A stretch of 64,000 nucleotides of DNA, taken from the NCBI GenBank assembly GCA_017396665.1, contig JAFQLH010000035.1, forward strand, positions 3,206 to 67,205. The letters run 5' to 3'. Origin of the DNA: Oscillospiraceae bacterium (GTDB taxonomy: Bacteria > Bacillota > Clostridia > Oscillospirales > Ruminococcaceae). Positions 1-64,000 of this stretch are shown here, piece by piece. The position numbers and the translations under genes were made by a program. The notes under the pieces were generated by a model, which saw only the letters and a list, made by a program, of their open reading frames with translations, was not told where the DNA came from and did no database searches. Every line of letters begins with the position of its first letter. Position 1 is the first letter of the stretch.

Positions 1-708
1 AATCGTGTCATAGCTGCCCTGACCTGTGTAGGTCTTTCTCAGCCTGTCGTGAACGTCCTTTCTTCCGTCAAGTGAGAGAACAACGTTGTGCATCTCCTTG
101 TTTGAGAATTCAATAACATCGTCATCAATAAGCATTCCGTTTGTTGTAAGAGTGAAGCGGAAAACCTTGCCGTGCTTCTTTTCAAGCTCTCTGCCGTAAG
201 CAACAAGCTCCTTTACAACATCAAAGTTCATGAGCGGCTCGCCGCCGAAGAAGTCAACCTCAAGATTTGTCCTGCCCTGTGAGTTTTCAACAAGGAAATC
301 AAGCGCGCGCTTGCCTGTTTCAAGGCTCATTATAGCCTTTTCGCCGTGGTATTTTCCCTGGCTTGCAAAACAGTATTCGCAGTTTAAATTGCATACGTGA
401 GCAACGTGTAAGCAAAGAGCCTTGACCTGAGTGTGCCTGTTCTTGAAATCGAAAGCCTTGTCGGCGTATTCGTCTTTTGTGAACAGCTTTCCCTCAGCCT
501 TGAGCTCCTCAATGTCGCTGAGTGTGTCAAGAATATCTTCCTTTGATACGTCCGAATACTTGTTTCCTAAGATATCAAGAATATCATCACTGCTGTTCGT
601 TTCATACATTTCAATAGCATCATAGGCTAAGTCGTCAACGCAGTGAACACTGCCGCTGAAAACGTCAAGTACAATGTTGTAGCCTCCGAGCTTGTACTGA
701 TGTATCAT
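1..708 (-). CDS. scfB: SCIFF radical SAM maturase (thioether-forming), N-terminal 236 aa only; the C-terminus lies outside the window
   Basis: My own minus-strand translation from the ATG at 708 gives MIHQYKLGGYNIVLDVFSGSVHCVDDLAYD...LCLHVAHVCNLNCEYCFA...DFFGGEPLMNF. It has a CxxxCxxC radical-SAM motif and lies directly downstream of a SCIFF precursor gene. It is absent from the ORF track because it runs off the edge. Confidence 0.85.
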   Translation of the reverse strand, partial: MIHQYKLGGYNIVLDVFSGSVHCVDDLAYDAIEMYETNSSDDILDILGNKYSDVSKEDILDTLSDIEELKAEGKLFTKDEYADKAFDFKNRHTQVKALCLHVAHVCNLNCEYCFASQGKYHGEKAIMSLETGKRALDFLVENSQGRTNLEVDFFGGEPLMNFDVVKELVAYGRELEKKHGKVFRFTLTTNGMLIDDDVIEFSNKEMHNVVLSLDGRKDVHDRLRKTYTGQGSYDTI

Positions 709-745
709 ATGTAAAACCCCATTTTCTTAAATTAGACAAAAGCAA

Positions 746-770
746 TGCCGCTTACAAACAGTAAACGGCA
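746..770 (-). terminator. Intercistronic hairpin (partial terminator or attenuator) between scfA and scfB
   Basis: tgccgcttac-aaaca-gtaaacggca forms a 9-bp stem with one mismatch. On the minus strand it is followed by ttgcttttgtc. It sits between the precursor stop (797) and the maturase start (708). Confidence 0.45.
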
Positions 771-796
771 CAGCAAATTTTCATAATAGATAAAGC

Positions 797-949
797 TTAG
801 TCCTTCTTGCCGCACTTTTCGCACTGCTGGTTAGCAACACCGCAGGAAGTCTTGCAAGCAGACTGGCAGGATGTCTGGCATTCGCCGCAGCCACCGTGCT
901 TAACGCTTTCCTTCATATCTCTTGTCTTGAGAGTAACAATTCTTTTCAT
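797..949 (-). CDS. scfA: SCIFF (six-cysteines-in-forty-five) ribosomal peptide precursor, 50 aa
   Basis: My own translation gives MKRIVTLKTRDMKESVKHGGCGECQTSCQSACKTSCGVANQQCEKCGKKD. It contains the hallmark GGCGECQTSCQSACKTSC core. It is too short for the ORF track. A GGAG RBS, a consensus promoter upstream and the maturase gene downstream support it. Confidence 0.85.
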   Translation of the reverse strand: MKRIVTLKTRDMKESVKHGGCGECQTSCQSACKTSCGVANQQCEKCGKKD

Positions 950-984
950 GATGAGAAATCTCCTTACAAAATTTTGTTGAATTA

Positions 985-1013
985 ATTATACCTCATTTTC
1001 CTCCGCTTGTCAA
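985..1013 (-). promoter_or_regulatory. SigA-type promoter for scfA-scfB: TTGACA-17 bp-TATAAT
   Basis: The reverse complement of 985..1013 reads ttgacaagcggaggaaaatgaggtataat. Both hexamers are perfect with a 17-bp spacer, about 35 nt upstream of the scfA ATG. Confidence 0.7.
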
Positions 1014-1115
1014 GAGGGTAGAGAGCTGTTCCTTGTTATCACGACAGCCCTTCCATACCGTCTGCGTTCAAGCAATACTGTGAATGTCCGCAATTGTACA
1101 TGCAGAATTCAAATC

Positions 1116-2483
1116 CTATTTCAAAACTGAAACTATTGCCCCACCGCAATCAGTGTGAACGTCAACACCTGACGCAGAAAGCTCTGATATCTTATCTGCA
1201 ATATCCTGCGTTATAACCTCACCGGGCGCTATAAGCGGTATTCCCGGCGGATAAGTCCAGACGTATGATGCACAAATCCTGCCAACTGCACTATCGAGAG
1301 AAAGCTGCTTTGACTCTCTGCGTGCCGCCTCGTATGAGGACATCTCAGCCTTGGGCAGCGTAATACTAACAGGCAATTCCTTCTGCCTGTGCTCAAGTCC
1401 GCCGTCAATCTCAAAAAGTGCCTTAATAAGCCTGTCAAAGCCTTCCTGTGTGTCACAGATACTGCTCATAGCAATAACATATCTTGCGCTTGCCATCTCG
1501 CACTCAATTCCGTACTCATCTCTCAGCCTTGCAAAAAGCTCAGAGCCGTTTATTGATGCCTTGTCGCAAGCAATAACAAGCTTCCCGAAGTCATCTGTCC
1601 GATGCAGCCTTAATGCCTTGAGCCTGAAAGCTCTGTCATAAAAATCTCCAAGCATACGCTCGTAGTTTTCTGTAAGTTCTCTGCCACGCTCCTCAATCAG
1701 CTTCATACACCTGTCAACCGAAGCCATAAGCGGGTAGGATGGGCTTGAGGTCTCAAAGCAGGAAAGAAGCTTTGAAAGCTTTTTGGTGTCAACTTTTTCA
1801 GAATGTATATTCAGACAAGCCGTCTGAGTCATGCAAGGGAGTGTCTTGTGCAGGCTCACTACTGAAATGTCAGCCCCGTATGCATTCTCAAAGCCTTCAA
1901 ATAAAGGCAGATGTGCACCGTGGGCCATGTCAACAAAGAGCAAAATGCCTCTGTCACGACAAGCCTTAGCTATTTGTGGTATGTTGCTTATTACTCCTTC
2001 ATAGGTAGGGGAGGTTATAACAACAAGCCTTGCATCAGGATTCTGCATTATTGCATTTTCAATGTCAGAGCTTTTAACCTCGCCGAAGGTGTCAATGCAC
2101 TCATCTCTCTCAGGCAAAATCCAGACCGGTCTGAGGTTGTAAAGCTCAATTGCGTTGTAAACGGATTTGTGACAGTTTCTCGCAACAATAATCTTGTCCC
2201 CGAAATCACATGCAGAGAGTATAGCAGACATAATTCCGCAGGTGCTCCCGTTTACAAGAAGAAAGCTTTTCACAGAGTCGTAAAACCTGCTCAGCCTTGC
2301 CTGTATGTCATCAATGATTCCGTCAGCTCCGTGCAGGTTGTCAAAGCCCGTTATTTCGGTTATATCAATGCCGTAGGGGAGAGTATTACCTAAGATTTCA
2401 CGGTTTCTCTTGTGCCCCGGCATGTGAAAAGGGTATACGTCACTGTTTTTATGTCCCTCAAGCTTTGTTAATAAGCCTTCCAT
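1116..2483 (-). CDS. PLP-dependent Orn/Lys/Arg decarboxylase family protein (YaaO/SpeA-like)
   Basis: 455-aa ORF with an N-terminal YPFHMPGHK motif, a SLHKTL PLP-lysine motif and the overall OKR_DC_1 fold-type I pattern. Confidence 0.8.
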   Translation of the reverse strand: MEGLLTKLEGHKNSDVYPFHMPGHKRNREILGNTLPYGIDITEITGFDNLHGADGIIDDIQARLSRFYDSVKSFLLVNGSTCGIMSAILSACDFGDKIIVARNCHKSVYNAIELYNLRPVWILPERDECIDTFGEVKSSDIENAIMQNPDARLVVITSPTYEGVISNIPQIAKACRDRGILLFVDMAHGAHLPLFEGFENAYGADISVVSLHKTLPCMTQTACLNIHSEKVDTKKLSKLLSCFETSSPSYPLMASVDRCMKLIEERGRELTENYERMLGDFYDRAFRLKALRLHRTDDFGKLVIACDKASINGSELFARLRDEYGIECEMASARYVIAMSSICDTQEGFDRLIKALFEIDGGLEHRQKELPVSITLPKAEMSSYEAARRESKQLSLDSAVGRICASYVWTYPPGIPLIAPGEVITQDIADKISELSASGVDVHTDCGGAIVSVLK

Positions 2484-2492
2484 AAGTTCTCC

Positions 2493-3398
2493 TTAGAATT
2501 TTTTCAGTATGTCATCAATGTCCTGCTTCGATGCAAGATATCTTGAAAATGTGCTCGCACTTCCTGCCGCAATTCCAAGTCTTAAAGCCTCATTGAAGCT
2601 GCCGCTCTTTATGTATCCCGCAAGGAATCCTGCAACCATAGAATCACCCGCACCGACTGAGTTTATAACAGTACCCGAAGGTGCCTCACTCATAAGCTCC
2701 TGCCCGTCTTCCGACACAAATACAGCCCCGTCGCCTGCCATAGAAACAAGAACGTTTCTTGCACCCATTTTCTGAAGTTCTTTAGCGTAGCGTATAACTT
2801 CCTTTTTGTCATTCAGAGAAGGAACACCGAATATCTCCGCAAGCTCGATATTGTTCGGCTTTATGAGAAAAGGTCTCTGTTCGAGTACGTTTACAAGCAG
2901 TGTCCTCGATGCGTCAACAATTATACAAACACCCGTGTCCTTGAGTGCAACCATAATATCCTTGTATATTGTGTCAGGGAGTGACGCAGGAATACTTCCG
3001 GCAAGAACAAGATAATCGCCCTGTGAAAGACCCTCAAGCTTCTCCATAAGACTTAAAAGCTCTGCCGAAGGTATGTCAGGACCAGAAGCGTTTATCTCTG
3101 TTTCCTCCTGTGCCTTGAGCTTTATGTTTATGCGTGAATTACCCTCAGGCAAGCGTATAAAGTCAGTCTTCACACCGTCAGAAATGAGCATCCTGTCTAT
3201 CTCATTTCCCGTAAAGCCTGCAATAAATCCGAGCGCAACACTTTCGCAGCCAAGATGATGCAGTACAGTTGAAACATTTATTCCCTTTCCGCCTGCAAGA
3301 ATAGTCTCGCTGCTGCTCTTGTTGATAGTGCCGAAGCTTATGCTGTCAGCAGTTACAGCAAGGTCAAGAGACGGATTAAAGGTAACAGTATATATCAT
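2493..3398 (-). CDS. 1-phosphofructokinase family hexose kinase (PfkB family)
   Basis: 301 aa starting MIYTVTFNPSLDL, with GGKGINVS and C-terminal GAGDSMVAGF ribokinase-family motifs. Its stop lies 9 nt upstream of the start of the next gene (the decarboxylase). Confidence 0.85.
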   Translation of the reverse strand: MIYTVTFNPSLDLAVTADSISFGTINKSSSETILAGGKGINVSTVLHHLGCESVALGFIAGFTGNEIDRMLISDGVKTDFIRLPEGNSRINIKLKAQEETEINASGPDIPSAELLSLMEKLEGLSQGDYLVLAGSIPASLPDTIYKDIMVALKDTGVCIIVDASRTLLVNVLEQRPFLIKPNNIELAEIFGVPSLNDKKEVIRYAKELQKMGARNVLVSMAGDGAVFVSEDGQELMSEAPSGTVINSVGAGDSMVAGFLAGYIKSGSFNEALRLGIAAGSASTFSRYLASKQDIDDILKKF

Positions 3399-3429
3399 AT
3401 AATAACCTCCGAAAATTCAGCTACTGTTA

Positions 3430-3458
3430 ATTATACAATAATCCTTTGAGTTTTACAA
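3430..3458 (-). promoter_or_regulatory. SigA-type promoter for the kinase-decarboxylase unit: TTGTAA-17-TATAAT
   Basis: The reverse complement reads ttgtaaaactcaaaggattattgtataat. It lies 32 nt upstream of the ATG at 3398. Confidence 0.6.
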
Positions 3459-3486
3459 GTGTAATATGAACTCTACAAAGCGTTTG

Positions 3487-3515
3487 TTGTATTGACTTTA
3501 AAAGTGTGATATGAT
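3487..3515 (+). promoter_or_regulatory. Candidate promoter for the HTH-desulfoferrodoxin gene: TTGTAT-17-TGaTATGAT (extended -10)
   Basis: ttgtat at 3487-3492, a 17-bp spacer, tatgat at 3510-3515 preceded by tga. An overlapping TTGACT at 3492 gives poorer -10 spacing. Confidence 0.45.
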
Positions 3516-3538
3516 ATCAGCAAGAGGAAGTGATAACT

Positions 3539-4114
3539 TTGAAGAAAACAACAGGCGAAATAATTAAGGGATTGAGAATAGAAAAGGGCTATACACAAAA
3601 ACAGCTAGCCGATATCATATCGGTAAGCGACAGAGCAGTGTCGAAATGGGAAAGAAATTACGGCTGTCCCGACCTGTCAGTTATCTGTGAGCTTTGCAAA
3701 GCACTCGGAACAACTGTAGACTACCTGCTCTCAGGAACAACCGAAGGCAATTCAAGCGGAGATTTTAAAACTGCAAGGCTCTATGTATGTGAGGATTGCG
3801 GAAATATTATAGCGTCAGCAGGTGACTGCTCCGCTACCTGCTGTGGTAAAAAGCTTAAAGCCCTTGAGCTGAAGCTCGCCGACGATGAGCATAAACTCAG
3901 GCTTGAAAGCTTTGATGCCGACATCATAGTCTTAACAGACCACGAAATGTCTAAGGAGCATTACATCAGCCTTGTCGCAGTTATCAGCGAAACCGCCGTG
4001 CTCCTGTACAAGCAGTATCCCGAGTGGAGTATAAACGCCAGAATACCTGCAACAATCCACGGTATGCTCGTTGCTGTCTGCAATAAACACGGAGCATATG
4101 TCCAAAGAATATAA
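3539..4114 (+). CDS. XRE-family HTH transcriptional regulator fused to a desulfoferrodoxin (2Fe superoxide reductase)-like module
   Basis: The N-terminus (LRIEKGYTQKQLADIISVSDRAVSKWE) is an XRE HTH. The C-terminus has CEDCG...CCG (desulforedoxin-like) followed by H-x16-H-x5-H-x39-C-x2-H (EHK, DHEM, EHYI, CNKH). The track start GTG 3530 abuts the RBS (gagga 3524-3528), so TTG 3539 is better spaced. Confidence 0.75.
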   Translation: MKKTTGEIIKGLRIEKGYTQKQLADIISVSDRAVSKWERNYGCPDLSVICELCKALGTTVDYLLSGTTEGNSSGDFKTARLYVCEDCGNIIASAGDCSATCCGKKLKALELKLADDEHKLRLESFDADIIVLTDHEMSKEHYISLVAVISETAVLLYKQYPEWSINARIPATIHGMLVAVCNKHGAYVQRI

Positions 4115-4133
4115 AGCTTAAAGCGTAAAAATC

Positions 4134-4164
4134 AAGGGTATCGAGTAATAAACTCGATACCCTT
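4134..4164 (-). terminator. Rho-independent terminator (13-bp perfect stem) between convergent genes
   Basis: aagggtatcgagt-aataa-actcgataccctt. On the minus strand it is followed by gattttt, and it can also serve the plus-strand gene. Confidence 0.75.
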
Positions 4165-4169
4165 TGTCA

Positions 4170-4415
4170 TTACATTATTCCTTCTTCGTCATCGTCAGTG
4201 ATTTCACCGTTGATGATTGCCTTGAGCATATCAAACTCTTCGTTTGTAAGAGTAACACCCTTGCCCATTCTTGTGTGGTCAGGTGACCATTCTCTGATAT
4301 CGTACTTAGGTTCTCTTCCGTTCCAGCTTATAAGATTGAGCTCCTTTGTCCAGCCCTTTGCGTTTTCTGAAAGAACACCAAGTGTTTCAGTGATTTCGTA
4401 GGTAAGTTCAGCCAT
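4170..4415 (-). CDS. YdbC/PC4-like small protein (putative ssDNA-binding)
   Basis: 81 aa starting MAELTYEITETLGVLSENAKGWTKELNLISWNGREPKYDIREW. This resembles the bacterial PC4-like YdbC family from memory. It has an AAGGAG RBS. Confidence 0.6.
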   Translation of the reverse strand: MAELTYEITETLGVLSENAKGWTKELNLISWNGREPKYDIREWSPDHTRMGKGVTLTNEEFDMLKAIINGEITDDDEEGIM

Positions 4416-4438
4416 TATAAATCTCTCCTTTTAAAATA

Positions 4439-5911
4439 TTAAAATCTGTTTATAAACGGTACAAATCGCCAAAGCTTCTTAGGAAGAATCTTTCTTGCCA
4501 TCTTCAGCATGCAACCGTAATTCAGTATGAGTACCGCAATAAATCCGCCGCCGAGAATAACCCAGCGAAGTATTGCACCAAAGCTGTTTACACTTATCGT
4601 CATAAGGGCGAGAATAGAAGTGTTTACAACAATCTTCATAACCGAGAAATCAAAAGCAATAAAGCGTCTTGCATCAATGCATCTTACAATGAAAACTACA
4701 ATGTATGAAGCGATTGTCGAGATAACAGCCGCCGCAATTCCGATTTTAGGAATGAGTACGAGGTTGATGCCAACATTTATAATGCCGGCAATAAGACTTG
4801 TTATAAGAGAGTTTACAGACCTTTTTGTAACAACATAAATCGTACCCATGAAGGTGGTAAAGCAGATGAATACTGTCGAGAATACAAGTCCCGGTGAGTA
4901 GAGAATGGATGACATAGCATCAGCACCCATCCACACATATGTCAGCGGTCTTATTACAAGCAGTATTCCTGCCGCAATAATGTAAAGCACCGACTGGTTT
5001 ACATCAAATACATTTGAGTAGAATCTGTTTCTTTCATCAGAATCATTCTCTGTGATTGCACTCATGTTCCATGCCTGACCGAACATCATGTAAATTGTAG
5101 TGAAAAGATTAGGTATCTTGTACGCAATCGACAGAATACCTGTATCAGCCCTGCTCATAAAGTGAGTAACCATAAACGAGTCCGAGGAGTTTGTGATAAG
5201 CCACATAATCTGTGTCGGGATAAGCGGTATACAGTAGCTGAGCATCGCCCTTGCAAGACCGTGGTCAAACGGGTCTTCGGATTTTTTGTAAAGGGGAGTA
5301 AAGTATCTCCACAGCTTTGCGGTAAACATCAGGAATATAATCGACGCTACGTCAGCAAGAACAATCGAGAGCAGATAGCCCCTGATTCCCATCCTGAATA
5401 CAAGCAGGAATAAAACGCTGAACAAAAGCGTGAAGAAGGTGCATAGTATTCCGTTTACAGCAAAAAGTCTTACCCTTTCCATCGCTCTGACAAACGTCGC
5501 ATAAAGCGTCTTCAAACTCGAAATTGAAACGTATAAAAGCAGCAACCATACGTTGTTTCCTATGAATTTGTGAACAAACGCCGAGTCGTGCAGGAAAACT
5601 GCCGCCAGACCGAGTAGCGCAATACCGCAAAGTATTACAGCGTTTCCAATCGAGAAAATTCTCTTCTTGTTATAGGACTTGTCAAGACCGAAACGTATAA
5701 CAGCCTCTGATACCGTCAGCGAAACTATAGGCAAAAGCCAGTTTGCCGTCTGCGTGAAGTTTTCGGTTATTCCAAGCTCTGTATCGGTGAACAGTCTCGT
5801 GTATAAGCTGACAAGAAGAATAGCCAGAACCTTCGAGCTGAACGAGCCAACTGCAAATATAATAGTGTTTGAAAGCAAGCCCTTGTAGCTGTTTTGCTTC
5901 TTTTCTTCCAT
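4439..5911 (-). CDS. Polysaccharide biosynthesis protein / oligosaccharide flippase (MOP superfamily)
   Basis: About 490 aa and highly hydrophobic, with many predicted TM segments. I chose the start at ATG 5911 (MEEKKQNSYKGLL) because a GAGGGA RBS lies 6 nt upstream. The track start at 5953 lacks an RBS. Confidence 0.75.
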   Translation of the reverse strand: MEEKKQNSYKGLLSNTIIFAVGSFSSKVLAILLVSLYTRLFTDTELGITENFTQTANWLLPIVSLTVSEAVIRFGLDKSYNKKRIFSIGNAVILCGIALLGLAAVFLHDSAFVHKFIGNNVWLLLLYVSISSLKTLYATFVRAMERVRLFAVNGILCTFFTLLFSVLFLLVFRMGIRGYLLSIVLADVASIIFLMFTAKLWRYFTPLYKKSEDPFDHGLARAMLSYCIPLIPTQIMWLITNSSDSFMVTHFMSRADTGILSIAYKIPNLFTTIYMMFGQAWNMSAITENDSDERNRFYSNVFDVNQSVLYIIAAGILLVIRPLTYVWMGADAMSSILYSPGLVFSTVFICFTTFMGTIYVVTKRSVNSLITSLIAGIINVGINLVLIPKIGIAAAVISTIASYIVVFIVRCIDARRFIAFDFSVMKIVVNTSILALMTISVNSFGAILRWVILGGGFIAVLILNYGCMLKMARKILPKKLWRFVPFINRF

Positions 5912-5980
5912 AGACATTCCCTCTAAAAGTAACATATAATCAATCTGCATCAATGCGAGAGTAAAAAGCGTAATATGATT

Positions 5981-6008
5981 ATTATATCATATTTTCACCA
6001 AAATGCAA
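5981..6008 (-). promoter_or_regulatory. Promoter for the flippase-ydbC unit: TTGCAT-16-TGaTATAAT
   Basis: The reverse complement reads ttgcattttggtgaaaatatgatataat, an extended -10 with a 16-bp spacer. Confidence 0.6.
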
Positions 6009-6047
6009 CATTTAAAATAAATAAGACAAAAACATCTCAAAAAGCTA

Positions 6048-6076
6048 TTGCATTTTTTGAAAAAGGCTGATATAAT
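6048..6076 (+). promoter_or_regulatory. Promoter for the 40-aa micro-protein gene: TTGCAT-17-TATAAT
   Basis: ttgcat tttttgaaaaaggctga tataat. It is divergent from the flippase promoter. Confidence 0.65.
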
Positions 6077-6128
6077 ATTATCAGAGAAATAGATAAATTA
6101 TTTACATTAGATAAAAGGAGATTTCGCT

Positions 6129-6251
6129 ATGAAAACTATACTTAAAATTGCAGCCGTAATCGTCGCAGTTGTATCGGCTTTTGTAGCCGTCAAGCTTGCT
6201 TTGGAGTCTATCGGTGTCAAAACCGTAGCTTATATTCCGGTAGAGGACTAG
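6129..6251 (+). CDS. Small hydrophobic membrane peptide, 40 aa (hypothetical)
   Basis: My own translation gives MKTILKIAAVIVAVVSAFVAVKLALESIGVKTVAYIPVED. An AAAGGAG RBS lies 7 nt upstream, and the gene has its own promoter and terminator. It is below the ORF-track size cut-off. Confidence 0.5.
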   Translation: MKTILKIAAVIVAVVSAFVAVKLALESIGVKTVAYIPVED

Positions 6252-6286
6252 AAGATTACACAAAAATCATATATTCAGCAGTAGGT

Positions 6287-6319
6287 GTCTCGGCAGAGTA
6301 CTCTGTCGGGACATTTTTG
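6287..6319 (+). terminator. Rho-independent terminator after the 40-aa ORF
   Basis: gtctcggcagag-ta-ctctgtcgggac forms a 10-12 bp stem with two G:U pairs, followed by attttt. Confidence 0.6.
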
Positions 6320-6336
6320 TAGGAGAAAATGATACT

Positions 6337-6996
6337 ATGATTGATAAGATATTTGATTTTTTTCTCGATAGCAGAAAAGAAAAGTTTTATATGATGGACA
6401 ACAACGAGCGAAAGCTCCTGCTTGAAAAGCTCAGAAGAAAAGATGAAACCATCTCAGGTATGTTCTACTTTTTGCTTGTAGCTCTGTTTGCACTTGTCGG
6501 TTTTTTCGCGTGGGTAGGTGTTTCGGTTACACTCATGAACACCGAGCCTATAAGCTTTTCGTTTGTGTTTGATTTTGTCCTCTTTGCAATTGCCCTGTTT
6601 TTTGAAGTGGGCTTTGCAAGAACAAATTCACGTGTGGCGTTTCTTTTGCTTATCGCAACAACAATACTTGCGTGTATTATTTCCCCGTTCTTTGTATTGG
6701 CATTGTTGTGGCTTGTGCTGTTTGCACCAAACTGGCTCAATCTCCAGGCAATGAGAGAGCTTCCCGGATACCCTGCGTTTGAAGCGAGGAAAACAAATAT
6801 CAACGACAGTACACTGAACGCAGACCAGCAGGTCGCCTTTGAAAGAAAGAAGCTCCGGGATATGGATGAGCCCGATGCATATAGAAATAACAGTGAAAAC
6901 CTTGATAAGATACTTAGCGGCGAAATGTCTCTCGATGATTACCTCGGAGTCGAGAATCAGCAGCCGAAGTTTCTAAGTTCGAAAACGGAGGAATAA
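6337..6996 (+). CDS. Hypothetical integral membrane protein
   Basis: 219 aa with several hydrophobic segments (FYFLLVALFALVGFFAWVGV, FVLFAIALFF, FLLLIATTILACIISPFFVLALLWLVLF) and an acidic C-terminal tail. An AGGAGA RBS lies upstream. Confidence 0.6.
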   Translation: MIDKIFDFFLDSRKEKFYMMDNNERKLLLEKLRRKDETISGMFYFLLVALFALVGFFAWVGVSVTLMNTEPISFSFVFDFVLFAIALFFEVGFARTNSRVAFLLLIATTILACIISPFFVLALLWLVLFAPNWLNLQAMRELPGYPAFEARKTNINDSTLNADQQVAFERKKLRDMDEPDAYRNNSENLDKILSGEMSLDDYLGVENQQPKFLSSKTEE

Positions 6997-7587
6997 ATGC
7001 TTAAAATAAAAATAAGCGGAATAAAACGATACGAAGACGTTACGCTCGTAAATGGAATATGCCCCGACTATGCGGGATTTGTGTTTTATGAAGGCGAGCA
7101 CAGAATAACAGCTAATATAGCTTCACACCTGGTGTTTGACTTGCGCCCTGAAATTGATACGATAGGTATGTTCAAAAACCAGTCTGCAAGTGAAATAACC
7201 TCACTCCTTTCAGCCGGAATAATAGATATGGTTGAGCTGTGCGGAGACGAAAGCGAGGAGTTTATAGAAAACTTAAAGCTCCGTGCAGAAGCTAAGATAA
7301 TTAAGCGGTTTTCACTTAAAACACCCGCAGACCTGCTCAGAATTAACGAGAGCCGTTGCGACTATATCTCGCTTACTGTGACAGATTATATGGAGAACAG
7401 CGATATCTCAAAGAACGTCACAAAGCCGGTGTTTTTGCGTGGAAGAGGTGAAGCTGTCAGCTTCGCCGATTCGGTGAAAAAAGCAGAAGTATTTGCAGTC
7501 GACAGTGCACATATGCTCGACTCTGACGGATTTATAAGTCCTGCATCAGCACTTAAAATGTGCGCTAGAATCAGAAGTAATATCTAA
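6997..7587 (+). CDS. Phosphoribosylanthranilate isomerase (TrpF)-like protein, divergent
   Basis: 196 aa. The N-terminus MLKIKISGIKRYEDV...DYAGFVF matches the TrpF pattern K-I-C-G-I-T...GFVF, but with Ser in place of the conserved Cys. No other trp genes are nearby. Confidence 0.6.
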   Translation: MLKIKISGIKRYEDVTLVNGICPDYAGFVFYEGEHRITANIASHLVFDLRPEIDTIGMFKNQSASEITSLLSAGIIDMVELCGDESEEFIENLKLRAEAKIIKRFSLKTPADLLRINESRCDYISLTVTDYMENSDISKNVTKPVFLRGRGEAVSFADSVKKAEVFAVDSAHMLDSDGFISPASALKMCARIRSNI

Positions 7588-7600
7588 GGCGGTAATATCT

Positions 7601-8566
7601 ATGGAAAAGCTATTTTGCAAAGGCTATACCTGGGGTGCTTTCTCAAGAAGCGGACTCTATCAGACTGAAGAAGCTAAAAAGTCAATGGAAAGACTTGCAC
7701 AGAACGGTCTCGACTGGATTTGTATTCCTGTCAATGCCTATCAGGAGTCTTATATGTCAACAATGGTTCACCCCGTGTACGGCAGAACACAAACTGATGA
7801 CGATGTTGTTTTTGCAATAAATTACGCTAAAAAGCTCGGACTTAAGGTCTGCCTCAAGCCAATGGTCGATAGTATGGACGGAGTGTGGAGAGCAAGAATC
7901 AGCTTCCCCGAGGAAAGCAGAGTGGACTACTGCGACAGATGGTTCGGCTCTTATCTGCAGTTTATGCTCCACTATGCCGCAATCGCAGAAAGAACAGGCT
8001 GCGAAATGCTCTGTACAGGCTGCGAGCTCGACGGTATGGATATGAACGCAAAAAGATGCCTTAATATGATTGAGAAGGTAAGAGAGGTTTATAGCGGTCT
8101 GCTTATGCATAATATAAATCATGGCGACGAGTTCAAGTATTCTTGGCTGAGTGTAGTTGACGTTATCGGAATTTCTGCATATTACAGACTCACTGACGGC
8201 GTAAACGTGAGCTATGATAAGATGATGGAGTCCTGGGCTAAGGTGAAGGAAAGGCTTCAGGCTGCACACGAAAAATACGGCAGACCGATTATGTTTGCCG
8301 AAATCGGTATAAGAAATGAACACGGCTGCTCTGCTTATCCGTATGATTTCAAGCATAGAGCGGATGTCGCCCTCGATGAAGACGAGCAGGCAGACTTTTA
8401 TGAAAGTGCCTTCGCAACCTTCTGGAATGAGGAATGGTTCAAGGGCTACTTCTGGTGGGACTGGAAGGCAGTGCTTACACCTGATGATAAAATCCACGAA
8501 AACCGTGACTTTACCTGTTACGGCAAAAAAGCAGAACAGGTTCTCAGACGCTGGTATACTAAATAA
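7601..8566 (+). CDS. Putative TIM-barrel glycoside hydrolase (clan GH-A-like), no signal peptide
   Basis: 321 aa. Candidate acid/base (CTGCELDG) and nucleophile (MFAEIGI) glutamates occur at GH-A-like spacing, and the C-terminus is aromatic-rich (FWWDW). The family assignment is uncertain. Confidence 0.5.
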   Translation: MEKLFCKGYTWGAFSRSGLYQTEEAKKSMERLAQNGLDWICIPVNAYQESYMSTMVHPVYGRTQTDDDVVFAINYAKKLGLKVCLKPMVDSMDGVWRARISFPEESRVDYCDRWFGSYLQFMLHYAAIAERTGCEMLCTGCELDGMDMNAKRCLNMIEKVREVYSGLLMHNINHGDEFKYSWLSVVDVIGISAYYRLTDGVNVSYDKMMESWAKVKERLQAAHEKYGRPIMFAEIGIRNEHGCSAYPYDFKHRADVALDEDEQADFYESAFATFWNEEWFKGYFWWDWKAVLTPDDKIHENRDFTCYGKKAEQVLRRWYTK

Positions 8567-8578
8567 AGTTTACATACA

Positions 8579-8610
8579 AACGCTCGGGAAACGGGCGTTT
8601 TTGTAATTTT
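8579..8610 (+). terminator. Rho-independent terminator
   Basis: aacgctcg-ggaaa-cgggcgtt forms an 8-bp stem with one G:U pair, followed by tttgtaattttt. Confidence 0.7.
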
Positions 8611-8679
8611 TGAAGCTGAATGTAACAGAATGTAACAAACTGAGCGTGAATTTGTAATCAAATTGTACGTAAATTGACG

Positions 8680-8708
8680 TTGCATTGCAAACAATATTAT
8701 GGTATAAT
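8680..8708 (+). promoter_or_regulatory. Promoter for the L,D-transpeptidase gene: TTGCAT-17-TATAAT
   Basis: ttgcat tgcaaacaatattatgg tataat. Confidence 0.65.
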
Positions 8709-8771
8709 GATACTGTGTTAAACTGTTTTTATTCAAAGACAGCGTGAAACCTATGTCTGAAAGGATTTTTT

Positions 8772-10655
8772 ATGGCAAATAATTATGATATCTCCGGTGG
8801 AAGAGGCAATAGCGAAGACCTCGATGTAAGGTTCAGCTCTTCAACACCGTCAGGCGATTTGTATTCCGAAAAGCCTGCAGATGCTTCAGCCCAGTCTGAC
8901 ATACGCCGTAAGCGTGCGGAGGATATGGCAAAGCGTATAGCTATGAGCATCGGCGAGGATGACTACGAAAGCACACAGCCTGTAAATGTTAACGAAAGAC
9001 AAAGGGCATCAGCTTCTGCAAATGATGTAACAAGGGAGAGCACAATGGCAAGCAGACAGACAAGACCGGCAGGTCAGAGAGCTTCTCAGGGGCAGAGAAC
9101 TGCCTCTGGACAGAGAAGACCTGCATCACAAAGAAGCTCTGCATCAGGTTCAAGAAACGCAGGTGCAGGTCAGAGAAGACCGGGCACAAGACCGGCTGGC
9201 TCAGCTTCGAGAAAGCGTAGAAAGAAGAAGTCTTCAGGTGGAAAGACCGCAGCAGTATTTCTTGTAGGTTTCCTCCTCCTCGTTGTCGGTATGGCTTACT
9301 TTATCGGACTTGTGCTCACAAACGGAGCATTTCTCCCGAATACAACCATTAACGGTGTGGATGTAAGTAAGATGACTCTGCAGGAAGCAACCGAGGCTGT
9401 CGATAATAACGACGTCGCAAAGTCGCTTGTGCTGACAAACGCAGACGGCTCTGTCGCATATTCTATACTTCTCGATGAGTTCGGATATTCATTCGATATC
9501 GACGAGCAGGTTGCAAAGTTCTATTCTGAAATTGACAGAAAGGTCTGGTTCAAGTCACTCTTTGCTACTACTGAGTATACGCTTGATACCTCTGCAAACT
9601 ATGACGAGAAGAAGCTCCAGCAGCGTCTTTCAAATATCAAGTGGGCAACTGTTGAGCCTCAGAATGCATTTATTACAAAAACAGCTAACGGCTATCAGAT
9701 AGTTCCTGCGGTCGATGGCAACGAAGTCGATGCACAAGGACTTGTAGCTCATATTCTCGACGAGGTTAAGAACGGAAATCTCAGAGTAAATATCGGCGAT
9801 TTTTATTCTGTAAAGCCTGCGGAAATTCAGTCTGCTGACCTCCAGGAACAGCTTGAATACTACGAGAACTTCTCCGATTTCAAGATTACAATCGACTTTG
9901 ACTATACTCAGGAAGTTCTCTCAATGGACGACTACGCTACATGGCTCGAGTTCAGCCCTGACGGAAACTATACCGTCAAGGAGGACGAGGTAGCCCACTA
10001 TGTTGGATACCTTGCCGATACCTATGATACCTACGGTACAACAAGAAGCTTTAACGCAACACTCCAGGGCAATATCCGTGTAAGCCAGGGCCCACAGGGA
10101 ACATATGGCTGGATGATTGATAAGGAAAAGACAGTCGAAAGACTTACAAAGGTTCTCCTTGCCGGCGAAACCACAACAATCGACCCTGTGTATGCTACAA
10201 GACTTGATGATTACGGCGTTGCATTCTTTACCTATAAGGGACAGGAGGACGCAAGGTCAGCAGGTGACGATATCGGTAATACCTATATCGAGGTTGACCT
10301 CACCGCACAGCGTATGTGGTACTACGAAAACGGCGTCTGCAAGTTCCAGACAGACCAGATTGTATCAGGCCTCGCTTCTGATTCTGATAGAATTACACCT
10401 GAAGGTGTGTACGAAATTCTCGAAAAAAAGAGCCCTGATTACCTCAGCGGTGACGGATATTCCGACGTTTATGTAAAGTACTTCATAAGAGTTTCATATG
10501 AAGGTATCGGATTCCACGACCTCAGCAGAGGAAGCTACGGCGGAAATATCTATCTTACAAACGGCTCACACGGCTGCATCAATATGAAGCTTGCAGAGGT
10601 TGAAAAGCTCTACGGAATGGTTAAGGGCGGAACACCGGTCGTTATGTATTACTAA
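8772..10655 (+). CDS. L,D-transpeptidase (YkuD domain) with a disordered N-terminal tail and a TM anchor
   Basis: 627 aa. The C-terminus has GFHD...SHGCINM, the YkuD catalytic His/Cys. A single TM segment (AAVFLVGFLLLVVGMAYFIGLVL) follows an R/S/Q-rich N-terminal region. Confidence 0.85.
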   Translation: MANNYDISGGRGNSEDLDVRFSSSTPSGDLYSEKPADASAQSDIRRKRAEDMAKRIAMSIGEDDYESTQPVNVNERQRASASANDVTRESTMASRQTRPAGQRASQGQRTASGQRRPASQRSSASGSRNAGAGQRRPGTRPAGSASRKRRKKKSSGGKTAAVFLVGFLLLVVGMAYFIGLVLTNGAFLPNTTINGVDVSKMTLQEATEAVDNNDVAKSLVLTNADGSVAYSILLDEFGYSFDIDEQVAKFYSEIDRKVWFKSLFATTEYTLDTSANYDEKKLQQRLSNIKWATVEPQNAFITKTANGYQIVPAVDGNEVDAQGLVAHILDEVKNGNLRVNIGDFYSVKPAEIQSADLQEQLEYYENFSDFKITIDFDYTQEVLSMDDYATWLEFSPDGNYTVKEDEVAHYVGYLADTYDTYGTTRSFNATLQGNIRVSQGPQGTYGWMIDKEKTVERLTKVLLAGETTTIDPVYATRLDDYGVAFFTYKGQEDARSAGDDIGNTYIEVDLTAQRMWYYENGVCKFQTDQIVSGLASDSDRITPEGVYEILEKKSPDYLSGDGYSDVYVKYFIRVSYEGIGFHDLSRGSYGGNIYLTNGSHGCINMKLAEVEKLYGMVKGGTPVVMYY

Positions 10656-10690
10656 AAAAATAAAAGCAGGACGAAAGTCCTGCTTTTTTT
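10656..10690. terminator. Bidirectional rho-independent terminator between convergent genes
   Basis: aaaaaaataaaagcaggac-gaaa-gtcctgcttttttt, with A-tract and T-tract flanks. Confidence 0.8.
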
Positions 10691-11665
10691 CTATCCCTCA
10701 TTAACGTATCGCTGGATAGCAGCCTCGAAAAGATTATGAACCTCGTGGGATAAGTATGCATCATCACCCGAAGGAAGCTTCGCAAAGCCACCCGCCATTC
10801 TGGCGTGACCGCCGCCGCTGCCAATATCCTGAAGTGCGTACTGAATGATTTTTCCTGCGTGATATTCCGGAAGCTCCGAGCGTACCGAGAATTTGTATCC
10901 GTCGTTTCTCTTAGCGTATACTACGCTGAATTCAATAACATCGAGTGCAAGAATAAAGTCTGAAATCATCGCAATAAGTGCGTCAGGGCACTCAAACGGA
11001 ATGAATGCGTAGCCAACGTTTTCAAATACACTTATACTCTCAATTGCCGAGCCGTATGCCTTGAGGTCAGCAAACTCCAGCGTGTTTATCTTCATTCTGT
11101 CAAGAAGGTCGTTGTCAGCATGTAGGAAAAGCTTCCCGTACATCTGAACGTCAAGATGTGTCACACCCCTCGAAAAATCAGCCGTGTCCATCTTTATTCC
11201 ATAAAGAAGTGCCGAAGCAACGCTTCGCTCAAGCGGGATGTGGTTGTCAATAAAATATTCTGTAATAAGTGAAGCACAAGCACCAACAATTCTTACATCT
11301 CGATAACCGTATTCACAGTCAAAGATAGTAGGGTGATGGTCTATGCAAGCAATCTCTTCACCAATAAGGTCAGTGAGATTTGAGTTGTATTTCTGTGCGT
11401 CAACTGTGATTATCTTGTCTGTTTCGCACATATCTGTTATATCGGAAATCGCCACCATCTCTATACCGAAATTCGAAAGCATAGTCAGAGCCGAAAGCTT
11501 TTCAGCAGTTCCGTCATAGCATATGGTCGATTTTATGCCGTAGTGTTCAAGAAGCTTCTGCAAGCCGAAAGCGGAGGCAATTGCGTCAGGGTCAGGGTAG
11601 TTGTGAGTCTGAATGAATATGCGTCCGTCAGATGCTATTTCAATTAGTTTCTTCAAATCCTTCAT
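10691..11665 (-). CDS. DHH/DHHA1 family phosphoesterase (NrnA-like oligoribonuclease/pAp phosphatase)
   Basis: 324 aa with HNYPDPDAIAS, CIDHHP (DHH motif) and GGGHARMAGG (DHHA1 GGGH motif). Confidence 0.85.
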   Translation of the reverse strand: MKDLKKLIEIASDGRIFIQTHNYPDPDAIASAFGLQKLLEHYGIKSTICYDGTAEKLSALTMLSNFGIEMVAISDITDMCETDKIITVDAQKYNSNLTDLIGEEIACIDHHPTIFDCEYGYRDVRIVGACASLITEYFIDNHIPLERSVASALLYGIKMDTADFSRGVTHLDVQMYGKLFLHADNDLLDRMKINTLEFADLKAYGSAIESISVFENVGYAFIPFECPDALIAMISDFILALDVIEFSVVYAKRNDGYKFSVRSELPEYHAGKIIQYALQDIGSGGGHARMAGGFAKLPSGDDAYLSHEVHNLFEAAIQRYVNEG

Positions 11666-11823
11666 TTGATGTTTCCTCCGTAAAAGTGATAAGAATACTG
11701 TCCTTTTAGCGACGGTTTCGTGTGCGGATAATAAGTTTCATATATTATATCACATAATGTCAAAAAAGTCACGCACAAATTGCACTTTTCATTAGTGAAA
11801 AATATAAAAGTTATATATTTCTA

Positions 11824-11852
11824 TTGACAAACAAGTCGCATAGTTTTAGAAT
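11824..11852 (+). promoter_or_regulatory. Promoter for the LtaS-family gene: TTGACA-17-TAGAAT
   Basis: ttgaca aacaagtcgcatagttt tagaat. The TTG that the ORF track uses as a start codon at 11824 is the -35 hexamer. Confidence 0.6.
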
Positions 11853-11922
11853 TAAATATGTAATATGTAAGTCGCATATGATTATATGTTATCTGCGGCA
11901 GAAAGATAAGGTAGACTATTCA

Positions 11923-14097
11923 ATGAAAGATAAAATAAAAAAGCTATGGAATGGTGTGAAGAAGTTTTCCTGTGAAAACGTGTTGCTGCTCGTGTTCCTG
12001 TTTTCTTCAATAGTGAACTCGTTTGTTCTTCGTGCCTATACAGTGAAGAATTACTTCTCGGTACAGCCTGTACTCGCAGAGCTTGGTATGTGCGTTATGT
12101 TTAGCATACTCGGCTTTGCTATAAAACCTAAAAGACGTGTCATATATTATTCAATAATATCAGTGCTGTTTGCATTCATGTGCGGAGCAAACTCGGTGTA
12201 TTATACAAACTACCGCTCGTTTATCTCGTTCTCACTTCTCGCAACAGCTTCTCAGCTCGGCGGCGTAGCAAATGCTGTAACAGGCTATATTATGGAGCCT
12301 AAGGATATAGTTTTTATCTGGGCACCGATTTTTGTTATTGCAACACATTTTATAATCAAGAAGAAAGCACCTAAGCATTACGAAAACACAGAAGCTTCCC
12401 AGAAGGGCAAGAAAATGCCCCTCAAGGCATTCATATGTGGCTTGTGTATGCTCGGAGTCTTTGCACTGACCCTTACAGGTACAGACTGGTCAAGACTCAG
12501 AAAGCAGTGGAACAGAGAATATGTTCTCGGTAAGTTTGGTATGACAATTTACCAGCTCAGTGATATTGTTTCATCAGTTGCCGCAAAGTTCAATACAATC
12601 TGGGGCTTTGAAGAAAGCCAGCAGACGTTTACCGACTTCTATGACGAGGAAGACTCCAATAATACGGGCAAGAACGCATACACAGATATCTTCGAGGGTA
12701 AGAATATCATCGCTATCCACGCCGAAAGTATCCAGAACTTCACGCTCGGTACATATATAAACGGCAAGGAGCTTACACCTAACCTCAATAAGCTTGTGGA
12801 TGAAGGAATCTATTTCTCTAACTTCTATGCCCAGGAAAGCGTAGGAACAAGCTCTGACTCAGAGTTCACATTCAGCACCTCGCTTCTTCCTGCAACAAGC
12901 GGTACAGTAGCAATCAATTACTGGGACAGAAACTATATGAGTATCCAGAAGCTTCTCAAGGAAAAGGGCTACTATACCTTCAGTATGCACGGAAACAACG
13001 GCTCTTACTGGAACAGACTCAACCTCCACGCATCTCTCGGCTACGACAGACTGTACCATTCATCTGAGGACTTCAATATTGATGAATCAATCGGACTCGG
13101 ACTTTCTGATAAGTCCTTCTTCAGACAGGCTATCTCCAAGATACAGGGTATAGATATGGAGAATGAGAACTTCTACGGCGTTATGATTATGCTTACAAAT
13201 CATACTCCGTTTACCGATATCGAAAATTACAGTGACTATACTGTCGATTTCAAGTATAAGAAGTATAACCTTGAAACACGTTCGTATGAAGAAGTCTCAG
13301 CAGACTTCCTCGAAGGAACCTCAATGGGCAGCTACCTCAAGTCAGTGCACTACGCAGACGAAGCAATCGGACAGTTTATTAATGACCTCGATAGTGCAGG
13401 CCTGCTCGATGATACAGTAATTGTCATCTATGGCGACCATGACGCAAAAATCAAGGAAGAAGAGTACGAGTATTACTATAACTACAATCCGTTCGAGGAC
13501 GAAATGCTCGACGAGGATGACGACGGATATATCGCAGTTGACGAGTTTACCTATAATATAAACCGCTCTGTTCCGTTTATCATCTGGAGCAAGGATATGC
13601 CTGTAAAGCCTGTAGAGGTAACCAAGGTAATGGGTATGTATGACTGCCTGCCGACACTCGGAAATATGTTCGGCTTTGAAAGTGAGTACGCTCTGGGAAC
13701 TGATATATTCAGCCTCGGAAGGAATGAGGAGAATGTAGTTGTATTCCCTAACGCAAGCTTTATTACTGATACAATCTACTACGATAGCCAGACAGGTGAC
13801 TACTTTGACCTTACGGGATATAAGAATGTAGCTCTCAATGCTTCCTGTAATCAGATTTATAAGGGATATATCAGCCCGGTTTACAGAGAAGAAAGAGATT
13901 CAGTGTTTAAAACAGAGCCAAGCGAGTATAGTGAAGATAATATCTCAGACCGTATAAATAATGGGGTAGTGGACCAGGATTATATCGACTACTATACCGA
14001 ATACGCAGAAAAACGTATCGAGGTTTCAAATGCGATTATCTTCCATAACCTTATAGAAGAACAGCAGAATGAGCAGGCTGAAGAAAATGCCAGCTAA
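11923..14097 (+). CDS. LTA synthase family protein (sulfatase-domain, LtaS-like)
   Basis: About 724 aa with an N-terminal polytopic membrane region followed by an extracellular sulfatase-like domain (HAESIQNF...MHGNNGSYWNR...MLTNHTPF...YGDHD). The start is set to ATG 11923 (MKDKIKKLW), downstream of the promoter. Confidence 0.85.
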   Translation: MKDKIKKLWNGVKKFSCENVLLLVFLFSSIVNSFVLRAYTVKNYFSVQPVLAELGMCVMFSILGFAIKPKRRVIYYSIISVLFAFMCGANSVYYTNYRSFISFSLLATASQLGGVANAVTGYIMEPKDIVFIWAPIFVIATHFIIKKKAPKHYENTEASQKGKKMPLKAFICGLCMLGVFALTLTGTDWSRLRKQWNREYVLGKFGMTIYQLSDIVSSVAAKFNTIWGFEESQQTFTDFYDEEDSNNTGKNAYTDIFEGKNIIAIHAESIQNFTLGTYINGKELTPNLNKLVDEGIYFSNFYAQESVGTSSDSEFTFSTSLLPATSGTVAINYWDRNYMSIQKLLKEKGYYTFSMHGNNGSYWNRLNLHASLGYDRLYHSSEDFNIDESIGLGLSDKSFFRQAISKIQGIDMENENFYGVMIMLTNHTPFTDIENYSDYTVDFKYKKYNLETRSYEEVSADFLEGTSMGSYLKSVHYADEAIGQFINDLDSAGLLDDTVIVIYGDHDAKIKEEEYEYYYNYNPFEDEMLDEDDDGYIAVDEFTYNINRSVPFIIWSKDMPVKPVEVTKVMGMYDCLPTLGNMFGFESEYALGTDIFSLGRNEENVVVFPNASFITDTIYYDSQTGDYFDLTGYKNVALNASCNQIYKGYISPVYREERDSVFKTEPSEYSEDNISDRINNGVVDQDYIDYYTEYAEKRIEVSNAIIFHNLIEEQQNEQAEENAS

Positions 14098-14101
14098 ATT
14101 T

Positions 14102-14130
14102 AAAAGGGAGTGCAAACGCACTCCCTTTTT
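14102..14130 (+). terminator. Rho-independent terminator
   Basis: aaaagggagtgc-aaac-gcactcccttttt. Confidence 0.8.
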
Positions 14131-14140
14131 GTGTTACAAA

Positions 14141-14173
14141 GAAAAAATAAAAGCGCCGCACAACTGCGACGCT
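14141..14173 (-). terminator. Rho-independent terminator for rpmB
   Basis: The minus strand reads agcgtcgca-gttg-tgcggcgct followed by tttattttttc. The stem has one mismatch. Confidence 0.65.
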
Positions 14174-14206
14174 GTCCTTTCGGATATTAACAAGAAGCTT
14201 AAGAAA

Positions 14207-14392
14207 TTAAGCTCTTTCAACCTTGCCGGAACGCAGGCATCTGGAGCATGCGTAAACGTGACAAGGAGTGCCGTTAACAACAGCCTTTACTCTCTTAACG
14301 TTTGGCTTCCAAGTTCTGTTTGTTCTTCTGTGTGAGTGAGAAACCTTAATTCCGAAAGTTACACCCTTTCCGCAAATATCGCACTTTGCCAT
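14207..14392 (-). CDS. rpmB: 50S ribosomal protein L28
   Basis: 61 aa: MAKCDICGKGVTFGIKVSHSHRRTNRTWKPNVKRVKAVV...CSRCLRSGKVERA. This is the canonical L28 in its Cys-containing (zinc-ribbon) form, with an AAGGAGG RBS. Confidence 0.95.
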   Translation of the reverse strand: MAKCDICGKGVTFGIKVSHSHRRTNRTWKPNVKRVKAVVNGTPCHVYACSRCLRSGKVERA

Positions 14393-14436
14393 CAGGTTGC
14401 ACCTCCTTTACAATAATCAAAATATGCAACATTAGT

Positions 14437-14465
14437 ATTCTAACAGAATTCAAAAGAAAAAGCAA
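14437..14465 (-). promoter_or_regulatory. Promoter for rpmB: TTGCTT-17-TAGAAT with upstream A-tracts (UP-element-like)
   Basis: The reverse complement reads ttgctttttcttttgaattctgttagaat. Positions 14466-14510 are A-tract-rich on the transcribed-strand sense. Confidence 0.55.
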
Positions 14466-14546
14466 GTGTTTTTTTGATTTTTTTTTAATTTGACTGCATT
14501 TTTTTAAAACTTTATGCGTTGTTACAAAAAAATGACGAGAATGACC

Positions 14547-14575
14547 TTGTAATTTTACTTAAAATATAGTATAAT
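14547..14575 (+). promoter_or_regulatory. Promoter for the site-2 protease/scpAB unit: TTGTAA-17-TATAAT
   Basis: ttgtaa ttttacttaaaatatag tataat. Confidence 0.6.
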
Positions 14576-14643
14576 ACATAATGTATTGGTGTGATTATAT
14601 GCCAATTTAAAATGTTATCACTCCCCGAAAGGACTAAAATGTT

Positions 14644-15333
14644 TTGGAAGCACAGACTATTATCGAATACGGCGCCAGATTGCTGATTATTTTTATGATA
14701 CTGCCTATACATGAGTTTGCCCATGCGTATTGTGCCTATAAGCTCGGTGACAATACCGCATTGTATAAGGGGAGACTCACAATGAACCCGCTTGCACATA
14801 TTGATTTGCTGGGTGCGTTCTGCCTCTTGTTTACAGGCTTCGGTTGGGCAAAGCCTGTCCCTGTAAACCCGCTTAAGTTTAAAAAGTACAGACGTGATAT
14901 GGCCCTTACCTCACTCGCAGGTCCGCTCTCAAATGTCATCGTCGCTTTTCTGGCAACAATAGGTCTTAGATTCGCTATCGCTCTTAATAATGATAAATAT
15001 ATGCTGGAAGACGGCATCATATATTATATGACCGGCACAAACGACGAGCCTATATACTACCTGATTCTTCTTCTCTATTTCTTTATAAGCGTAAATATAG
15101 GTCTTGCAATATTCAATATGATTCCTATACCGCCGCTTGACGGCTCTAAGATACTCAGCTACTTTACATCTGCAAAGTATGAAAAGTTCCTCTACGAAAA
15201 TCAGATGATGATAAGAATCGTGTTTATCGTAGCTGTTGCTTCAGGAATACTGTCAAAGCCACTCGGATTTCTGGGTGGAAAGGTCTTTGATTTCTTTATC
15301 CTTATTACAAACTGGATAGAAAAGCTGGTGTAA
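14644..15333 (+). CDS. Site-2 protease family (M50) membrane metalloprotease
   Basis: 229 aa with an HEFAHA (HExxH) motif near the N-terminus, multiple TM segments and a later PIPPLDGSK motif. The TTG start is preceded by an AAAGGA RBS; the start is somewhat uncertain. Confidence 0.8.
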   Translation: MEAQTIIEYGARLLIIFMILPIHEFAHAYCAYKLGDNTALYKGRLTMNPLAHIDLLGAFCLLFTGFGWAKPVPVNPLKFKKYRRDMALTSLAGPLSNVIVAFLATIGLRFAIALNNDKYMLEDGIIYYMTGTNDEPIYYLILLLYFFISVNIGLAIFNMIPIPPLDGSKILSYFTSAKYEKFLYENQMMIRIVFIVAVASGILSKPLGFLGGKVFDFFILITNWIEKLV

Positions 15334-15336
15334 GGA

Positions 15337-16293
15337 ATGGAAAGAGAAAGCCTTACATTTAAGCTCTCCTGCTTTGAAGGACCCATGGATTTGCTTTTGT
15401 TCCTTATATCTAAGCATAAGCTTAATATCAACGATATACAGATTACCGATCTGCTCGAGCAGTATCTTCTCTACATCGAGGACCTCTCGGAAACTGATTT
15501 TGAAACAGCAGGGGAGTTCCTCGAAATGGCAGCAAAGCTGATTTATATCAAAACGGTCAGCTTGCTTCCAAAGCCCGAGGAAGCACAGGAGCTCAAAAAA
15601 GAACTGGAAGGAAAGCTCATTGAGTATTCACTCTGTAAGCTCTGTGCTCAAAGACTCTCAGGAAGCTTTATCGGTAACGATAGCTTTGTACGAGAGCAGA
15701 TGAAAATTGAGGTCGATAAGACCTATAACGTAATCCATACCCCCGATGTGCTCCTTAAGGCATATCTGGCTGTTTCAACAAGGGCTAAACGTGCCCAGCC
15801 TCTTAAGGCATCACTGTTTGAGCCGATAGTTTCACATAGGATTGTTTCTGTTACCTCGAAGATTATCTTTATTCTGAAGAATCTCTATACAAAGGGTACC
15901 TGCCCTATGGACAAGCTCTATGACGGCGTAAGTGATAAAAGTGAGCGTGTAGCAACCTTCCTCGCTGTGCTTGAGCTTACAAAGTCGGGCAGAATAAGAA
16001 TAAGCGACGATAACAGCGAGCTGTATTTTGTCGGAAAGCGCCGTGCGGAAAGACATGTCCTGCATGAGCAGATACAGGAGGAACAACCATCGGACGACGA
16101 TGAGAGTATAGCCTCGGAGGATGACAGTGATGTTGAGACGCAGGAGTCTGAATATAAAGGCTCTGCACAGCTTAAGGTGAACCTGTGGAATAATCCGGGC
16201 GCAATCAGACACTACCGTATCGCAACTGGTGCTCTGAGAAAAACAAATCTTTGGGGATATGTAAAGAAAGGCAATAATAATTTATGCAGATAG
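15337..16293 (+). CDS. scpA: Segregation and condensation protein A, with a roughly 70-aa acidic/basic C-terminal extension
   Basis: 318 aa. FEGPMDLLLFLISKHKLNINDIQITDL is the typical ScpA N-terminus. It is followed by, and overlaps by 10 nt, scpB. Confidence 0.85.
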   Translation: MERESLTFKLSCFEGPMDLLLFLISKHKLNINDIQITDLLEQYLLYIEDLSETDFETAGEFLEMAAKLIYIKTVSLLPKPEEAQELKKELEGKLIEYSLCKLCAQRLSGSFIGNDSFVREQMKIEVDKTYNVIHTPDVLLKAYLAVSTRAKRAQPLKASLFEPIVSHRIVSVTSKIIFILKNLYTKGTCPMDKLYDGVSDKSERVATFLAVLELTKSGRIRISDDNSELYFVGKRRAERHVLHEQIQEEQPSDDDESIASEDDSDVETQESEYKGSAQLKVNLWNNPGAIRHYRIATGALRKTNLWGYVKKGNNNLCR

Positions 16294-16841
16294 AAGAACT
16301 TCTGACAGTAACCGAAGCAGTGCTTTTTGCAAGCGGTGAACCAATCGAAGCGCAAAAGCTTGCTCAGGTGCTTGATACCGAGCTTGAAACCGTGCATAAG
16401 CTTGTAATTATGCTCAATGATAAGCTTGATGAAAGACAAAGTCCGCTGACTGTACTTACTCTCGACGATTCGTACCAGCTCAGCGTTAAAACAAAGTATA
16501 GCGAGTATGTAAAAAAGGCGCTCGAAACAAAGCGTAATACAGTGCTCTCTCCCGCAGCAATGGAGGTTCTCACAATTGTTGCGTATAACCAGCCTGTAAC
16601 CAAAAGCTTTGTCGAAAGCGTAAGAGGTGTCGATAGCTCGTCTACCGTCAATTCGCTCGTCGAAAAGGAGCTTCTCGCAGAAGCCGGCAGACTCGACTTG
16701 CCGGGAAGACCTATCGCCTATAAAACAACACCGAACTTTTTAAGATGCTTCGGACTCTCGTCAATAAGCGAGCTGCCCGCAATTCCAAGGAATGCGGAAC
16801 AGATTAATATCGATGAGGTAATTGAAAACGCAGAAAATTAA
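16284..16841 (+). CDS. scpB: Segregation and condensation protein B
   Basis: 185 aa. It has LTVTEAVLFASGEPI, VLTIVAYNQPVTKSFVESVRGVDS and GRPIAYKTT, the ScpB winged-helix motifs. Confidence 0.9.
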   Translation: MQIEELLTVTEAVLFASGEPIEAQKLAQVLDTELETVHKLVIMLNDKLDERQSPLTVLTLDDSYQLSVKTKYSEYVKKALETKRNTVLSPAAMEVLTIVAYNQPVTKSFVESVRGVDSSSTVNSLVEKELLAEAGRLDLPGRPIAYKTTPNFLRCFGLSSISELPAIPRNAEQINIDEVIENAEN

Positions 16842-16882
16842 AGCGAACAGTAAATCCGGTATATAACCTTGGCTGAAAGGAG

Positions 16883-17809
16883 ATGATAACGATAATTGTA
16901 CTGTATATTTTACTTGGAATAATTGCTCTTATCGTTATCCTTCTGCACTTTTCAGTAAGGGTTACGCTCGAGGCGAAAACAGGCGAAAAGCCTAAAATCG
17001 AGCTTAAGTATCTCTTTTTCACAATCTACCCGAGAAAACCGAAAAAGAAAAAGAAGGACGAAGACAGCGATAAACCGCCTGAGGAATATAAATCCGAGTT
17101 TACCGATGAGGATATCGAAAAGCTTTTAGAACAAGCTGAAACAATCGACATCGGTGAGGAAGAAACAAAGCCTTCAAAGCATGTCTTTGAAGAGAAGGAA
17201 GAAAAACCGCCTGAAGCAGAAACAGAAGCTGCAAAGGAAACGGAGCAGGCTTCGCCGCAGGATAACATAAAGGCTTCGGAAATCTCTGACACTCCGCCTG
17301 CCGAGGACAACGCAGAGCCTGCCGAAGAGGAGAAAAAGGAAGGCGCAATCGCAAAGGTAAAACGCTATTTCAATATGGTAAAGCCGTATATCCCGATGGC
17401 GTGGAAGTACTTTAAGAAGATTTTAAAAACTATCCGTATAACAAAGCTCGATATCGAGCTCACAAGCGGTAAGGAAGATGCCTATGAGGCCGCAATGATG
17501 TACGGAAAGCTAAACGCCGCCCTGTATAATGTAATAGCCTTGCTCAGTAGAATATTTACTGTAAGAGTGCTGAAGAATACAAAGGTCAATTGCGTGTTTG
17601 ATGAGAAAAAGTTTGAGTATGATGTGTCAACGGTTGTGCTTGTAAGACCTAGTACACTTATCGCAATTGTATTTTGTGTAGGAGTTAATTTCCTCCGAAT
17701 CTTTATCCGTGAAAAATTCAGAGCATGGAGAAAGAGAAGAAAAGAGGAAAAGGAAAATAAATTAAAGCAAAAAAATAATGAAACGGAGCTGTTGAACAAT
17801 GAGTGCTAA
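16883..17809 (+). CDS. DUF2953/YtfI-like sporulation-associated membrane protein with an E/K-rich insert
   Basis: 308 aa with an N-terminal TM segment. Its position immediately upstream of, and overlapping, ytfJ matches the ytfI-ytfJ pairing known from Bacilli and Clostridia. The domain call is from memory. Confidence 0.55.
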   Translation: MITIIVLYILLGIIALIVILLHFSVRVTLEAKTGEKPKIELKYLFFTIYPRKPKKKKKDEDSDKPPEEYKSEFTDEDIEKLLEQAETIDIGEEETKPSKHVFEEKEEKPPEAETEAAKETEQASPQDNIKASEISDTPPAEDNAEPAEEEKKEGAIAKVKRYFNMVKPYIPMAWKYFKKILKTIRITKLDIELTSGKEDAYEAAMMYGKLNAALYNVIALLSRIFTVRVLKNTKVNCVFDEKKFEYDVSTVVLVRPSTLIAIVFCVGVNFLRIFIREKFRAWRKRRKEEKENKLKQKNNETELLNNEC

Positions 17810-18185
17810 CAATCTTGAAAACTTAGTAAAAACCGCAATGGAGAAAATTCGTGAAATGGTTGACTGCCAGACAATTATCGGCAACCCAATTACAGTGAAC
17901 GAAACAACAACTATTATCCCTGTATCAAAGGTGTCCTGTGGCTTTGCTTCAGGCGGCTCTGACCTGCCTACATCCAGCTCAAAGGATTGCTTCGGCGGCG
18001 GCTCAGGTGCAGGTATCACAATCTCTCCTATCGCATTTATCGCTGTAACAAACGAAGAAGTAAAGCTTCTCCAGCTTTCTATGAACGCTCCTAAGGAGAA
18101 TGCCGCAATTGCTATGCTTCCTGAAATCATTGATAAGGTAACCGCTTATCTCAATAAGAAAAAGGAAGAAAAGACTGAAGAATAA
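17799..18185 (+). CDS. ytfJ: GerW/YtfJ family sporulation protein
   Basis: 128 aa with TIIGNPITVNETTTIIPVSKVSCGFASGGSD and GGGSGAGITISPIAFI, characteristic of YtfJ/GerW. Confidence 0.85.
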   Translation: MSANNLENLVKTAMEKIREMVDCQTIIGNPITVNETTTIIPVSKVSCGFASGGSDLPTSSSKDCFGGGSGAGITISPIAFIAVTNEEVKLLQLSMNAPKENAAIAMLPEIIDKVTAYLNKKKEEKTEE

Positions 18186-18252
18186 TCCTTGAATTTTTCT
18201 GCGATAAACTGCACAGAATATTGCCGTAAGCTAATATACTGTGAGGTTATCT

Positions 18253-19392
18253 ATGAAAAGAATAATTAACTTGCTTGTATGCTGCTGCCTTATCATTGGT
18301 GTAATTCCGATGACTAAGGCAGAGGCTTTTTCAGAAAGCGATATCTCAGCCCGTTCGGCAATTCTTATAGAAGCTGATACGGGTAAGATTATCTTTGAAA
18401 AGAATGCATATGAAAAGCTCCCTATGGCAAGCACAACAAAGATTATGTCAACGCTTTTGTCTATCGAAAGCGGAAACCTCGATGAGTACTTTACTGTCGA
18501 TAGCAATGCTATAAAGGTCGAGGGCTCATCTATGGGACTCGTCGAAGGTGATATAGTTACCAAAAGAGCGCTTTGCTATGGAATGCTTCTGCCAAGCGGT
18601 AATGATGCCGCTAATGCAACTGCCGTAAAGGTAGCAGGCAGTGTCGAAGGCTTCGTAGCTATGATGAATGAAAAGGCGGAGAAGCTGGGACTTTACGATA
18701 CCCACTTCGTAACACCGTCAGGACTTGACGACGATACCGACGAGCACTATTCAACTGCCTATGATATGGCTATGCTGACAAGGGAAGCTATGCGCAACGA
18801 AACGTTTGCTCAGATGTGCTCAGAAAAATCTGTCTGTATAGAGTACGGAAATCCACCGTATAGAAGATGGCTCAGTAATACAAATAAGCTCCTCGGCACC
18901 TGCGAGGGCGTGAACGGCGTCAAAACAGGGTTTACGGACAAGGCCGGAAGATGCCTCGTTTCCTCGTGCGAGCGTGACGGAGTGAAGCTTATCTGCGTGA
19001 CTCTTAACGCACCGAACGACTGGCAGGACCATAACAGGCTCTATAACTATGGCTGTTCGCTCCTGTGCAACGTCGAGCTGCAGTGTGATTACTACGGCTT
19101 CAGCGTCGATGTCGTCGGTGGAGAAAAGCAGGGGATAATATGCTCTGTGAAGGGAAAGCCAACCGCCACAATATTGAATACGCAGGTCGATAATATCACA
19201 AGCGAAGTGTTTTTGCCAAGGTTTCTGTATGCACCCGTAGTGCAAGGCGAAAAAGTAGGCGAAATACGTTTCTATTGTGAGAATGAGCAGGTCGCCGCTG
19301 TCGATATTTTGGCAAACGAAAATGTGCTCGCAACACAGCCGATTGAAAAATCGTTCTGGGATAAAATCAAGGATAAATTCATTTTTGAGTAA
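18253..19392 (+). CDS. D-alanyl-D-alanine carboxypeptidase (S11, DacB-like low-MW PBP)
   Basis: It has a signal peptide and the STTK (SxxK), SGN and KTG motifs in the correct order. The start is set to ATG 18253 (MKRIINLL), with a GTGAGG RBS 6 nt upstream. Confidence 0.85.
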   Translation: MKRIINLLVCCCLIIGVIPMTKAEAFSESDISARSAILIEADTGKIIFEKNAYEKLPMASTTKIMSTLLSIESGNLDEYFTVDSNAIKVEGSSMGLVEGDIVTKRALCYGMLLPSGNDAANATAVKVAGSVEGFVAMMNEKAEKLGLYDTHFVTPSGLDDDTDEHYSTAYDMAMLTREAMRNETFAQMCSEKSVCIEYGNPPYRRWLSNTNKLLGTCEGVNGVKTGFTDKAGRCLVSSCERDGVKLICVTLNAPNDWQDHNRLYNYGCSLLCNVELQCDYYGFSVDVVGGEKQGIICSVKGKPTATILNTQVDNITSEVFLPRFLYAPVVQGEKVGEIRFYCENEQVAAVDILANENVLATQPIEKSFWDKIKDKFIFE

Positions 19393-19399
19393 AATGCCG

Positions 19400-19423
19400 T
19401 CTGCCTCGTATAAGCGAGGCAGA
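19400..19423 (+). other. Stable hairpin without a T-tract between the PBP gene and rluB
   Basis: tctgcctcg-tataag-cgaggcaga forms a 9-bp perfect stem but has no U-run. It could be a weak terminator or an RNA stability element. Confidence 0.35.
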
Positions 19424-19468
19424 GGTAATATAAATACACCGCAGGGATGCGGGAAAGGACATGATGTT

Positions 19469-20248
19469 ATGGAAAAGATAAGAATTCAGAAAATTATTGC
19501 CGATGCAGGCTACTGCTCAAGAAGAAAAGCCGAAGAGCATATTTCTCAGAAGAAGGTCAAGGTAAACGGCAGACCGTGTAGTCTCGGCGATAAGGCAGAC
19601 CCAAGAAACGACCTTATCAGTATAGACGGCGAAAATCTCTATATCGAAAGAAAAAAAGAGCTCGTCTATCTGATGCTCCATAAGCCGAGAGGCTACATAA
19701 CTACTGCAAAGGACGAAATGGACAGAAAGTGTGTTACCGACCTCGTAGAAGATATCGGTATAAGAGTCTATCCCGTAGGAAGACTCGATAAGCAGTCCGA
19801 GGGCCTTCTGCTCCTCACCAATGACGGAAGGTTTGCAAATGAAATTATGCACCCGTCACACCACGTTACAAAAACCTATAGAGTTACTGTACGCTCAATG
19901 CTTACAGATGAAACTGTTGTTCAGCTTTCTGAAGGAGTTGAAATCGACGGCAGAAGAACTCTCCCTTGTACAATAACTGTCCTTACAAATGAACCTGACA
20001 GAGCGGTAATGCTTATGGTTATAAGAGAGGGCAGAAACAGACAAATCAGAAAAATGTGCGAGGCAGTAGGACTTGAGGTAGCAAGGCTCAAAAGAACTGC
20101 TATCGGTCCTGTCAAGCTCGGTATGCTCCAGCCGGGAGAATACAGAGAGCTTTCCCCTGAAGAACTCAGAGCACTCAGAGCCGCACTTGCAAAATCAGGC
20201 CCGTCTGATAACGGTGCACCAAAAAAGACAAAAGGCAGGAGAAGATAA
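19469..20248 (+). CDS. rluB: RsuA/RluB-family pseudouridine synthase with an N-terminal S4 domain
   Basis: MEKIRIQKIIADAGYCSRRKAEEHI is the S4 domain, and PVGRLDKQSEGLLLLTNDG is the catalytic Asp motif. The track start at 19277 overlaps the upstream gene. ATG 19469 follows a GGAAAGGA RBS. Confidence 0.85.
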   Translation: MEKIRIQKIIADAGYCSRRKAEEHISQKKVKVNGRPCSLGDKADPRNDLISIDGENLYIERKKELVYLMLHKPRGYITTAKDEMDRKCVTDLVEDIGIRVYPVGRLDKQSEGLLLLTNDGRFANEIMHPSHHVTKTYRVTVRSMLTDETVVQLSEGVEIDGRRTLPCTITVLTNEPDRAVMLMVIREGRNRQIRKMCEAVGLEVARLKRTAIGPVKLGMLQPGEYRELSPEELRALRAALAKSGPSDNGAPKKTKGRRR

Positions 20249-20632
20249 GTGTTACAGATTTTACAGACAAGAAATATCGAGGCTTACAGCGAAATAATCG
20301 CAAAGCTCGGACTTGAGGATAGTATGCCATCAGTTGTAGAAGCAACCGACAACGACACAGTTATCGGAATCGGCGTCTACCATATGGACTTTGAAGCAGG
20401 TGCAGTAGTAATTGACTATTGCGAGTGGGGAGAGGATATAATGCTCCTCGACGGTATAATCAGAAGCATACTGTTCCTCGTGATGCTAAGAGGAATTGAT
20501 AAGGCAATGTTCAATGAGTCGCTTAAGGATAATGCAATTAAGCTCGGCTTTGTCAAGGATGATAGCCTGACGCTCGAAAGTATCAGCAGTGTGCTCGATG
20601 GCTGTAAGCATTGTAAAACGCAAATTAAATAA
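20249..20632 (+). CDS. Hypothetical protein (127 aa)
   Basis: The ORF starts at a GTG directly abutting the rluB stop. I recognise no motif. Codon usage is similar to that of its neighbours. Confidence 0.45.
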   Translation: MLQILQTRNIEAYSEIIAKLGLEDSMPSVVEATDNDTVIGIGVYHMDFEAGAVVIDYCEWGEDIMLLDGIIRSILFLVMLRGIDKAMFNESLKDNAIKLGFVKDDSLTLESISSVLDGCKHCKTQIK

Positions 20633-20638
20633 TGACGG

Positions 20639-20672
20639 CGAGAGGGTGTAAAGACTCTCTCGTTTTTGTTTT
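20639..20672 (+). terminator. Rho-independent terminator
   Basis: cgagaggg-tgtaaaga-ctctctcg forms an 8-bp stem with one G:U pair, followed by tttttgttttg. Confidence 0.6.
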
Positions 20673-20753
20673 GTGATGTTTTGTTCAGATGTGTGCAAAA
20701 GCAAAGGGAAAATTGTGCAAAACGACAAAGTGATAATAAATGAATATTTTTAC

Positions 20754-20782
20754 TTGCAGAATAGAGCGAAAAATAGTATAAT
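20754..20782 (+). promoter_or_regulatory. Promoter for the carboxyltransferase operon: TTGCAG-17-TATAAT
   Basis: ttgcag aatagagcgaaaaatag tataat, leaving a leader of about 80 nt. Confidence 0.6.
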
Positions 20783-20864
20783 AGTATTTGTATAGTTGCG
20801 ATTAGGCGAGGCGTATTTAAAACGTTTTCGCTTGGTCGATTTCAGTGTGAATGGAGGATAAATT

Positions 20865-22199
20865 ATGTCTGATACAGCAAGACAGAGACTGACATATTTA
20901 TTTGATAACGGAGAGTTCACAGAGCTTGGCTCACTCGCAAAGTCCGGCAACGAACTCAGCGGTGTTATCACAGCATACGGATATGTCGAAGGAAATCCTG
21001 TTTATGCTTTTTCTCAGGATGTGAGCGTTATGAGCGGTGCTCTTAACAAGACTCACGCAGCAAAAATCGCAAGAGTTTACGACCTCGCTTCCAGAACAGG
21101 TGTCCCTGTAGTTGGAATCTATGATTCCTGCGGTGCCGACCTCAATGACGGCTTCGGTGCTATGGATGCTTACGGAGAGCTCCTTATGTGGGCTTCAAAC
21201 CTTTCCGGTGTTGTTCCTCAGATTTCTGTAATTTGTGGTGTATGCGCAGGCTGTAGTGCTATGATGGCAGCAAGTGCTGACTTCGTTGTAGCATCAAGCG
21301 ATGCAGAGATTTTTGTAACACCTAACGCTAAGGTTTCTAACCTTGCAGAAAATGCCGCAAAGAACGGCGTAGTATCTGCAATGGCTGATAACGACGAGGA
21401 TGCAGTAAAGCTTGCTAAGGAAATCCTCACAAAGCTCCCACAGAACAACCTTTCACCGGTACCTATGTACGAGTATGAGCAGTCTGCTGAAAGCTTCGGT
21501 AAGAACGCTTCAGAACAGGCAAAGGCTGTCTGCGATGCAGGAAGCATTACTGAGCTTTTTGCTAAGTACGGAAACTCAGCTTATACAGCTCTCGGTACAA
21601 TCGGCGGCTCAACAGTTGGTATCTGCGGTACAGACGTTAAGGATGCTAAGCTTTCATCTGACGATTGCTCCAAGCTTGCAAGATTTGTAAGAGTCTGCGA
21701 CGCTTTTGCTATCCCTGTAATCACTCTCGTAAATACCGAAGGCTTTGATACAACAGACGATACAGAAATCAGCGGCGCAGTAAAGAATATGGCTAAGCTT
21801 GCTCACGCCTATGCTGAAGCTACTACAGTAAAACTTGCCGTTGTTACAGGTAAGGCTTACGGTGCAGCTTATATCGCACTCGCAGGTAAGAATGCTAATG
21901 CAGATATGACATTTGCTCTCCCTGATGCAGTTATCTCTCCTGTCGCACCGCTTACAGCAGTTGAGTTCTTGAATCACGATGCACTCAAGGGTGCAGATAA
22001 TACAGAGGCTAAGAGACTTGCCCTCGCTACCGAATACAGCGTTTCTGTAGCAAGTGCAAAGAGCGCAGCACAGTATGGCAGCATCGAAGCAGTTGTAGAA
22101 CCTGCTGACCTCAGAAATACTCTTATCGGTGCACTCGATATTATGGCAGGTAAGCGTATCTCAAGACTTCCTAAGAAGCACAGCAACATTCCTATGTAA
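20865..22199 (+). CDS. Acyl-CoA carboxyltransferase domain protein (methylmalonyl-CoA carboxyltransferase 12S / decarboxylase alpha-like), short 444-aa form
   Basis: It has RLTYLFDNGEFTELG, GYVEGNPVYAFSQDVSVMSGAL and a VICGVCAGCSAMM pattern typical of carboxyl_transferase domains. Confidence 0.8.
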   Translation: MSDTARQRLTYLFDNGEFTELGSLAKSGNELSGVITAYGYVEGNPVYAFSQDVSVMSGALNKTHAAKIARVYDLASRTGVPVVGIYDSCGADLNDGFGAMDAYGELLMWASNLSGVVPQISVICGVCAGCSAMMAASADFVVASSDAEIFVTPNAKVSNLAENAAKNGVVSAMADNDEDAVKLAKEILTKLPQNNLSPVPMYEYEQSAESFGKNASEQAKAVCDAGSITELFAKYGNSAYTALGTIGGSTVGICGTDVKDAKLSSDDCSKLARFVRVCDAFAIPVITLVNTEGFDTTDDTEISGAVKNMAKLAHAYAEATTVKLAVVTGKAYGAAYIALAGKNANADMTFALPDAVISPVAPLTAVEFLNHDALKGADNTEAKRLALATEYSVSVASAKSAAQYGSIEAVVEPADLRNTLIGALDIMAGKRISRLPKKHSNIPM

Positions 22200-22223
22200 T
22201 TTTGTCTATTGGAGGAATTTATA

Positions 22224-22592
22224 ATGAAAAGATATAATATCACAGTTAATGGCAAGGCTTACGACGTAGCAGTTGAAGAAATCAGCGCAGACGCTCCTGT
22301 TCAGGCAGCAGCACCTGTTGCAGCTCCTGTAGCAGCTCCGGCTCCTGCAGCAGCACCTGCTCCTGCACCTGTTGCAGAAGGCACAAAGATTACAGCTCCA
22401 ATGCCTGGTATGATTCTCGACGTAAAGGTAGCAGTAGGCGATACAGTTAAGTCCGGTCAGGCACTTTTCGTACTCGAAGCTATGAAGATGGAAAACGACG
22501 TTAACTCTACCTGCGACGGAAAGGTTCTCAGCATCAATACAACAAAGGGAACATCTGTTGAAACAGGTACAGTTCTCGCAGTAATCGGCTAA
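22224..22592 (+). CDS. Biotin carboxyl carrier protein (1.3S-like biotinyl domain)
   Basis: It has an EAMKMEN biotinylation motif and an Ala/Pro-rich linker. The start is set to ATG 22224 (MKRYNITVNGK), because the track TTG at 22209 overlaps the GGAGG RBS. Confidence 0.9.
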   Translation: MKRYNITVNGKAYDVAVEEISADAPVQAAAPVAAPVAAPAPAAAPAPAPVAEGTKITAPMPGMILDVKVAVGDTVKSGQALFVLEAMKMENDVNSTCDGKVLSINTTKGTSVETGTVLAVIG

Positions 22593-22620
22593 GAATAATT
22601 CACTTGAAAGGACTAAACAA

Positions 22621-24015
22621 ATGGCTAAGCTTAAAATAACCGAAACCGTCCTTCGTGACGCTCATCAGTCGCTTATCGCAACAAGAATGCCAATGAGCGA
22701 TATGCTTCCAATCCTTTCTCAGATGGACAAGATTGGTTTCCATTCTGCTGAGGTATGGGGCGGAGCAACATTTGACTCATGTATCAGATTCCTTAACGAA
22801 GACCCATGGGAAAGACTTCGTACAATCAGAAAGGAAATGCCTAATACAAAGCTCCAGATGCTCTTCAGAGGTCAGAATATGCTCGGCTACCGCCACTATG
22901 CTGACGACCTCGTAGAGTACTTCGTTCAGAAGTCTATTGCAAACGGTATCGATATTATCAGAATTTTCGATGCCCTCAACGATATCAGAAACCTCGAAAC
23001 AGCTATCAAGGCTGCTAAGAAGGAAAACGGACACGCTCAGGTTGCTATTTCTTATACAACCGGCGAAGTGTTCACACACGACTACTATGTTGATTATGCT
23101 AAGCGTATCGAAAGCGCAGGTGCTGATTCTATCTGTATCAAGGATATGGCTGCCCTCCTTACACCTTATGAAACAGGTGCACTCGTTAAGGACCTCAAGG
23201 CTGCTGTTAATATCCCAATCCAGCTCCATACTCACGCTACTTCAGGTCTCGCATCAATGTGTATCGTAAAGGCTGTTGAAGCAGGTGTCGATGTTGTAGA
23301 TACTGCAATGTCACCGCTCGCTCTCGGTACTTCACATGCACCAACTGAGTCTATCGTAGCTACATTCCAGGGTACTGAGTACGATACAGGTATCGACCTC
23401 GTTGCACTCAGCGAGCTCAGAAATTACTTCATGGGACTTCGTAAGAAGTACATCGAAGCCGGTCTGCTTGACCCTTCAATGCTCGCAACAGATACAAATG
23501 CACTTCTCTACCAGGTTCCCGGCGGAATGCTTTCAAACCTCCTCTCACAGCTTAAGCAGGCAGGTAAGGAAGACCAGCTCGACGCTGTTCTCCAGGAGGT
23601 TCCAAGAGTTCGTAAGGACTCAGGCTACCCACCGCTCGTAACTCCTACTTCCCAGATTGTTGGTACACAGGCTGTGTTCAACGTAATTATGGGCGAGAGA
23701 TATAAGACGGTTACTAAGGAATTCAAGGGTATGGTTAAGGGCGAATACGGTAAGACACCTGTTGAAATCAGCGATGAATTCAAGAAGCAGATTCTCGGCG
23801 ACGAGGAAGCTATTACTTGCCGTCCTGCAGACCTCCTCCAGCCTGAATTCGAAAAGATGAAGGAAGAGTGCTCCGAATGGTGCCAGCAGGAAGAGGATAT
23901 CCTCACATATGCTATGTTCCCGAAGGTTGCTCCTAAGTTCTTCGAACAGAGAAGAAATGAGAGATTCGGAATCGATAGCCACGCTGATACCGAGAAAAAG
24001 GTAATGCCTCTCTAA
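22621..24015 (+). CDS. Oxaloacetate decarboxylase alpha / pyruvate carboxyltransferase 5S-like subunit (no fused biotin domain)
   Basis: 464 aa. KITETVLRDAHQSL is the HMGL-like TIM-barrel start, and ICIKDMAALLTP and QLHTHATSG are the carboxyltransferase metal-site motifs. Confidence 0.9.
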   Translation: MAKLKITETVLRDAHQSLIATRMPMSDMLPILSQMDKIGFHSAEVWGGATFDSCIRFLNEDPWERLRTIRKEMPNTKLQMLFRGQNMLGYRHYADDLVEYFVQKSIANGIDIIRIFDALNDIRNLETAIKAAKKENGHAQVAISYTTGEVFTHDYYVDYAKRIESAGADSICIKDMAALLTPYETGALVKDLKAAVNIPIQLHTHATSGLASMCIVKAVEAGVDVVDTAMSPLALGTSHAPTESIVATFQGTEYDTGIDLVALSELRNYFMGLRKKYIEAGLLDPSMLATDTNALLYQVPGGMLSNLLSQLKQAGKEDQLDAVLQEVPRVRKDSGYPPLVTPTSQIVGTQAVFNVIMGERYKTVTKEFKGMVKGEYGKTPVEISDEFKKQILGDEEAITCRPADLLQPEFEKMKEECSEWCQQEEDILTYAMFPKVAPKFFEQRRNERFGIDSHADTEKKVMPL

Positions 24016-24023
24016 TAAAAATC

Positions 24024-24061
24024 AATCCTCTGAGGAGATTTCCCTCGGAGGATTTTTGTTT
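24024..24061 (+). terminator. Rho-independent terminator of the carboxyltransferase operon
   Basis: aatcctctgagg-agatttc-cctcggaggatt forms a 12-bp stem with one G:U pair, followed by tttgttttg. Confidence 0.75.
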
Positions 24062-24065
24062 TGGT

Positions 24066-24098
24066 ATAAAGAAGCTCTCCTCAAGTCAAGGAGAGCTT
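24066..24098 (-). terminator. Hairpin downstream of the PHP-domain gene (probable terminator)
   Basis: aagctctcc-tcaagtcaa-ggagagctt forms a 9-bp stem. The minus-strand tail cttctttat is only moderately U-rich. Confidence 0.5.
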
Positions 24099-24103
24099 TA
24101 TAA

Positions 24104-24949
24104 TTATTTTTTCTGATTTGCCGCAATAGCTCTGAACAGCTTTTCTAAATTCTCATCGTCAGTTGTGCGGCTTCCGATGTGTGTCGGTTGTTCGTTGTAT
24201 AAACCGTGGAAATCAGAACCGCCGGTAACAATAAGGTCGTATCTCTGTGCTATGTCAAGAAGCTTTTGTGTCTTTTCTTTACTGTCTGCAGTGTAGTGAT
24301 ATGCCTCAATGCCATCAATCTTGCCTGCCTCACAAAGCTCTTCAAGAAGGTCAACGCTGTCAAACATATATGGATGAGCCATTACCGCAATTCCTCTCGC
24401 AGAGTGAATAAGGTCAAGAACGAAGTTGACATCAGGATATTCTCTTGTTACAAGACAGGTTCCCGTCTCTCTGTTGAAAAGCTTGTGGTCAAGCTCACCA
24501 TAGAAGGATGTAGCATAGCCGTAGTTTACAAGCGCCCTCATAATGTGCTGCTTGTAAATACTCTTGCAGCTCTTTGTGTACTTGAGTACTGCCTCAGGTG
24601 TAATAGGATAAAGCTCCATAACCTTGGCAATCATATCATTAGAGCAAGACTTTCTGATTTCACAGGACTTAAGGCAAAGTCCTTCAAGTCTGTCCGGCTT
24701 CTGAGGTGCGTAGCAAAGAATGTGAACCTTGCAGTTCCTCTTCTTGTCCCACGCTGAAAGCTCAACCGCAGGAATAATAGTAACCCCGTACCTTTCACCA
24801 AGAATCTGAGCCCTCTGTGAAGAGGAAAGTGTGTCGTGGTCTGTTATCGCAAGAACATCAAGTCCTACTCTCTTTGCTTGTACAATTGTTTCTTCTATTC
24901 CGAGTGAGCCATCGGAAAGTGTTGTATGACAATGTAAATCACCAATCAT
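24104..24949 (-). CDS. PHP domain-containing phosphoesterase
   Basis: 281 aa. MIGDLHCHTTLSDGS and ITDHD are PHP His motifs. Confidence 0.8.
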   Translation of the reverse strand: MIGDLHCHTTLSDGSLGIEETIVQAKRVGLDVLAITDHDTLSSSQRAQILGERYGVTIIPAVELSAWDKKRNCKVHILCYAPQKPDRLEGLCLKSCEIRKSCSNDMIAKVMELYPITPEAVLKYTKSCKSIYKQHIMRALVNYGYATSFYGELDHKLFNRETGTCLVTREYPDVNFVLDLIHSARGIAVMAHPYMFDSVDLLEELCEAGKIDGIEAYHYTADSKEKTQKLLDIAQRYDLIVTGGSDFHGLYNEQPTHIGSRTTDDENLEKLFRAIAANQKK

Positions 24950-24966
24950 TGCTATACCTCCATTCC

Positions 24967-24996
24967 ATTATATAAACGCTTGTGCGTTGTTAGCAA
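24967..24996 (-). promoter_or_regulatory. Candidate promoter for the PHP gene: TTGCTA-18-TATAAT
   Basis: The reverse complement reads ttgcta acaacgcacaagcgttta tataat. Confidence 0.45.
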
Positions 24997-25067
24997 AATC
25001 CTTGTCAACTATTATAACACATTTGAATAAAAAACACAAGCATTTTGATGAATTTTAATGCAAAACG

Positions 25068-26027
25068 TCAAAACTTTGCAAAAAACTTCTCGCAGAACCA
25101 TGGGTCACCTGTTGTGAAGGTCCTCTTGTCCAGATAAGAAAGAATGTCTGCGTCGGTCGAAAAATCGAAGGTCAGCTTGTAAGCGCAAAGTGCCTGCGTC
25201 TTGACGTTGTAGCTTCGGTTAACAGCGTTGTTGCCGTATTTTCCGTCGCCAAGAAGCGAACAGCCAATGTGCGCCATGTGAGCTCTTATCTGATGTGTGC
25301 GGCCTGTTATCAGGTCTATTTCAACAAGTGCTAAAGCCCCCCTCACGTCAAGAACCTTGTACTTTGTAACAATAGTCTTGCTGCCTTGTACCTTCGTGTC
25401 AAAAATCCTTACAGTCTTTGTCTGCTCATTCTTAATGTGATATGCAGTAAGAGTAGCTTCCTTTGGAGAAGGAACAGAAGTTGTTACACATAAATACCTC
25501 TTTGAAAGCTCCCTGTCCTTGATTTTCTGATTCAGGATACGAAGGCTCTGTGCGTTTTTGGCACAGATAACAATTCCCGAAGTGTTTCTGTCAAGCCTGT
25601 TGCAAAGTGCAGGTGCAAAAGAGTTTTCTTCATCCGGGTTATATTCGCCCTTGTCGTACAGATAGTGCAAAATCCTGTTTATGAGTGTGTCAGGCGTATC
25701 ACTCTCATCCTCGTGAACAACAAGTCCGCACTTTTTGTCGGCAAGAAGAATGTTTTCGTCCTCATAAATTATATCAAGTGTCTTTGGTGCATGCATAAAG
25801 CGATGCTCTCCCTTTTTCTCCTCAAAGAACTCGTCGTTTATGTAAAGCTCCAGAATGTCGCCCTCTTCAAGTCTTGTAGAAATCTCGCAACGCTTCCTGT
25901 TGAGCTTGATTCTTTTGAGCCTTATGTATTTGTACATCAGGTTCTTTGGAAGCAGTGTAACAGCCTTTTCAAGAAACTTGTCAACACGCTGACCTGCATC
26001 GTTTTTGCCTATAGTAAAGCTTTTCAT
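25068..26027 (-). CDS. RluA-family pseudouridine synthase (RluC/D-like) with an S4-like N-terminus
   Basis: 319 aa. NRLDRNTSGIVICAK is the catalytic Asp motif, and GRTHQIRAHMAHIG is also present. Confidence 0.85.
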   Translation of the reverse strand: MKSFTIGKNDAGQRVDKFLEKAVTLLPKNLMYKYIRLKRIKLNRKRCEISTRLEEGDILELYINDEFFEEKKGEHRFMHAPKTLDIIYEDENILLADKKCGLVVHEDESDTPDTLINRILHYLYDKGEYNPDEENSFAPALCNRLDRNTSGIVICAKNAQSLRILNQKIKDRELSKRYLCVTTSVPSPKEATLTAYHIKNEQTKTVRIFDTKVQGSKTIVTKYKVLDVRGALALVEIDLITGRTHQIRAHMAHIGCSLLGDGKYGNNAVNRSYNVKTQALCAYKLTFDFSTDADILSYLDKRTFTTGDPWFCEKFFAKF

Positions 26028-26111
26028 ATTAAACTCCTTAGCCTATATTTATACTATGTCATAAGTATAACACAAATGCACAGAAATTGCACCCCCTTTT
26101 ATTAAAGAACC

Positions 26112-26140
26112 TTTACATTTATATCATTTTGTGATATACT
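26112..26140 (+). promoter_or_regulatory. Promoter for radC(-uvrBA): TTTACA-17-TGaTATACT (extended -10)
   Basis: tttaca tttatatcattttgtga tatact. Confidence 0.55.
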
Positions 26141-26170
26141 CAAAGTGAATAAATTTATAGAGGTGGCATT

Positions 26171-26851
26171 ATGAGCGGTATCCATAACGGTCATAGAGAA
26201 AGAATGCGTGAGAAATTTCTGAAGAACGGAATAGATGTGTTTGAGGAGCACGAGGTTCTCGAAATGCTCTTGTATTATGCTGTCCCAAGAGTTAATACAA
26301 ATGAGCTTGCACATGAGCTGCTCAGGAAGTTCAAAAGCATCTCAGGTGTATTTAACGCTCCGATTGACCTGCTTACTGAGTTTAAAGGTCTTTCACGTAC
26401 AGGTGCAACACTTTTGAAGCTTGTCCCAAGTATGCTGAGATTCTATCCTAAGGATTTGAAGTATGAAAACTTTGAATCAATAAAGGATTTCAAAGACTTT
26501 TTAGGACAAAGCTTCCGCGGTGAAACAAAGGAATGCTTTAAGGTTTGCTACCTGACCAACAACCTGCGTTTGCTGACTTTGGAAACGCTCGCAGTAGGAA
26601 ATGTGGACACTGTCCGACCCGACGTATCACGTATAGTTGAAATAGCACTTAAGTATGAATCAAAAGCAATCGTTATATCTCATAATCATCCGACAGCAAT
26701 ATCTCTGCCAAGTAATGAGGATATAGCTGTAACCCGTGAGCTTCAGAGAGCACTCGATATGTTCGGAATTAGAATTCTTGACCATATTATCGTGTCAGGA
26801 TACGGCGACGTTACATCTATGACGCAGTGCGGATATATGAGTATTTTGTAA
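26171..26851 (+). CDS. radC: RadC-family JAB/MPN domain protein
   Basis: 226 aa. The N-terminus GHRERMREKFLKNG...EVLEMLLYY and the SHNHPT (JAMM-like) motif are present. Confidence 0.85.
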   Translation: MSGIHNGHRERMREKFLKNGIDVFEEHEVLEMLLYYAVPRVNTNELAHELLRKFKSISGVFNAPIDLLTEFKGLSRTGATLLKLVPSMLRFYPKDLKYENFESIKDFKDFLGQSFRGETKECFKVCYLTNNLRLLTLETLAVGNVDTVRPDVSRIVEIALKYESKAIVISHNHPTAISLPSNEDIAVTRELQRALDMFGIRILDHIIVSGYGDVTSMTQCGYMSIL

Positions 26852-26870
26852 TATATAAAGAGGATAACCT

Positions 26871-28856
26871 GTGAAAAGATTAAAAGATAAATTTGAGCTT
26901 GTGTCAGATTATAAGCTGGCGGGAGACCAGGAGCAAGCTGTTGATAAGCTTGTCGAAGGTATTAATAAAGGTCTTAAGGAGCAAACACTTCTCGGTGTTA
27001 CCGGCTCAGGAAAGACATTTACAATGGCGAATGTTATTGCCCGTGTAAACCGTCCGACGCTTGTACTTGCACATAACAAAATTCTTGCAGCACAGCTTTG
27101 CTCTGAGTTCAAGGAGTTTTTCCCCGACAACTGCGTCGAATACTTTGTTTCCTATTATGATTATTATCAGCCGGAAGCATATATTCCGAGCAAGGATGTC
27201 TATATCGAAAAGGATAGCTCTATAAACGACGAGATTGATAAGCTAAGACACTCAGCAACAACAGCTATTGCCGAAAGACGTGACGTAATTATCGTTGCGT
27301 CTGTTTCGTGTATATACTCACTTGGCGACCCTGAAGAGTATAAGAGCATGGTTGTCTCAATAAGACAGGGTATGCAGAAGGAGCGTGACGAGCTCATTGC
27401 CCAGCTCGCAGGAATACAGTACGAAAGAAACGATATCGCCTTTGAAAGAAATAAGTTCAGAGTAAGGGGCGACGTCGTCGAGATATATCCCGCAAATGCA
27501 ACCGAGGAAGCTATCAGAGTAGAGTTCTTCGGCGACGAAATAGACAGAATCTGCGAGATAAATGTAGTGACAGGTGAGGTCTTGGCAAAGCTCTCGCATG
27601 TCGCAATTTTCCCTGCAAGCCACTATATCGTCGGCAGGGATAAAATGCGTGAAGCAATCGAGGATATCAGACAGGAGCTTGACGAAAGAGTCAGCTACTT
27701 TGAAGAACGTGATATGCTTATCGAGGCACAGCGTATTAAACAAAGAACAAATTATGATATGGAAATGCTCGAAGAGGTAGGCTTCTGCAGCGGTATCGAA
27801 AACTATTCAAGAGTCCTCGCAAGAAGACCTGCTGGCTCTCAGCCATATACACTTCTTGACCATCTTCCGAAAGATTTTCTCCTGCTTGTCGATGAATCGC
27901 ATGTAAGTATTCCGCAGGTAAGAGCAATGTATGCAGGCGACAGAGCAAGAAAAACAACGCTTGTCGATTACGGCTTCAGACTGCCGTCTGCCTTCGATAA
28001 CAGACCGTTGAAGTTTGATGAGTTCTATGAGCATATTTCTCAGGTTATATACACATCAGCAACTCCCGGCCCGTTTGAAAAGGAACACTCCGAGCAGACC
28101 GTTGAGCAAATCATCAGACCGACAGGACTGCTTGACCCTGTAATCGAAGTAAAGCCTACAACAGGTCAGATTGAAGACCTGCTGTCACAAATTAATATCC
28201 GTATCGAAAAGGAACAAAGAGTTCTCGTCACAACGCTTACAAAGAAAATGGCAGAGGATTTGACAGAGTACCTCAAGGGCTATGGTGTAAAGGTAAGATA
28301 TATGCACCACGATATAGATACAATCGAGCGTATGGAAATCATAAGAGACCTGCGACTCGGTGAGTTTGACGTGCTCGTGGGAATCAATCTTCTGAGAGAA
28401 GGTCTCGACCTTCCCGAAGTGTCGCTTGTCGCTATCCTGGATGCCGATAAGGAAGGTTTCCTGCGTTCTGAAAGCTCGCTTATTCAAACAATAGGCAGAG
28501 CCGCAAGAAATGCAGAGGGTACAGTAATTATGTATGCTGACGAGGTTACAGGCTCTATGGAGCGTGCTATATCCGAAACAGAACGCCGCCGTGAGATTCA
28601 GATGAAATTCAACGAGGAACACGGTATCGTTCCTAAAACTATAAAGAAGGACATCAGAGATGTCATAGAAATCTCCTCTAAGGAAGAGGTAGAGTATTCA
28701 GCAAGACAAAAGAGTAAGCTATCAAAGAGGGAAACACTCGCCCTCATCGACAAGCTTACAAAACAAATGAAGGAAGCCGCAAAAATGCTCGAGTTCGAGC
28801 ATGCCGCTTTTCTGCGTGATAAGATTGCACAGCTTCGTGGTGAAGCAGAAAAGTAA
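26871..28856 (+). CDS. uvrB: Excinuclease ABC subunit B
   Basis: 661 aa with a GTG start. It has GDQEQAV, a [12 protein letters not shown] Walker A, helicase motifs, and a C-terminal UVR domain ([16 protein letters not shown]). Confidence 0.95.
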
Positions 28857-28886
28857 GTTTTGCAGCTTAACGAAAGGTAAACTTTT

Positions 28887-31709
28887 ATGCAAAGTAAAGA
28901 AATTGTTATTAAGGGTGCAAGAGAGCATAACCTCAAGAATATCAGTATAACACTGCCAAGAGACAAGCTCATCGTTATGACGGGTCTCTCAGGCTCGGGA
29001 AAATCCTCGCTTGCATTCGATACTATCTATGCAGACGGTCAAAGAAGATATGTCGAAAGCCTGTCATCATATGCAAGAATGTTTTTAGGACAGATGGACA
29101 AGCCGGATGTCGATACAATCGAAGGACTATCTCCTGCTATCTCAATCGACCAGAAAACAACCTCTAAAAACCCACGCTCAACAGTCGGTACAGTAACAGA
29201 AATTTACGACTATCTCAGACTTCTCTACGCAAGAATAGGCGTGCCGCATTGCCCTGTCTGCGGAAGGGAAATAAGACAGCAGTCAGTAGACCAGATTGTC
29301 GATAAAATCTTAGAGCTTCCTGAAGGTACAAAGCTCCAGCTTTTAGCTCCGATTGCCAGAGGTAAGAAGGGTGAGTATCAGAAGGAGCTTGATAATGCAA
29401 GACGTTCAGGCTATGTCAGAGTGAGAATCGACGGTATAACCTATGACCTCTCTGAGAAGATTAAGTCTGAAAAGAATAAGAAGCATAACATTGATATAAT
29501 CGTAGACAGAATTATTATCAAGGAAGGCATAAGGTCAAGAATTACAGACAGTATTGAAGTGATTTCAGCACTCACAGGCGGACTTATCGGAGTCGATGTC
29601 ATAGACGGAGAGGAAATGCTCTTTTCACAAAGCTATGCCTGCCCCGAGCATAACATCTCTATCGAGGAGCTGAATCCGAGAATGTTCTCCTTCAACAGCC
29701 CGTTCGGTGCTTGTAAGAAGTGTTCAGGACTCGGCGTGTTCAAAAAGCTTGACCCCGACCTCATCATCCCTAATAAGAACCTGTCTATAATGCAAGGCGC
29801 TATCAAAGCAAGCGGCTGGAACAGCCTCGACGATAGCTCTATAGCGATGATGTATTTCAGAGGCATCTCAAAGAAGTATAAAATCGACCTCAATACTCCC
29901 GTGAAGGACCTGCCACAAGAGGCAATAGATATTTTTCTCTACGGAACAATGGGTCAGAAGCTCGACCTTGAAAGAAAAACAGAGTTCGGCTCAAGTAAGT
30001 ATACAGCAGAGTTTGAGGGCGTTGTGACAAACCTCGAAAGACGTTATAACGAAACCACAAGCGAGTGGTCAAGAGCAGATATCGAAAGCTGTATGTCTGA
30101 GGAAAACTGCCCCGACTGTAAGGGACAAAGACTCAGTCCGGAAACACTCTCTGTAACAGTCGGAGATAAAAACATCGCACAGCTTTGTGACCTGTCTGTT
30201 TCCGATGCGCTGAAATTCTTTGAAAACTTAAAGCTCACCGAAAAGGAAATGCTCATAGGTGAAAGAATTATCAAGGAAATAAATGCAAGACTGGGATTTC
30301 TGCAGAGCGTCGGTCTTGAGTATCTCACACTCTCAAGGTCAGCAGGTACTCTGTCAGGCGGCGAAAGTCAGAGAATCAGACTTGCGACACAAATTGGCTC
30401 ATCGCTCGTAGGCGTCCTCTATATCCTTGACGAGCCGTCAATAGGTCTCCACCAGAGAGATAACGATAAGCTCATCGCTACACTCCGCCACCTTCGTGAT
30501 ATAGGAAATACCCTCATCGTTGTAGAGCATGACGAGGATACAATGCGTAGCGCAGACCATATTGTCGATATCGGTCCGGGACCAGGCGTCCACGGCGGCG
30601 AAATCGTAGCACAGGGAACCATCGACGATATTATCAAAGCGGAAAGGTCTGTTACGGGTCAGTACCTCAGCGGCAAACGTAAAATTCCTGTCCCCGAAAC
30701 AAGGAGAAAGGGTAGCGGCGAGTTCCTCACGGTTGTCGGTGCAAAGCAGAATAACCTCAAGAACATTACCGTAAAAATCCCACTAGGTACATTTACCGCA
30801 GTAACAGGCGTTTCAGGAAGCGGAAAATCAAGCCTTGTCAATGAAATAATCTATAAGGAGCTTGCCGCAAGACTCAACAGAGCTAAAACGCATTCCGGTA
30901 AGTTCGATGATATACTCGGTGTGGATAAGCTGGATAAGGTAATAAGCATCGACCAGTCGCCGATAGGCAGAACGCCACGCTCTAACCCCGCAACCTATAC
31001 AGGCGTTTTCAATGACATCAGAGACTTGTATGCCGAAACAGCAGATGCTAAAATGAAGGGCTACGGAGCAGGAAGATTCTCCTTCAACGTGCGAGGCGGA
31101 AGATGTGAATCCTGCCAGGGTGACGGTATAATCAAAATAGAAATGCACTTTTTGCCTGACGTTTATGTGCCTTGTGAGGTGTGTGGCGGAAAACGCTTCA
31201 ACAGAGAAACACTTGAGGTAAAGTATAAGGGCAAGAATATCTATGATGTCCTCGAAATGACCGTAGAGGAAGGAATGGAATTTTTCAAGAATCACCCGAA
31301 AATCGAAAGAAAGCTCCGTACTCTCTATGAGGTAGGCCTCGGATATATAAAGATTGGCCAGCCCGCTACAACTCTCTCAGGCGGTGAAGCACAGAGAGTT
31401 AAGCTTGCAACAGAGCTCTCAAAAAGAAGCACAGGCAGAACCTTCTATATCCTCGACGAGCCGACAACAGGACTCCATACTGCCGATGTCCATAAGCTCG
31501 TAGAAGTCCTCCATAGACTTTGCGACGGCGGAAATACTGTTCTTGTTATCGAGCATAACCTCGACGTTATCAAAACTGCCGACCACATCATTGACATAGG
31601 TCCAGAGGGTGGAGATAAGGGCGGCAATATCGTCGCAGAAGGAACTCCCGAGCAGATTGCAAGATGCAAGAGCTCCTATACAGGTGAGTACCTAAAAAAA
31701 TATCTTTAG
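28887..31709 (+). CDS. uvrA: Excinuclease ABC subunit A
   Basis: 940 aa with [17 protein letters not shown], two ABC modules (LSGGESQR and LSGGEAQR) and zinc-finger CxxC pairs. Confidence 0.95.
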
Positions 31710-31731
31710 TATTTTTGTATCAAAATCTATA

Positions 31732-31771
31732 AAACGCATCGTCTGATATCACTCAAACGGTGCGTTTTTTG
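31732..31771 (+). terminator. Rho-independent terminator after uvrA
   Basis: aacgcatcg, a 16-nt loop, then cggtgcgtt (9 bp with one G:U pair), followed by tttttgtgctttt. Confidence 0.6.
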
Positions 31772-31815
31772 TGCTTTTATCCAATATAAAGGCTAGTATT
31801 TCGTTAAAAATAGTA

Positions 31816-31844
31816 TAGACAAAGAGCTTTAAATGTATTATAAT
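31816..31844 (+). promoter_or_regulatory. Candidate promoter for rsmD-coaD: TAGACA-17-TATAAT
   Basis: tagaca aagagctttaaatgtat tataat. A second TATAAT lies 14 nt downstream. Confidence 0.4.
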
Positions 31845-31914
31845 ATATAGTGTATAATTGTGTTTAAATGAAATGGAAGGAGAACTGCGTCGGATTGACG
31901 TGGTGTAATATATT

Positions 31915-32466
31915 ATGAGAGTCATAACAGGTGAAGCAAGAGGGAAGAAGCTTCTGACACTCGAGGGTGATGAAGTAACACGCCCAACAACCGATATGGT
32001 CAAGGAGTCAATCTTCTCAATAATACAGTTTGACGTGCCGGGTGCAACAGTTCTCGATTTGTATGCAGGAAGCGGACAGCTCGGTATCGAAGCAATCAGC
32101 AGAGGCGCATCGCATTGTGTTTTCGTTGAGAACAACAGAGATGCACTCAGCGTGGTTAAAGAGAATGTTCTTTCCTGTAAGTTTACCGACAGAGCAAGAA
32201 TTCTTAATATGGATGCCGCAGAGTATCTGAAAATTGCTAAGAAAGAGGTCGACATTGCCTTTGTTGACCCACCGTACAGAAACGGAATCATCGAAAAGAT
32301 AATGCCACAGCTCGAAAAGATTATGAGCGACAGGGGAATAGTTGTCTGTGAGCATGAAAAGGAGCTTGAGCTCCCCGAAAGCTACGGCAGCCTTGTGAAG
32401 AAGAAAACCTATAAGTACGGAAAAATCTCGCTTACAGTGTATAGAAAACCGGAAACGGAGGAGTGA
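31915..32466 (+). CDS. rsmD: 16S rRNA (guanine966-N2)-methyltransferase
   Basis: 183 aa with MRVITGEARGKKL, LDLYAGSGQLGIEA (SAM motif) and FVDPPY. Confidence 0.9.
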   Translation: MRVITGEARGKKLLTLEGDEVTRPTTDMVKESIFSIIQFDVPGATVLDLYAGSGQLGIEAISRGASHCVFVENNRDALSVVKENVLSCKFTDRARILNMDAAEYLKIAKKEVDIAFVDPPYRNGIIEKIMPQLEKIMSDRGIVVCEHEKELELPESYGSLVKKKTYKYGKISLTVYRKPETEE

Positions 32467-32470
32467 TAAA

Positions 32471-32962
32471 ATGAGAAAAATAGCTGTTTGTCCGGGAAGC
32501 TTTGACCCTATAACACTCGGACACCTCGATATCATTGAGCGTGCAGCTTCATTGTTTGAGAAGGTTATTGTCCTCGTTTCTTTCAATACCCAGAAAACTC
32601 CGTCGTTCTCGGTTGAGGAAAGAATAGAAATGATAAACCGTGTCGTTAAGGGCATGGATAACGTCGTTGTTGACTGCTGGGACGGACTATTGGCTGACTA
32701 CCTGAAGGAAAGACAGGCAACAGCTATCATCAAGGGCCTGCGAGCAGTCACAGACTTTGAGTATGAGTTTTCTATGGCTCTTGCCAACAAGAAGCTTTAT
32801 GACGGTGCCGAAACGGTTTTCCTCACAACAAGCGAGCAGAACCTCTACCTCAGCTCAAGTCTCGTTAAGGAAATCGCAAGATTCGGCGGAGATATAAGTA
32901 GCTTTGTGCCTGAACAGGTGCACGATATAATAACCGACAGACTTAAAAGAAATAAAAATTAA
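32471..32962 (+). CDS. coaD: Pantetheine-phosphate adenylyltransferase
   Basis: 163 aa with AVCPGSFDPITLGHLDII (T/HxGH motif) and ISSSLVKEI. Confidence 0.95.
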   Translation: MRKIAVCPGSFDPITLGHLDIIERAASLFEKVIVLVSFNTQKTPSFSVEERIEMINRVVKGMDNVVVDCWDGLLADYLKERQATAIIKGLRAVTDFEYEFSMALANKKLYDGAETVFLTTSEQNLYLSSSLVKEIARFGGDISSFVPEQVHDIITDRLKRNKN

Positions 32963-32977
32963 AAGGAGAAGATGTAA

Positions 32978-33442
32978 ATGACAATTGATGAAATCCTCGA
33001 TTTGATGGACGATATGCTTGATAACGCAAGTCCTGTAATGTTCAACAGCAAAAAGGTAACAATTGAAGTCGACAAGATGCGTGAGTTTATTGACAATATG
33101 CGTTACAATATGCCTCCTGAAATCAAGAGAGCAAAGGAAACTCTTGCCGACAGAGCAAAGATAATTGCTGATGCCAATAAGAAGGCTGAGGAAATTGTCG
33201 CTAAGGCTGAGGAGAGAGCAAAGATTCTTGTTGCTAATGACGCAATTACAAAGAAGGCTAGAGAAATTGCGAACGATATTACAGCCCAGGCATATAAGAT
33301 GGATAGGGAAATCAAGAATGCCCTCTCGCAGAATATGTCTGAAATGCTTGAAATGACAGAAAGAGCACTTATCAGAAATCTCAATGATATCAGAGAAACA
33401 AAGCTTGCGGTAAAGGAAGCAGCAAAGCCTAAGAAGAAATAG
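32978..33442 (+). CDS. Hypothetical coiled-coil protein (ATP-synthase-b-like repeats)
   Basis: 154 aa rich in A/K/E heptad-like sequence (KKAEEIVAKAEERAKILVAND...). It has no TM segment. Confidence 0.55.
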   Translation: MTIDEILDLMDDMLDNASPVMFNSKKVTIEVDKMREFIDNMRYNMPPEIKRAKETLADRAKIIADANKKAEEIVAKAEERAKILVANDAITKKAREIANDITAQAYKMDREIKNALSQNMSEMLEMTERALIRNLNDIRETKLAVKEAAKPKKK

Positions 33443-33515
33443 TAAGTTTTATAATGCCCGTTGCTGATTACGGCTTCGGGCATTAATTATCTTGATTTTC
33501 GCAGAGGTGTCAAGT

Positions 33516-36275
33516 ATGAGTAGAGTCAGAAGAATCTATTCAATGGACAAGGACTGGTCATTCCGTATAGGAGAAATCGAGGAGGGTATCGAAAATGCCC
33601 ACTGCGATATATACAGCCATTCCAAAGCAGGCTCGTGCAGAGGTGTGCCTAAAGCCGCATTTAACGTAAGCGGTTGGGAAACTGTAACTCTGCCGCACGA
33701 CTGGTCTGTCAAAACAGCTTTCGATAAAAATGCAACTGCCTCATGGGGCTATAAAACAAAAGGCAACGCCTGGTACAGAAAAGCGTTCTACCTGGATGAA
33801 AGCTTTGATAATAAACAGCTTTTGCTTACCTTTGACGGCGTAGCAAAGAACGCAACCGTATATTTCAACGGCTCAGTGCTAAAGCGAAATTATACCTCGT
33901 ATGCACCGTTTTGTGTCGATATCACAGACAGAGCACACTTCGGTGGCGAGCCTAACGTGCTCGCTGTCTACGTCGAAGCAAACGGCTGGGAAGGCTGGTG
34001 GTATGAGGGCGCAGGAATTTACAGACACGTTACCCTCGAAGTAAAGGATAAAACCTGTGTTGCAAGATACGGGGTGTTTGTAAAGCCTGAGAAGCAACAG
34101 GACTGCGACGACTGGAACGTCATCGTAGAGATAACCCTTAACAACCATTCTTATGATGACGATGATGTAGAAGTAACTGCGGAGATTTTCGACGAGTATA
34201 ATAATCCCGTTGTTGTAGCAACGGAAAAGGTCGATATAAAAGCATATTCCGATAAAACGCTTACGCTCTCGGGAGTGTGCAGCAGCCCGAACCTGTGGGA
34301 TATAGATTCACCGCATATGTATAAATGTCTCGTTTCAATTTCAAGAAACGGCGAGTGCGTTGACGACGAGGAGGTTTCCTTCGGCTTCAGAACAATCGAG
34401 GTGTCTGCTGAAAAAGGCTTTTTCTTGAACGGCAGAAGCGTCAAGCTCTACGGCACCTGTAACCACCAGGACCACGGCGGAATAGGTGTCGCAGTTCCCG
34501 ACAGCCTCCACGAGTACAGAATAAAGAAGCTCAAAAGCATGGGCTCAAATGCGTACAGATGTGCACACGGTATGCCGCATAAGGAGCTTCTGGATGCCTG
34601 TGATAAGCTTGGCATGCTCGTTATGGATGAAAACAGAAACTTCGAAACCGGCGACGACTACCTCTGTCACCTCAGAGAAATGGTGCTCAGAGACAGAAAC
34701 CATCCCAGCGTTGTGATGTATTCTCTGTTTAACGAAGAACCTCTCCAGTCCGGCTATGACGGTCAAAGAATGGTTAGGCATATGCGTGCCGAGGTACATA
34801 AGCTCGACAATACACGATTCGTTACGGGTGCAATGCACGGCGGCGTACTCGAAGACAGCGGTGCTGCTTCTGCCCTCGATATCTGCGGAATAAACTATCA
34901 GATGTGGACCTATAACGAGTTCCCGAAGAAGTTTCCGGATGTTCCTGTTGTCGCTTCCGAAACAACCTCATATTTTGCGGTAAGAGGCTGCCTTGAAACA
35001 GACCTTAACAATAATCTCCTAAGCGACTATGACGAGGAATCTTCAGACTGGGGAGCAACTGTCCGCCGTACCTGGCAGGAAATTATGCCAAGAGATTATA
35101 TCATGGGCGGATTTATGTGGACAGGCTTTGATTATCTCGGCGAACCAACGCCTTGCGTCTGGCCGTCTGTGTCAAGCTTCTTTGGTATGATGGACGTCTG
35201 CGGCTTTGAAAAGAGCGGATATTGGGTAAGTAAAGCTATTTTCTCAAAGGAACCTGTCTGCCACCTTCTCCCGCATTGGAATCATAAGGGCAAGGAAGGA
35301 AAGCCGATTAAGGTTATGTCCTGCACTAACTGCCCACAGGCAGAGCTTTTCCTGAATGGTACTTCGCTTGGTGTCAAGCAAGTAGATAAGCTCCACCAGA
35401 CCTGCTGGGAAGTGCCCTTTGAAGAGGGCGAGATAAGGCTTGTCGGATATGACGAAAGAGGGAAAACTCTCGCAGAGCATACTGTCGTTACTTCAGGCGA
35501 AGTCGTTGCAATTAAGGTTCTCCCATCAGAGAATACAATCTATAACGACGGTACCGATGCTATACCTGTAGATTTCATAGCTGTCGATGAAATCGGCAAT
35601 GAGGTCTATGACGCAAACTTTATTATCAATATCTACGCAAACGGCGGAGAGATTCTCGGAACATCAAACGGTAATCCTAACTGCCACGAGCCTTTTGATA
35701 GTCCGAAGAGAAGTATTTTCAACGGCAGATGTCAGGCGATTGTCCGTTGTAATGCAGGCTCAGAAAAGCTCATAGTGGGCTGTACCTGCGATGAGTATAA
35801 GCTTGATTGCTCAGCGGTTGTTGATTGTCAGCCAAGAGTAACAATGACCACAATCGAAAGCGTAAATGAGATATATCTGTCTGACTGGAAGCTTTCTTCA
35901 GAGCTTTCTGATGAAAAGCCCGACGCTGGTATCAGAATAAGCGATAGTGATATGAACACTATGGAGCCTGTAAGCGTTTTTGAAACTACGGGTAAATTCT
36001 ATAAGAACGTCGGAAAATATGGTTTGTACAGATGTACAGCAAACATTCCCGAAACGCTCGGTGATACCCCATGTACAATAAAGTTCTATTCGCTCTGGGG
36101 AGAATGTGACGTCTGGATAGGCGGAAAGCTTGTCGCTCAGCTTAATAATTACTGGGCAGAGCCGCTTGAAATCCCTGTAACACAGGAGCTTATAGGTAAA
36201 AAAGAAATTTCAGTTGTCGTGAAATGCATAAATGAATCAGGTGCAGGAATCGGCGGCGGTGTTGTAATAAGATAA
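33516..36275 (+). CDS. Glycoside hydrolase family 2 protein (beta-galactosidase/glucuronidase-like), cytoplasmic
   Basis: About 919 aa. It has the GH2 sugar-binding N-terminal pattern (WYRK, DGV...VYFNG), NHPSVVMYSLFNEE (acid/base) and SETTS. The start is set to ATG 33516 (MSRVRRIYS), 7 nt after a GAGGTG RBS. The track uses TTG 33492. Confidence 0.85.
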   Translation: MSRVRRIYSMDKDWSFRIGEIEEGIENAHCDIYSHSKAGSCRGVPKAAFNVSGWETVTLPHDWSVKTAFDKNATASWGYKTKGNAWYRKAFYLDESFDNKQLLLTFDGVAKNATVYFNGSVLKRNYTSYAPFCVDITDRAHFGGEPNVLAVYVEANGWEGWWYEGAGIYRHVTLEVKDKTCVARYGVFVKPEKQQDCDDWNVIVEITLNNHSYDDDDVEVTAEIFDEYNNPVVVATEKVDIKAYSDKTLTLSGVCSSPNLWDIDSPHMYKCLVSISRNGECVDDEEVSFGFRTIEVSAEKGFFLNGRSVKLYGTCNHQDHGGIGVAVPDSLHEYRIKKLKSMGSNAYRCAHGMPHKELLDACDKLGMLVMDENRNFETGDDYLCHLREMVLRDRNHPSVVMYSLFNEEPLQSGYDGQRMVRHMRAEVHKLDNTRFVTGAMHGGVLEDSGAASALDICGINYQMWTYNEFPKKFPDVPVVASETTSYFAVRGCLETDLNNNLLSDYDEESSDWGATVRRTWQEIMPRDYIMGGFMWTGFDYLGEPTPCVWPSVSSFFGMMDVCGFEKSGYWVSKAIFSKEPVCHLLPHWNHKGKEGKPIKVMSCTNCPQAELFLNGTSLGVKQVDKLHQTCWEVPFEEGEIRLVGYDERGKTLAEHTVVTSGEVVAIKVLPSENTIYNDGTDAIPVDFIAVDEIGNEVYDANFIINIYANGGEILGTSNGNPNCHEPFDSPKRSIFNGRCQAIVRCNAGSEKLIVGCTCDEYKLDCSAVVDCQPRVTMTTIESVNEIYLSDWKLSSELSDEKPDAGIRISDSDMNTMEPVSVFETTGKFYKNVGKYGLYRCTANIPETLGDTPCTIKFYSLWGECDVWIGGKLVAQLNNYWAEPLEIPVTQELIGKKEISVVVKCINESGAGIGGGVVIR

Positions 36276-36293
36276 ATATCGGAGGTAAATTGT

Positions 36294-37730
36294 ATGTCAG
36301 AATTTAAAGCCTACTCAATAAAAATGGGTCCCGCAAAGTGTGCGGTGGACCTCGGAGACGGCTCCGAAAGAGGCGAGTATGTAAACCAGGATTATATCCT
36401 CAATAAGATGGGAAGACCGCACCGTTCCATCAGTCTTATGTACTGCTACTATCCTTATGATGAGCAGTGGCCGGGAAGAATCTCAGAGGTTATGAAGGAT
36501 GCAAACGTTTCTTTCCAGTGGGATTATCCCTATGACGACTACTTCACATATAAGGGCGGTCTCGGCGGAAGCTTGGAAGATGAGCCATTCAACTATATGA
36601 GAGATGTAAGACGTCACGGACAGGATGTTACCCTTACTCTTACAATGGACCCACACCTCGACGATGAAAGAATTATCGCAATCGCAAAGGATTTGAGAAC
36701 CTTCGGCAGATTGTTCCTCAGAGTCAATCACGAAGCAACAGGTAACTGGTTCTCATTCAACAAGAGAGCAAGCTACCAGGAGGTCGCAGACTTCTTCTGC
36801 AAGGTTACAAGAATTGTCCACGAATATGCTCCGAATGTAAAGCTCATTCTCTGTATCGACGGTGCTAGAAGAACTGATGCAACCGAAATCGAAATGGAGA
36901 AGGAATTTGCTCAGGCAGTAAGAGAAACAGATATCTTCTCTGTCGATAAGTATATGGCACTCCATTGGGGCTGGCCTTACGACGTCGCTGAAACAGGCGG
37001 AAATACCCACTCAAGAAGCCTTGTAAGAAATGTTTACGATATGACAAAGCTCTCCTGTGAGCTTTTCACAAAAATTTGTGACGGACAGAGAAAGCCTATG
37101 GTAATGAGTGAGTTCAATGCCGACGGTGATGTTACAGGTCCATATGACCAGTGTGAAATGGTAAAGGAATTCTGCGACAGACTTAAGGCTGAAAACGCAG
37201 ACTGGTTCTCAGGCTTTACCTTCTACCAGTTCAGAGACAGAGGCAGACTCGGTCTGGAAATCCAGGACGTAAATAATCCGGATGTCGGTATCGAACAGCC
37301 TGTTATGAAAACATATAAGGAGATTATCCACGACAATTACTTTAGGCCTAGTATGACACAGGGCGAAGAGCTTTCATTCCCTGTGAAGCTCCGCTGGGGC
37401 TCAAGTGAGGACGCTGAGGGTATCAGTGTTCCTATCCACTTTGAAAAGAATCCTCACTTCTGTGAACTCTATTTCGAGGACGACTCAAACCTTATGATTG
37501 AGCTTGGCGGAAAGTGGTTCTATAAGTCACCAAACGCTAAGTTTGTTGACCTTATGCCTGCGTTCTTTGAAAAGCCAATTGACGGCGAGTGCGATATGAC
37601 ACTTAAGATTTTTGCACCTCCTGCCAGCGGAGAAAATGACCTTAGTATTGAGGACGGAATGTTCAATACCTACGCAACAATCGAAAAGCTCCCTAAAATT
37701 AGAATACTCTATACACCTGTTGAAAAGTAA
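36294..37730 (+). CDS. Hypothetical glycoside-hydrolase-like protein (GH26-like HE..G.WF motif), cytoplasmic
   Basis: 478 aa. LRVNHEATGNWFSF resembles the GH26 RPxHExNGxWFWW acid/base motif, and VMSEFNADG is a candidate nucleophile. The assignment is tentative. Confidence 0.5.
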   Translation: MSEFKAYSIKMGPAKCAVDLGDGSERGEYVNQDYILNKMGRPHRSISLMYCYYPYDEQWPGRISEVMKDANVSFQWDYPYDDYFTYKGGLGGSLEDEPFNYMRDVRRHGQDVTLTLTMDPHLDDERIIAIAKDLRTFGRLFLRVNHEATGNWFSFNKRASYQEVADFFCKVTRIVHEYAPNVKLILCIDGARRTDATEIEMEKEFAQAVRETDIFSVDKYMALHWGWPYDVAETGGNTHSRSLVRNVYDMTKLSCELFTKICDGQRKPMVMSEFNADGDVTGPYDQCEMVKEFCDRLKAENADWFSGFTFYQFRDRGRLGLEIQDVNNPDVGIEQPVMKTYKEIIHDNYFRPSMTQGEELSFPVKLRWGSSEDAEGISVPIHFEKNPHFCELYFEDDSNLMIELGGKWFYKSPNAKFVDLMPAFFEKPIDGECDMTLKIFAPPASGENDLSIEDGMFNTYATIEKLPKIRILYTPVEK

Positions 37731-37735
37731 CCCGG

Positions 37736-37764
37736 AAAGCCGATGCAAAAGCGTCGGCTTTTTG
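37736..37764 (+). terminator. Rho-independent terminator
   Basis: aagccgatgc-aaaa-gcgtcggctt forms a 10-bp stem with one G:U pair, followed by tttgtcttg. Confidence 0.75.
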
Positions 37765-37786
37765 TCTTGTTAAAAGTATAAAATGA

Positions 37787-37815
37787 TTGACTAAGTATAC
37801 CTTTTGTGATATAAT
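37787..37815 (+). promoter_or_regulatory. Promoter for manA-glcK: TTGACT-17-TGaTATAAT
   Basis: ttgact aagtataccttttgtga tataat, an extended -10. Confidence 0.65.
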
Positions 37816-37860
37816 TATAAGGAATATGAATAAATAATTCTAAGCATTGGAGATGGCGTA

Positions 37861-38814
37861 ATGAAACCATTTAAACTTAAACCCGCTTTCAAGGATTACA
37901 TTTGGGGCGGGACAAAGCTCCGTGACGATTTCGGCAAGGATTGTGACCTCGATAAGGTCGCAGAAAGCTGGGAGCTTTCCTGCCATAAGGACGGAAACAG
38001 CGTTGTTGTCGGCGGTGAGTTTGACGGACTGACACTCGCAGAGTATATCGAGAAAAACGGCAGACAGGTACTCGGAACAAATTGCGATAAGTTTGAGAAT
38101 TTCCCGATTCTTATAAAGCTCATCGACGCTAAGGATAACCTCTCGGTACAGGTTCACCCAAGCAATGAGTATGCACTCAGAGTTGAAGGTGAGTACGGTA
38201 AAACTGAAATGTGGTATATCGTCGATTGCGATGAGGGAGCAAGTCTCCTCTATGGTTTTAAGAACGAGATTTCAAAGGAAGAGTTTGCACAGAGAATTGC
38301 TGACAATACTCTCTTAGAGGTGACAAATTCTGTCCCTGTAAGGAAGGGCGATGTCTTCTTCATAGAAGCAGGTACTCTCCATGCTATCGGAAAGGGAATA
38401 CTGATAGCTGAAATTCAGCAAAATTCAAATACAACCTACAGAATCTATGACTACGGCAGAGTAGGAAACGACGGAAAGCCAAGAGAGCTCCACGTTGAAA
38501 AAGCAAAGGATGTAACTGTGCTCGGTCCTGCTAAGCAGTACCCTGAAACAGAAACAGAAAGCTTTAATGGATACAGCAAAAAGCTTATGTCATCCTGCGA
38601 CTACTTTACTACCTATGTCCTCGATGTCGAAAGCAAGGCAGAACTTAAAGCTGACGACAAGAGCTTCAATAGTATCCTCGTGCTCGAAGGTGAAGGAAAG
38701 CTCGTTTGTGACAAAGAGCTCAGTTTCAAAAAGGGCGACAGCATATTTGTACCGGCAAATGCAGGCGATTATACAATCGAAGGCAACTGCAAAGCAATAT
38801 TAACTAAAGTCTAA
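37861..38814 (+). CDS. manA: Mannose-6-phosphate isomerase, class I
   Basis: 317 aa with KDYIWGG, SWELSCH, LSVQVHPSNEYA, EMWYI and GTLHAIG, the type I PMI zinc-ligand motifs. Confidence 0.85.
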   Translation: MKPFKLKPAFKDYIWGGTKLRDDFGKDCDLDKVAESWELSCHKDGNSVVVGGEFDGLTLAEYIEKNGRQVLGTNCDKFENFPILIKLIDAKDNLSVQVHPSNEYALRVEGEYGKTEMWYIVDCDEGASLLYGFKNEISKEEFAQRIADNTLLEVTNSVPVRKGDVFFIEAGTLHAIGKGILIAEIQQNSNTTYRIYDYGRVGNDGKPRELHVEKAKDVTVLGPAKQYPETETESFNGYSKKLMSSCDYFTTYVLDVESKAELKADDKSFNSILVLEGEGKLVCDKELSFKKGDSIFVPANAGDYTIEGNCKAILTKV

Positions 38815-38836
38815 AATCAGTAAAGGAGATTATAGT

Positions 38837-39790
38837 ATGAAATATTATATCGGAATTGACCTTGGTGGAACAAACATTAAGGCAGGTGTTGTAGATGAAA
38901 ACTATAACATCATCGCAAAGGCAACCTGCAAGACAAATCTCCCCAGACCTGCTGAGGATATCTGCGCTGATATGGCAAAGGTTTCCCTCGAAGCTGTTGA
39001 AAAGGCAGGGCTTACAGTAGATAATATCGAGTGCATCGGTATCGGTACACCCGGTATCGCAAATTCAGCAGAAGGAATTATCGAGTATTCAAACAACTTA
39101 GGCTTTGATAACGTTCCTGTTGTTGAGCTTATGAGAAAGCATATCGATAAGCCTGTATACGTTGAAAACGACGCAAATGCCGCTGCTTACGGCGAGTTTG
39201 TTGCAGGTGCTGCTAAGGGCGCTAATAATGCAGTTGCAATAACACTCGGCACAGGCGTAGGCGGAGGAATTATTATAAACGGAAAGATTTATTCCGGCTC
39301 AAATTTCGCAGGTGCTGAAATCGGTCATATGGTAATCGAGGTAGACGGCCCACAGTGTACATGTGGCAGAAAGGGATGCTTTGAAGTGTTCTCATCTGCA
39401 ACTGGTCTCATCAGAATGACCAAGGAAGCTATGGAAGCTGACAAGTCATCTGCAATGTGGGAAATGTCAAAGGAAGACGACCATATCTCAGCAAGACTCC
39501 CGTTCAATGCAATGAGAGCAGGCGATAAGGCTGCTACTGAAGTCGTAAATAAGTATATCAAGTACCTCGCAGCAGGTATCACAAATACAATCAATATCTT
39601 CCAGCCTGATATCCTCTGTATCGGCGGCGGTGTGTGCAACGAGGGTGACCCTCTCCTCGTTCCTATGAAGGAGCTTGTTGCTAAGGAAGTGTACACAAGA
39701 GCTTCTAAGAAGAATACAAAGATTGTTATCGCAAGTCTCGGCAATGATGCAGGTATTATCGGTGCAGCATTCCTCGGACTTTCAAAGTAA
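38837..39790 (+). CDS. glcK: ROK-family glucokinase
   Basis: 317 aa with GIDLGGTNIK, ENDANAAAYGE and HMVIEVDGPQCTCGRKGCFE (ROK zinc motif). Confidence 0.85.
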   Translation: MKYYIGIDLGGTNIKAGVVDENYNIIAKATCKTNLPRPAEDICADMAKVSLEAVEKAGLTVDNIECIGIGTPGIANSAEGIIEYSNNLGFDNVPVVELMRKHIDKPVYVENDANAAAYGEFVAGAAKGANNAVAITLGTGVGGGIIINGKIYSGSNFAGAEIGHMVIEVDGPQCTCGRKGCFEVFSSATGLIRMTKEAMEADKSSAMWEMSKEDDHISARLPFNAMRAGDKAATEVVNKYIKYLAAGITNTINIFQPDILCIGGGVCNEGDPLLVPMKELVAKEVYTRASKKNTKIVIASLGNDAGIIGAAFLGLSK

Positions 39791-39805
39791 CGAGAGGTAA
39801 GTGTT

Positions 39806-40528
39806 ATGGGGTTTTTCGATAAGCTTATAAAAGCTGCTAAAACCGTAAGCGATATCATGGATAATGCAAACGGCAATAACCAGAACAGAACACAGAATAC
39901 ATCTGCTGCAACAACACCGGCCCCTGTAGCTCAGTCTCCAAAGCCGGCTTCACGTCCGGCAACTCCAAAGACTGCCGATAAAAAGACAAAGCAGCATTAC
40001 TTCGATTTTGCAAATGCTCAGCCACTTGCTGAAAAGACCTTTACAGGAACATATTTTGATGGCGACGAAAACGGAAATGACTATCAGATAGACTATTCGT
40101 TCATGGCTACCGAAGATTTCCAGGAGGTTGATTCAGGTGCAGCAGAAATTGATATGATGCTTTGCTTCCACGGAGACGGCGAGGATATACTTGAGCTCAG
40201 CTATTGTCCGCCAAGTATCATTATTTGTGACGCACCTGAAAAGCAGGTTATAAATCCTGTCAAGAAGTGCCTCGACGGTGAATCTGCTGACAACGTTATG
40301 ATGTTTATGAAGGTCAGCGATATCCCTATAGCTAGCTGTAAAGCAAAGGTCAAGGCTTTCGGTCAGATATATTATCTGTACGTAGTAAAGAGAGGTCTTG
40401 ACGACCATATGCAGTATATCGGCGCTTGCTATGGCGTTGACGCTGTCGGCACAGCTCTCGAGCAGAGAATGGTTGACGCCGTTGATACTGTTGTCAGAAC
40501 GTATAATGAAACACCAAAGAAGTGTTAA
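39806..40528 (+). CDS. Hypothetical protein with a low-complexity N/Q/P/T-rich N-terminal third
   Basis: 240-aa ORF with a GAGAGG RBS. I recognise no motifs. Confidence 0.5.
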   Translation: MGFFDKLIKAAKTVSDIMDNANGNNQNRTQNTSAATTPAPVAQSPKPASRPATPKTADKKTKQHYFDFANAQPLAEKTFTGTYFDGDENGNDYQIDYSFMATEDFQEVDSGAAEIDMMLCFHGDGEDILELSYCPPSIIICDAPEKQVINPVKKCLDGESADNVMMFMKVSDIPIASCKAKVKAFGQIYYLYVVKRGLDDHMQYIGACYGVDAVGTALEQRMVDAVDTVVRTYNETPKKC

Positions 40529-40557
40529 TGATTTTATAACAGAAAGGTTGATTTGAC

Positions 40558-41157
40558 ATGGCATTCAAAGTAAAAAAGACAAAGAAGCAGAGAATACTCG
40601 GAGCACTCTCATTGATTCTGTTCCTGTTCGTAGCATTTTGTATCATCTATTTCCTTACATACTTCTTCACACTTCCTTCAACAACACACGAAGGTCAGAA
40701 GATTATTGAGTCCGACTGGTATATCGAGCTCGGCTCAAGCAATGAGTATGTATATGCACCTGAGCAGGGAATAAAGTTCACTTTCAAGGATAACGGCAGA
40801 TTCTCAATCGAGTATGAAGACGGCGAAAAGATTGCAAGCGGCTTCTTCAAAATTAAGCTCGATGACGATACAACAGAAGGTTCTTCAGGTACAATCAAGC
40901 TCCTTACAGTTCCTTTTATGCAGAACTTCCCTAAGGAATGGGGCTTCGGCGAGCTCAGAAATGACCTCCTGTTCAGCTTTGAGTATACAAAGAAGGATGA
41001 GGACGGAATCATCATCTATAAGGACAAGGATAATAACGTAATGAGTGACGTAATGCAGATTACAACTGACGATTCACTCTTCACTATTGTCCGTGAAGGC
41101 TCAGAGGACTTTGCTCTCTATACTACTTCAAACAAGACTTCAACAACTGAGGAATAA
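40558..41157 (+). CDS. Hypothetical membrane-anchored protein
   Basis: 199 aa with a single N-terminal TM segment (ILGALSLILFLFVAFCIIYFLTYFF) followed by a soluble domain. I recognise no motifs. Confidence 0.5.
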   Translation: MAFKVKKTKKQRILGALSLILFLFVAFCIIYFLTYFFTLPSTTHEGQKIIESDWYIELGSSNEYVYAPEQGIKFTFKDNGRFSIEYEDGEKIASGFFKIKLDDDTTEGSSGTIKLLTVPFMQNFPKEWGFGELRNDLLFSFEYTKKDEDGIIIYKDKDNNVMSDVMQITTDDSLFTIVREGSEDFALYTTSNKTSTTEE

Positions 41158-41168
41158 GGAGAATAACA

Positions 41169-42446
41169 GTGAAGCTGCTTCTTAAAAATATGCGTATCGC
41201 TGAAACTGCTGTAAGTGATTGCGAAGTAAGCGATGTGCTGATTGAAAACGGAGTGATTTCAAAGGTAGCAACATCCATTTCCTGCGATGCCGACAGAGTT
41301 ATCGACGGAGAAGGAAAGCTCTTTGTTGCACCGGGACTTGTTGATATGCATGTCCACTTCAGAGACCCCGGCTTTACCTATAAGGAGGATGTCCTTACAG
41401 GTGCACAAGCCGCAAAAGCAGGCGGTGTCACAACGGTCTGCTGTATGCCTAACACCAAGCCGACAATTGATAATGCTGAAACTGTCAGCTATATAATCAA
41501 TAAGGCTAAGGGTACAGGCGTAAAGGTCTATCCCGTAGGCTCAATCACAAAAGGACTTTCCGGCAAGGAGCTTTGTGACTATGAGGAGCTCAAGGCTTCA
41601 GGCGTTATAGCAATTTCCGATGACGGCAGACCTGTTGAAAATGCCGAGTATATGAGAAAGGCTCTCGAAATGTCAAATGATAACGGACTCTGTGTTATCT
41701 CACATTGCGAAGACCTCAATATTATAAACGGCGGTATAATAAATAAGGGCAAGGTGTCTGAAAAGCTCGGCGTAAAGGGTATGGACAGAGCATCTGAGGA
41801 CTATATCACAGCAAGAGAAATAGCACTCGCTATGTCGTGCGATGCAAGAATCCATATCGCTCACGTTTCTACCAAGGGCTCTGTAAATATCATCAGAGCA
41901 GCTAAAAAGGACGGTGTCAAGGTTACCTGCGAAACCTGTCCTCACTATTTTACCTATACCGATGAAAAGCTTTTAAGCCGTGATGCGGATTACAGAATGA
42001 GTCCTCCGCTTCGTGAGGAAGATGACAGAATTGCTGTCGAGCAGGCGGTTATCGACGGTACAATCGACTGTATCGTTACCGACCACGCTCCGCATTCCGC
42101 CGAGGATAAGGCGGACTTCCTTACAGCACCGAACGGTGTTGTTGGCCTTGAAACATCTCTCGCAGTAACACTTACTCAGCTCTATCATACAAGCAAGCTT
42201 TCAATGAGCGAAATTATAAATAGAATGGCTGTCCGTCCAAGAGAAATTCTCGGACTTGAAGGTGTTTCTGTAAAGGAAGGAAGTATTGCCGACCTTACAG
42301 TTTTTGATGCAGACTATGAATGGATAGTCGAGCCACAGAAACTCAGTTCAAAATCGAAAAACTCTGTGTTCAAGGGCGAAAAGCTCAAGGGCAGAGCAAT
42401 TTATACAATAACAGACGGTAATATCGTTTTTGAGCTAAACGATTAA
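41169..42446 (+). CDS. pyrC: Dihydroorotase
   Basis: 425 aa with a GTG start. It has GLVDMHVHFRDPG, and HVST and DHAPH motifs. Confidence 0.9.
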   Translation: MKLLLKNMRIAETAVSDCEVSDVLIENGVISKVATSISCDADRVIDGEGKLFVAPGLVDMHVHFRDPGFTYKEDVLTGAQAAKAGGVTTVCCMPNTKPTIDNAETVSYIINKAKGTGVKVYPVGSITKGLSGKELCDYEELKASGVIAISDDGRPVENAEYMRKALEMSNDNGLCVISHCEDLNIINGGIINKGKVSEKLGVKGMDRASEDYITAREIALAMSCDARIHIAHVSTKGSVNIIRAAKKDGVKVTCETCPHYFTYTDEKLLSRDADYRMSPPLREEDDRIAVEQAVIDGTIDCIVTDHAPHSAEDKADFLTAPNGVVGLETSLAVTLTQLYHTSKLSMSEIINRMAVRPREILGLEGVSVKEGSIADLTVFDADYEWIVEPQKLSSKSKNSVFKGEKLKGRAIYTITDGNIVFELND

Positions 42447-42471
42447 AGCCGATATAAAGGAGGAGCTCACT

Positions 42472-43407
42472 ATGTCTTTTGACAGACTCATCGAAAAAAT
42501 TGTAAAGCTTCAGAACCCTACTGTTGTAGGACTTGACCCAAAGCTTGACTATGTTCCGTCATTTATTAAGGAAAAGAAGTTTGATAAGTACGGAAAAACA
42601 TTCAAGGCGGCTGCAAAGGCTATCCTTACCTATAATAAGGGAATTATCGACGAAATCTGCGATATCGTTCCTGCAATAAAGCCACAGGCAGCTTACTACG
42701 AAATGTACGGCTGGGAAGGCGTTAAGACACTTTACAAGACTATAGAGTACGCTAAGTCAAAGGGGATGTATGTTATCACAGACGGTAAGAGAAACGATAT
42801 CGGTGCTACAATGGAAGCATATGCGACTGCTCACCTCGGACTCACAGACGTAGGCGGAGAAATGCTCGAAGCTTTCGGCGCTGACGCTCTTACAGTAAAC
42901 GGATACCTCGGTACAGACGGTATCTCTCCACTTCTTGAGCAGTGCAGAAACAGAGACAAGGGTATCTTTGTCCTCGTAAAGACCTCCAATAAGTCTTCCG
43001 GCGAGCTCCAGGATAAGCTCCTTGGCGATAAGGAAGTTTACGCTGTTATGGGCGATATGTGTGAAAAGTGGGGAAGCGAAGCTATGGGTAAGCTCGGCTA
43101 TTCATCAGTTGGTGCAGTAGTTGGTGCAACATATCCACAGCAGCTCGAACAGATGAGAGCCGCTCTCCCTAATACATTCTTCCTTGTCCCCGGTTATGGT
43201 GCGCAGGGTGGCGGAGCTGAAGGTGTAGCAAAGGCATTCGACAAGAACGGTCTCGGTGCTATCATCAACTCCTCAAGAGCTGTTATGTGTGCATACCAGA
43301 AGGAAGGCTGCGACGAGCAGGATTATGCTAAGGCAGCCAGACGTGAGGTCATCAGAATGAAGGAGGATATCATTTCCTATCTTCCAAAGATTACTCTCGG
43401 AGAATAA
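42472..43407 (+). CDS. pyrF: Orotidine-5'-phosphate decarboxylase (type 2, long form)
   Basis: 311 aa with VGLDP, TDGKRNDIG and LVPGYGAQGG. Confidence 0.9.
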   Translation: MSFDRLIEKIVKLQNPTVVGLDPKLDYVPSFIKEKKFDKYGKTFKAAAKAILTYNKGIIDEICDIVPAIKPQAAYYEMYGWEGVKTLYKTIEYAKSKGMYVITDGKRNDIGATMEAYATAHLGLTDVGGEMLEAFGADALTVNGYLGTDGISPLLEQCRNRDKGIFVLVKTSNKSSGELQDKLLGDKEVYAVMGDMCEKWGSEAMGKLGYSSVGAVVGATYPQQLEQMRAALPNTFFLVPGYGAQGGGAEGVAKAFDKNGLGAIINSSRAVMCAYQKEGCDEQDYAKAARREVIRMKEDIISYLPKITLGE

Positions 43408-43414
43408 AATATAG

Positions 43415-43443
43415 GCAGGCGGTTTGTTTTACCGCCTGTTTGT
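43415..43443 (+). terminator. Intercistronic hairpin plus U-tract between pyrF and pyrK (terminator/attenuator-like)
   Basis: caggcggt-ttgtttt-accgcctg forms an 8-bp stem followed by tttgtg. It lies inside the 5' end of the track's over-extended pyrK ORF. Confidence 0.5.
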
Positions 43444-43453
43444 GCGTAAAATA

Positions 43454-44242
43454 ATGAAAGGAATGATACTTTTGTATACACAGGGCAGATATCCAATCAT
43501 AAAAAAATCTGCAATAGCTAAGGGTGTGTTTGATTTTACAATCCTTTGTCCTGAAATTGCAGCAGCAGCCCAGGCCGGCCAGTTTGCACAGGTAGCGGCT
43601 GACGGATTCTTCCTCCGCAGACCAATCTCTATCTGTGATATCGATAAGAATAAAGGTACAATAAGACTCGTTTTCGAGGTAAGAGGTAAGGGTACTGATA
43701 AGATTTCTCAGATTTCCTGCGGAGACCTTATAGACATTATCGCTCCGCTCGGTAACGGCTTCAAGAAGATTGAAGGCGGTAAGGCAATCTGTATCGGCGG
43801 CGGAATAGGTACTCCTCCAATGGTCGGAATCGCAAAGGAATACGGCGAAAATGCTACCGCTATAAGCGGCTTCAGAAATAGCTCAATCGCTATTTTGCAG
43901 GATGATTTCAAGGCAATGGGCGCTAAAACAATCCTCTGTACAGATGACGGAAGTGCTGGTATCCACGGCTTTGTTACTGATGCTCTCAAGAATGTGCTTG
44001 CAAACGAAAACGCTGATATAATCTATGCCTGCGGTCCTATGGGTATGCTTAAGGCAATCGTCGATATCGCAGAGGAAAACGGTATCGAGTGTCAGGTATC
44101 CTTGGAGCAGAGAATGGGCTGCGGAGTAGGTGCTTGCCTCGTTTGTGCTTGCAGAACAGTCAAGGACGGCAAGGAAATCTATTCCCACGTCTGCAAGGAC
44201 GGACCTGTATTCGATAGCAAGGAGGTAGTTTTCGGTGAGTAA
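43454..44242 (+). CDS. pyrK: Dihydroorotate dehydrogenase B electron-transfer subunit
   Basis: It has AGQFAQV, RPISI and a C-terminal CGVGACLVCAC...C 2Fe-2S motif. The start is ambiguous among ATG 43454, ATG 43463 and TTG 43472, but it must lie after the hairpin. The track start at 43424 sits in the hairpin loop. Confidence 0.85.
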   Translation: MKGMILLYTQGRYPIIKKSAIAKGVFDFTILCPEIAAAAQAGQFAQVAADGFFLRRPISICDIDKNKGTIRLVFEVRGKGTDKISQISCGDLIDIIAPLGNGFKKIEGGKAICIGGGIGTPPMVGIAKEYGENATAISGFRNSSIAILQDDFKAMGAKTILCTDDGSAGIHGFVTDALKNVLANENADIIYACGPMGMLKAIVDIAEENGIECQVSLEQRMGCGVGACLVCACRTVKDGKEIYSHVCKDGPVFDSKEVVFGE

Positions 44243-45146
44243 TTTAAAGGTTAGTGTAGCCGGCGTTGAATTTAAAAACCCTATTATCCCCGCAAGTGGT
44301 GCCTTCGGCTACGGCAGAGAATATGAACAGTTCTACCCACTCTCAATACTCGGAGGTATCTCTGTAAAGGGTACAACACTCCACAGACGTGAAGGAAACC
44401 CACCTCCGAGAGTTGCTGAAACTCCAAGCGGTATGCTCAATTCAGTCGGACTCCAGAATGGCGGTGCTGAAAAGTTTTTAAACTATGAGCTTCCAAACCT
44501 CGCAACAAAGGATACAAGAATTATCGCCAATATCGCAGGTGCCACTGTCGAAGAGTGTGCACAGCTTGCAGGTATGATGAACGGAACTGCCGTTGACATG
44601 GTTGAGCTTAATATCTCTTGCCCTAACGTTAAGCACGGCGGCGCAGCATTCGGTACAAATCCCGTAACTGCTGCTGAAATTACTGCTGCTGTAAGAAAGG
44701 CAACAGATAAGCCTCTTATGGTAAAGCTCTCTCCGAATGTTACCGATATTACTGAGATTGCTAAGGCTGTCGAAGCCGCTGGTGCAGATGCAGTTTCTCT
44801 CATCAATACTCTCCTCGGTATGAGAATAGATATTAAAACAGGCAGACCAATACTCAAGAATAATGTAGGCGGACTCTCAGGTCCTGCTGTATTCCCGATT
44901 GCAGTAAGAATGGTTTGGCAGGTGTATAACGCTGTCAATATTCCAATCGTAGGTATGGGCGGTATCGCAACCGCAGAGGACGTTATCGAAATGATGATGG
45001 CCGGTGCAAAGGCTGTACAGATTGGTGCGGCTCTGTTCTCTGACCCGTTCGCCCTTGTAAAGATTATCGAAGGACTCAACGAGTATTGTGATGCTAACGG
45101 AATAAAGAATCTTGCTGACATCACAGGTACAGTGAAGCCTTGGTAA
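44235..45146 (+). CDS. pyrD: Dihydroorotate dehydrogenase B catalytic subunit
   Basis: 303 aa with NPIIPASGAFGYG, ELNISCPN and GMGGI. It overlaps the pyrK stop by 8 nt. Confidence 0.9.
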   Translation: MSNLKVSVAGVEFKNPIIPASGAFGYGREYEQFYPLSILGGISVKGTTLHRREGNPPPRVAETPSGMLNSVGLQNGGAEKFLNYELPNLATKDTRIIANIAGATVEECAQLAGMMNGTAVDMVELNISCPNVKHGGAAFGTNPVTAAEITAAVRKATDKPLMVKLSPNVTDITEIAKAVEAAGADAVSLINTLLGMRIDIKTGRPILKNNVGGLSGPAVFPIAVRMVWQVYNAVNIPIVGMGGIATAEDVIEMMMAGAKAVQIGAALFSDPFALVKIIEGLNEYCDANGIKNLADITGTVKPW

Positions 45147-45158
45147 AGGAGAAAGCAT

Positions 45159-45686
45159 ATGAGTATCTTTTCAGTTTTATTTGGTAAGAAAACTAAGCCG
45201 AGTATTATGTCTGACAATCTTATGATTGATATGAACCAGCTTGGCATCTATGTCGATAATCACCAAATTCAGCTTCCTTGTAATATAAAAGAGCTTGAGG
45301 CTGTCTTTGGCGGTGCAAGAAAGGTAAGCACTAAGGTCGGCATGAACTATTACTGGGATAATACAGGCGTAATGTGTTATACACGTAACGGTAAAACTGT
45401 GCATACCATTGCAGTAAAGGTTAATAAATCAGAGCTTTCTACTTCAGATGATAATAAGATGATGCTCTATAGAGGAAGACTAACGGTAAACGGAATGGAC
45501 TGGGAAGCTGTTATGAGACAGGGCAGTAATACTGAGTTCTTTTACAGAATTACTCTCGGAAGATTGTCGGCAGTTGCCGAGTACGGCGATTTTATGGATG
45601 ATACTGTCCTTAGCGGCGTCGAGATTACAAGCGATTCTACAATTGATGCAAACTTTGAAAGCATTGCAAAGGAGTTTCCGGTATGA
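45159..45686 (+). CDS. Hypothetical protein (175 aa)
   Basis: The ORF has an AAAGGAG RBS, sits between pyrD and ruvX, and overlaps the ruvX start by 4 nt. I recognise no motifs. Confidence 0.5.
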   Translation: MSIFSVLFGKKTKPSIMSDNLMIDMNQLGIYVDNHQIQLPCNIKELEAVFGGARKVSTKVGMNYYWDNTGVMCYTRNGKTVHTIAVKVNKSELSTSDDNKMMLYRGRLTVNGMDWEAVMRQGSNTEFFYRITLGRLSAVAEYGDFMDDTVLSGVEITSDSTIDANFESIAKEFPV

Positions 45687-46123
45687 AAATAATGGCTGTT
45701 GATTATGGCGACGCAAGAACAGGTATCGCTGTCTGTGACAGAACCGAGTTCCTCGCTTCTCCGATTGGAACGCTTGAGGAGTGGAATGCACAGATATTGT
45801 GTATGAAGATTGCACACCTTGCACAGCAGTATGAGGTAGGGGAGATAGTTGTCGGATATCCTAAGAATATGAATGGTTCAGTAGGCCCGAGAGCTCAGAA
45901 GTGTGAGGCTTTTGCCGATATGCTCTCTGCAGTGACCGAGGTTCCCGTAAAGCTCTGGGATGAACGCTCTACAACAGTTGCCGCTCATAACTACCTTAAC
46001 GAAACAAATGTACGTGGTAAAAAGCGTAAGGAAGTAGTTGACCAGGTAGCCGCAACAATTATCCTTGAAAGCTATCTCGATTATAGAAGAAAGAAAAAGG
46101 CTCAGCCATCTTCCGAAGGATAA
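45683..46123 (+). CDS. ruvX: Holliday junction resolvase-like protein RuvX (YqgF)
   Basis: 146 aa with MAVDYGDARTGIAV, GYPKNMNGS and ERSTT. Confidence 0.9.
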   Translation: MKIMAVDYGDARTGIAVCDRTEFLASPIGTLEEWNAQILCMKIAHLAQQYEVGEIVVGYPKNMNGSVGPRAQKCEAFADMLSAVTEVPVKLWDERSTTVAAHNYLNETNVRGKKRKEVVDQVAATIILESYLDYRRKKKAQPSSEG

Positions 46124-46136
46124 AGTGAGGGATTAT

Positions 46137-46325
46137 ATGTCTGCTCAGAAAGTAACAAATTGCGAAAACTGCAGAAACTATGTCTATGACGATGAGTGTG
46201 ACTGCTATGTTTGTATGGTGAATCTCGATGAGGACGAAATGTACAGATTCATAAGCGGAACAAACTATTCATGCCCGTATTTCGACCTCGACGACGAGTA
46301 TGCGATTGTAAGAAAACAAAACTGA
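46137..46325 (+). CDS. Small Cys-rich protein (62 aa), putative zinc-binding
   Basis: MSAQKVTNCENCRNYVYDDECDCYVCMVNLDEDEMYRFISGTNYSCPYF has six Cys. ATG 46137 is preceded by a GTGAGGG RBS. The track start at 46065 overlaps ruvX. Confidence 0.55.
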   Translation: MSAQKVTNCENCRNYVYDDECDCYVCMVNLDEDEMYRFISGTNYSCPYFDLDDEYAIVRKQN

Positions 46326-46332
46326 TATACGT

Positions 46333-46366
46333 AAAGCAACAGGTTATATACCTGTTGCTTTTTTAT
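46333..46366 (+). terminator. Rho-independent terminator (12-bp perfect stem)
   Basis: aaagcaacaggt-tatat-acctgttgcttt followed by tttatt. Confidence 0.85.
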
Positions 46367-46481
46367 TGGCAACGTTTACTTTCTTAATCTATAAAAATTA
46401 AAGCTTTACTATGGATATTTTGCACAACGAAAACCTTTACGAAATTGCGAAAATTCATATGCTTTTTATCTTCAAAACCCA

Positions 46482-46510
46482 TTGACTTTGGGATGTTTAA
46501 AGTATATACT
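46482..46510 (+). promoter_or_regulatory. Promoter for the ABC exporter pair: TTGACT-17-TATACT
   Basis: ttgact ttgggatgtttaaagta tatact. Confidence 0.6.
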
Positions 46511-46566
46511 ACACTTAGTGTTTTGAAAGAAATATAGTAATTATTGAACGTAAAGGAGGAGTGAAT

Positions 46567-48330
46567 ATGTTTCAGATAAAGTGGCTCTGGTACAGCCTCA
46601 AGGGCTATAGAAAGTTTTATATAACAGCCCTGTTCCTGTCGCTTTTGTGTAATGTGCTTTATCTTACAACACCTTATTTCAGTAAGGAAATAGTAGATAC
46701 ATATATTACTTCGGAGAACGCAAGGCAGAATCTCGAAAACAACAGAAACGGCTTTATTATGCTCCTTGTAGGAATGATAGGCTTTACACTTCTTAGAACA
46801 ATAATGCAGTATAGCTGTAATATGACCTACGAAATCTCATCGCAGGGAATGATTTATAAGATAAGAAACAAGCTGTTCGAACGTGTACAGAATCAGGATA
46901 TGAACTTCTACGATAAGAACAGAACAGGCGACCTTATGACAAGACTTACCGGTGACCTCGACGCTGTAAGACACGCAGTTTCATGGGTGTTCAAGGGTAT
47001 GGTAGAGTCAGCATCTCTCTTCGTTGCCTCAATGGTCTACTTCTTTATGATTAACTGGAAAATGGCACTTCTCTTGCTCTCGGTAACACCCTTCATTTTC
47101 GTATTTACTGTAGCATTCAAAAGAGTCGCAGGCCCTGTATATGTAAACTTGAGAGAAAAGCTGTCTAAGCTCAATACCGATGCGCAGGAGAATATCTCAG
47201 GAAACAGAGTAGTAAAAGCCTTCGCAAGAGAAGAATTTGAAAAGGAAAAGTTCGATAATTCCAATAGAGAATTCTCAGCCGCAAATAAAAAAGCAGCTCT
47301 GCTCTGGCTTAAGTTCTCACCGTTTATGGATACCTTTGCTCATACTCTTTCAGCTGTTATGCTGCTCGGTGGCGGTATGTTCCTTATAAACGGTACTCTC
47401 ACAATGGGTGAGTATATCGCAATTTCAGGTCTTATCTGGGCAATCGCTAACCCTATGAGAAACCTCGGTATCTATGTAAATGACCTTCAGAGATTTATGG
47501 CTTCTTCTATGAAGATTATTGAGATTTATTATTCTCAGCCAACAATCGTTGACAGAACAGATGCAGTTGATTCAACCGAGCGTCTTAAGGGCGAAATTGA
47601 GTTTAAGAACGTTTCCTTCAAGTATGGAAAGAATGAAGTCCTCAGCGATATTTCATTTAAGGTTGCACCGGGCGAAACTGTCGCAATTATGGGCGAAACA
47701 GGTTCGGGTAAGACAACCCTCATTAACCTTATCCCAAGATTCTATGACGTAGCTCAGGGCGAGGTTCTTGTAGACGGCGTTAATGTCAGAATGCGTAAGC
47801 TCAAACAGCTAAGAAGAAATATCGGTATGGCAACTCAGGATGTGCTGTTGTACTCTGATACAATCGACGGAAATATCGCATACGGAGATTCTTCAATGCC
47901 TGAGGAAGATGTTAAGAAGTATGCAGAGCTTGCCGCTGCCGATTCGTTTATCTCTAAAATGCCGGACGGTTATGAAACACTTATCGGTGAACGTGGTGTC
48001 GGTCTGTCGGGTGGACAAAAGCAGAGAATCTCTCTCGCAAGAGCACTCGCAGTAAAGCCATCAATACTTATCCTCGACGATACAACCTCAGCAGTCGATA
48101 TGGAAACAGAGGCTCATATCCAGGAAAGCCTAAGAAATCTCGACTTCAATTGTACCAAAATAATAATCGCCCAGCGTATCTCATCAACAAAGGATGCCGA
48201 TAAGATTATTATCTTAAAGGACGGCAGAATTGCCGAAATGGGCACACACGATGAGCTTCTCAAAAACAAGGGATACTATTATGAGGTGTTCACCCTCCAG
48301 AACGAAGGCTTCGGAAAGGAGGCGGTTTAA
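46567..48330 (+). CDS. ABC transporter permease/ATP-binding protein (type 1 exporter half-transporter)
   Basis: It has six TM segments plus an NBD, with GETGSGKTT (Walker A), LSGGQKQR and ILILDD. ATG 46567 lies 7 nt after the AAGGAGG RBS, whereas the track GTG 46561 is only 1 nt after it. Confidence 0.85.
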   Translation: MFQIKWLWYSLKGYRKFYITALFLSLLCNVLYLTTPYFSKEIVDTYITSENARQNLENNRNGFIMLLVGMIGFTLLRTIMQYSCNMTYEISSQGMIYKIRNKLFERVQNQDMNFYDKNRTGDLMTRLTGDLDAVRHAVSWVFKGMVESASLFVASMVYFFMINWKMALLLLSVTPFIFVFTVAFKRVAGPVYVNLREKLSKLNTDAQENISGNRVVKAFAREEFEKEKFDNSNREFSAANKKAALLWLKFSPFMDTFAHTLSAVMLLGGGMFLINGTLTMGEYIAISGLIWAIANPMRNLGIYVNDLQRFMASSMKIIEIYYSQPTIVDRTDAVDSTERLKGEIEFKNVSFKYGKNEVLSDISFKVAPGETVAIMGETGSGKTTLINLIPRFYDVAQGEVLVDGVNVRMRKLKQLRRNIGMATQDVLLYSDTIDGNIAYGDSSMPEEDVKKYAELAAADSFISKMPDGYETLIGERGVGLSGGQKQRISLARALAVKPSILILDDTTSAVDMETEAHIQESLRNLDFNCTKIIIAQRISSTKDADKIIILKDGRIAEMGTHDELLKNKGYYYEVFTLQNEGFGKEAV

Positions 48331-50103
48331 ATGGCAAGAAATCGTTACGACGTAGACGAGGTTCTTGAAACCCCATTTGACTTTGGTCACTTAAAGCGTG
48401 CCTTTGTCTATATGAAAAAGTACCGCAAGAAGATGATTATCGCATTCATCTTAAGCGTGTTTGCCGCAGTGTCAGGACTCCTTGGTCCTATGATTACAAA
48501 GTATGCCCTCGACCATACAATTCCTGAGGGCAATAAAAAAGAGCTTGTGCTTCTCGCTATTTTGCTTGTAGGAACATTTATGATAGCGGTAGTGCTGTCT
48601 AATATCCGCTCAAGAATTATGACTGTTGTCGGACAGGATATTATCTTCGATATCCGTAAGGACCTTTTTGCACATCTCCAGAAGCTCCCGTTTCAGTATT
48701 ACGACGACCGCCCACACGGAAAAATTCTCATCAGAGTTGTAAATTACGTAAACTCTGTGTCGGATATGCTCTCCAACGGCTTTATAAACGTTATCTTAGA
48801 GCTTCTTAATATGGTGTTCATTCTTGTCTTTATGCTTATTACAAGTGTTAAGCTCACACTTGTTGTTCTCGCAGGTCTGCCTCTTTTTGCAATAGTTATG
48901 TTTTCTATCAAGAAGCATCAGCGTAGAGCTTGGCAGGATAATTCAAACAAGAGTTCTAATATGAATGCCTACCTCCAGGAAAATATTATGGGTGCAAGAG
49001 TAACTCAGATATTTGTAAGAGAAGAAGAAAACGCAGCTATATTCGACAGACTATCAAAGAAGTACAGAAAGAGCTGGATGAGAGCCGTATTATTCTCAAA
49101 CCTCGTGTGGCCTTCAACTGATAATATCTCAACACTTGTAAGAGCCGCAATCTTTGCTGTCGGTCTGCTCGTTATGGCTCCTGCAGCTATCTCTCTCGGT
49201 ACAATCGCTGCAATGACAAGCTACGCTTCTCAGTTCTGGCAGCCAATTATGAACCTGTCAAACATCTTCAATAACTTCATCAATAACATAGCTTACCTCG
49301 AAAGAATATTCGAAACTCTCGATGAGCCTGTAGATATTGACGATAAGCCAAATGCACACAAGATGAAGGATATCACAGGAAACATAAGCTTTGAGGATGT
49401 AACCTTTGCTTATGAAGAAGGAAAGAACGTCTTAGAAAATGTTTCATTCGATGTAAAGGCGGGCGAGAGTATAGCACTCGTAGGTCCGACAGGTGCAGGA
49501 AAGTCAACGATTGTATCTCTGCTTTCACGTTTCTATGACGTAAATAAGGGCAGGATTACAATCGACGGCGAGGATATAAGCGAGGTAACGCTCAATTCTC
49601 TCCGTTCTCAGATGGGCATAATGCTCCAGGACAGCTTTATCTTCAGCGGTACAATTGCCGACAATATCAGATACGGCAGACTCGATGCTACTGATGAGGA
49701 AATCCGTAATGCTTGCAAAACTGTCTGTGCAGACGAGTTTATCAGTGAAATGAAAAACGGCTACCGGACCGAAGTCAACGAGCGTGGTTCAATGCTCTCA
49801 GGCGGTCAGAAACAGCTTATCTCTTTTGCAAGAACATTGCTTTCAGACCCTAAGATTTTGGTTCTCGACGAAGCAACCTCGTCAATCGACGCCAAGACAG
49901 AAAGACTTCTCCAGCAGGGACTCAATGAGCTGCTCAAGGGCAGAACGTCGTTTATCATTGCCCACCGACTCTCTACAATCAAAAACTGTGATAAGATTAT
50001 GTATATCAATAACAAGGGCATTACTGAATGTGGCTCGCATGAAGAACTGCTCGCTAAGAAGGGTGACTACTACCACCTATATACATCACAGCATATTGCG
50101 TAA
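48331..50103 (+). CDS. ABC transporter permease/ATP-binding protein (partner half-transporter)
   Basis: 590 aa with GPTGAGKST, LSGGQKQL and ILVLDEATS. Its start abuts the previous gene's stop. Confidence 0.85.
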   Translation: MARNRYDVDEVLETPFDFGHLKRAFVYMKKYRKKMIIAFILSVFAAVSGLLGPMITKYALDHTIPEGNKKELVLLAILLVGTFMIAVVLSNIRSRIMTVVGQDIIFDIRKDLFAHLQKLPFQYYDDRPHGKILIRVVNYVNSVSDMLSNGFINVILELLNMVFILVFMLITSVKLTLVVLAGLPLFAIVMFSIKKHQRRAWQDNSNKSSNMNAYLQENIMGARVTQIFVREEENAAIFDRLSKKYRKSWMRAVLFSNLVWPSTDNISTLVRAAIFAVGLLVMAPAAISLGTIAAMTSYASQFWQPIMNLSNIFNNFINNIAYLERIFETLDEPVDIDDKPNAHKMKDITGNISFEDVTFAYEEGKNVLENVSFDVKAGESIALVGPTGAGKSTIVSLLSRFYDVNKGRITIDGEDISEVTLNSLRSQMGIMLQDSFIFSGTIADNIRYGRLDATDEEIRNACKTVCADEFISEMKNGYRTEVNERGSMLSGGQKQLISFARTLLSDPKILVLDEATSSIDAKTERLLQQGLNELLKGRTSFIIAHRLSTIKNCDKIMYINNKGITECGSHEELLAKKGDYYHLYTSQHIA

Positions 50104-50106
50104 ACC

Positions 50107-50146
50107 TAATAACCGTTGCCGAAGAAGGCAACGGTTATTATTTATG
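50107..50146 (+). terminator. Rho-independent terminator (14-bp perfect stem)
   Basis: taataaccgttgcc-gaagaa-ggcaacggttatta followed by tttatg. Confidence 0.7.
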
Positions 50147-50183
50147 TACAAAAGCAATCAAGAAAATTTATATGAAATGTCAG

Positions 50184-50212
50184 TATTCATTTTGATTATA
50201 ATATGATATAAT
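50184..50212 (+). promoter_or_regulatory. Weak candidate promoter for the CotH gene: TATTCA-17-TGaTATAAT
   Basis: It has a poor -35 hexamer but an extended -10 (tga tataat at 50204-50212). Confidence 0.3.
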
Positions 50213-50280
50213 TTTATTAAACTCAAATAATGTGATAAATCGACTTGTTTAGTCCAAATATAAGAAAGTGGTGTTAAGAT

Positions 50281-52305
50281 ATGAAACGAACGCTGGCTAT
50301 GCTTTTGTCATTCACAATGCTGTGCGGTATGCTTGCATCCTGCAGTAATTCAGACAGCTCTTCATCTATAGTTGATAGTGGCTCATCAGTAACAGACTCA
50401 AAACCAACTGATGACAGCAGCGAAGTCAAGGATAGCGCACCTGACGACAATAGTAGCGAACCCGAAAAGCCAAGAGAACCGTATGCGCCGAAGGACGTTG
50501 TATGGTCAATTCCTGAACAAAAGGGAATGTTCTCTGCAGGAAGCGGTGTCTATGAAGCTGAGTTTGAACTTACATTGTCCGGTGGAGAAAATATACTGTA
50601 TACAACTGACGGCAGCGACCCTACAATCAGCGAAACAGCACAGCAGTATTCTGCACCAATCAAAATTACCGACAGAAAGAACGATAAAAACGTTATTGCC
50701 GCAATAGACCCAAATCTCTTTGATGCAGCAAACGTAGAGATTAATTCGACAGGTGACGGCTTTGAAACAAAGCTCAGTCTGCCATCTGACAGTGATGTCG
50801 ATAAGTGTACAGTAATCAGAGCCGTTGTAAAAAACGAAGACGGAAGCTTTGGCGAGGTCCAGACTGAAACTTATTTTGTCGGCAGTATGTATGACCATAT
50901 CAAAGGAATAGGTGAGAGCAGTTATGCTTGGAATAATAGCCTTGCAGTAATTTCAATCAGTGCAAACTTTGACGATTTCTTTGACAGTACAACAGGTATC
51001 TACGTCAAGGGCGATGTCTATGATAAAGCTCTTGCAAGCTTCCTTGCTGAAGGCAACAGACTTACCTATGATGATTCAAGAGCCCTTGATGCTAACTATA
51101 AGCAGAAGGGAAGAGCTTGGGAAAGAGAAATCAGCATTAACTTCTTTGAGTCTGATGGTGCAGTTACAGAATGTGTGCTTTCACAGGATTGCGGTGTAAG
51201 AATTCAGGGCAACTTTTCCCGTTCAGACTTGCAGAAGGGCCTAAGACTTTTTGCAAGAAATGATTATGGCGACAACAACTTCAGATATGAAGTGTTCAAG
51301 GGTCTGACAGATGATAACGGTGAAATTCTGGATAAGTTCAAAACACTTACTTTGAGAGCAGGCGGAAACTGTGCCTTCACAACAAAGTATAGCGATACCT
51401 ACTGGCAGTCGCTTGTAACAGAGCTCGACTGCGATACAAAGGCTTCAAGACCTTGCGTCGTATATCTAAACGGTGAGTATTTCGGACTCTATGTGCTTGA
51501 GGAAGATTATGAGTCAGACTACTTTGAAGACCACCACGGCGTTAATAAGGATGATGTTGTGCTCTATAAGGGCGATGCTGAATCACTTGCACTTGGATTC
51601 AAGCTTGATTTAGGCGAGCTTCCGGAAGGTCAGAAGAATGAAGAATACTATTTCAGAGAGCTTTACAGGTTTTTTGATACACATGAAAGCTTAAAGTCTG
51701 AAAGTGATTATGAGAAATTCAAAGAGCTTGTTGATACTGACTCAGTAAGAGACTATTTCGCTGTCCAGATATGGATAAATAACAAGTGGGACTGGCCGGG
51801 CAAGAACTGGTCAATGTGGAAAACAACAACCGTTGACGATTCAAATGAGTACAACGACGGTCGCTGGAGACTTTGCTTCTACGATATGGAGTTCGGCGGT
51901 GTAAGCGGCGGCGGTGACGCTCGGACAAACACCATAAAGGACGATAACTATAAAACCTACGGCTTGCTTGATACAGATACAAGAAACCCTGCAGTGCTTT
52001 GCTTTGCATATCTTATGACAAATGATAGCTGGCGTGAGGATTTTTACTCTACACTTCGTGGCCTGAGCGAAGGACTTTTCTCTGAAGAAAATGCAATCGA
52101 GCAGCTTGATGTCTTCAAGGATTCCTATACACCGCTCTATGATACCTTCTTTGATAGATACCCTGGTACAGGAAGTGCGGATAACTCAAACTATGGCGGA
52201 TATGCAAGCTACCAGTGTATCAAGGACTTTGTAGAAGAAAGACCTGACCATATTGAAAAGATGATTACATGGGCAGATAAAACACTTGAAAGAATGTATG
52301 GATAA
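50281..52305 (+). CDS. CotH kinase family lipoprotein
   Basis: 674 aa. The signal peptide has a lipobox (MLASC). A S/D-rich linker and an ILYTTDGSDPT (chitobiase/FN3-associated-like) segment follow. LRAGGN...YLNGEYFGLYVLEEDY resembles the CotH core from memory. Confidence 0.7.
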   Translation: MKRTLAMLLSFTMLCGMLASCSNSDSSSSIVDSGSSVTDSKPTDDSSEVKDSAPDDNSSEPEKPREPYAPKDVVWSIPEQKGMFSAGSGVYEAEFELTLSGGENILYTTDGSDPTISETAQQYSAPIKITDRKNDKNVIAAIDPNLFDAANVEINSTGDGFETKLSLPSDSDVDKCTVIRAVVKNEDGSFGEVQTETYFVGSMYDHIKGIGESSYAWNNSLAVISISANFDDFFDSTTGIYVKGDVYDKALASFLAEGNRLTYDDSRALDANYKQKGRAWEREISINFFESDGAVTECVLSQDCGVRIQGNFSRSDLQKGLRLFARNDYGDNNFRYEVFKGLTDDNGEILDKFKTLTLRAGGNCAFTTKYSDTYWQSLVTELDCDTKASRPCVVYLNGEYFGLYVLEEDYESDYFEDHHGVNKDDVVLYKGDAESLALGFKLDLGELPEGQKNEEYYFRELYRFFDTHESLKSESDYEKFKELVDTDSVRDYFAVQIWINNKWDWPGKNWSMWKTTTVDDSNEYNDGRWRLCFYDMEFGGVSGGGDARTNTIKDDNYKTYGLLDTDTRNPAVLCFAYLMTNDSWREDFYSTLRGLSEGLFSEENAIEQLDVFKDSYTPLYDTFFDRYPGTGSADNSNYGGYASYQCIKDFVEERPDHIEKMITWADKTLERMYG

Positions 52306-52307
52306 TT

Positions 52308-52349
52308 AAAAAAGCTTCGAGGAGTGAAATCCTCGAAGCTTTTATTTGT
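52308..52349. terminator. Bidirectional rho-independent terminator (14-bp perfect stem) shared by the CotH gene and the SPFH operon
   Basis: aaaagcttcgagga-gtgaaa-tcctcgaagctttt, flanked by an A-tract (5') and a T-tract (3'). Confidence 0.85.
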
Positions 52350-52368
52350 TCTTAATATGTCAGAGGTA

Positions 52369-53811
52369 TTAGCCCTGGATATCAGAATCGTTGAATGGGT
52401 CACCGCACTGTGGGCAGAACTTAGGTGGGTTCTTAGGGTCAGCAGGTTCCCAACCGCACTTATCACACTTGTAAAGTGGTTCAGCTGCAGGCTTCTTAGC
52501 ACCGCATTCCATACAGAACTTGCCCTTGTTAACAGCACCGCATGAGCATGTCCAACCGTCAGCTGCAGGAGCCGGAGCCGGCTTGGACTTTCCACATTCC
52601 ATACAGAATTTGCTTGTGTTTGTAGCACCACATTCACATGTCCAGCTATCAGCTGCAGGAGCTGTCGGAGCAGGAGCAGCCTGCTGTGGAGCCTGTGCAA
52701 CGCCGGCGTTCATCATCTGCTGTGGCATCTGCTGCATTGGGGACTGAGGCTGCTGGTAGCCGCCCTGCATACCCATCTGCTGCTGTTGCATGTACATCTG
52801 CTGCTGGTAAGCCATAGGGTCCTGCATTGGAGCACCCATTCCGCCGCCAGCCATGTTCATACCCATAAATCCGACAGCAGCACCGCCTGCGTTGTTAGCA
52901 GCAGCTTCACGAGCAGCGTTGATGCTCATTCTGTCCATTGAGTAGAGAAGGCCCTGGTTCTGAGCAGTAGCAGCTTCCTGGAACTTAGCGATTCTTTCCT
53001 TGCTAGCGTCGTCAACGTTGAGTTCGAGAGCAAGAGTTGTCATTTCAATACCACGCTTTTCGAGCCATACATCTCTGAGCTCCTCGTTCATTGCAGCAGC
53101 GAGCTCGTCCGGGTAAGCACCAAGCTGGTCATATGGAATTCTCTGAGCAGAAATCTTAGTGAGAGCCTTTGTGAACTTAGGCTTCATTTCCTTCTTCATA
53201 GCTGAAATGAGCTGTGCACCGTCACCTGAGGTTCTTGTAAGAGTTCTTGAAGGGTCCATCATTACGTTTTCATAGAAAGCAACAGGGTTGGAAATCTTGA
53301 ATTCGTAAGTACCGTGTGCCATAGCATTGAGAGAAAGGTTCATTTCACCATCTCTGAATGGAATGTTACCAAATCCGATAGGGTTGTTAAGAAGTGGCTT
53401 GCAGTTGATGTATACAAGACGCATTGTGTTAGTGGACTGACCACCAGCAGTAAATCTTGAAGCCATATTCTTAATTGATGGCCAGATGTCCTTAAGACCG
53501 CCACCAAGAAGTGAAGGCTCAACAGCACTGTCGTACTTGTACTGACCTGCAAGGTCATTTGAGTCTGCGTAAACGAAATCGTGAACCTTTCCGTTTTCAA
53601 CGAGAACGGCAGCCTGACCGATAGCAACGTCAAACAGAGAACCGTTTGTGATTACAGCATCAGAAGCGTTGTTGACAACATTACCACGCATAACCTTTGT
53701 AGCAGCTACGCAAAGGTGGTCCTGTGTCATACCGTCACATCTGAAGTAATCCTTAACCTGGTCCTGAAGGTTTGTTGTTACGGCACCCTTAATCATTTGA
53801 ATTAATCCCAT
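52369..53811 (-). CDS. SPFH (stomatin/prohibitin/flotillin)-domain protein of the YdjI/COG4260 type with a Q/M-rich linker and three C-terminal zinc ribbons
   Basis: About 480 aa. The N-terminal region resembles the YdjI-type SPFH/virion-core-like family from memory. The tail has WTCECG..FCMECG, WTCSCG..FCMECG and YKCDKCG..FCPQCG. The start is set to ATG 53811 (MGLIQMIKG), because the track start at 53832 contains the AGGAGG RBS. Confidence 0.75.
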   Translation of the reverse strand: MGLIQMIKGAVTTNLQDQVKDYFRCDGMTQDHLCVAATKVMRGNVVNNASDAVITNGSLFDVAIGQAAVLVENGKVHDFVYADSNDLAGQYKYDSAVEPSLLGGGLKDIWPSIKNMASRFTAGGQSTNTMRLVYINCKPLLNNPIGFGNIPFRDGEMNLSLNAMAHGTYEFKISNPVAFYENVMMDPSRTLTRTSGDGAQLISAMKKEMKPKFTKALTKISAQRIPYDQLGAYPDELAAAMNEELRDVWLEKRGIEMTTLALELNVDDASKERIAKFQEAATAQNQGLLYSMDRMSINAAREAAANNAGGAAVGFMGMNMAGGGMGAPMQDPMAYQQQMYMQQQQMGMQGGYQQPQSPMQQMPQQMMNAGVAQAPQQAAPAPTAPAADSWTCECGATNTSKFCMECGKSKPAPAPAADGWTCSCGAVNKGKFCMECGAKKPAAEPLYKCDKCGWEPADPKNPPKFCPQCGDPFNDSDIQG

Positions 53812-53874
53812 ATCACATTTCCTCCTAATCATTAGCCCGAAGGCTTAGTTTTTTTATATATAACATCCGTAAGA

Positions 53875-54543
53875 CTAGAATCTTCTTACGTCAGTTATTT
53901 TCCATGCTCTTTCAGTTGCGTCCTTTGTAACAGCACAGTCACAGAAAGGACAGGATGTTGCGTTTTCATCTTCTACAATACCGCCGCAATGGTCACACAC
54001 AAACGCACCCTCAAAACAGCTCATACATATAAAATATATCTGTCCGTTCGGATAATCGGGGTCAGCAGGGGTGAACTGAAGCCTTACCTTAAGCATAATA
54101 TGCGGGTTAGGCGGCTGCGGATTGTATCTTGTAATTTCCGGCGTGGAAACCGATTTTTCATACCAAGGTATGCGTTTTACAGCAATGAATCGCTTGACTT
54201 TGTTTGTCGCCTTTTCATCGCATATCTTAAGAAATGATTTGTATTCATCTTTCGGTCTGCTTCTGAATGCGTCAGCCAGCATTTCAGAAAAGGTCTGAGC
54301 ACAGCTTATAGCATATGATGCGTCGAAGTCAGGGTAGTCATTGAGGATAGCTTCAACAGCTCTGCTTTGTCCCGGATTTGCCATCTGCTTGTTACTGCCG
54401 AGTGCAAGAAGCGTTTCTTTCTGAATGTTAAGCTCCATCTGCTTTTCATTCATGAACCCGTCATCCTGTTGTCTTTTGTAGCTTATAGCTGTGTCAATTG
54501 CCGAACCTAAAACCTGACCTAAAAGCCTTTCTAATAATCCCAC
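53875..54543 (-). CDS. Zinc-ribbon protein, paralogue 3 (no TM segment; amphipathic N-terminus)
   Basis: 222 aa with a GTG start 8 nt after an AGGAGA RBS. It has a YPDFD motif, CDHCG-x11-CPFC and a terminal RAWKITDVRRF. It shares this architecture with the two upstream genes. Confidence 0.6.
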   Translation of the reverse strand: MGLLERLLGQVLGSAIDTAISYKRQQDDGFMNEKQMELNIQKETLLALGSNKQMANPGQSRAVEAILNDYPDFDASYAISCAQTFSEMLADAFRSRPKDEYKSFLKICDEKATNKVKRFIAVKRIPWYEKSVSTPEITRYNPQPPNPHIMLKVRLQFTPADPDYPNGQIYFICMSCFEGAFVCDHCGGIVEDENATSCPFCDCAVTKDATERAWKITDVRRF

Positions 54544-54563
54544 TTGAGTCTTCTCCTATCTGG

Positions 54564-55244
54564 TTATTTTCCAATGTACTTGAGTCTGTTATCGATTCTG
54601 TCAATGTTTACAACAGCCCAGCTTCTGTCCTGATTAAAGTTTTCAATCTTGCTTCCGCAGAATTCACAAGTCTTTTCAAGCTTGCTCTTGTCAGAAATCG
54701 GAGCTCCGCAGGAAGGACAGGTGAGACTGTGCTTAGAGGTTTTTTCTCTTACAATCTTTGCATACTTAAGTGCATATTTTGCTTCAAAAAGGTTTTCTCT
54801 TTCACCGGAGCAATAGTCAACAAAAGCTATGCATTTTAAAGTAAGCTCATTACCCATAACAATGTAGTCAACGAATTTGACATCAGTAACCTTTGGCTTG
54901 GAATAAGGAACCTTAGTTATATTTATTTCGTGTGAAAGCTCAGCGATAACACCCTTTGAGCAGTATTCGTTGAACACCGATAGGTCCTCCTGCTTTGTGC
55001 CGACAGCGAGAATGTACTTTTCAAGAAACTGTGCAACCTTGAAAGATTCTACCTGCATGTTGAAATCCGGAGCGTTCTTTGAAAGATAAACCTCCATAGG
55101 CTCTTTGACAACATATCCGTTTTCAATTGTACGAGGTATGTTGTTGGTAGTGGTTGGCGGATTGTTTCTTCTTGCAGCTTCTTCAATAATAACAACAATA
55201 GCCATTACAATAAATAATATTATGTATATTACGATTTCGTCCAT
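54564..55244 (-). CDS. Membrane-anchored zinc-ribbon protein, paralogue 2
   Basis: 226 aa with an N-terminal TM segment (IVIYIILFIVMAIVVII), an APDFN motif, CPSCG-x13-CEFC and a terminal RSWAVVNIDRI. Confidence 0.6.
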   Translation of the reverse strand: MDEIVIYIILFIVMAIVVIIEEAARRNNPPTTTNNIPRTIENGYVVKEPMEVYLSKNAPDFNMQVESFKVAQFLEKYILAVGTKQEDLSVFNEYCSKGVIAELSHEINITKVPYSKPKVTDVKFVDYIVMGNELTLKCIAFVDYCSGERENLFEAKYALKYAKIVREKTSKHSLTCPSCGAPISDKSKLEKTCEFCGSKIENFNQDRSWAVVNIDRIDNRLKYIGK

Positions 55245-55266
55245 GACGATATTTTCCCCTATAAAT

Positions 55267-55992
55267 TTAGTATGTAGTTCTTCTTAAGTCTGTAACCTTC
55301 CAGGTTCTGTCCACAGAAACAGCCGCAACAGCTGAATCACAGTAAGGACAAACCTTTGCACCGAGTGTGTTTATCGGAGCACCGCAATGTGAACAAATTA
55401 TACTTGCCATCTCGCCCTGAGCACCGGTTTCAATGAAGTAGCTGTATGTAACAGTGTACTTTTCCTGTGTGAGCCTGTTTGTGCTGCTTGGAACATACTG
55501 AAGCGCAAGCTGAAAGTATATATCAGCCTCGTCGTTTGTCTTCTTGTAGTCTGAAATAACAAGCTTGTGAACCTTTACCTGAGAGTAGGTGGTTGAAGCT
55601 GTGTCAGCAAACTGTGCAGCCATAAGCTCAATAAACTGTCTTGAGCAGGTGTCCTCAAAGTCGCTAAGGTCAGTCCTGTGAGCCTTCATTGCAGCAAAGT
55701 ATTCATTAACAAAAGACTTTATGTATGTTTTTGCAAGCGACGGATTGAATTCAGGGAAGTCCTTCATTATACGCTTGAGATGGATAGACTCAACACCTGA
55801 AAGTGTTTTCGGTGTGTGCATCTGTTCTTCATCTGCAGCCTTGATTGTGTTCATAACCTCAGAAATCTGTCCCAGTGACCTTTTAACCTTTCGGATACTT
55901 GCTCTGATTTTGACATAAACAGCATATATAGCTCCGATAACAATAAGGACAATAACGAGTTTTATAATCAGCTTGATTGTTTCCTGGTCCAA
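55267..55992 (-). CDS. Membrane-anchored zinc-ribbon protein, paralogue 1
   Basis: 241 aa with a TTG start after an AAAGGTGA RBS. It has an N-terminal TM segment (LIIKLVIVLIVIGAIYAVYV), an FPEFN motif, CSHCG-x11-CPYC and a terminal RTWKVTDLRR. Confidence 0.6.
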   Translation of the reverse strand: MDQETIKLIIKLVIVLIVIGAIYAVYVKIRASIRKVKRSLGQISEVMNTIKAADEEQMHTPKTLSGVESIHLKRIMKDFPEFNPSLAKTYIKSFVNEYFAAMKAHRTDLSDFEDTCSRQFIELMAAQFADTASTTYSQVKVHKLVISDYKKTNDEADIYFQLALQYVPSSTNRLTQEKYTVTYSYFIETGAQGEMASIICSHCGAPINTLGAKVCPYCDSAVAAVSVDRTWKVTDLRRTTY

Positions 55993-56025
55993 TCTGCGTC
56001 ACCTTTCTTTTTGGTAATTATCAGC

Positions 56026-57096
56026 TTACAGTAAAAACAGAAGCAGAACGAAAATAAGTATGCTTGGAATACCTGTGAACAAGCAGAGCTTAAGGTAGTC
56101 AATCGGAAGGTTTCCGATGAATTTTCCTGTCTGACCGTTCATTGCAAAGAAGTAGTCTTTATCCTTGTACTTGGTGTAAAGAAGCCATGTAGGTAAAAGA
56201 GCATATTCGGTCTTTTCAACGTCAAGCTTATGAAGATACTGCTGAACGTTTACGTCATCATACTGACAAGTCTTTACGAGCTCGTCACGGCCTGTGTTTA
56301 CAATTCTCTCAGAAGCTCTGTTAATGCAGGTGTCCTTGTCCTCATCGAATCTTTCAGCAAGATATCCTGCAAGATAACCGATGTTGAAAGGAACCATTTC
56401 CTTGAAATCGTATGGCTCGATAGAGTCCATAGCAGCGTCTTCTGTCTTCTTTGAAGCGTCAACAGGAACCTTTTCGAAAGAGAGGGAGCCCTCTCTGAAA
56501 ACATTGTGGTGGTGAGATTCTGTAATCTCATAGTCCCCGCTTCTGTGACGTCTCTTATTAATACCGTCAGCCTTGATTGAGCCTGTGAGTGTGCCCGAAT
56601 AAAGCCAGAACGGAATATATACGCCCTGAATCTTGTCTACAACCTTGTCACAATCGAAATCCTTTGGTGTAAGAGGCTTTTTGCTGAATTCCTTGAAGGA
56701 ATTCATAACCTTGGATTTGTCAATCTTGAATGGTATAACATATTCAGGCTTGAAGTCTCCTATAACCTGCTCGGTCATAATTACCGGGTTAGAGCAGTAT
56801 ACACAGATTGTAGCTGCAGTAGCTCTGTCTGTGATAATTTCTGCACCGCAGTGTGAGCATCTGTACTGAACAAGGTCACTGCCGACAGTTCCGTCAGTAG
56901 ACTGGTACTGGCTCTTGTCACCCTCAAGCTCCTGATGCTTGTCAACCTTTTCTTCGTTTAATTCGTTTTTACCTGCAGCATCAAGCTGTTCGAGTGTGAA
57001 CACATCATCGCAGTATTTGCAGGTCCAGTTTTGAGTTTCGGCAGAGAACTGAAGGTCGCCACCGCAGGTTAAACATTTATAAATTACATTTCCCAT
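56026..57096 (-). CDS. Double zinc-ribbon protein with a C-terminal TM anchor (YdjG-like)
   Basis: 356 aa with CLTCG-x15-CKYC and CSHCG-x15-CVYC ribbons at the N-terminus, a central soluble domain (YIPFWLY, NGQTGKF) and a C-terminal hydrophobic helix (LCLFTGIPSILIFVLLLFLL). An AGGAGG RBS lies upstream. Confidence 0.65.
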   Translation of the reverse strand: MGNVIYKCLTCGGDLQFSAETQNWTCKYCDDVFTLEQLDAAGKNELNEEKVDKHQELEGDKSQYQSTDGTVGSDLVQYRCSHCGAEIITDRATAATICVYCSNPVIMTEQVIGDFKPEYVIPFKIDKSKVMNSFKEFSKKPLTPKDFDCDKVVDKIQGVYIPFWLYSGTLTGSIKADGINKRRHRSGDYEITESHHHNVFREGSLSFEKVPVDASKKTEDAAMDSIEPYDFKEMVPFNIGYLAGYLAERFDEDKDTCINRASERIVNTGRDELVKTCQYDDVNVQQYLHKLDVEKTEYALLPTWLLYTKYKDKDYFFAMNGQTGKFIGNLPIDYLKLCLFTGIPSILIFVLLLFLL

Positions 57097-57110
57097 ACAG
57101 CGTCAGCCTC

Positions 57111-57356
57111 CTAGTTATTAATTTTACGACGTGTTGTAGTGGTGTGAGAGAATACGTCGCTTTTTCCTGTAAGCTTAAGCTGACTTGAAATATACTTTTC
57201 AGCCCTTGTAGCCTTTATCTTAGTCCTGCTCTGTGCAAGCAGGGAAACAGCTATAATTATTCCGGCGAGAACTGATATACCAAGTGCAAGCAACGGGTTA
57301 TCAGAACTCATCATTGTAGCATTCGAAACAAGTGCGAAGTAAATACTATTTAACAT
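57111..57356 (-). CDS. Small single-pass membrane protein (81 aa), first gene of the SPFH/zinc-ribbon operon
   Basis: MLNSIYFALVSNATMMSSDNPLLALGISVLAGIIIAVSLLAQSRTK... ATG 57356 follows a GAGAGGGG RBS and lies downstream of the promoter. The track start at 57440 lies upstream of the promoter, so I reject it. Confidence 0.5.
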   Translation of the reverse strand: MLNSIYFALVSNATMMSSDNPLLALGISVLAGIIIAVSLLAQSRTKIKATRAEKYISSQLKLTGKSDVFSHTTTTRRKINN

Positions 57357-57389
57357 CAGAAATAAACCCCTCTCGTCAAATCTGAGTTT

Positions 57390-57418
57390 AGTATAACATA
57401 TTGCCGTAAAAAAGTCAA
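57390..57418 (-). promoter_or_regulatory. Promoter of the SPFH/zinc-ribbon operon: TTGACT-17-TGtTATACT (extended -10)
   Basis: The reverse complement reads ttgact tttttacggcaatatgt tatact. The predicted TSS is about 27 nt upstream of ATG 57356. Confidence 0.65.
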
Positions 57419-57545
57419 TGTTTTTCCTTGATTTTTGCAAAAAAATATATTATATTTACTCCGCGGCGGTATATATGTGTTTGTGACAATATAATTTACC
57501 TTTTGGTTTGCGGGGCTCAGCGAAGCCATATAATCGTTAAAATCA

Positions 57546-57574
57546 TTGATTTTACAAAGAAATTGTGTTATACT
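57546..57574 (+). promoter_or_regulatory. Promoter for thiN: TTGATT-17-TGtTATACT (extended -10)
   Basis: ttgatt ttacaaagaaattgtgt tatact. The track's GTG start at 57565 lies inside the spacer. Confidence 0.6.
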
Positions 57575-57606
57575 TAGAAAGGCTTTTGTCAAAGGAGGTG
57601 TCCCGT

Positions 57607-58254
57607 GTGAATCGGAAATGTTTTATGTATTGTGCAGGAAGCTATTACGATGGATATGTAATTCCGTCTGAAGCTGACTTTATAGTTGCGGTGGACGGTG
57701 GATATGAGCATCTGAAGAATCTTGGAATAAAGCCGCAGCTTGCAGTAGGTGATTTTGATTCGCTGGGATTTGTTCCGCAGAATGTTGAAACAGTATGTCA
57801 TCCTGCTGTAAAGGATGATACAGATACTGTTCTTGCGGCAAAGCTTATGCTTGAAAAGGGTTATAAGAATTTTTATATATTCGCTGCATTCGGTGGCAGG
57901 GAAGACCACTCCTACGCAAATTATCAGCTTCTCACATGGCTTTCAAGACGGGGCGCAGATGTTTTTGCGTTTGATGACGGGTATGCATATACTGCTGTTC
58001 ACAATGCAACAATTATATTTGATAAATGCTATGAAGGTGTTGTTTCAACCTTCTGTGCAGGAGAAGTCGCTCAGGGCGTTACAATGACAGGACTCAAATA
58101 TACGCTTGATAACGCTATGCTTACCTGTGATAATCCTACAGGTGTAAGCAATGAATTTATAGGTGAGAGTGCAACAATCTCTGTAAAAGAGGGCACACTC
58201 TTGGTAATGTTTGAAAGAAAAAGTGATATTACACTTCCTTTGATAATCAGATAG
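57607..58254 (+). CDS. thiN: Thiamine diphosphokinase
   Basis: It has FIVAVDGGYEHL, AVGDFDS and KDDTD motifs. GTG 57607 lies 8 nt after an AAAGGAGG RBS. Confidence 0.85.
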   Translation: MNRKCFMYCAGSYYDGYVIPSEADFIVAVDGGYEHLKNLGIKPQLAVGDFDSLGFVPQNVETVCHPAVKDDTDTVLAAKLMLEKGYKNFYIFAAFGGREDHSYANYQLLTWLSRRGADVFAFDDGYAYTAVHNATIIFDKCYEGVVSTFCAGEVAQGVTMTGLKYTLDNAMLTCDNPTGVSNEFIGESATISVKEGTLLVMFERKSDITLPLIIR

Positions 58255-58302
58255 ACAAAAGAAATTTTTACAGGAGGAACCCGTTAGTGCGGGCGGTTTG
58301 AT

Positions 58303-59028
58303 ATGAATCTCGAAAAAAGACTTTACGGATATGATACAGAAATAGATTTTTATGATATTGACTATCTCCATAGAATGAAGCTTTCTTCACTTCTCAGAAT
58401 ATTTGCAAGACTTGCAGGGGAAGACTATACTGACAGAGGTATGAGCCACGTGTTTTTAAAGGAACACGGATATGTATTTCTTGTTTCAAAGGTTGCTTAT
58501 AAAATTTACCGTATGCCTGTAATGGAGGAGAAGGTCAGAGTCAATACATGGGTTATTGGCACAAAGGGTGCAAAGTTCTTCAGAGGCTACGAGATGCTCT
58601 CTGAGAACGGTGAAAAGCTCGTAGAAGCCGAATCTGTCTGGATTTGCGTTGAGCCTGAAACACGTTCAATTGTACGTCCTTCAAGCTTTGAATGGCAGGT
58701 AGAGCCTCTTGATAAAGAAGAACTCAGCGTGCATTGCAAGAATATCAGAGCAGAGGAAATCCCGCTGTATAAGAGCCGGGAGCTTGTAATAAGCGATATC
58801 GACGGAAACGGACACCTCAACAACGCTATCTATGCCGATATAATTACAAATGCACTCACAAAGCAGGAGTTTGAAAGCGAAATCAGTGAAGTATACCTCA
58901 ACTACTCCCACGAAGCATATCTCGGCGAAACGCTCGATATCTATAAGGGTAGCTCAGAGGACGGAATGACCATGCTCGCAAAAGTGGGAGAACGCCCTTG
59001 CTTTGAATGTATACTGAAATTCAGATAA
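58303..59028 (+). CDS. Acyl-ACP thioesterase
   Basis: 241 aa. It has the double hot-dog pattern, YDIDYLHRMKLSSLLRIF, and DIDGNGHLNNAIY in the second half. Confidence 0.8.
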   Translation: MNLEKRLYGYDTEIDFYDIDYLHRMKLSSLLRIFARLAGEDYTDRGMSHVFLKEHGYVFLVSKVAYKIYRMPVMEEKVRVNTWVIGTKGAKFFRGYEMLSENGEKLVEAESVWICVEPETRSIVRPSSFEWQVEPLDKEELSVHCKNIRAEEIPLYKSRELVISDIDGNGHLNNAIYADIITNALTKQEFESEISEVYLNYSHEAYLGETLDIYKGSSEDGMTMLAKVGERPCFECILKFR

Positions 59029-59029
59029 T

Positions 59030-59051
59030 TCACAAAGCTTTCACAAAGCTT
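59030..59051 (+). repeat. Perfect tandem duplication of an 11-mer (tcacaaagctt x2)
   Basis: The two copies at 59030-59040 and 59041-59051 are identical, immediately 3' of the thioesterase stop codon. Confidence 0.9.
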
Positions 59052-59127
59052 GCGTATAACTACCATAAAGAAGTGCAATAATATATGTGGATTCAAAAAT
59101 CCCCCTCCAATTATTAAAGTAGTAAAA

Positions 59128-59163
59128 AGCGGCAAGCATACATTAGCTTGCCGTACTTTTTTT
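59128..59163 (+). terminator. Rho-independent terminator
   Basis: cggcaagc-atacatta-gcttgccg forms an 8-bp stem followed by tacttttttt. It ends 12 nt before the next ATG. Confidence 0.75.
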
Positions 59164-59174
59164 GAGGTAATAAA

Positions 59175-59987
59175 ATGATTATAGATTTTCATACACATCT
59201 TTTCCCTGATAAAATAGCACCTAAAGCCAGACAGCAGCTAATAAACAACGGGCTCAGATTCGGTAATGTCCTTGAAGCCTGTACAGAAATGACATTGAAA
59301 AGCCTTATTTCAAGAATGAATGAGTGGGGGATAGACCTGTCGCTGGTTCTTCCTATTGCAACAAAGCCATCGCAGACAAGGCATATAAACGAGTTTGCAG
59401 CCTCTCTTTCTCAATCAAGTGAAGGAAAGCTTATGTCCTTCGGCAGTATCCACCCCGACTGTGACAACTGGAAGGAAGAAATAGATAATGTTGTTTCTTT
59501 AGGGCTCAAAGGTCTCAAGTTCCACGCAGAGTATCAGGACTTTACACTCGACGAGCCGAGAATGATAAGAATATATGACTATGCCTTTTCTAAAGGACTT
59601 ATAATAATCCACCACGCAGGAGTAGACCTCGGTATGCCTGCACCGTACCATACAAGCCCACAGCAGTTTGCGTTTGTTGCAAAGGAGCTCAAGGGCGGAG
59701 TTTTGATTGCCGCACACCTTGGTGGACACGGACAATGGGACGATGTTGAAAAATACATTGTCGGAAGCAACATCTATCTCGATACATCTATGGGCCAGCA
59801 GTATTATCCGAAGGAGCAGTTCCTGAGGTTTGTAAAAAACCACGGCAGCGATAAGATTCTGTTTGCCTCAGACTCACCTTGGAGCAGGGCAGACAAAGAA
59901 ATCAATATAATAAATTCTCTCCCGCTTACCGAGAAAGAAAAGAAGAATATCTTCTGCGATAACGCAAAGCGACTTTTGAAGATATAA
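59175..59987 (+). CDS. Amidohydrolase-family (TIM-barrel metal-dependent hydrolase) protein
   Basis: 270 aa with the MIIDFHTHLFPDKIA N-terminal HxH metal motif, and later HHAG, AHLGG and FASDSPW. Confidence 0.75.
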   Translation: MIIDFHTHLFPDKIAPKARQQLINNGLRFGNVLEACTEMTLKSLISRMNEWGIDLSLVLPIATKPSQTRHINEFAASLSQSSEGKLMSFGSIHPDCDNWKEEIDNVVSLGLKGLKFHAEYQDFTLDEPRMIRIYDYAFSKGLIIIHHAGVDLGMPAPYHTSPQQFAFVAKELKGGVLIAAHLGGHGQWDDVEKYIVGSNIYLDTSMGQQYYPKEQFLRFVKNHGSDKILFASDSPWSRADKEINIINSLPLTEKEKKNIFCDNAKRLLKI

Positions 59988-59992
59988 AATTA

Positions 59993-60029
59993 CAGCGCCG
60001 ATTCCCAAACGGAATTGACGCTGTTTTTC
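59993..60029 (+). terminator. Hairpin plus T-tract between the convergent amidohydrolase and pepF genes
   Basis: cagcg..attcc-caaac-ggaat..cgctg forms an interrupted stem followed by tttttcttg. Confidence 0.5.
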
Positions 60030-60034
60030 TTGTG

Positions 60035-61834
60035 TTATTTCATAAGCTCTTCAAGCTCGTCAATAAGCTCTCCGAACAGGGAAAGTGCCTCTGTAATCGG
60101 TGCGGTAGTGTTCATGTCAACACCTGCATCGCAAAGAAGCTCAATTGGTGTCTTTGAACAGCCACCCTTCAGAAAGCCTTTGTAAGCCTGGGCTGCCTGT
60201 GCTCCACCGCTTAAAATCTTTCTTGATAAAGCAATCGCTGCGGAATAGCCTGTCGCATACTGATATACATAGAAGTTATAGTAGAAATGCGGGATTCTTG
60301 CCCATTCCATCGCAATCTCATCATCAATCACAATGTCATCACCGAAATACAGCTTGTTTAAATCTCTGTAAATCGAGCAAAGGGTCTCTTCGGTAAGACT
60401 CTCGCCATTCTCAGAAAGCTCATTTATCTTAAGCTCAAATTCAGCAAACATTGTCTGTCTGTAAAGAGTTGTGCGGAACTGCTCAAGGAAATAGTTTATA
60501 AGATAAGCCCTGCGTCTCTTGTCGGTAGCCTTGTTCAGCAGGCTTTCCATAAGAAGTGCTTCATTGCAGGTTGAAGCAACCTCTGCCACAAAGATTACAT
60601 AGTCACTGTAGCAAACAGGCTGATGCTTGTTTGAAAGATAGGAGTGAATAGCATGACCCATCTCGTGGGCAAGAGTAAACTCGCTGTCAAGCGTGCCCTT
60701 GTAGTTTAGCAGAACATAAGGGTGAACCCTCGCACCTGCAGAATATGCACCGCTGCACTTTCCGACATTTTCGTATACGTCAATCCAGCGGTTCTCAAAG
60801 CCTTCTTTGAGAATATCTTTGTAATCCTCACCAAGCGGCGAGACGGATTCCAAAACCTCTTTCTTTGCATCCTCGTATGAAATCTTTACATCACAGTCGT
60901 TTACAATAGGAGTGTAAAGGTCGTAGAAGTGAAGCTCGTCAACACCGAGAAGCTTCTTTCTCAGACGAACGTATCTGTACATGTAATCCATATTCTCGTG
61001 TACAGCGTTTATGAGGTTCTTGTATACCGAAACAGGTATCTCCGTTGAATCAAGTGCCGCCTCAAGATTTGAGCCGTACTTTCTTGCCTTGGAGTAAAAG
61101 CAAAGCTTCTTGGTCTGTGCGGAAAGAATTGCCGCAGCCGTGTTTTTGAAGCTTCCATAGGTTTCGTACATCGCCATGAAAGCGTTCTTTCTGAGCTCTC
61201 TGTCTGCCGAATGCATAAGCGGAATGTAGCTTCCGTGAGTGAGCTGATGAGTGTTACCTTCACTGTCCTTTACGTCAGGGAAGGTGAGGTCTGCATCACT
61301 GAACATACTGTAAATCTGTTCAGGAGCTCCTGCCATCTCACTGCTCATTGAAAGAAGCTTTTCTTCAGCATCGGAAAGAATGTGCTCTCTCTTTTTTCTG
61401 AGCCTGTCAAGTGAAAGCCTGTACAGCTCAAGCTCAGGTTCCTCATCGTAGAAGGAAGCAAGCTTTTCATCACTTATAGAAAGGATTTCAGGAGAAACAA
61501 ACGCACAGGCACTGTTTACAGAAACAGCAGCAGAAATATATCTTGAGCAGAAATCCTGATACCTTGTGTTCTGTGTGTTCTCATCGCTTTTTCTCTGTGC
61601 ATAGTTTCCAAGTGCATCAGCAAGCACGGAAACCTCATCATCAAGCTTTAAAAATTCAAAAAGAGCCTTAGCTGATTTGCTTATCTTACCCCTGTAGGTG
61701 GAAAGCGTATTTGCGTATTCCTTGAGCTTTATAAGGTCATTTTCCCAAAGCTCGTCCGTTGCGTAAATATCTTCAATAGCCCATTTGTCAGTAGAAGCAA
61801 TTTCCTCTCTGAGCGGAATTTTCTTTTCGTCCAT
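60035..61834 (-). CDS. pepF: Oligoendopeptidase F (M3B)
   Basis: 599 aa with a TLAHEMGHAIHS zinc motif and the overall length and pattern of PepF. Confidence 0.9.
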   Translation of the reverse strand: MDEKKIPLREEIASTDKWAIEDIYATDELWENDLIKLKEYANTLSTYRGKISKSAKALFEFLKLDDEVSVLADALGNYAQRKSDENTQNTRYQDFCSRYISAAVSVNSACAFVSPEILSISDEKLASFYDEEPELELYRLSLDRLRKKREHILSDAEEKLLSMSSEMAGAPEQIYSMFSDADLTFPDVKDSEGNTHQLTHGSYIPLMHSADRELRKNAFMAMYETYGSFKNTAAAILSAQTKKLCFYSKARKYGSNLEAALDSTEIPVSVYKNLINAVHENMDYMYRYVRLRKKLLGVDELHFYDLYTPIVNDCDVKISYEDAKKEVLESVSPLGEDYKDILKEGFENRWIDVYENVGKCSGAYSAGARVHPYVLLNYKGTLDSEFTLAHEMGHAIHSYLSNKHQPVCYSDYVIFVAEVASTCNEALLMESLLNKATDKRRRAYLINYFLEQFRTTLYRQTMFAEFELKINELSENGESLTEETLCSIYRDLNKLYFGDDIVIDDEIAMEWARIPHFYYNFYVYQYATGYSAAIALSRKILSGGAQAAQAYKGFLKGGCSKTPIELLCDAGVDMNTTAPITEALSLFGELIDELEELMK

Positions 61835-61892
61835 TTGTATACCTCCGGTGTAGCAGACACTTTGTCTGACTGCGTTATTCTGAACAATAAAT

Positions 61893-61921
61893 ATTATACC
61901 CCATTGTCATACTTTAGTCAA
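61893..61921 (-). promoter_or_regulatory. Promoter for pepF: TTGACT-17-TATAAT
   Basis: The reverse complement reads ttgact aaagtatgacaatgggg tataat. Confidence 0.65.
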
Positions 61922-61940
61922 TTGTGAGCTGAAAAACTTC

Positions 61941-61969
61941 TTGAAAAATGATAGACTGTGTGATATAAT
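61941..61969 (+). promoter_or_regulatory. Promoter for pyrE: TTGAAA-17-TGaTATAAT
   Basis: ttgaaa aatgatagactgtgtga tataat. It lies back-to-back with the pepF promoter. Confidence 0.65.
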
Positions 61970-62013
61970 ATCTTTAGCGCAAAGTCTATTACTTTTGAAA
62001 GGAATTGAAAACA

Positions 62014-62673
62014 ATGACCTACAAGGAAGAGTTTATTAAGTTTATGGCAGATAGCGGAGTTCTCACATTCGGTGACTTTACTCTCAAGAGCGGAAGAAAG
62101 GCTCCTTATTTCATCAATGCCGGTAATTATAAGACAGGCGCTCAGCTTGCTAAGCTCGGCGGATTCTATGCTGAATGTATTAAGGAAAACGGCATCGAGG
62201 TAGAAACACTCTTTGGCCCTGCATATAAGGGAATTCCACTCGCTGTTTCTGCAGCAACAGCCCTCTACAACAAGTTCGGTATTGATGTTTCCTACTGCTT
62301 TGACAGAAAGGAAGTAAAGGACCACGGCGAAGGCGGTATGTTCGTAGGAAAGTCACTTTCTGACGGTGATAAGGTTGTTATTATCGAAGACGTTATGACA
62401 TCAGGAAAGGCTCTTAGAGAGGTTCTTCCAAAGCTTAAGGGTGAAGCTGATGTTGATATTACAGGTATGATTATCACTGTAGACCGTATGGAAAAGGCAC
62501 TCGACAGTGAGCAGTCTGCTGTACAGAATGCATATTCTGAGTTCGGTGTTAAGGTGTTCTCAATCGTAACAATGGAGGATATCATTGACGCTATCGAAAA
62601 CGGTGTCGTAGAAGGTAAGGAATACCTCGACGCTATGAGAGCTTACAGAGCTCAGTATGGTGCAAAGTATTAA
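62014..62673 (+). CDS. pyrE: Orotate phosphoribosyltransferase
   Basis: It has FGDFTLKSGRKAPYF, GPAYKGIPLA and VIIEDVMTSG (PRPP-binding). ATG 62014 (MTYKEEF) is preferred over the track TTG 62005, which overlaps the AAAGGA RBS region. Confidence 0.9.
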   Translation: MTYKEEFIKFMADSGVLTFGDFTLKSGRKAPYFINAGNYKTGAQLAKLGGFYAECIKENGIEVETLFGPAYKGIPLAVSAATALYNKFGIDVSYCFDRKEVKDHGEGGMFVGKSLSDGDKVVIIEDVMTSGKALREVLPKLKGEADVDITGMIITVDRMEKALDSEQSAVQNAYSEFGVKVFSIVTMEDIIDAIENGVVEGKEYLDAMRAYRAQYGAKY

Positions 62674-62693
62674 AAATAAGCCGTTTTAGGCAA

Positions 62694-62730
62694 GAAAAAA
62701 AGGACTGTGAAACGCAGTCCTTTGTAGTTT
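62694..62730 (+). terminator. Rho-independent terminator after pyrE
   Basis: aaggactg-tgaaacg-cagtcctt forms an 8-bp stem preceded by an A-tract and followed by tgtagttt. Confidence 0.65.
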
Positions 62731-62909
62731 AAAACAAACACAACAAAATCAAAATTTGGAGAGGATGAAACGAGTATTACACTCCTCACTTACTATTATA
62801 ACACATCGAAAAGTGTGTGCAACAACAATTTCATTACAATTGATGACAATTTGATTACATCACCATTGTGTTGTTTACAAAACAAAAATCATTCTCTCGG
62901 AGGATTAAA

Positions 62910-63857
62910 ATGGATTTAGCATTTCTCTTGTTCCAGAAGGTACTTGTAATGCTTGCTTTCCTGATAATCGGATGTGTCTGCTACAAAATCAAGTTCATCA
63001 CAGACGAAGGAAATAAGAGTGTTACAAACCTTGTAATGTATATTTTCACCCCTGCAATGATACTTGTGTCATTCCAGCAGGAGTTTTCAATGAAGCTTCT
63101 TAAAGGCCTTGGCGTAACAATGGCACTTAGCTGTGTCGGATATCTGCTTATTATTATCGTAACGTATTTGCTTATAAGAAAAAAAGGCTTCAGCGGTAAG
63201 GTCAATCCTGACTGTGAGATTCATAGATTCGCTGCAATATATTCAAATTGCGGATTTATGGGCATCCCGCTTGCAAGTGAGCTTTTCGGACCTGAAGGGG
63301 TCTTCTACATTACGGCGTTCCATTCTGTTTTTACGCTTCTTGTGTGGACACATGGCGTTTATCTGATAACAGGAAGCAAAAAAGATATCTCAATCAAAAA
63401 GGTTATATTAAACCCTTCTGTTATAGCAACTATCGTGGGGATTGTGCTTTTTGCTCTTAATTTCAAAATGCCTGAGCTTCTGAGCTCCGCAATGGGAAAT
63501 ATGAGTAGCTCAGTAGGACCGCTCGGTATGATTATTGCAGGTGTAGCTATAGCAAAATCTAACGTCGTGTCAGCAGTAAAGAACGTAAGAATTTACTTTG
63601 TCGCACTCATGAAGCTTATCGTAACACCGCTTATCCTGGCGCTCGTGCTTACAGGTGTTTTCAGAAAGCTCGGTGTCGATGAAACCGCACTCTATACCAC
63701 GACGCTCGCATTCTCTTGCCCGACTGCTACAATCGGTACGATGTTTGCAATTAAGTTTGACAAGAATGCTGAAACCTCTGCACAGATTTATGCACTCACA
63801 ACTGTACTGTCGGTAGTTACAATGCCACTTGTAATCTACCTGCAAAGTCTTATATAA
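62910..63857 (+). CDS. AEC (auxin efflux carrier) family transporter
   Basis: About 315 aa, polytopic and hydrophobic throughout. ATG 62910 (MDLAFLLFQKV) lies 7 nt after a GGAGG RBS. The track start at 62868 lacks an RBS. Confidence 0.8.
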   Translation: MDLAFLLFQKVLVMLAFLIIGCVCYKIKFITDEGNKSVTNLVMYIFTPAMILVSFQQEFSMKLLKGLGVTMALSCVGYLLIIIVTYLLIRKKGFSGKVNPDCEIHRFAAIYSNCGFMGIPLASELFGPEGVFYITAFHSVFTLLVWTHGVYLITGSKKDISIKKVILNPSVIATIVGIVLFALNFKMPELLSSAMGNMSSSVGPLGMIIAGVAIAKSNVVSAVKNVRIYFVALMKLIVTPLILALVLTGVFRKLGVDETALYTTTLAFSCPTATIGTMFAIKFDKNAETSAQIYALTTVLSVVTMPLVIYLQSLI

Positions 63858-63861
63858 AATC

Positions 63862-63899
63862 AAAGCTCTGTATATCATAACGATATGCAGAGCTTTTTG
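63862..63899. terminator. Bidirectional terminator (15-bp stem) between convergent genes
   Basis: aaagctctgtatatc-ataac-gatatgcagagcttt has one G:U pair and is followed by ttgt. The stop of the minus-strand gene lies at 63900. Confidence 0.8.
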
Positions 63900-64000
63900 T
63901 TATATAGCATAGTCTTCAAACATATAAAGAATCTTGTTGTCAATCAGTGCATCAAGAACAATTCCCTCAGCACTGTAATCCTGCGAGAATACTTTTCCGT
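63900..64000 (-). CDS. 3' end (32 codons) of an unidentified minus-strand gene continuing beyond the window
   Basis: My own translation of the only open minus frame gives ...GKVFSQDYSAEGIVLDALIDNKILYMFEDYAI*. It ends at the bidirectional terminator. The product cannot be identified. Confidence 0.3.
   Translation of the reverse strand, partial: GKVFSQDYSAEGIVLDALIDNKILYMFEDYAI

Follow-up and report, generated by a model that had tools for sequence, protein, structure and literature searches.

A six-gene SPFH and zinc-ribbon operon in a gut Oscillospiraceae bacterium as a variant of the YdjG/YdjI (SamG/SamI) system

Introduction

The closest described relative of the locus reported here is the PspA-YdjGHI operon of Bacillus subtilis, renamed PspA-SamGHI. 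The soluble SPFH protein YdjI reaches the membrane only with the help of YdjG and the TPM-domain protein YdjH; PspA foci require YdjI, and both require YdjG/H (PMC8581546). SamI was found to restrain SamGH signalling, with a phenotype that is independent of PspA (bioRxiv 10.64898/2026.02.06.704340). The same G-I core occurs without pspA in the I-G-H(TPM) and H-G-I modules of Faecalibacterium, other Clostridia, Treponema and Bacteroidales, which encode a TPM protein and often, after it, a DUF6935 protein. In the T-G-I module of Collinsella and other Coriobacteriaceae, a protein of ~245 aa, here called T, adjoins G and I, again with no pspA and also no TPM. More distantly, the SPFH-NfeD and HflK/C-FtsH operons likewise encode an SPFH protein together with small membrane partners.

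The operon analyzed here shares with the B. subtilis system the presence of G and I in one operon, with G first. It has neither pspA nor the TPM-domain YdjH, and contains instead a micro-protein (m) and three Tim44-like zinc-ribbon proteins (T1–T3), which are unrelated to YdjH. The I-G-H(TPM) and H-G-I modules usually lack both T and the micro-protein. The Coriobacteriaceae module differs in its gene order, its single T, which is only 13–23% identical to the T proteins found here, and its longer G (440 aa); the micro-protein was not detected in it. Unlike the SPFH partners of NfeD and FtsH, the I protein of our operon lacks its own TM anchor and falls in the Band_7_1 branch, and no NfeD or FtsH gene is linked to it.

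Results and Discussion

ORF listing and direct reading of the sequence gave six co-directional minus-strand genes, g1 to g6, coding for proteins of 81, 356, 241, 226, 222 and 480 aa and separated by gaps of 14, 33, 22, 20 and 63 nt. Upstream lies a sigma-70-type promoter (57390–57418, minus strand), in which TTGACT is followed after a 17-nt spacer by a TG-extended TATACT (TG-n-TATACT), while the B. subtilis operon uses sigma-W (PMC8581546). This site has the best promoter-like score in a 10-kb scan (10/12 plus TG), but with 40 sites in the scan where 18.9 were expected, a match to the consensus is weak evidence by itself. When the upstream regions of four species are aligned, neither the hexamers nor the TG vary, while the flanking sequence has diverged. 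No Rfam element was found in the leader. At the other end, a bidirectional intrinsic terminator hairpin with a 14-bp stem (52310–52343), detected on both strands with a T-rich tail on each, is common to the operon and to a convergent CotH-domain gene. An earlier note on this DNA had proposed one promoter, one 14-bp-stem terminator and six genes with gaps of 14–63 nt; all of this was confirmed, and g1–g6 are a genuine six-gene operon.

The first gene, g1 (m; 57111–57356, minus strand), has an ATG start and an RBS and encodes a single-pass micro-protein with one TM-like segment (residues 18–45) and a conserved basic cytoplasmic tail, SRTKxKATxAxxYI...TTT. It matched no family in the libraries searched. 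Homologues of 62–100 aa sit in the same place upstream of G (loci L010 and L091–L096), and g1 belongs to this conserved micro-protein family.

The second gene, g2 (G; 56026–57096, minus strand, ATG start), encodes a protein with two Cys4 zinc ribbons at the N-terminus, then a beta-rich domain, and a TM tail anchor at the C-terminus, the architecture of its B. subtilis counterpart. A resemblance to YdjG had been proposed beforehand and was borne out: BLASTP against a YdjG from a B. subtilis-type pspA-ydjGHI locus, located by a published primer sequence, gave 33% identity over the full length (E 2e-65), and the motif FAMNGQTGK is common to both. This marks g2 as a genuine homologue of YdjG/SamG. 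Searches returned more than 6,400 homologues, and a one-genome-per-species collection contains at least 596 matching stretches. The AF2 model (pLDDT 84.5, pTM 0.78) has very long beta-hairpins, and a search of the PDB gave no fold match.

The next three genes are g3 (T1; 55267–55992, TTG start), g4 (T2; 54564–55244, ATG start) and g5 (T3; 53875–54543, GTG start), all on the minus strand. They are paralogues, as had been supposed: g3 is 26% identical to g4 (BLASTP, E 3e-18) and 24% identical to g5 (E 2e-18). The T architecture consists of an N-terminal TM helix and a Tim44-like NTF2 domain, with a Cys4 zinc ribbon inserted before the last strand; this ribbon is similar to the second one in G (hhalign probability 93%). 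The third copy departs from this plan, in agreement with the earlier reading, by having an amphipathic N-terminal helix in place of the TM segment, with the highest N-terminal hydrophobic moment among the six proteins. The Tim44-like/NTF2 fold that had been guessed for the paralogues is supported by structure and by profile. With the AF2 model of g3 (pLDDT 77), the top Foldseek matches were ARC6/PARC6, the Tim44 C-terminal domain, mL45 and the CaMKII hub; the matches to Tim44, mL45 and the intermembrane-space domain of ARC6/PARC6, all membrane-associated NTF2-like domains with the fold of the T globular domain, had E about 1e-3, probability 1.0 and target TM-scores of 0.4–0.65. Tim44 and mL45 dock to the inner membrane through this type of fold. 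Pfam Tim44 (PF04280) is matched by 29 of 72 T-family members (best 1.4e-12); g3–g5 themselves have no such match at E<1, and the sequence similarity to Tim44-type proteins is marginal. Compared with these proteins, T adds the N-terminal TM helix and the inserted ribbon. The family counts 2,293 representatives at E<=1e-3, and we found no mention of it in the literature that could be searched.

In a tree, g3 is the copy nearest to the single T gene of related taxa. T2 and T3 are only 40–46% identical to their sister-species orthologues (40–41% for g4), where g6 reaches 90%, so that at the protein level they diverge ~six times faster than g6. Such very fast divergence is not predicted by a plain housekeeping scaffold. 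By sequence comparison, the triplication of T is confined to a small clade, and T2 and T3 are its fast-evolving copies. In locus L091, from a related species, the g5 orthologue is fused to the C-terminus of T2, which argues for a contact between T2 and T3.

The last gene, g6 (I; 52369–53811, minus strand), starts with an ATG preceded by AGGAGG and encodes a soluble, YdjI/SamI-like Band_7_1 SPFH protein, followed by a Met/Gln/Gly-rich linker and three C-terminal zinc modules; in B. subtilis a low-complexity linker likewise leads to a zinc ribbon, of which there is only one. The protein identical to g6 is named 'SPFH domain-containing protein [Oscillospiraceae bacterium]' at NCBI. The proposed link to SPFH proteins and YdjI holds at the profile level: a profile of g6 homologues aligns with YdjI at an hhalign probability of 98.9% (E 1.9e-17), and Band_7_1 is matched by all 20 sampled members of the g6 family (best 5.9e-18). 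By such profiles g6 is related to YdjI/SamI, as a divergent SPFH protein of the Band_7_1 type. Taken singly, g6 scores 20.7 bits against Band_7_1 (E 3.4e-4), just below the 24-bit cut-off, and its pairwise similarity to YdjI is remote (E 2e-4); both values count against a scaffold of the YdjI kind.

Family alignments and TM prediction confirmed the eight zinc ribbons and four TM anchors that had been counted earlier. The Cys4 modules (two in g2, a single one in each of g3, g4 and g5, three in g6) have invariant cysteines throughout. There is a TM-like segment in g1, at the C-terminus of g2 and at the N-terminus of g3 and of g4, with none in g5 and g6. Judged by the zinc ribbons and the positive-inside flanks, all globular parts are cytoplasmic, and no extracytoplasmic domain is predicted anywhere in the six-gene module. 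In the B. subtilis model the main anchor and signalling partner is YdjH with its extracytoplasmic TPM domain; it has no counterpart here, a point against the scaffold reading set out below.

The absence of pspA and of a YdjH-like gene, also claimed in the earlier note, was confirmed. Neither pspA nor TPM/YdjH occurs in the operon or within +/-10 kb in the Pfam-annotated locus copies, and jackhmmer seeded with B. subtilis PspA and YdjH found neither in the 64-kb window, that is, the whole stretch of DNA analyzed. The PspA family is not recurrent among 109 co-directional neighbours, although a divergent or rare PspA neighbour could escape a search made of a single-sequence jackhmmer seed and an aggregated Pfam table. 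The earlier note had seen the extra proteins in the place of YdjH, but T is not a simple substitute: five loci have both T and TPM, and the two are predicted to have opposite topologies.

Across about 95 loci, G and I are the constant core, adjacent or near-adjacent in most of them, in Bacillota, Actinomycetota (Collinsella), Spirochaetota and Bacteroidota. As for pspA linkage, PspA is adjacent in the Bacillus loci only. The accessories vary: many Clostridia, Treponema and Bacteroidales have TPM, Collinsella and Ruminococcus-like taxa have T, and some loci have both. Linkage of T to G-I extends over distant lineages, being present in 30 Collinsella-type loci, in the five clostridial loci that also have TPM, and in Ruminococcus-like m-G-T-I loci. 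Housekeeping genes flank our operon and a thiamine pyrophosphokinase gene adjoins the locus in several related species, which indicates vertical inheritance. Judged by dN/dS, which is ~0.09–0.36 for all six genes against two sister species (with dS near saturation, and g1 not computable against one of them), all six are under purifying selection.

We propose, by analogy with YdjG/YdjI (SamG/SamI) and with a probability of roughly 55%, that the products of the operon form an SPFH scaffold or stress sensor, anchored in the membrane and facing the cytoplasm. Four small membrane anchors, namely m, tail-anchored G and N-anchored T1 and T2, would each have nearly all of their mass on the cytoplasmic side, while T3 would be peripheral and attach via its amphipathic helix and via T2. 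The m, G and T proteins would draw soluble I to the inner leaflet, with the zinc ribbons on G, T and I as likely contact modules. There I would oligomerise, like SPFH proteins, into a platform beneath the membrane, where it would sense or buffer membrane perturbation, and as in B. subtilis it may also restrain signalling by its membrane partners.

Classical Psp-type recruitment, in which G, T and I tether a trans-encoded, ESCRT-III-like PspA/IM30 to damaged membrane, draws on the homology of G and I to YdjG and YdjI, on the dependence of PspA foci on YdjGHI described above and on the remark that related operons of abbreviated form may function with PspA homologues from other loci (Ravi et al., PMC11237479). 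We hold it to be unlikely: pspA stands beside G or I in none of roughly 90 loci outside Bacillus and is missing from the window, and the SamGHI phenotypes do not depend on PspA. A platform that chaperones or holds a specific membrane client encoded elsewhere, comparable to HflK/C with FtsH or QmcA with the NfeD partner YbbJ, has little chance of being right; SPFH proteins generally enclose or regulate membrane complexes (bioRxiv 10.64898/2026.02.06.704340, discussion) and a chaperone-like assembly role was proposed for Band-7 and TPM partners (Ravi et al., PMC11237479), but no protease, NfeD or other client gene is linked in the window or in relatives, and the only conserved partners are G, T, m and TPM.

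Oscillospiraceae are obligate anaerobes, and our host belongs to this family. Five of the six proteins carry invariant Cys4 modules, eight in total, for which a cytoplasmic position near the membrane is predicted. Both points would suit a switch in which oxidation frees zinc and alters SPFH assembly, or else zinc buffering. We give this very low odds: as structural modules zinc ribbons are common, those of the B. subtilis homologues have no reported redox role, and no thioredoxin, metal transporter or metal regulator is linked in any locus examined. Least probable of all is the membrane-triggered anti-phage or abortive-infection module that the earlier note had offered as speculation; T2 and T3 would in that case be diversifying sensors. 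In its favour are their fast divergence, the duplication of T in this lineage and the place of the B. subtilis operon in the sigma-W regulon, which is described as responding to phage infection among other stresses (bioRxiv 10.64898/2026.02.06.704340). Against it, g1–g6 gave no significant PADLOC match and no domain of a nuclease, protease, pore-forming toxin, NTPase or any other effector. The housekeeping flanks have conserved synteny and do not form a defence island or mobile element, dN/dS is well below 1, and just 9 of 50,697 phage records, all of them unannotated and mostly short, have a G homologue.

Conclusion

In summary, the analysis establishes the homologies and the gene linkage, predicts the topology, and finds neither pspA nor TPM in cis. 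The arrangement is conserved as the four-gene module m-G-T-I, which from the compared loci is the local ancestral form; the six-gene form is a lineage-specific expansion. It is a variant of the YdjG/YdjI (SamG/SamI) membrane-stress scaffold, and hence of a kind of system that is already known.

Results and Discussion

The six tightly spaced minus-strand genes g1–g6 are ordered g1 to g6 in the reading direction. Gene g1 (57111-57356, start ATG) encodes an 81-aa micro-protein m, and g2 (56026-57096, ATG) encodes the 356-aa protein G, which resembles B. subtilis YdjG (newer name SamG). Downstream we find three genes that are paralogues of one another, namely g3 (55267-55992, TTG, 241 aa), g4 (54564-55244, ATG, 226 aa) and g5 (53875-54543, GTG, 222 aa), encoding the members T1, T2 and T3 of a Tim44-like zinc-ribbon family T. 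Finally, g6 (52369-53811, ATG) furnishes the 480-aa SPFH protein I, related to YdjI (SamI). ORF listing and sequence reading agree on six co-directional genes with plausible ribosome-binding sites; the intergenic gaps are 14, 33, 22, 20 and 63 nt, the last separating g5 and g6. The promoter TTGACT-17-TG-n-TATACT (57418-57390, minus strand) was the top promoter-like match in a 10-kb scan, where such matches are frequent by chance (40 seen versus 19 expected). An alignment of four species nevertheless shows no variation in its −35, TG and −10 elements, although the upstream surroundings have diverged. At the other end, a bidirectional terminator with a 14-bp hairpin (52310-52343, both strands) serves the operon and a convergent CotH-domain gene. 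No Rfam family matched across 52000-58000, leader and intergenic regions included. A second conserved upstream block, A-A-x-G-T-A-A-A with invariant GTAAA, is seen at 57440-57520 and in the relatives' loci L091, L095 and L096, about 80-90 nt upstream of the −35 in all four species; a regulator may bind there, or the block may be part of the divergent thiamine pyrophosphokinase gene.

The operon encodes eight Cys4 modules, two in g2, one each in g3, g4 and g5, and three in g6, and their cysteines are all invariant in the family alignments. Transmembrane (TM)-like segments are predicted for g1, for g2 (C-terminal) and for g3 and g4 (N-terminal); g5 starts with an amphipathic helix in place of a TM segment, and g6 has no TM-like segment. 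The earlier note had described just this layout, with one promoter, one 14-bp-stem terminator, six closely spaced genes with their own ribosome-binding sites, eight zinc ribbons and four TM-anchored proteins, and since each detail was checked, the observation is confirmed in full. The flanks are housekeeping in nature (thiamine pyrophosphokinase, acyl-ACP thioesterase, M3 peptidase, the CotH protein, two ABC exporters and pyrimidine biosynthesis genes), and the per-gene GC content of 0.38-0.49 spans the window mean of 0.43. Neither flanking genes nor GC content gave signs of a mobile element or defence island around the operon. Copies of the locus were detected on long contigs, both in the MAG GCA_054278255.1 and in several metagenomes from gut and rumen.

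For comparison, we pulled a B. subtilis-type pspA-ydjGHI reference locus (L006) from a metagenome via a primer sequence printed in PMC8581546. The proposed resemblance of the two-ribbon protein g2 to YdjG proved to extend over the full length: BLASTP against the YdjG of L006 gave 33% identity (E 2e-65, residues 4-356 versus 3-335). Both proteins share the C-terminal motif FAMNGQTGK, which is invariant in a 19-sequence alignment, as are the ribbon cysteines C8/C11/C26/C29 and C80/C83/C98/C101; the TM-like segment comprises residues 332-356. The G family is large: a protein search gave more than 6,400 matches, and a one-genome-per-species collection contained at least 596 matching stretches. A confident AF2 model of g2 (pLDDT 84.5, pTM 0.78) consists of the two ribbons, a domain with a helix and a very long beta-hairpin, and a C-terminal TM helix. 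Foldseek found no meaningful fold match for it in the PDB; a likeness to beta-pore-forming toxins, the top entries, was rejected (probability ≤0.06, TM-scores ~0.07), because long hairpins give such artefacts. Separately, the model matched two Klosneuvirinae giant-virus proteins in BFVD, both named 'DnaJ-like subfamily C member 3' (A0A5K0UBJ7, E 5.9e-10; A0A3G4ZSZ8, E 7.4e-9), with TM-scores of ~0.47 over 240-260 columns. These model matches suggest that the YdjG globular domain may be present in giant viruses too.

The g6 protein itself scores 20.7 bits against Pfam Band_7_1 (PF13421; E 3.4e-4), below the gathering cut-off of 24. All 20 sampled g6 homologues (48-70% identical to g6) match PF13421, at best with 5.9e-18, and hhalign aligned the g6 family profile with B. 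subtilis YdjI over 192 columns (probability 98.9%, E 1.9e-17). The record of a protein identical to g6 reads "SPFH domain-containing protein [Oscillospiraceae bacterium]". The assignment of the 480-aa protein as SPFH- and YdjI-like thus holds at family and profile level, with the protein's own Pfam score below the cut-off. Like YdjI, g6 has no TM anchor, a low-complexity linker (Met/Gln/Gly-rich) and C-terminal zinc ribbons; it carries three Cys4 modules at residues 392-469, whereas YdjI has one. Modules 1 and 2 (C-terminus, positions 52369-52700) follow the pattern W-x-C-x-C-G-x2-N-x3-F-C-x2-C-G, which is akin to RanBP2-type zinc fingers; the sole database sign of this is a weak match to 2mxv, a zinc finger of RBM10 (E 0.74). 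Module 3 has the classical ribbon form CxxC-x13-CxxC. When g1-g6 were scanned against Pfam, NCBIfam and PADLOC, zinc-ribbon noise was all that came back apart from the weak Band_7_1 match, and searching the PDB with profiles of the G, T and I families gave generic zinc ribbons only.

The three paralogues were more difficult to place. Because the T family evolves fast, a k-mer search seeded with g3 yielded 14 relatives only; with an exhaustive profile search the family grew to 2,293 cluster representatives, of which 238 score E≤1e-30. In the AF2 model of g3 (pLDDT 77), a TM helix precedes an NTF2-like cone of three helices and a four-stranded curved sheet. Top Foldseek matches, with E-values of only ~1e-3, were ARC6/PARC6, the Tim44 C-terminal domain (2cw9, 3qk9), mL45, the CaMKII hub and assorted NTF2-like proteins. 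Additionally, 29 of 72 sampled T members found with the g3-g5 family profile match the Pfam Tim44 family PF04280 (best 1.4e-12). The Tim44-like/NTF2 fold considered possible for the paralogues is therefore borne out by the g3 model and by the wider family, but not by direct matches, as g3, g4 and g5 do not hit PF04280 at E<1. The T zinc ribbon, which is similar to the second of the two in G, is inserted ahead of the final strand. Two other origins were ruled out: T is not a divergent YdjH/TPM protein (H; hhalign probability of the T profile against YdjH 0.2%), and it is not a paralogue of the G globular domain, since the alignment is confined to the zinc ribbons. The micro-protein g1 matched no library family; its homologues occupy the same position in related operons and share a conserved basic tail, SRTKxKATxAxxYI...TTT.

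We also confirmed the claimed lack of pspA and ydjH in operon and flanks. No PspA family member is found among the Pfam-annotated genes within ±10 kb of the operon, and jackhmmer with B. subtilis PspA, run on 95 sources that included the whole window, found the protein in the two Bacillus loci only. The close relatives' loci L091-L096 contain no pspA, so the adjacent copy that would have marked a known Psp module was not encountered there, and neither the six proteins nor the flanks match TPM/YdjH. A PspA encoded elsewhere in the genome could be recruited in trans, as PspA is by YdjI in B. subtilis; we regard this as unlikely.

The comparative survey used G as one anchor, with the best 80 loci from a scan of species-level genomes, and I as the other, with ten look-ups; ORFs were labelled with HMMs built for this analysis. 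G is linked to I and H in 14 loci (Faecalibacterium, Oscillospiraceae, Lachnospiraceae, Treponema, Bacteroidales), to H only in 13 and to I only in 7 loci of various taxa plus 2 Collinsella-type ones, and to I, T and H in 5 Clostridia loci. The pair T and I accompanies G in 30 loci of Collinsella/Coriobacteriaceae, with 4 more containing T only, and m and I do so in two loci (L010, L011). The order PspA-G-H-I appeared in 2 loci, the Bacillus loci fetched with the primer. A Pfam scan of 109 co-directional neighbours from ~47 non-redundant loci gave no recurrent PspA; recurrent were DUF6935 (8 members) and DUF4428 (4 members), which may be further uncharacterised subunits. Downstream of H, the I-G-H modules that other Clostridia carry often encode a protein of ~340-390 aa with a single TM segment (L027, L045, L067, L026, L073, L063, L042, L069); because the Pfam table is aggregated, the pairing of DUF6935 with these ORFs is one that we infer. 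One of these loci, L073 from an Oscillospiraceae MAG, holds two convergent I...G-H copies on one 10.9-kb contig.

Closer to the window, the arrangement is conserved. The six-gene order m-G-T1-T2-T3-I is kept at the same locus in two sister species (L095, L096; 85-89% identity), and a four-gene operon m-G-T-I is found in the relatives L092-L094, whose SPFH proteins are 54-65% identical to g6. In L094, a classical Band_7 (PF01145) stomatin-type gene (3740-4609) lies just upstream of this operon. L091, with an SPFH protein 80% identical to g6, reads m-G-T1-(T2-T3)-I, and its g4 and g5 orthologues form a single protein of 466 aa that has two T domains (5522-6922), a Rosetta-stone fusion that explains why g5 lacks its own TM helix. 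In a neighbour-joining tree T1 groups with the single-copy T genes; T2 and T3 form their own fast-evolving orthologue sets. Identity between the window and L095 and L096 is 90% for g6, 81% for g2, 64-67% for T1 and 40-46% for T2 and T3. The dN/dS values against the sister species are 0.09-0.36, with about 0.23-0.36 for T2/T3 and dS near saturation, and the fast divergence of T2/T3 reflects either relaxed constraint or diversifying selection.

In B. subtilis, the soluble SPFH protein YdjI needs YdjG and YdjH to arrive at the membrane, where it then recruits PspA; the requirement of YdjG for bringing the SPFH protein to the membrane is known from B. subtilis genetics only (PMC8581546). A 2026 preprint argues that SamI restrains SamG-SamH signalling and that it does so independently of PspA (bioRxiv 10.64898/2026.02.06.704340). 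Ravi et al. describe the Bacillus operon as PspA, YdjG, YdjH (TPM) and a Band-7/zinc-ribbon protein, and YdjG as two zinc ribbons, an NTF2-like domain and a TM segment; their text does not mention a Tim44-like partner (PMC11237479). Our best reading is that the operon encodes a membrane-anchored, cytoplasm-facing SPFH scaffold. What the sequences show are the homologies, the predicted topology, the linkage of the genes and a lack of pspA and TPM genes in cis; none of the six proteins has a predicted outward-facing domain. In such a scaffold m, G, T1 and T2 would be the anchors, and T3, which is fused to T2 in L091, would be peripheral. I would be recruited to the membrane anchors and then oligomerise, and the zinc ribbons are probably contact modules. 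This order of events, the oligomerisation and a stress-sensing function are what we infer.

The earlier note had also speculated about a defence or abortive infection module, which we disfavour. PADLOC-DB v2 gave no significant match for g1-g6 (best E 0.008-0.4, TM or zinc-ribbon segments only), the six proteins contain no detected effector domain, and the context is syntenic and housekeeping. G is moreover rare in phage records: 9 out of 50,697 contain a homologue, none of the 9 is annotated and most are short, so that a phage origin is rejected. Literature searches returned nothing relevant on PF13421 in defence contexts. Zinc or redox switching and a chaperone platform for an unlinked client are speculative; the loci examined contain no linked genes in support of either.

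Conclusion

In summary, the locus is a PspA-less, TPM-less SPFH module of the YdjG/YdjI type, and the main interpretation of the earlier note stands. It carries a conserved micro-protein and a triplicated accessory family T that is absent from the searched literature, in which no link between Tim44-like and SPFH proteins is described. To our knowledge, work on the SamG/SamI system has up to now been confined to B. subtilis, where it belongs to a PspA operon. Our data show G plus I to be the evolutionarily constant unit, which occurs across several phyla with hardly any linkage to pspA and has interchangeable accessory membrane subunits (TPM, Tim44-like T, micro-protein, DUF6935). One may speculate, as a decided long shot, that T is a previously unrecognised adaptor class for anchor-less Band_7_1 scaffolds, with T2/T3 as diversifying specificity or sensor subunits in this clade. 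If this were true, T2/T3 would have targets such as membrane-targeting toxins, bacteriocins or phage proteins, and a housekeeping scaffold would have become a tunable, PspA-independent membrane sentinel. In one abundant clade of the gut and rumen the module comes without any outward-facing domain, and the locus and its relatives support the recent view of a PspA-independent role. T is a sizeable uncharacterised family and a candidate SPFH partner, and the docking of an SPFH protein that lacks its own anchor to the membrane can be studied at this locus in a simple setting.
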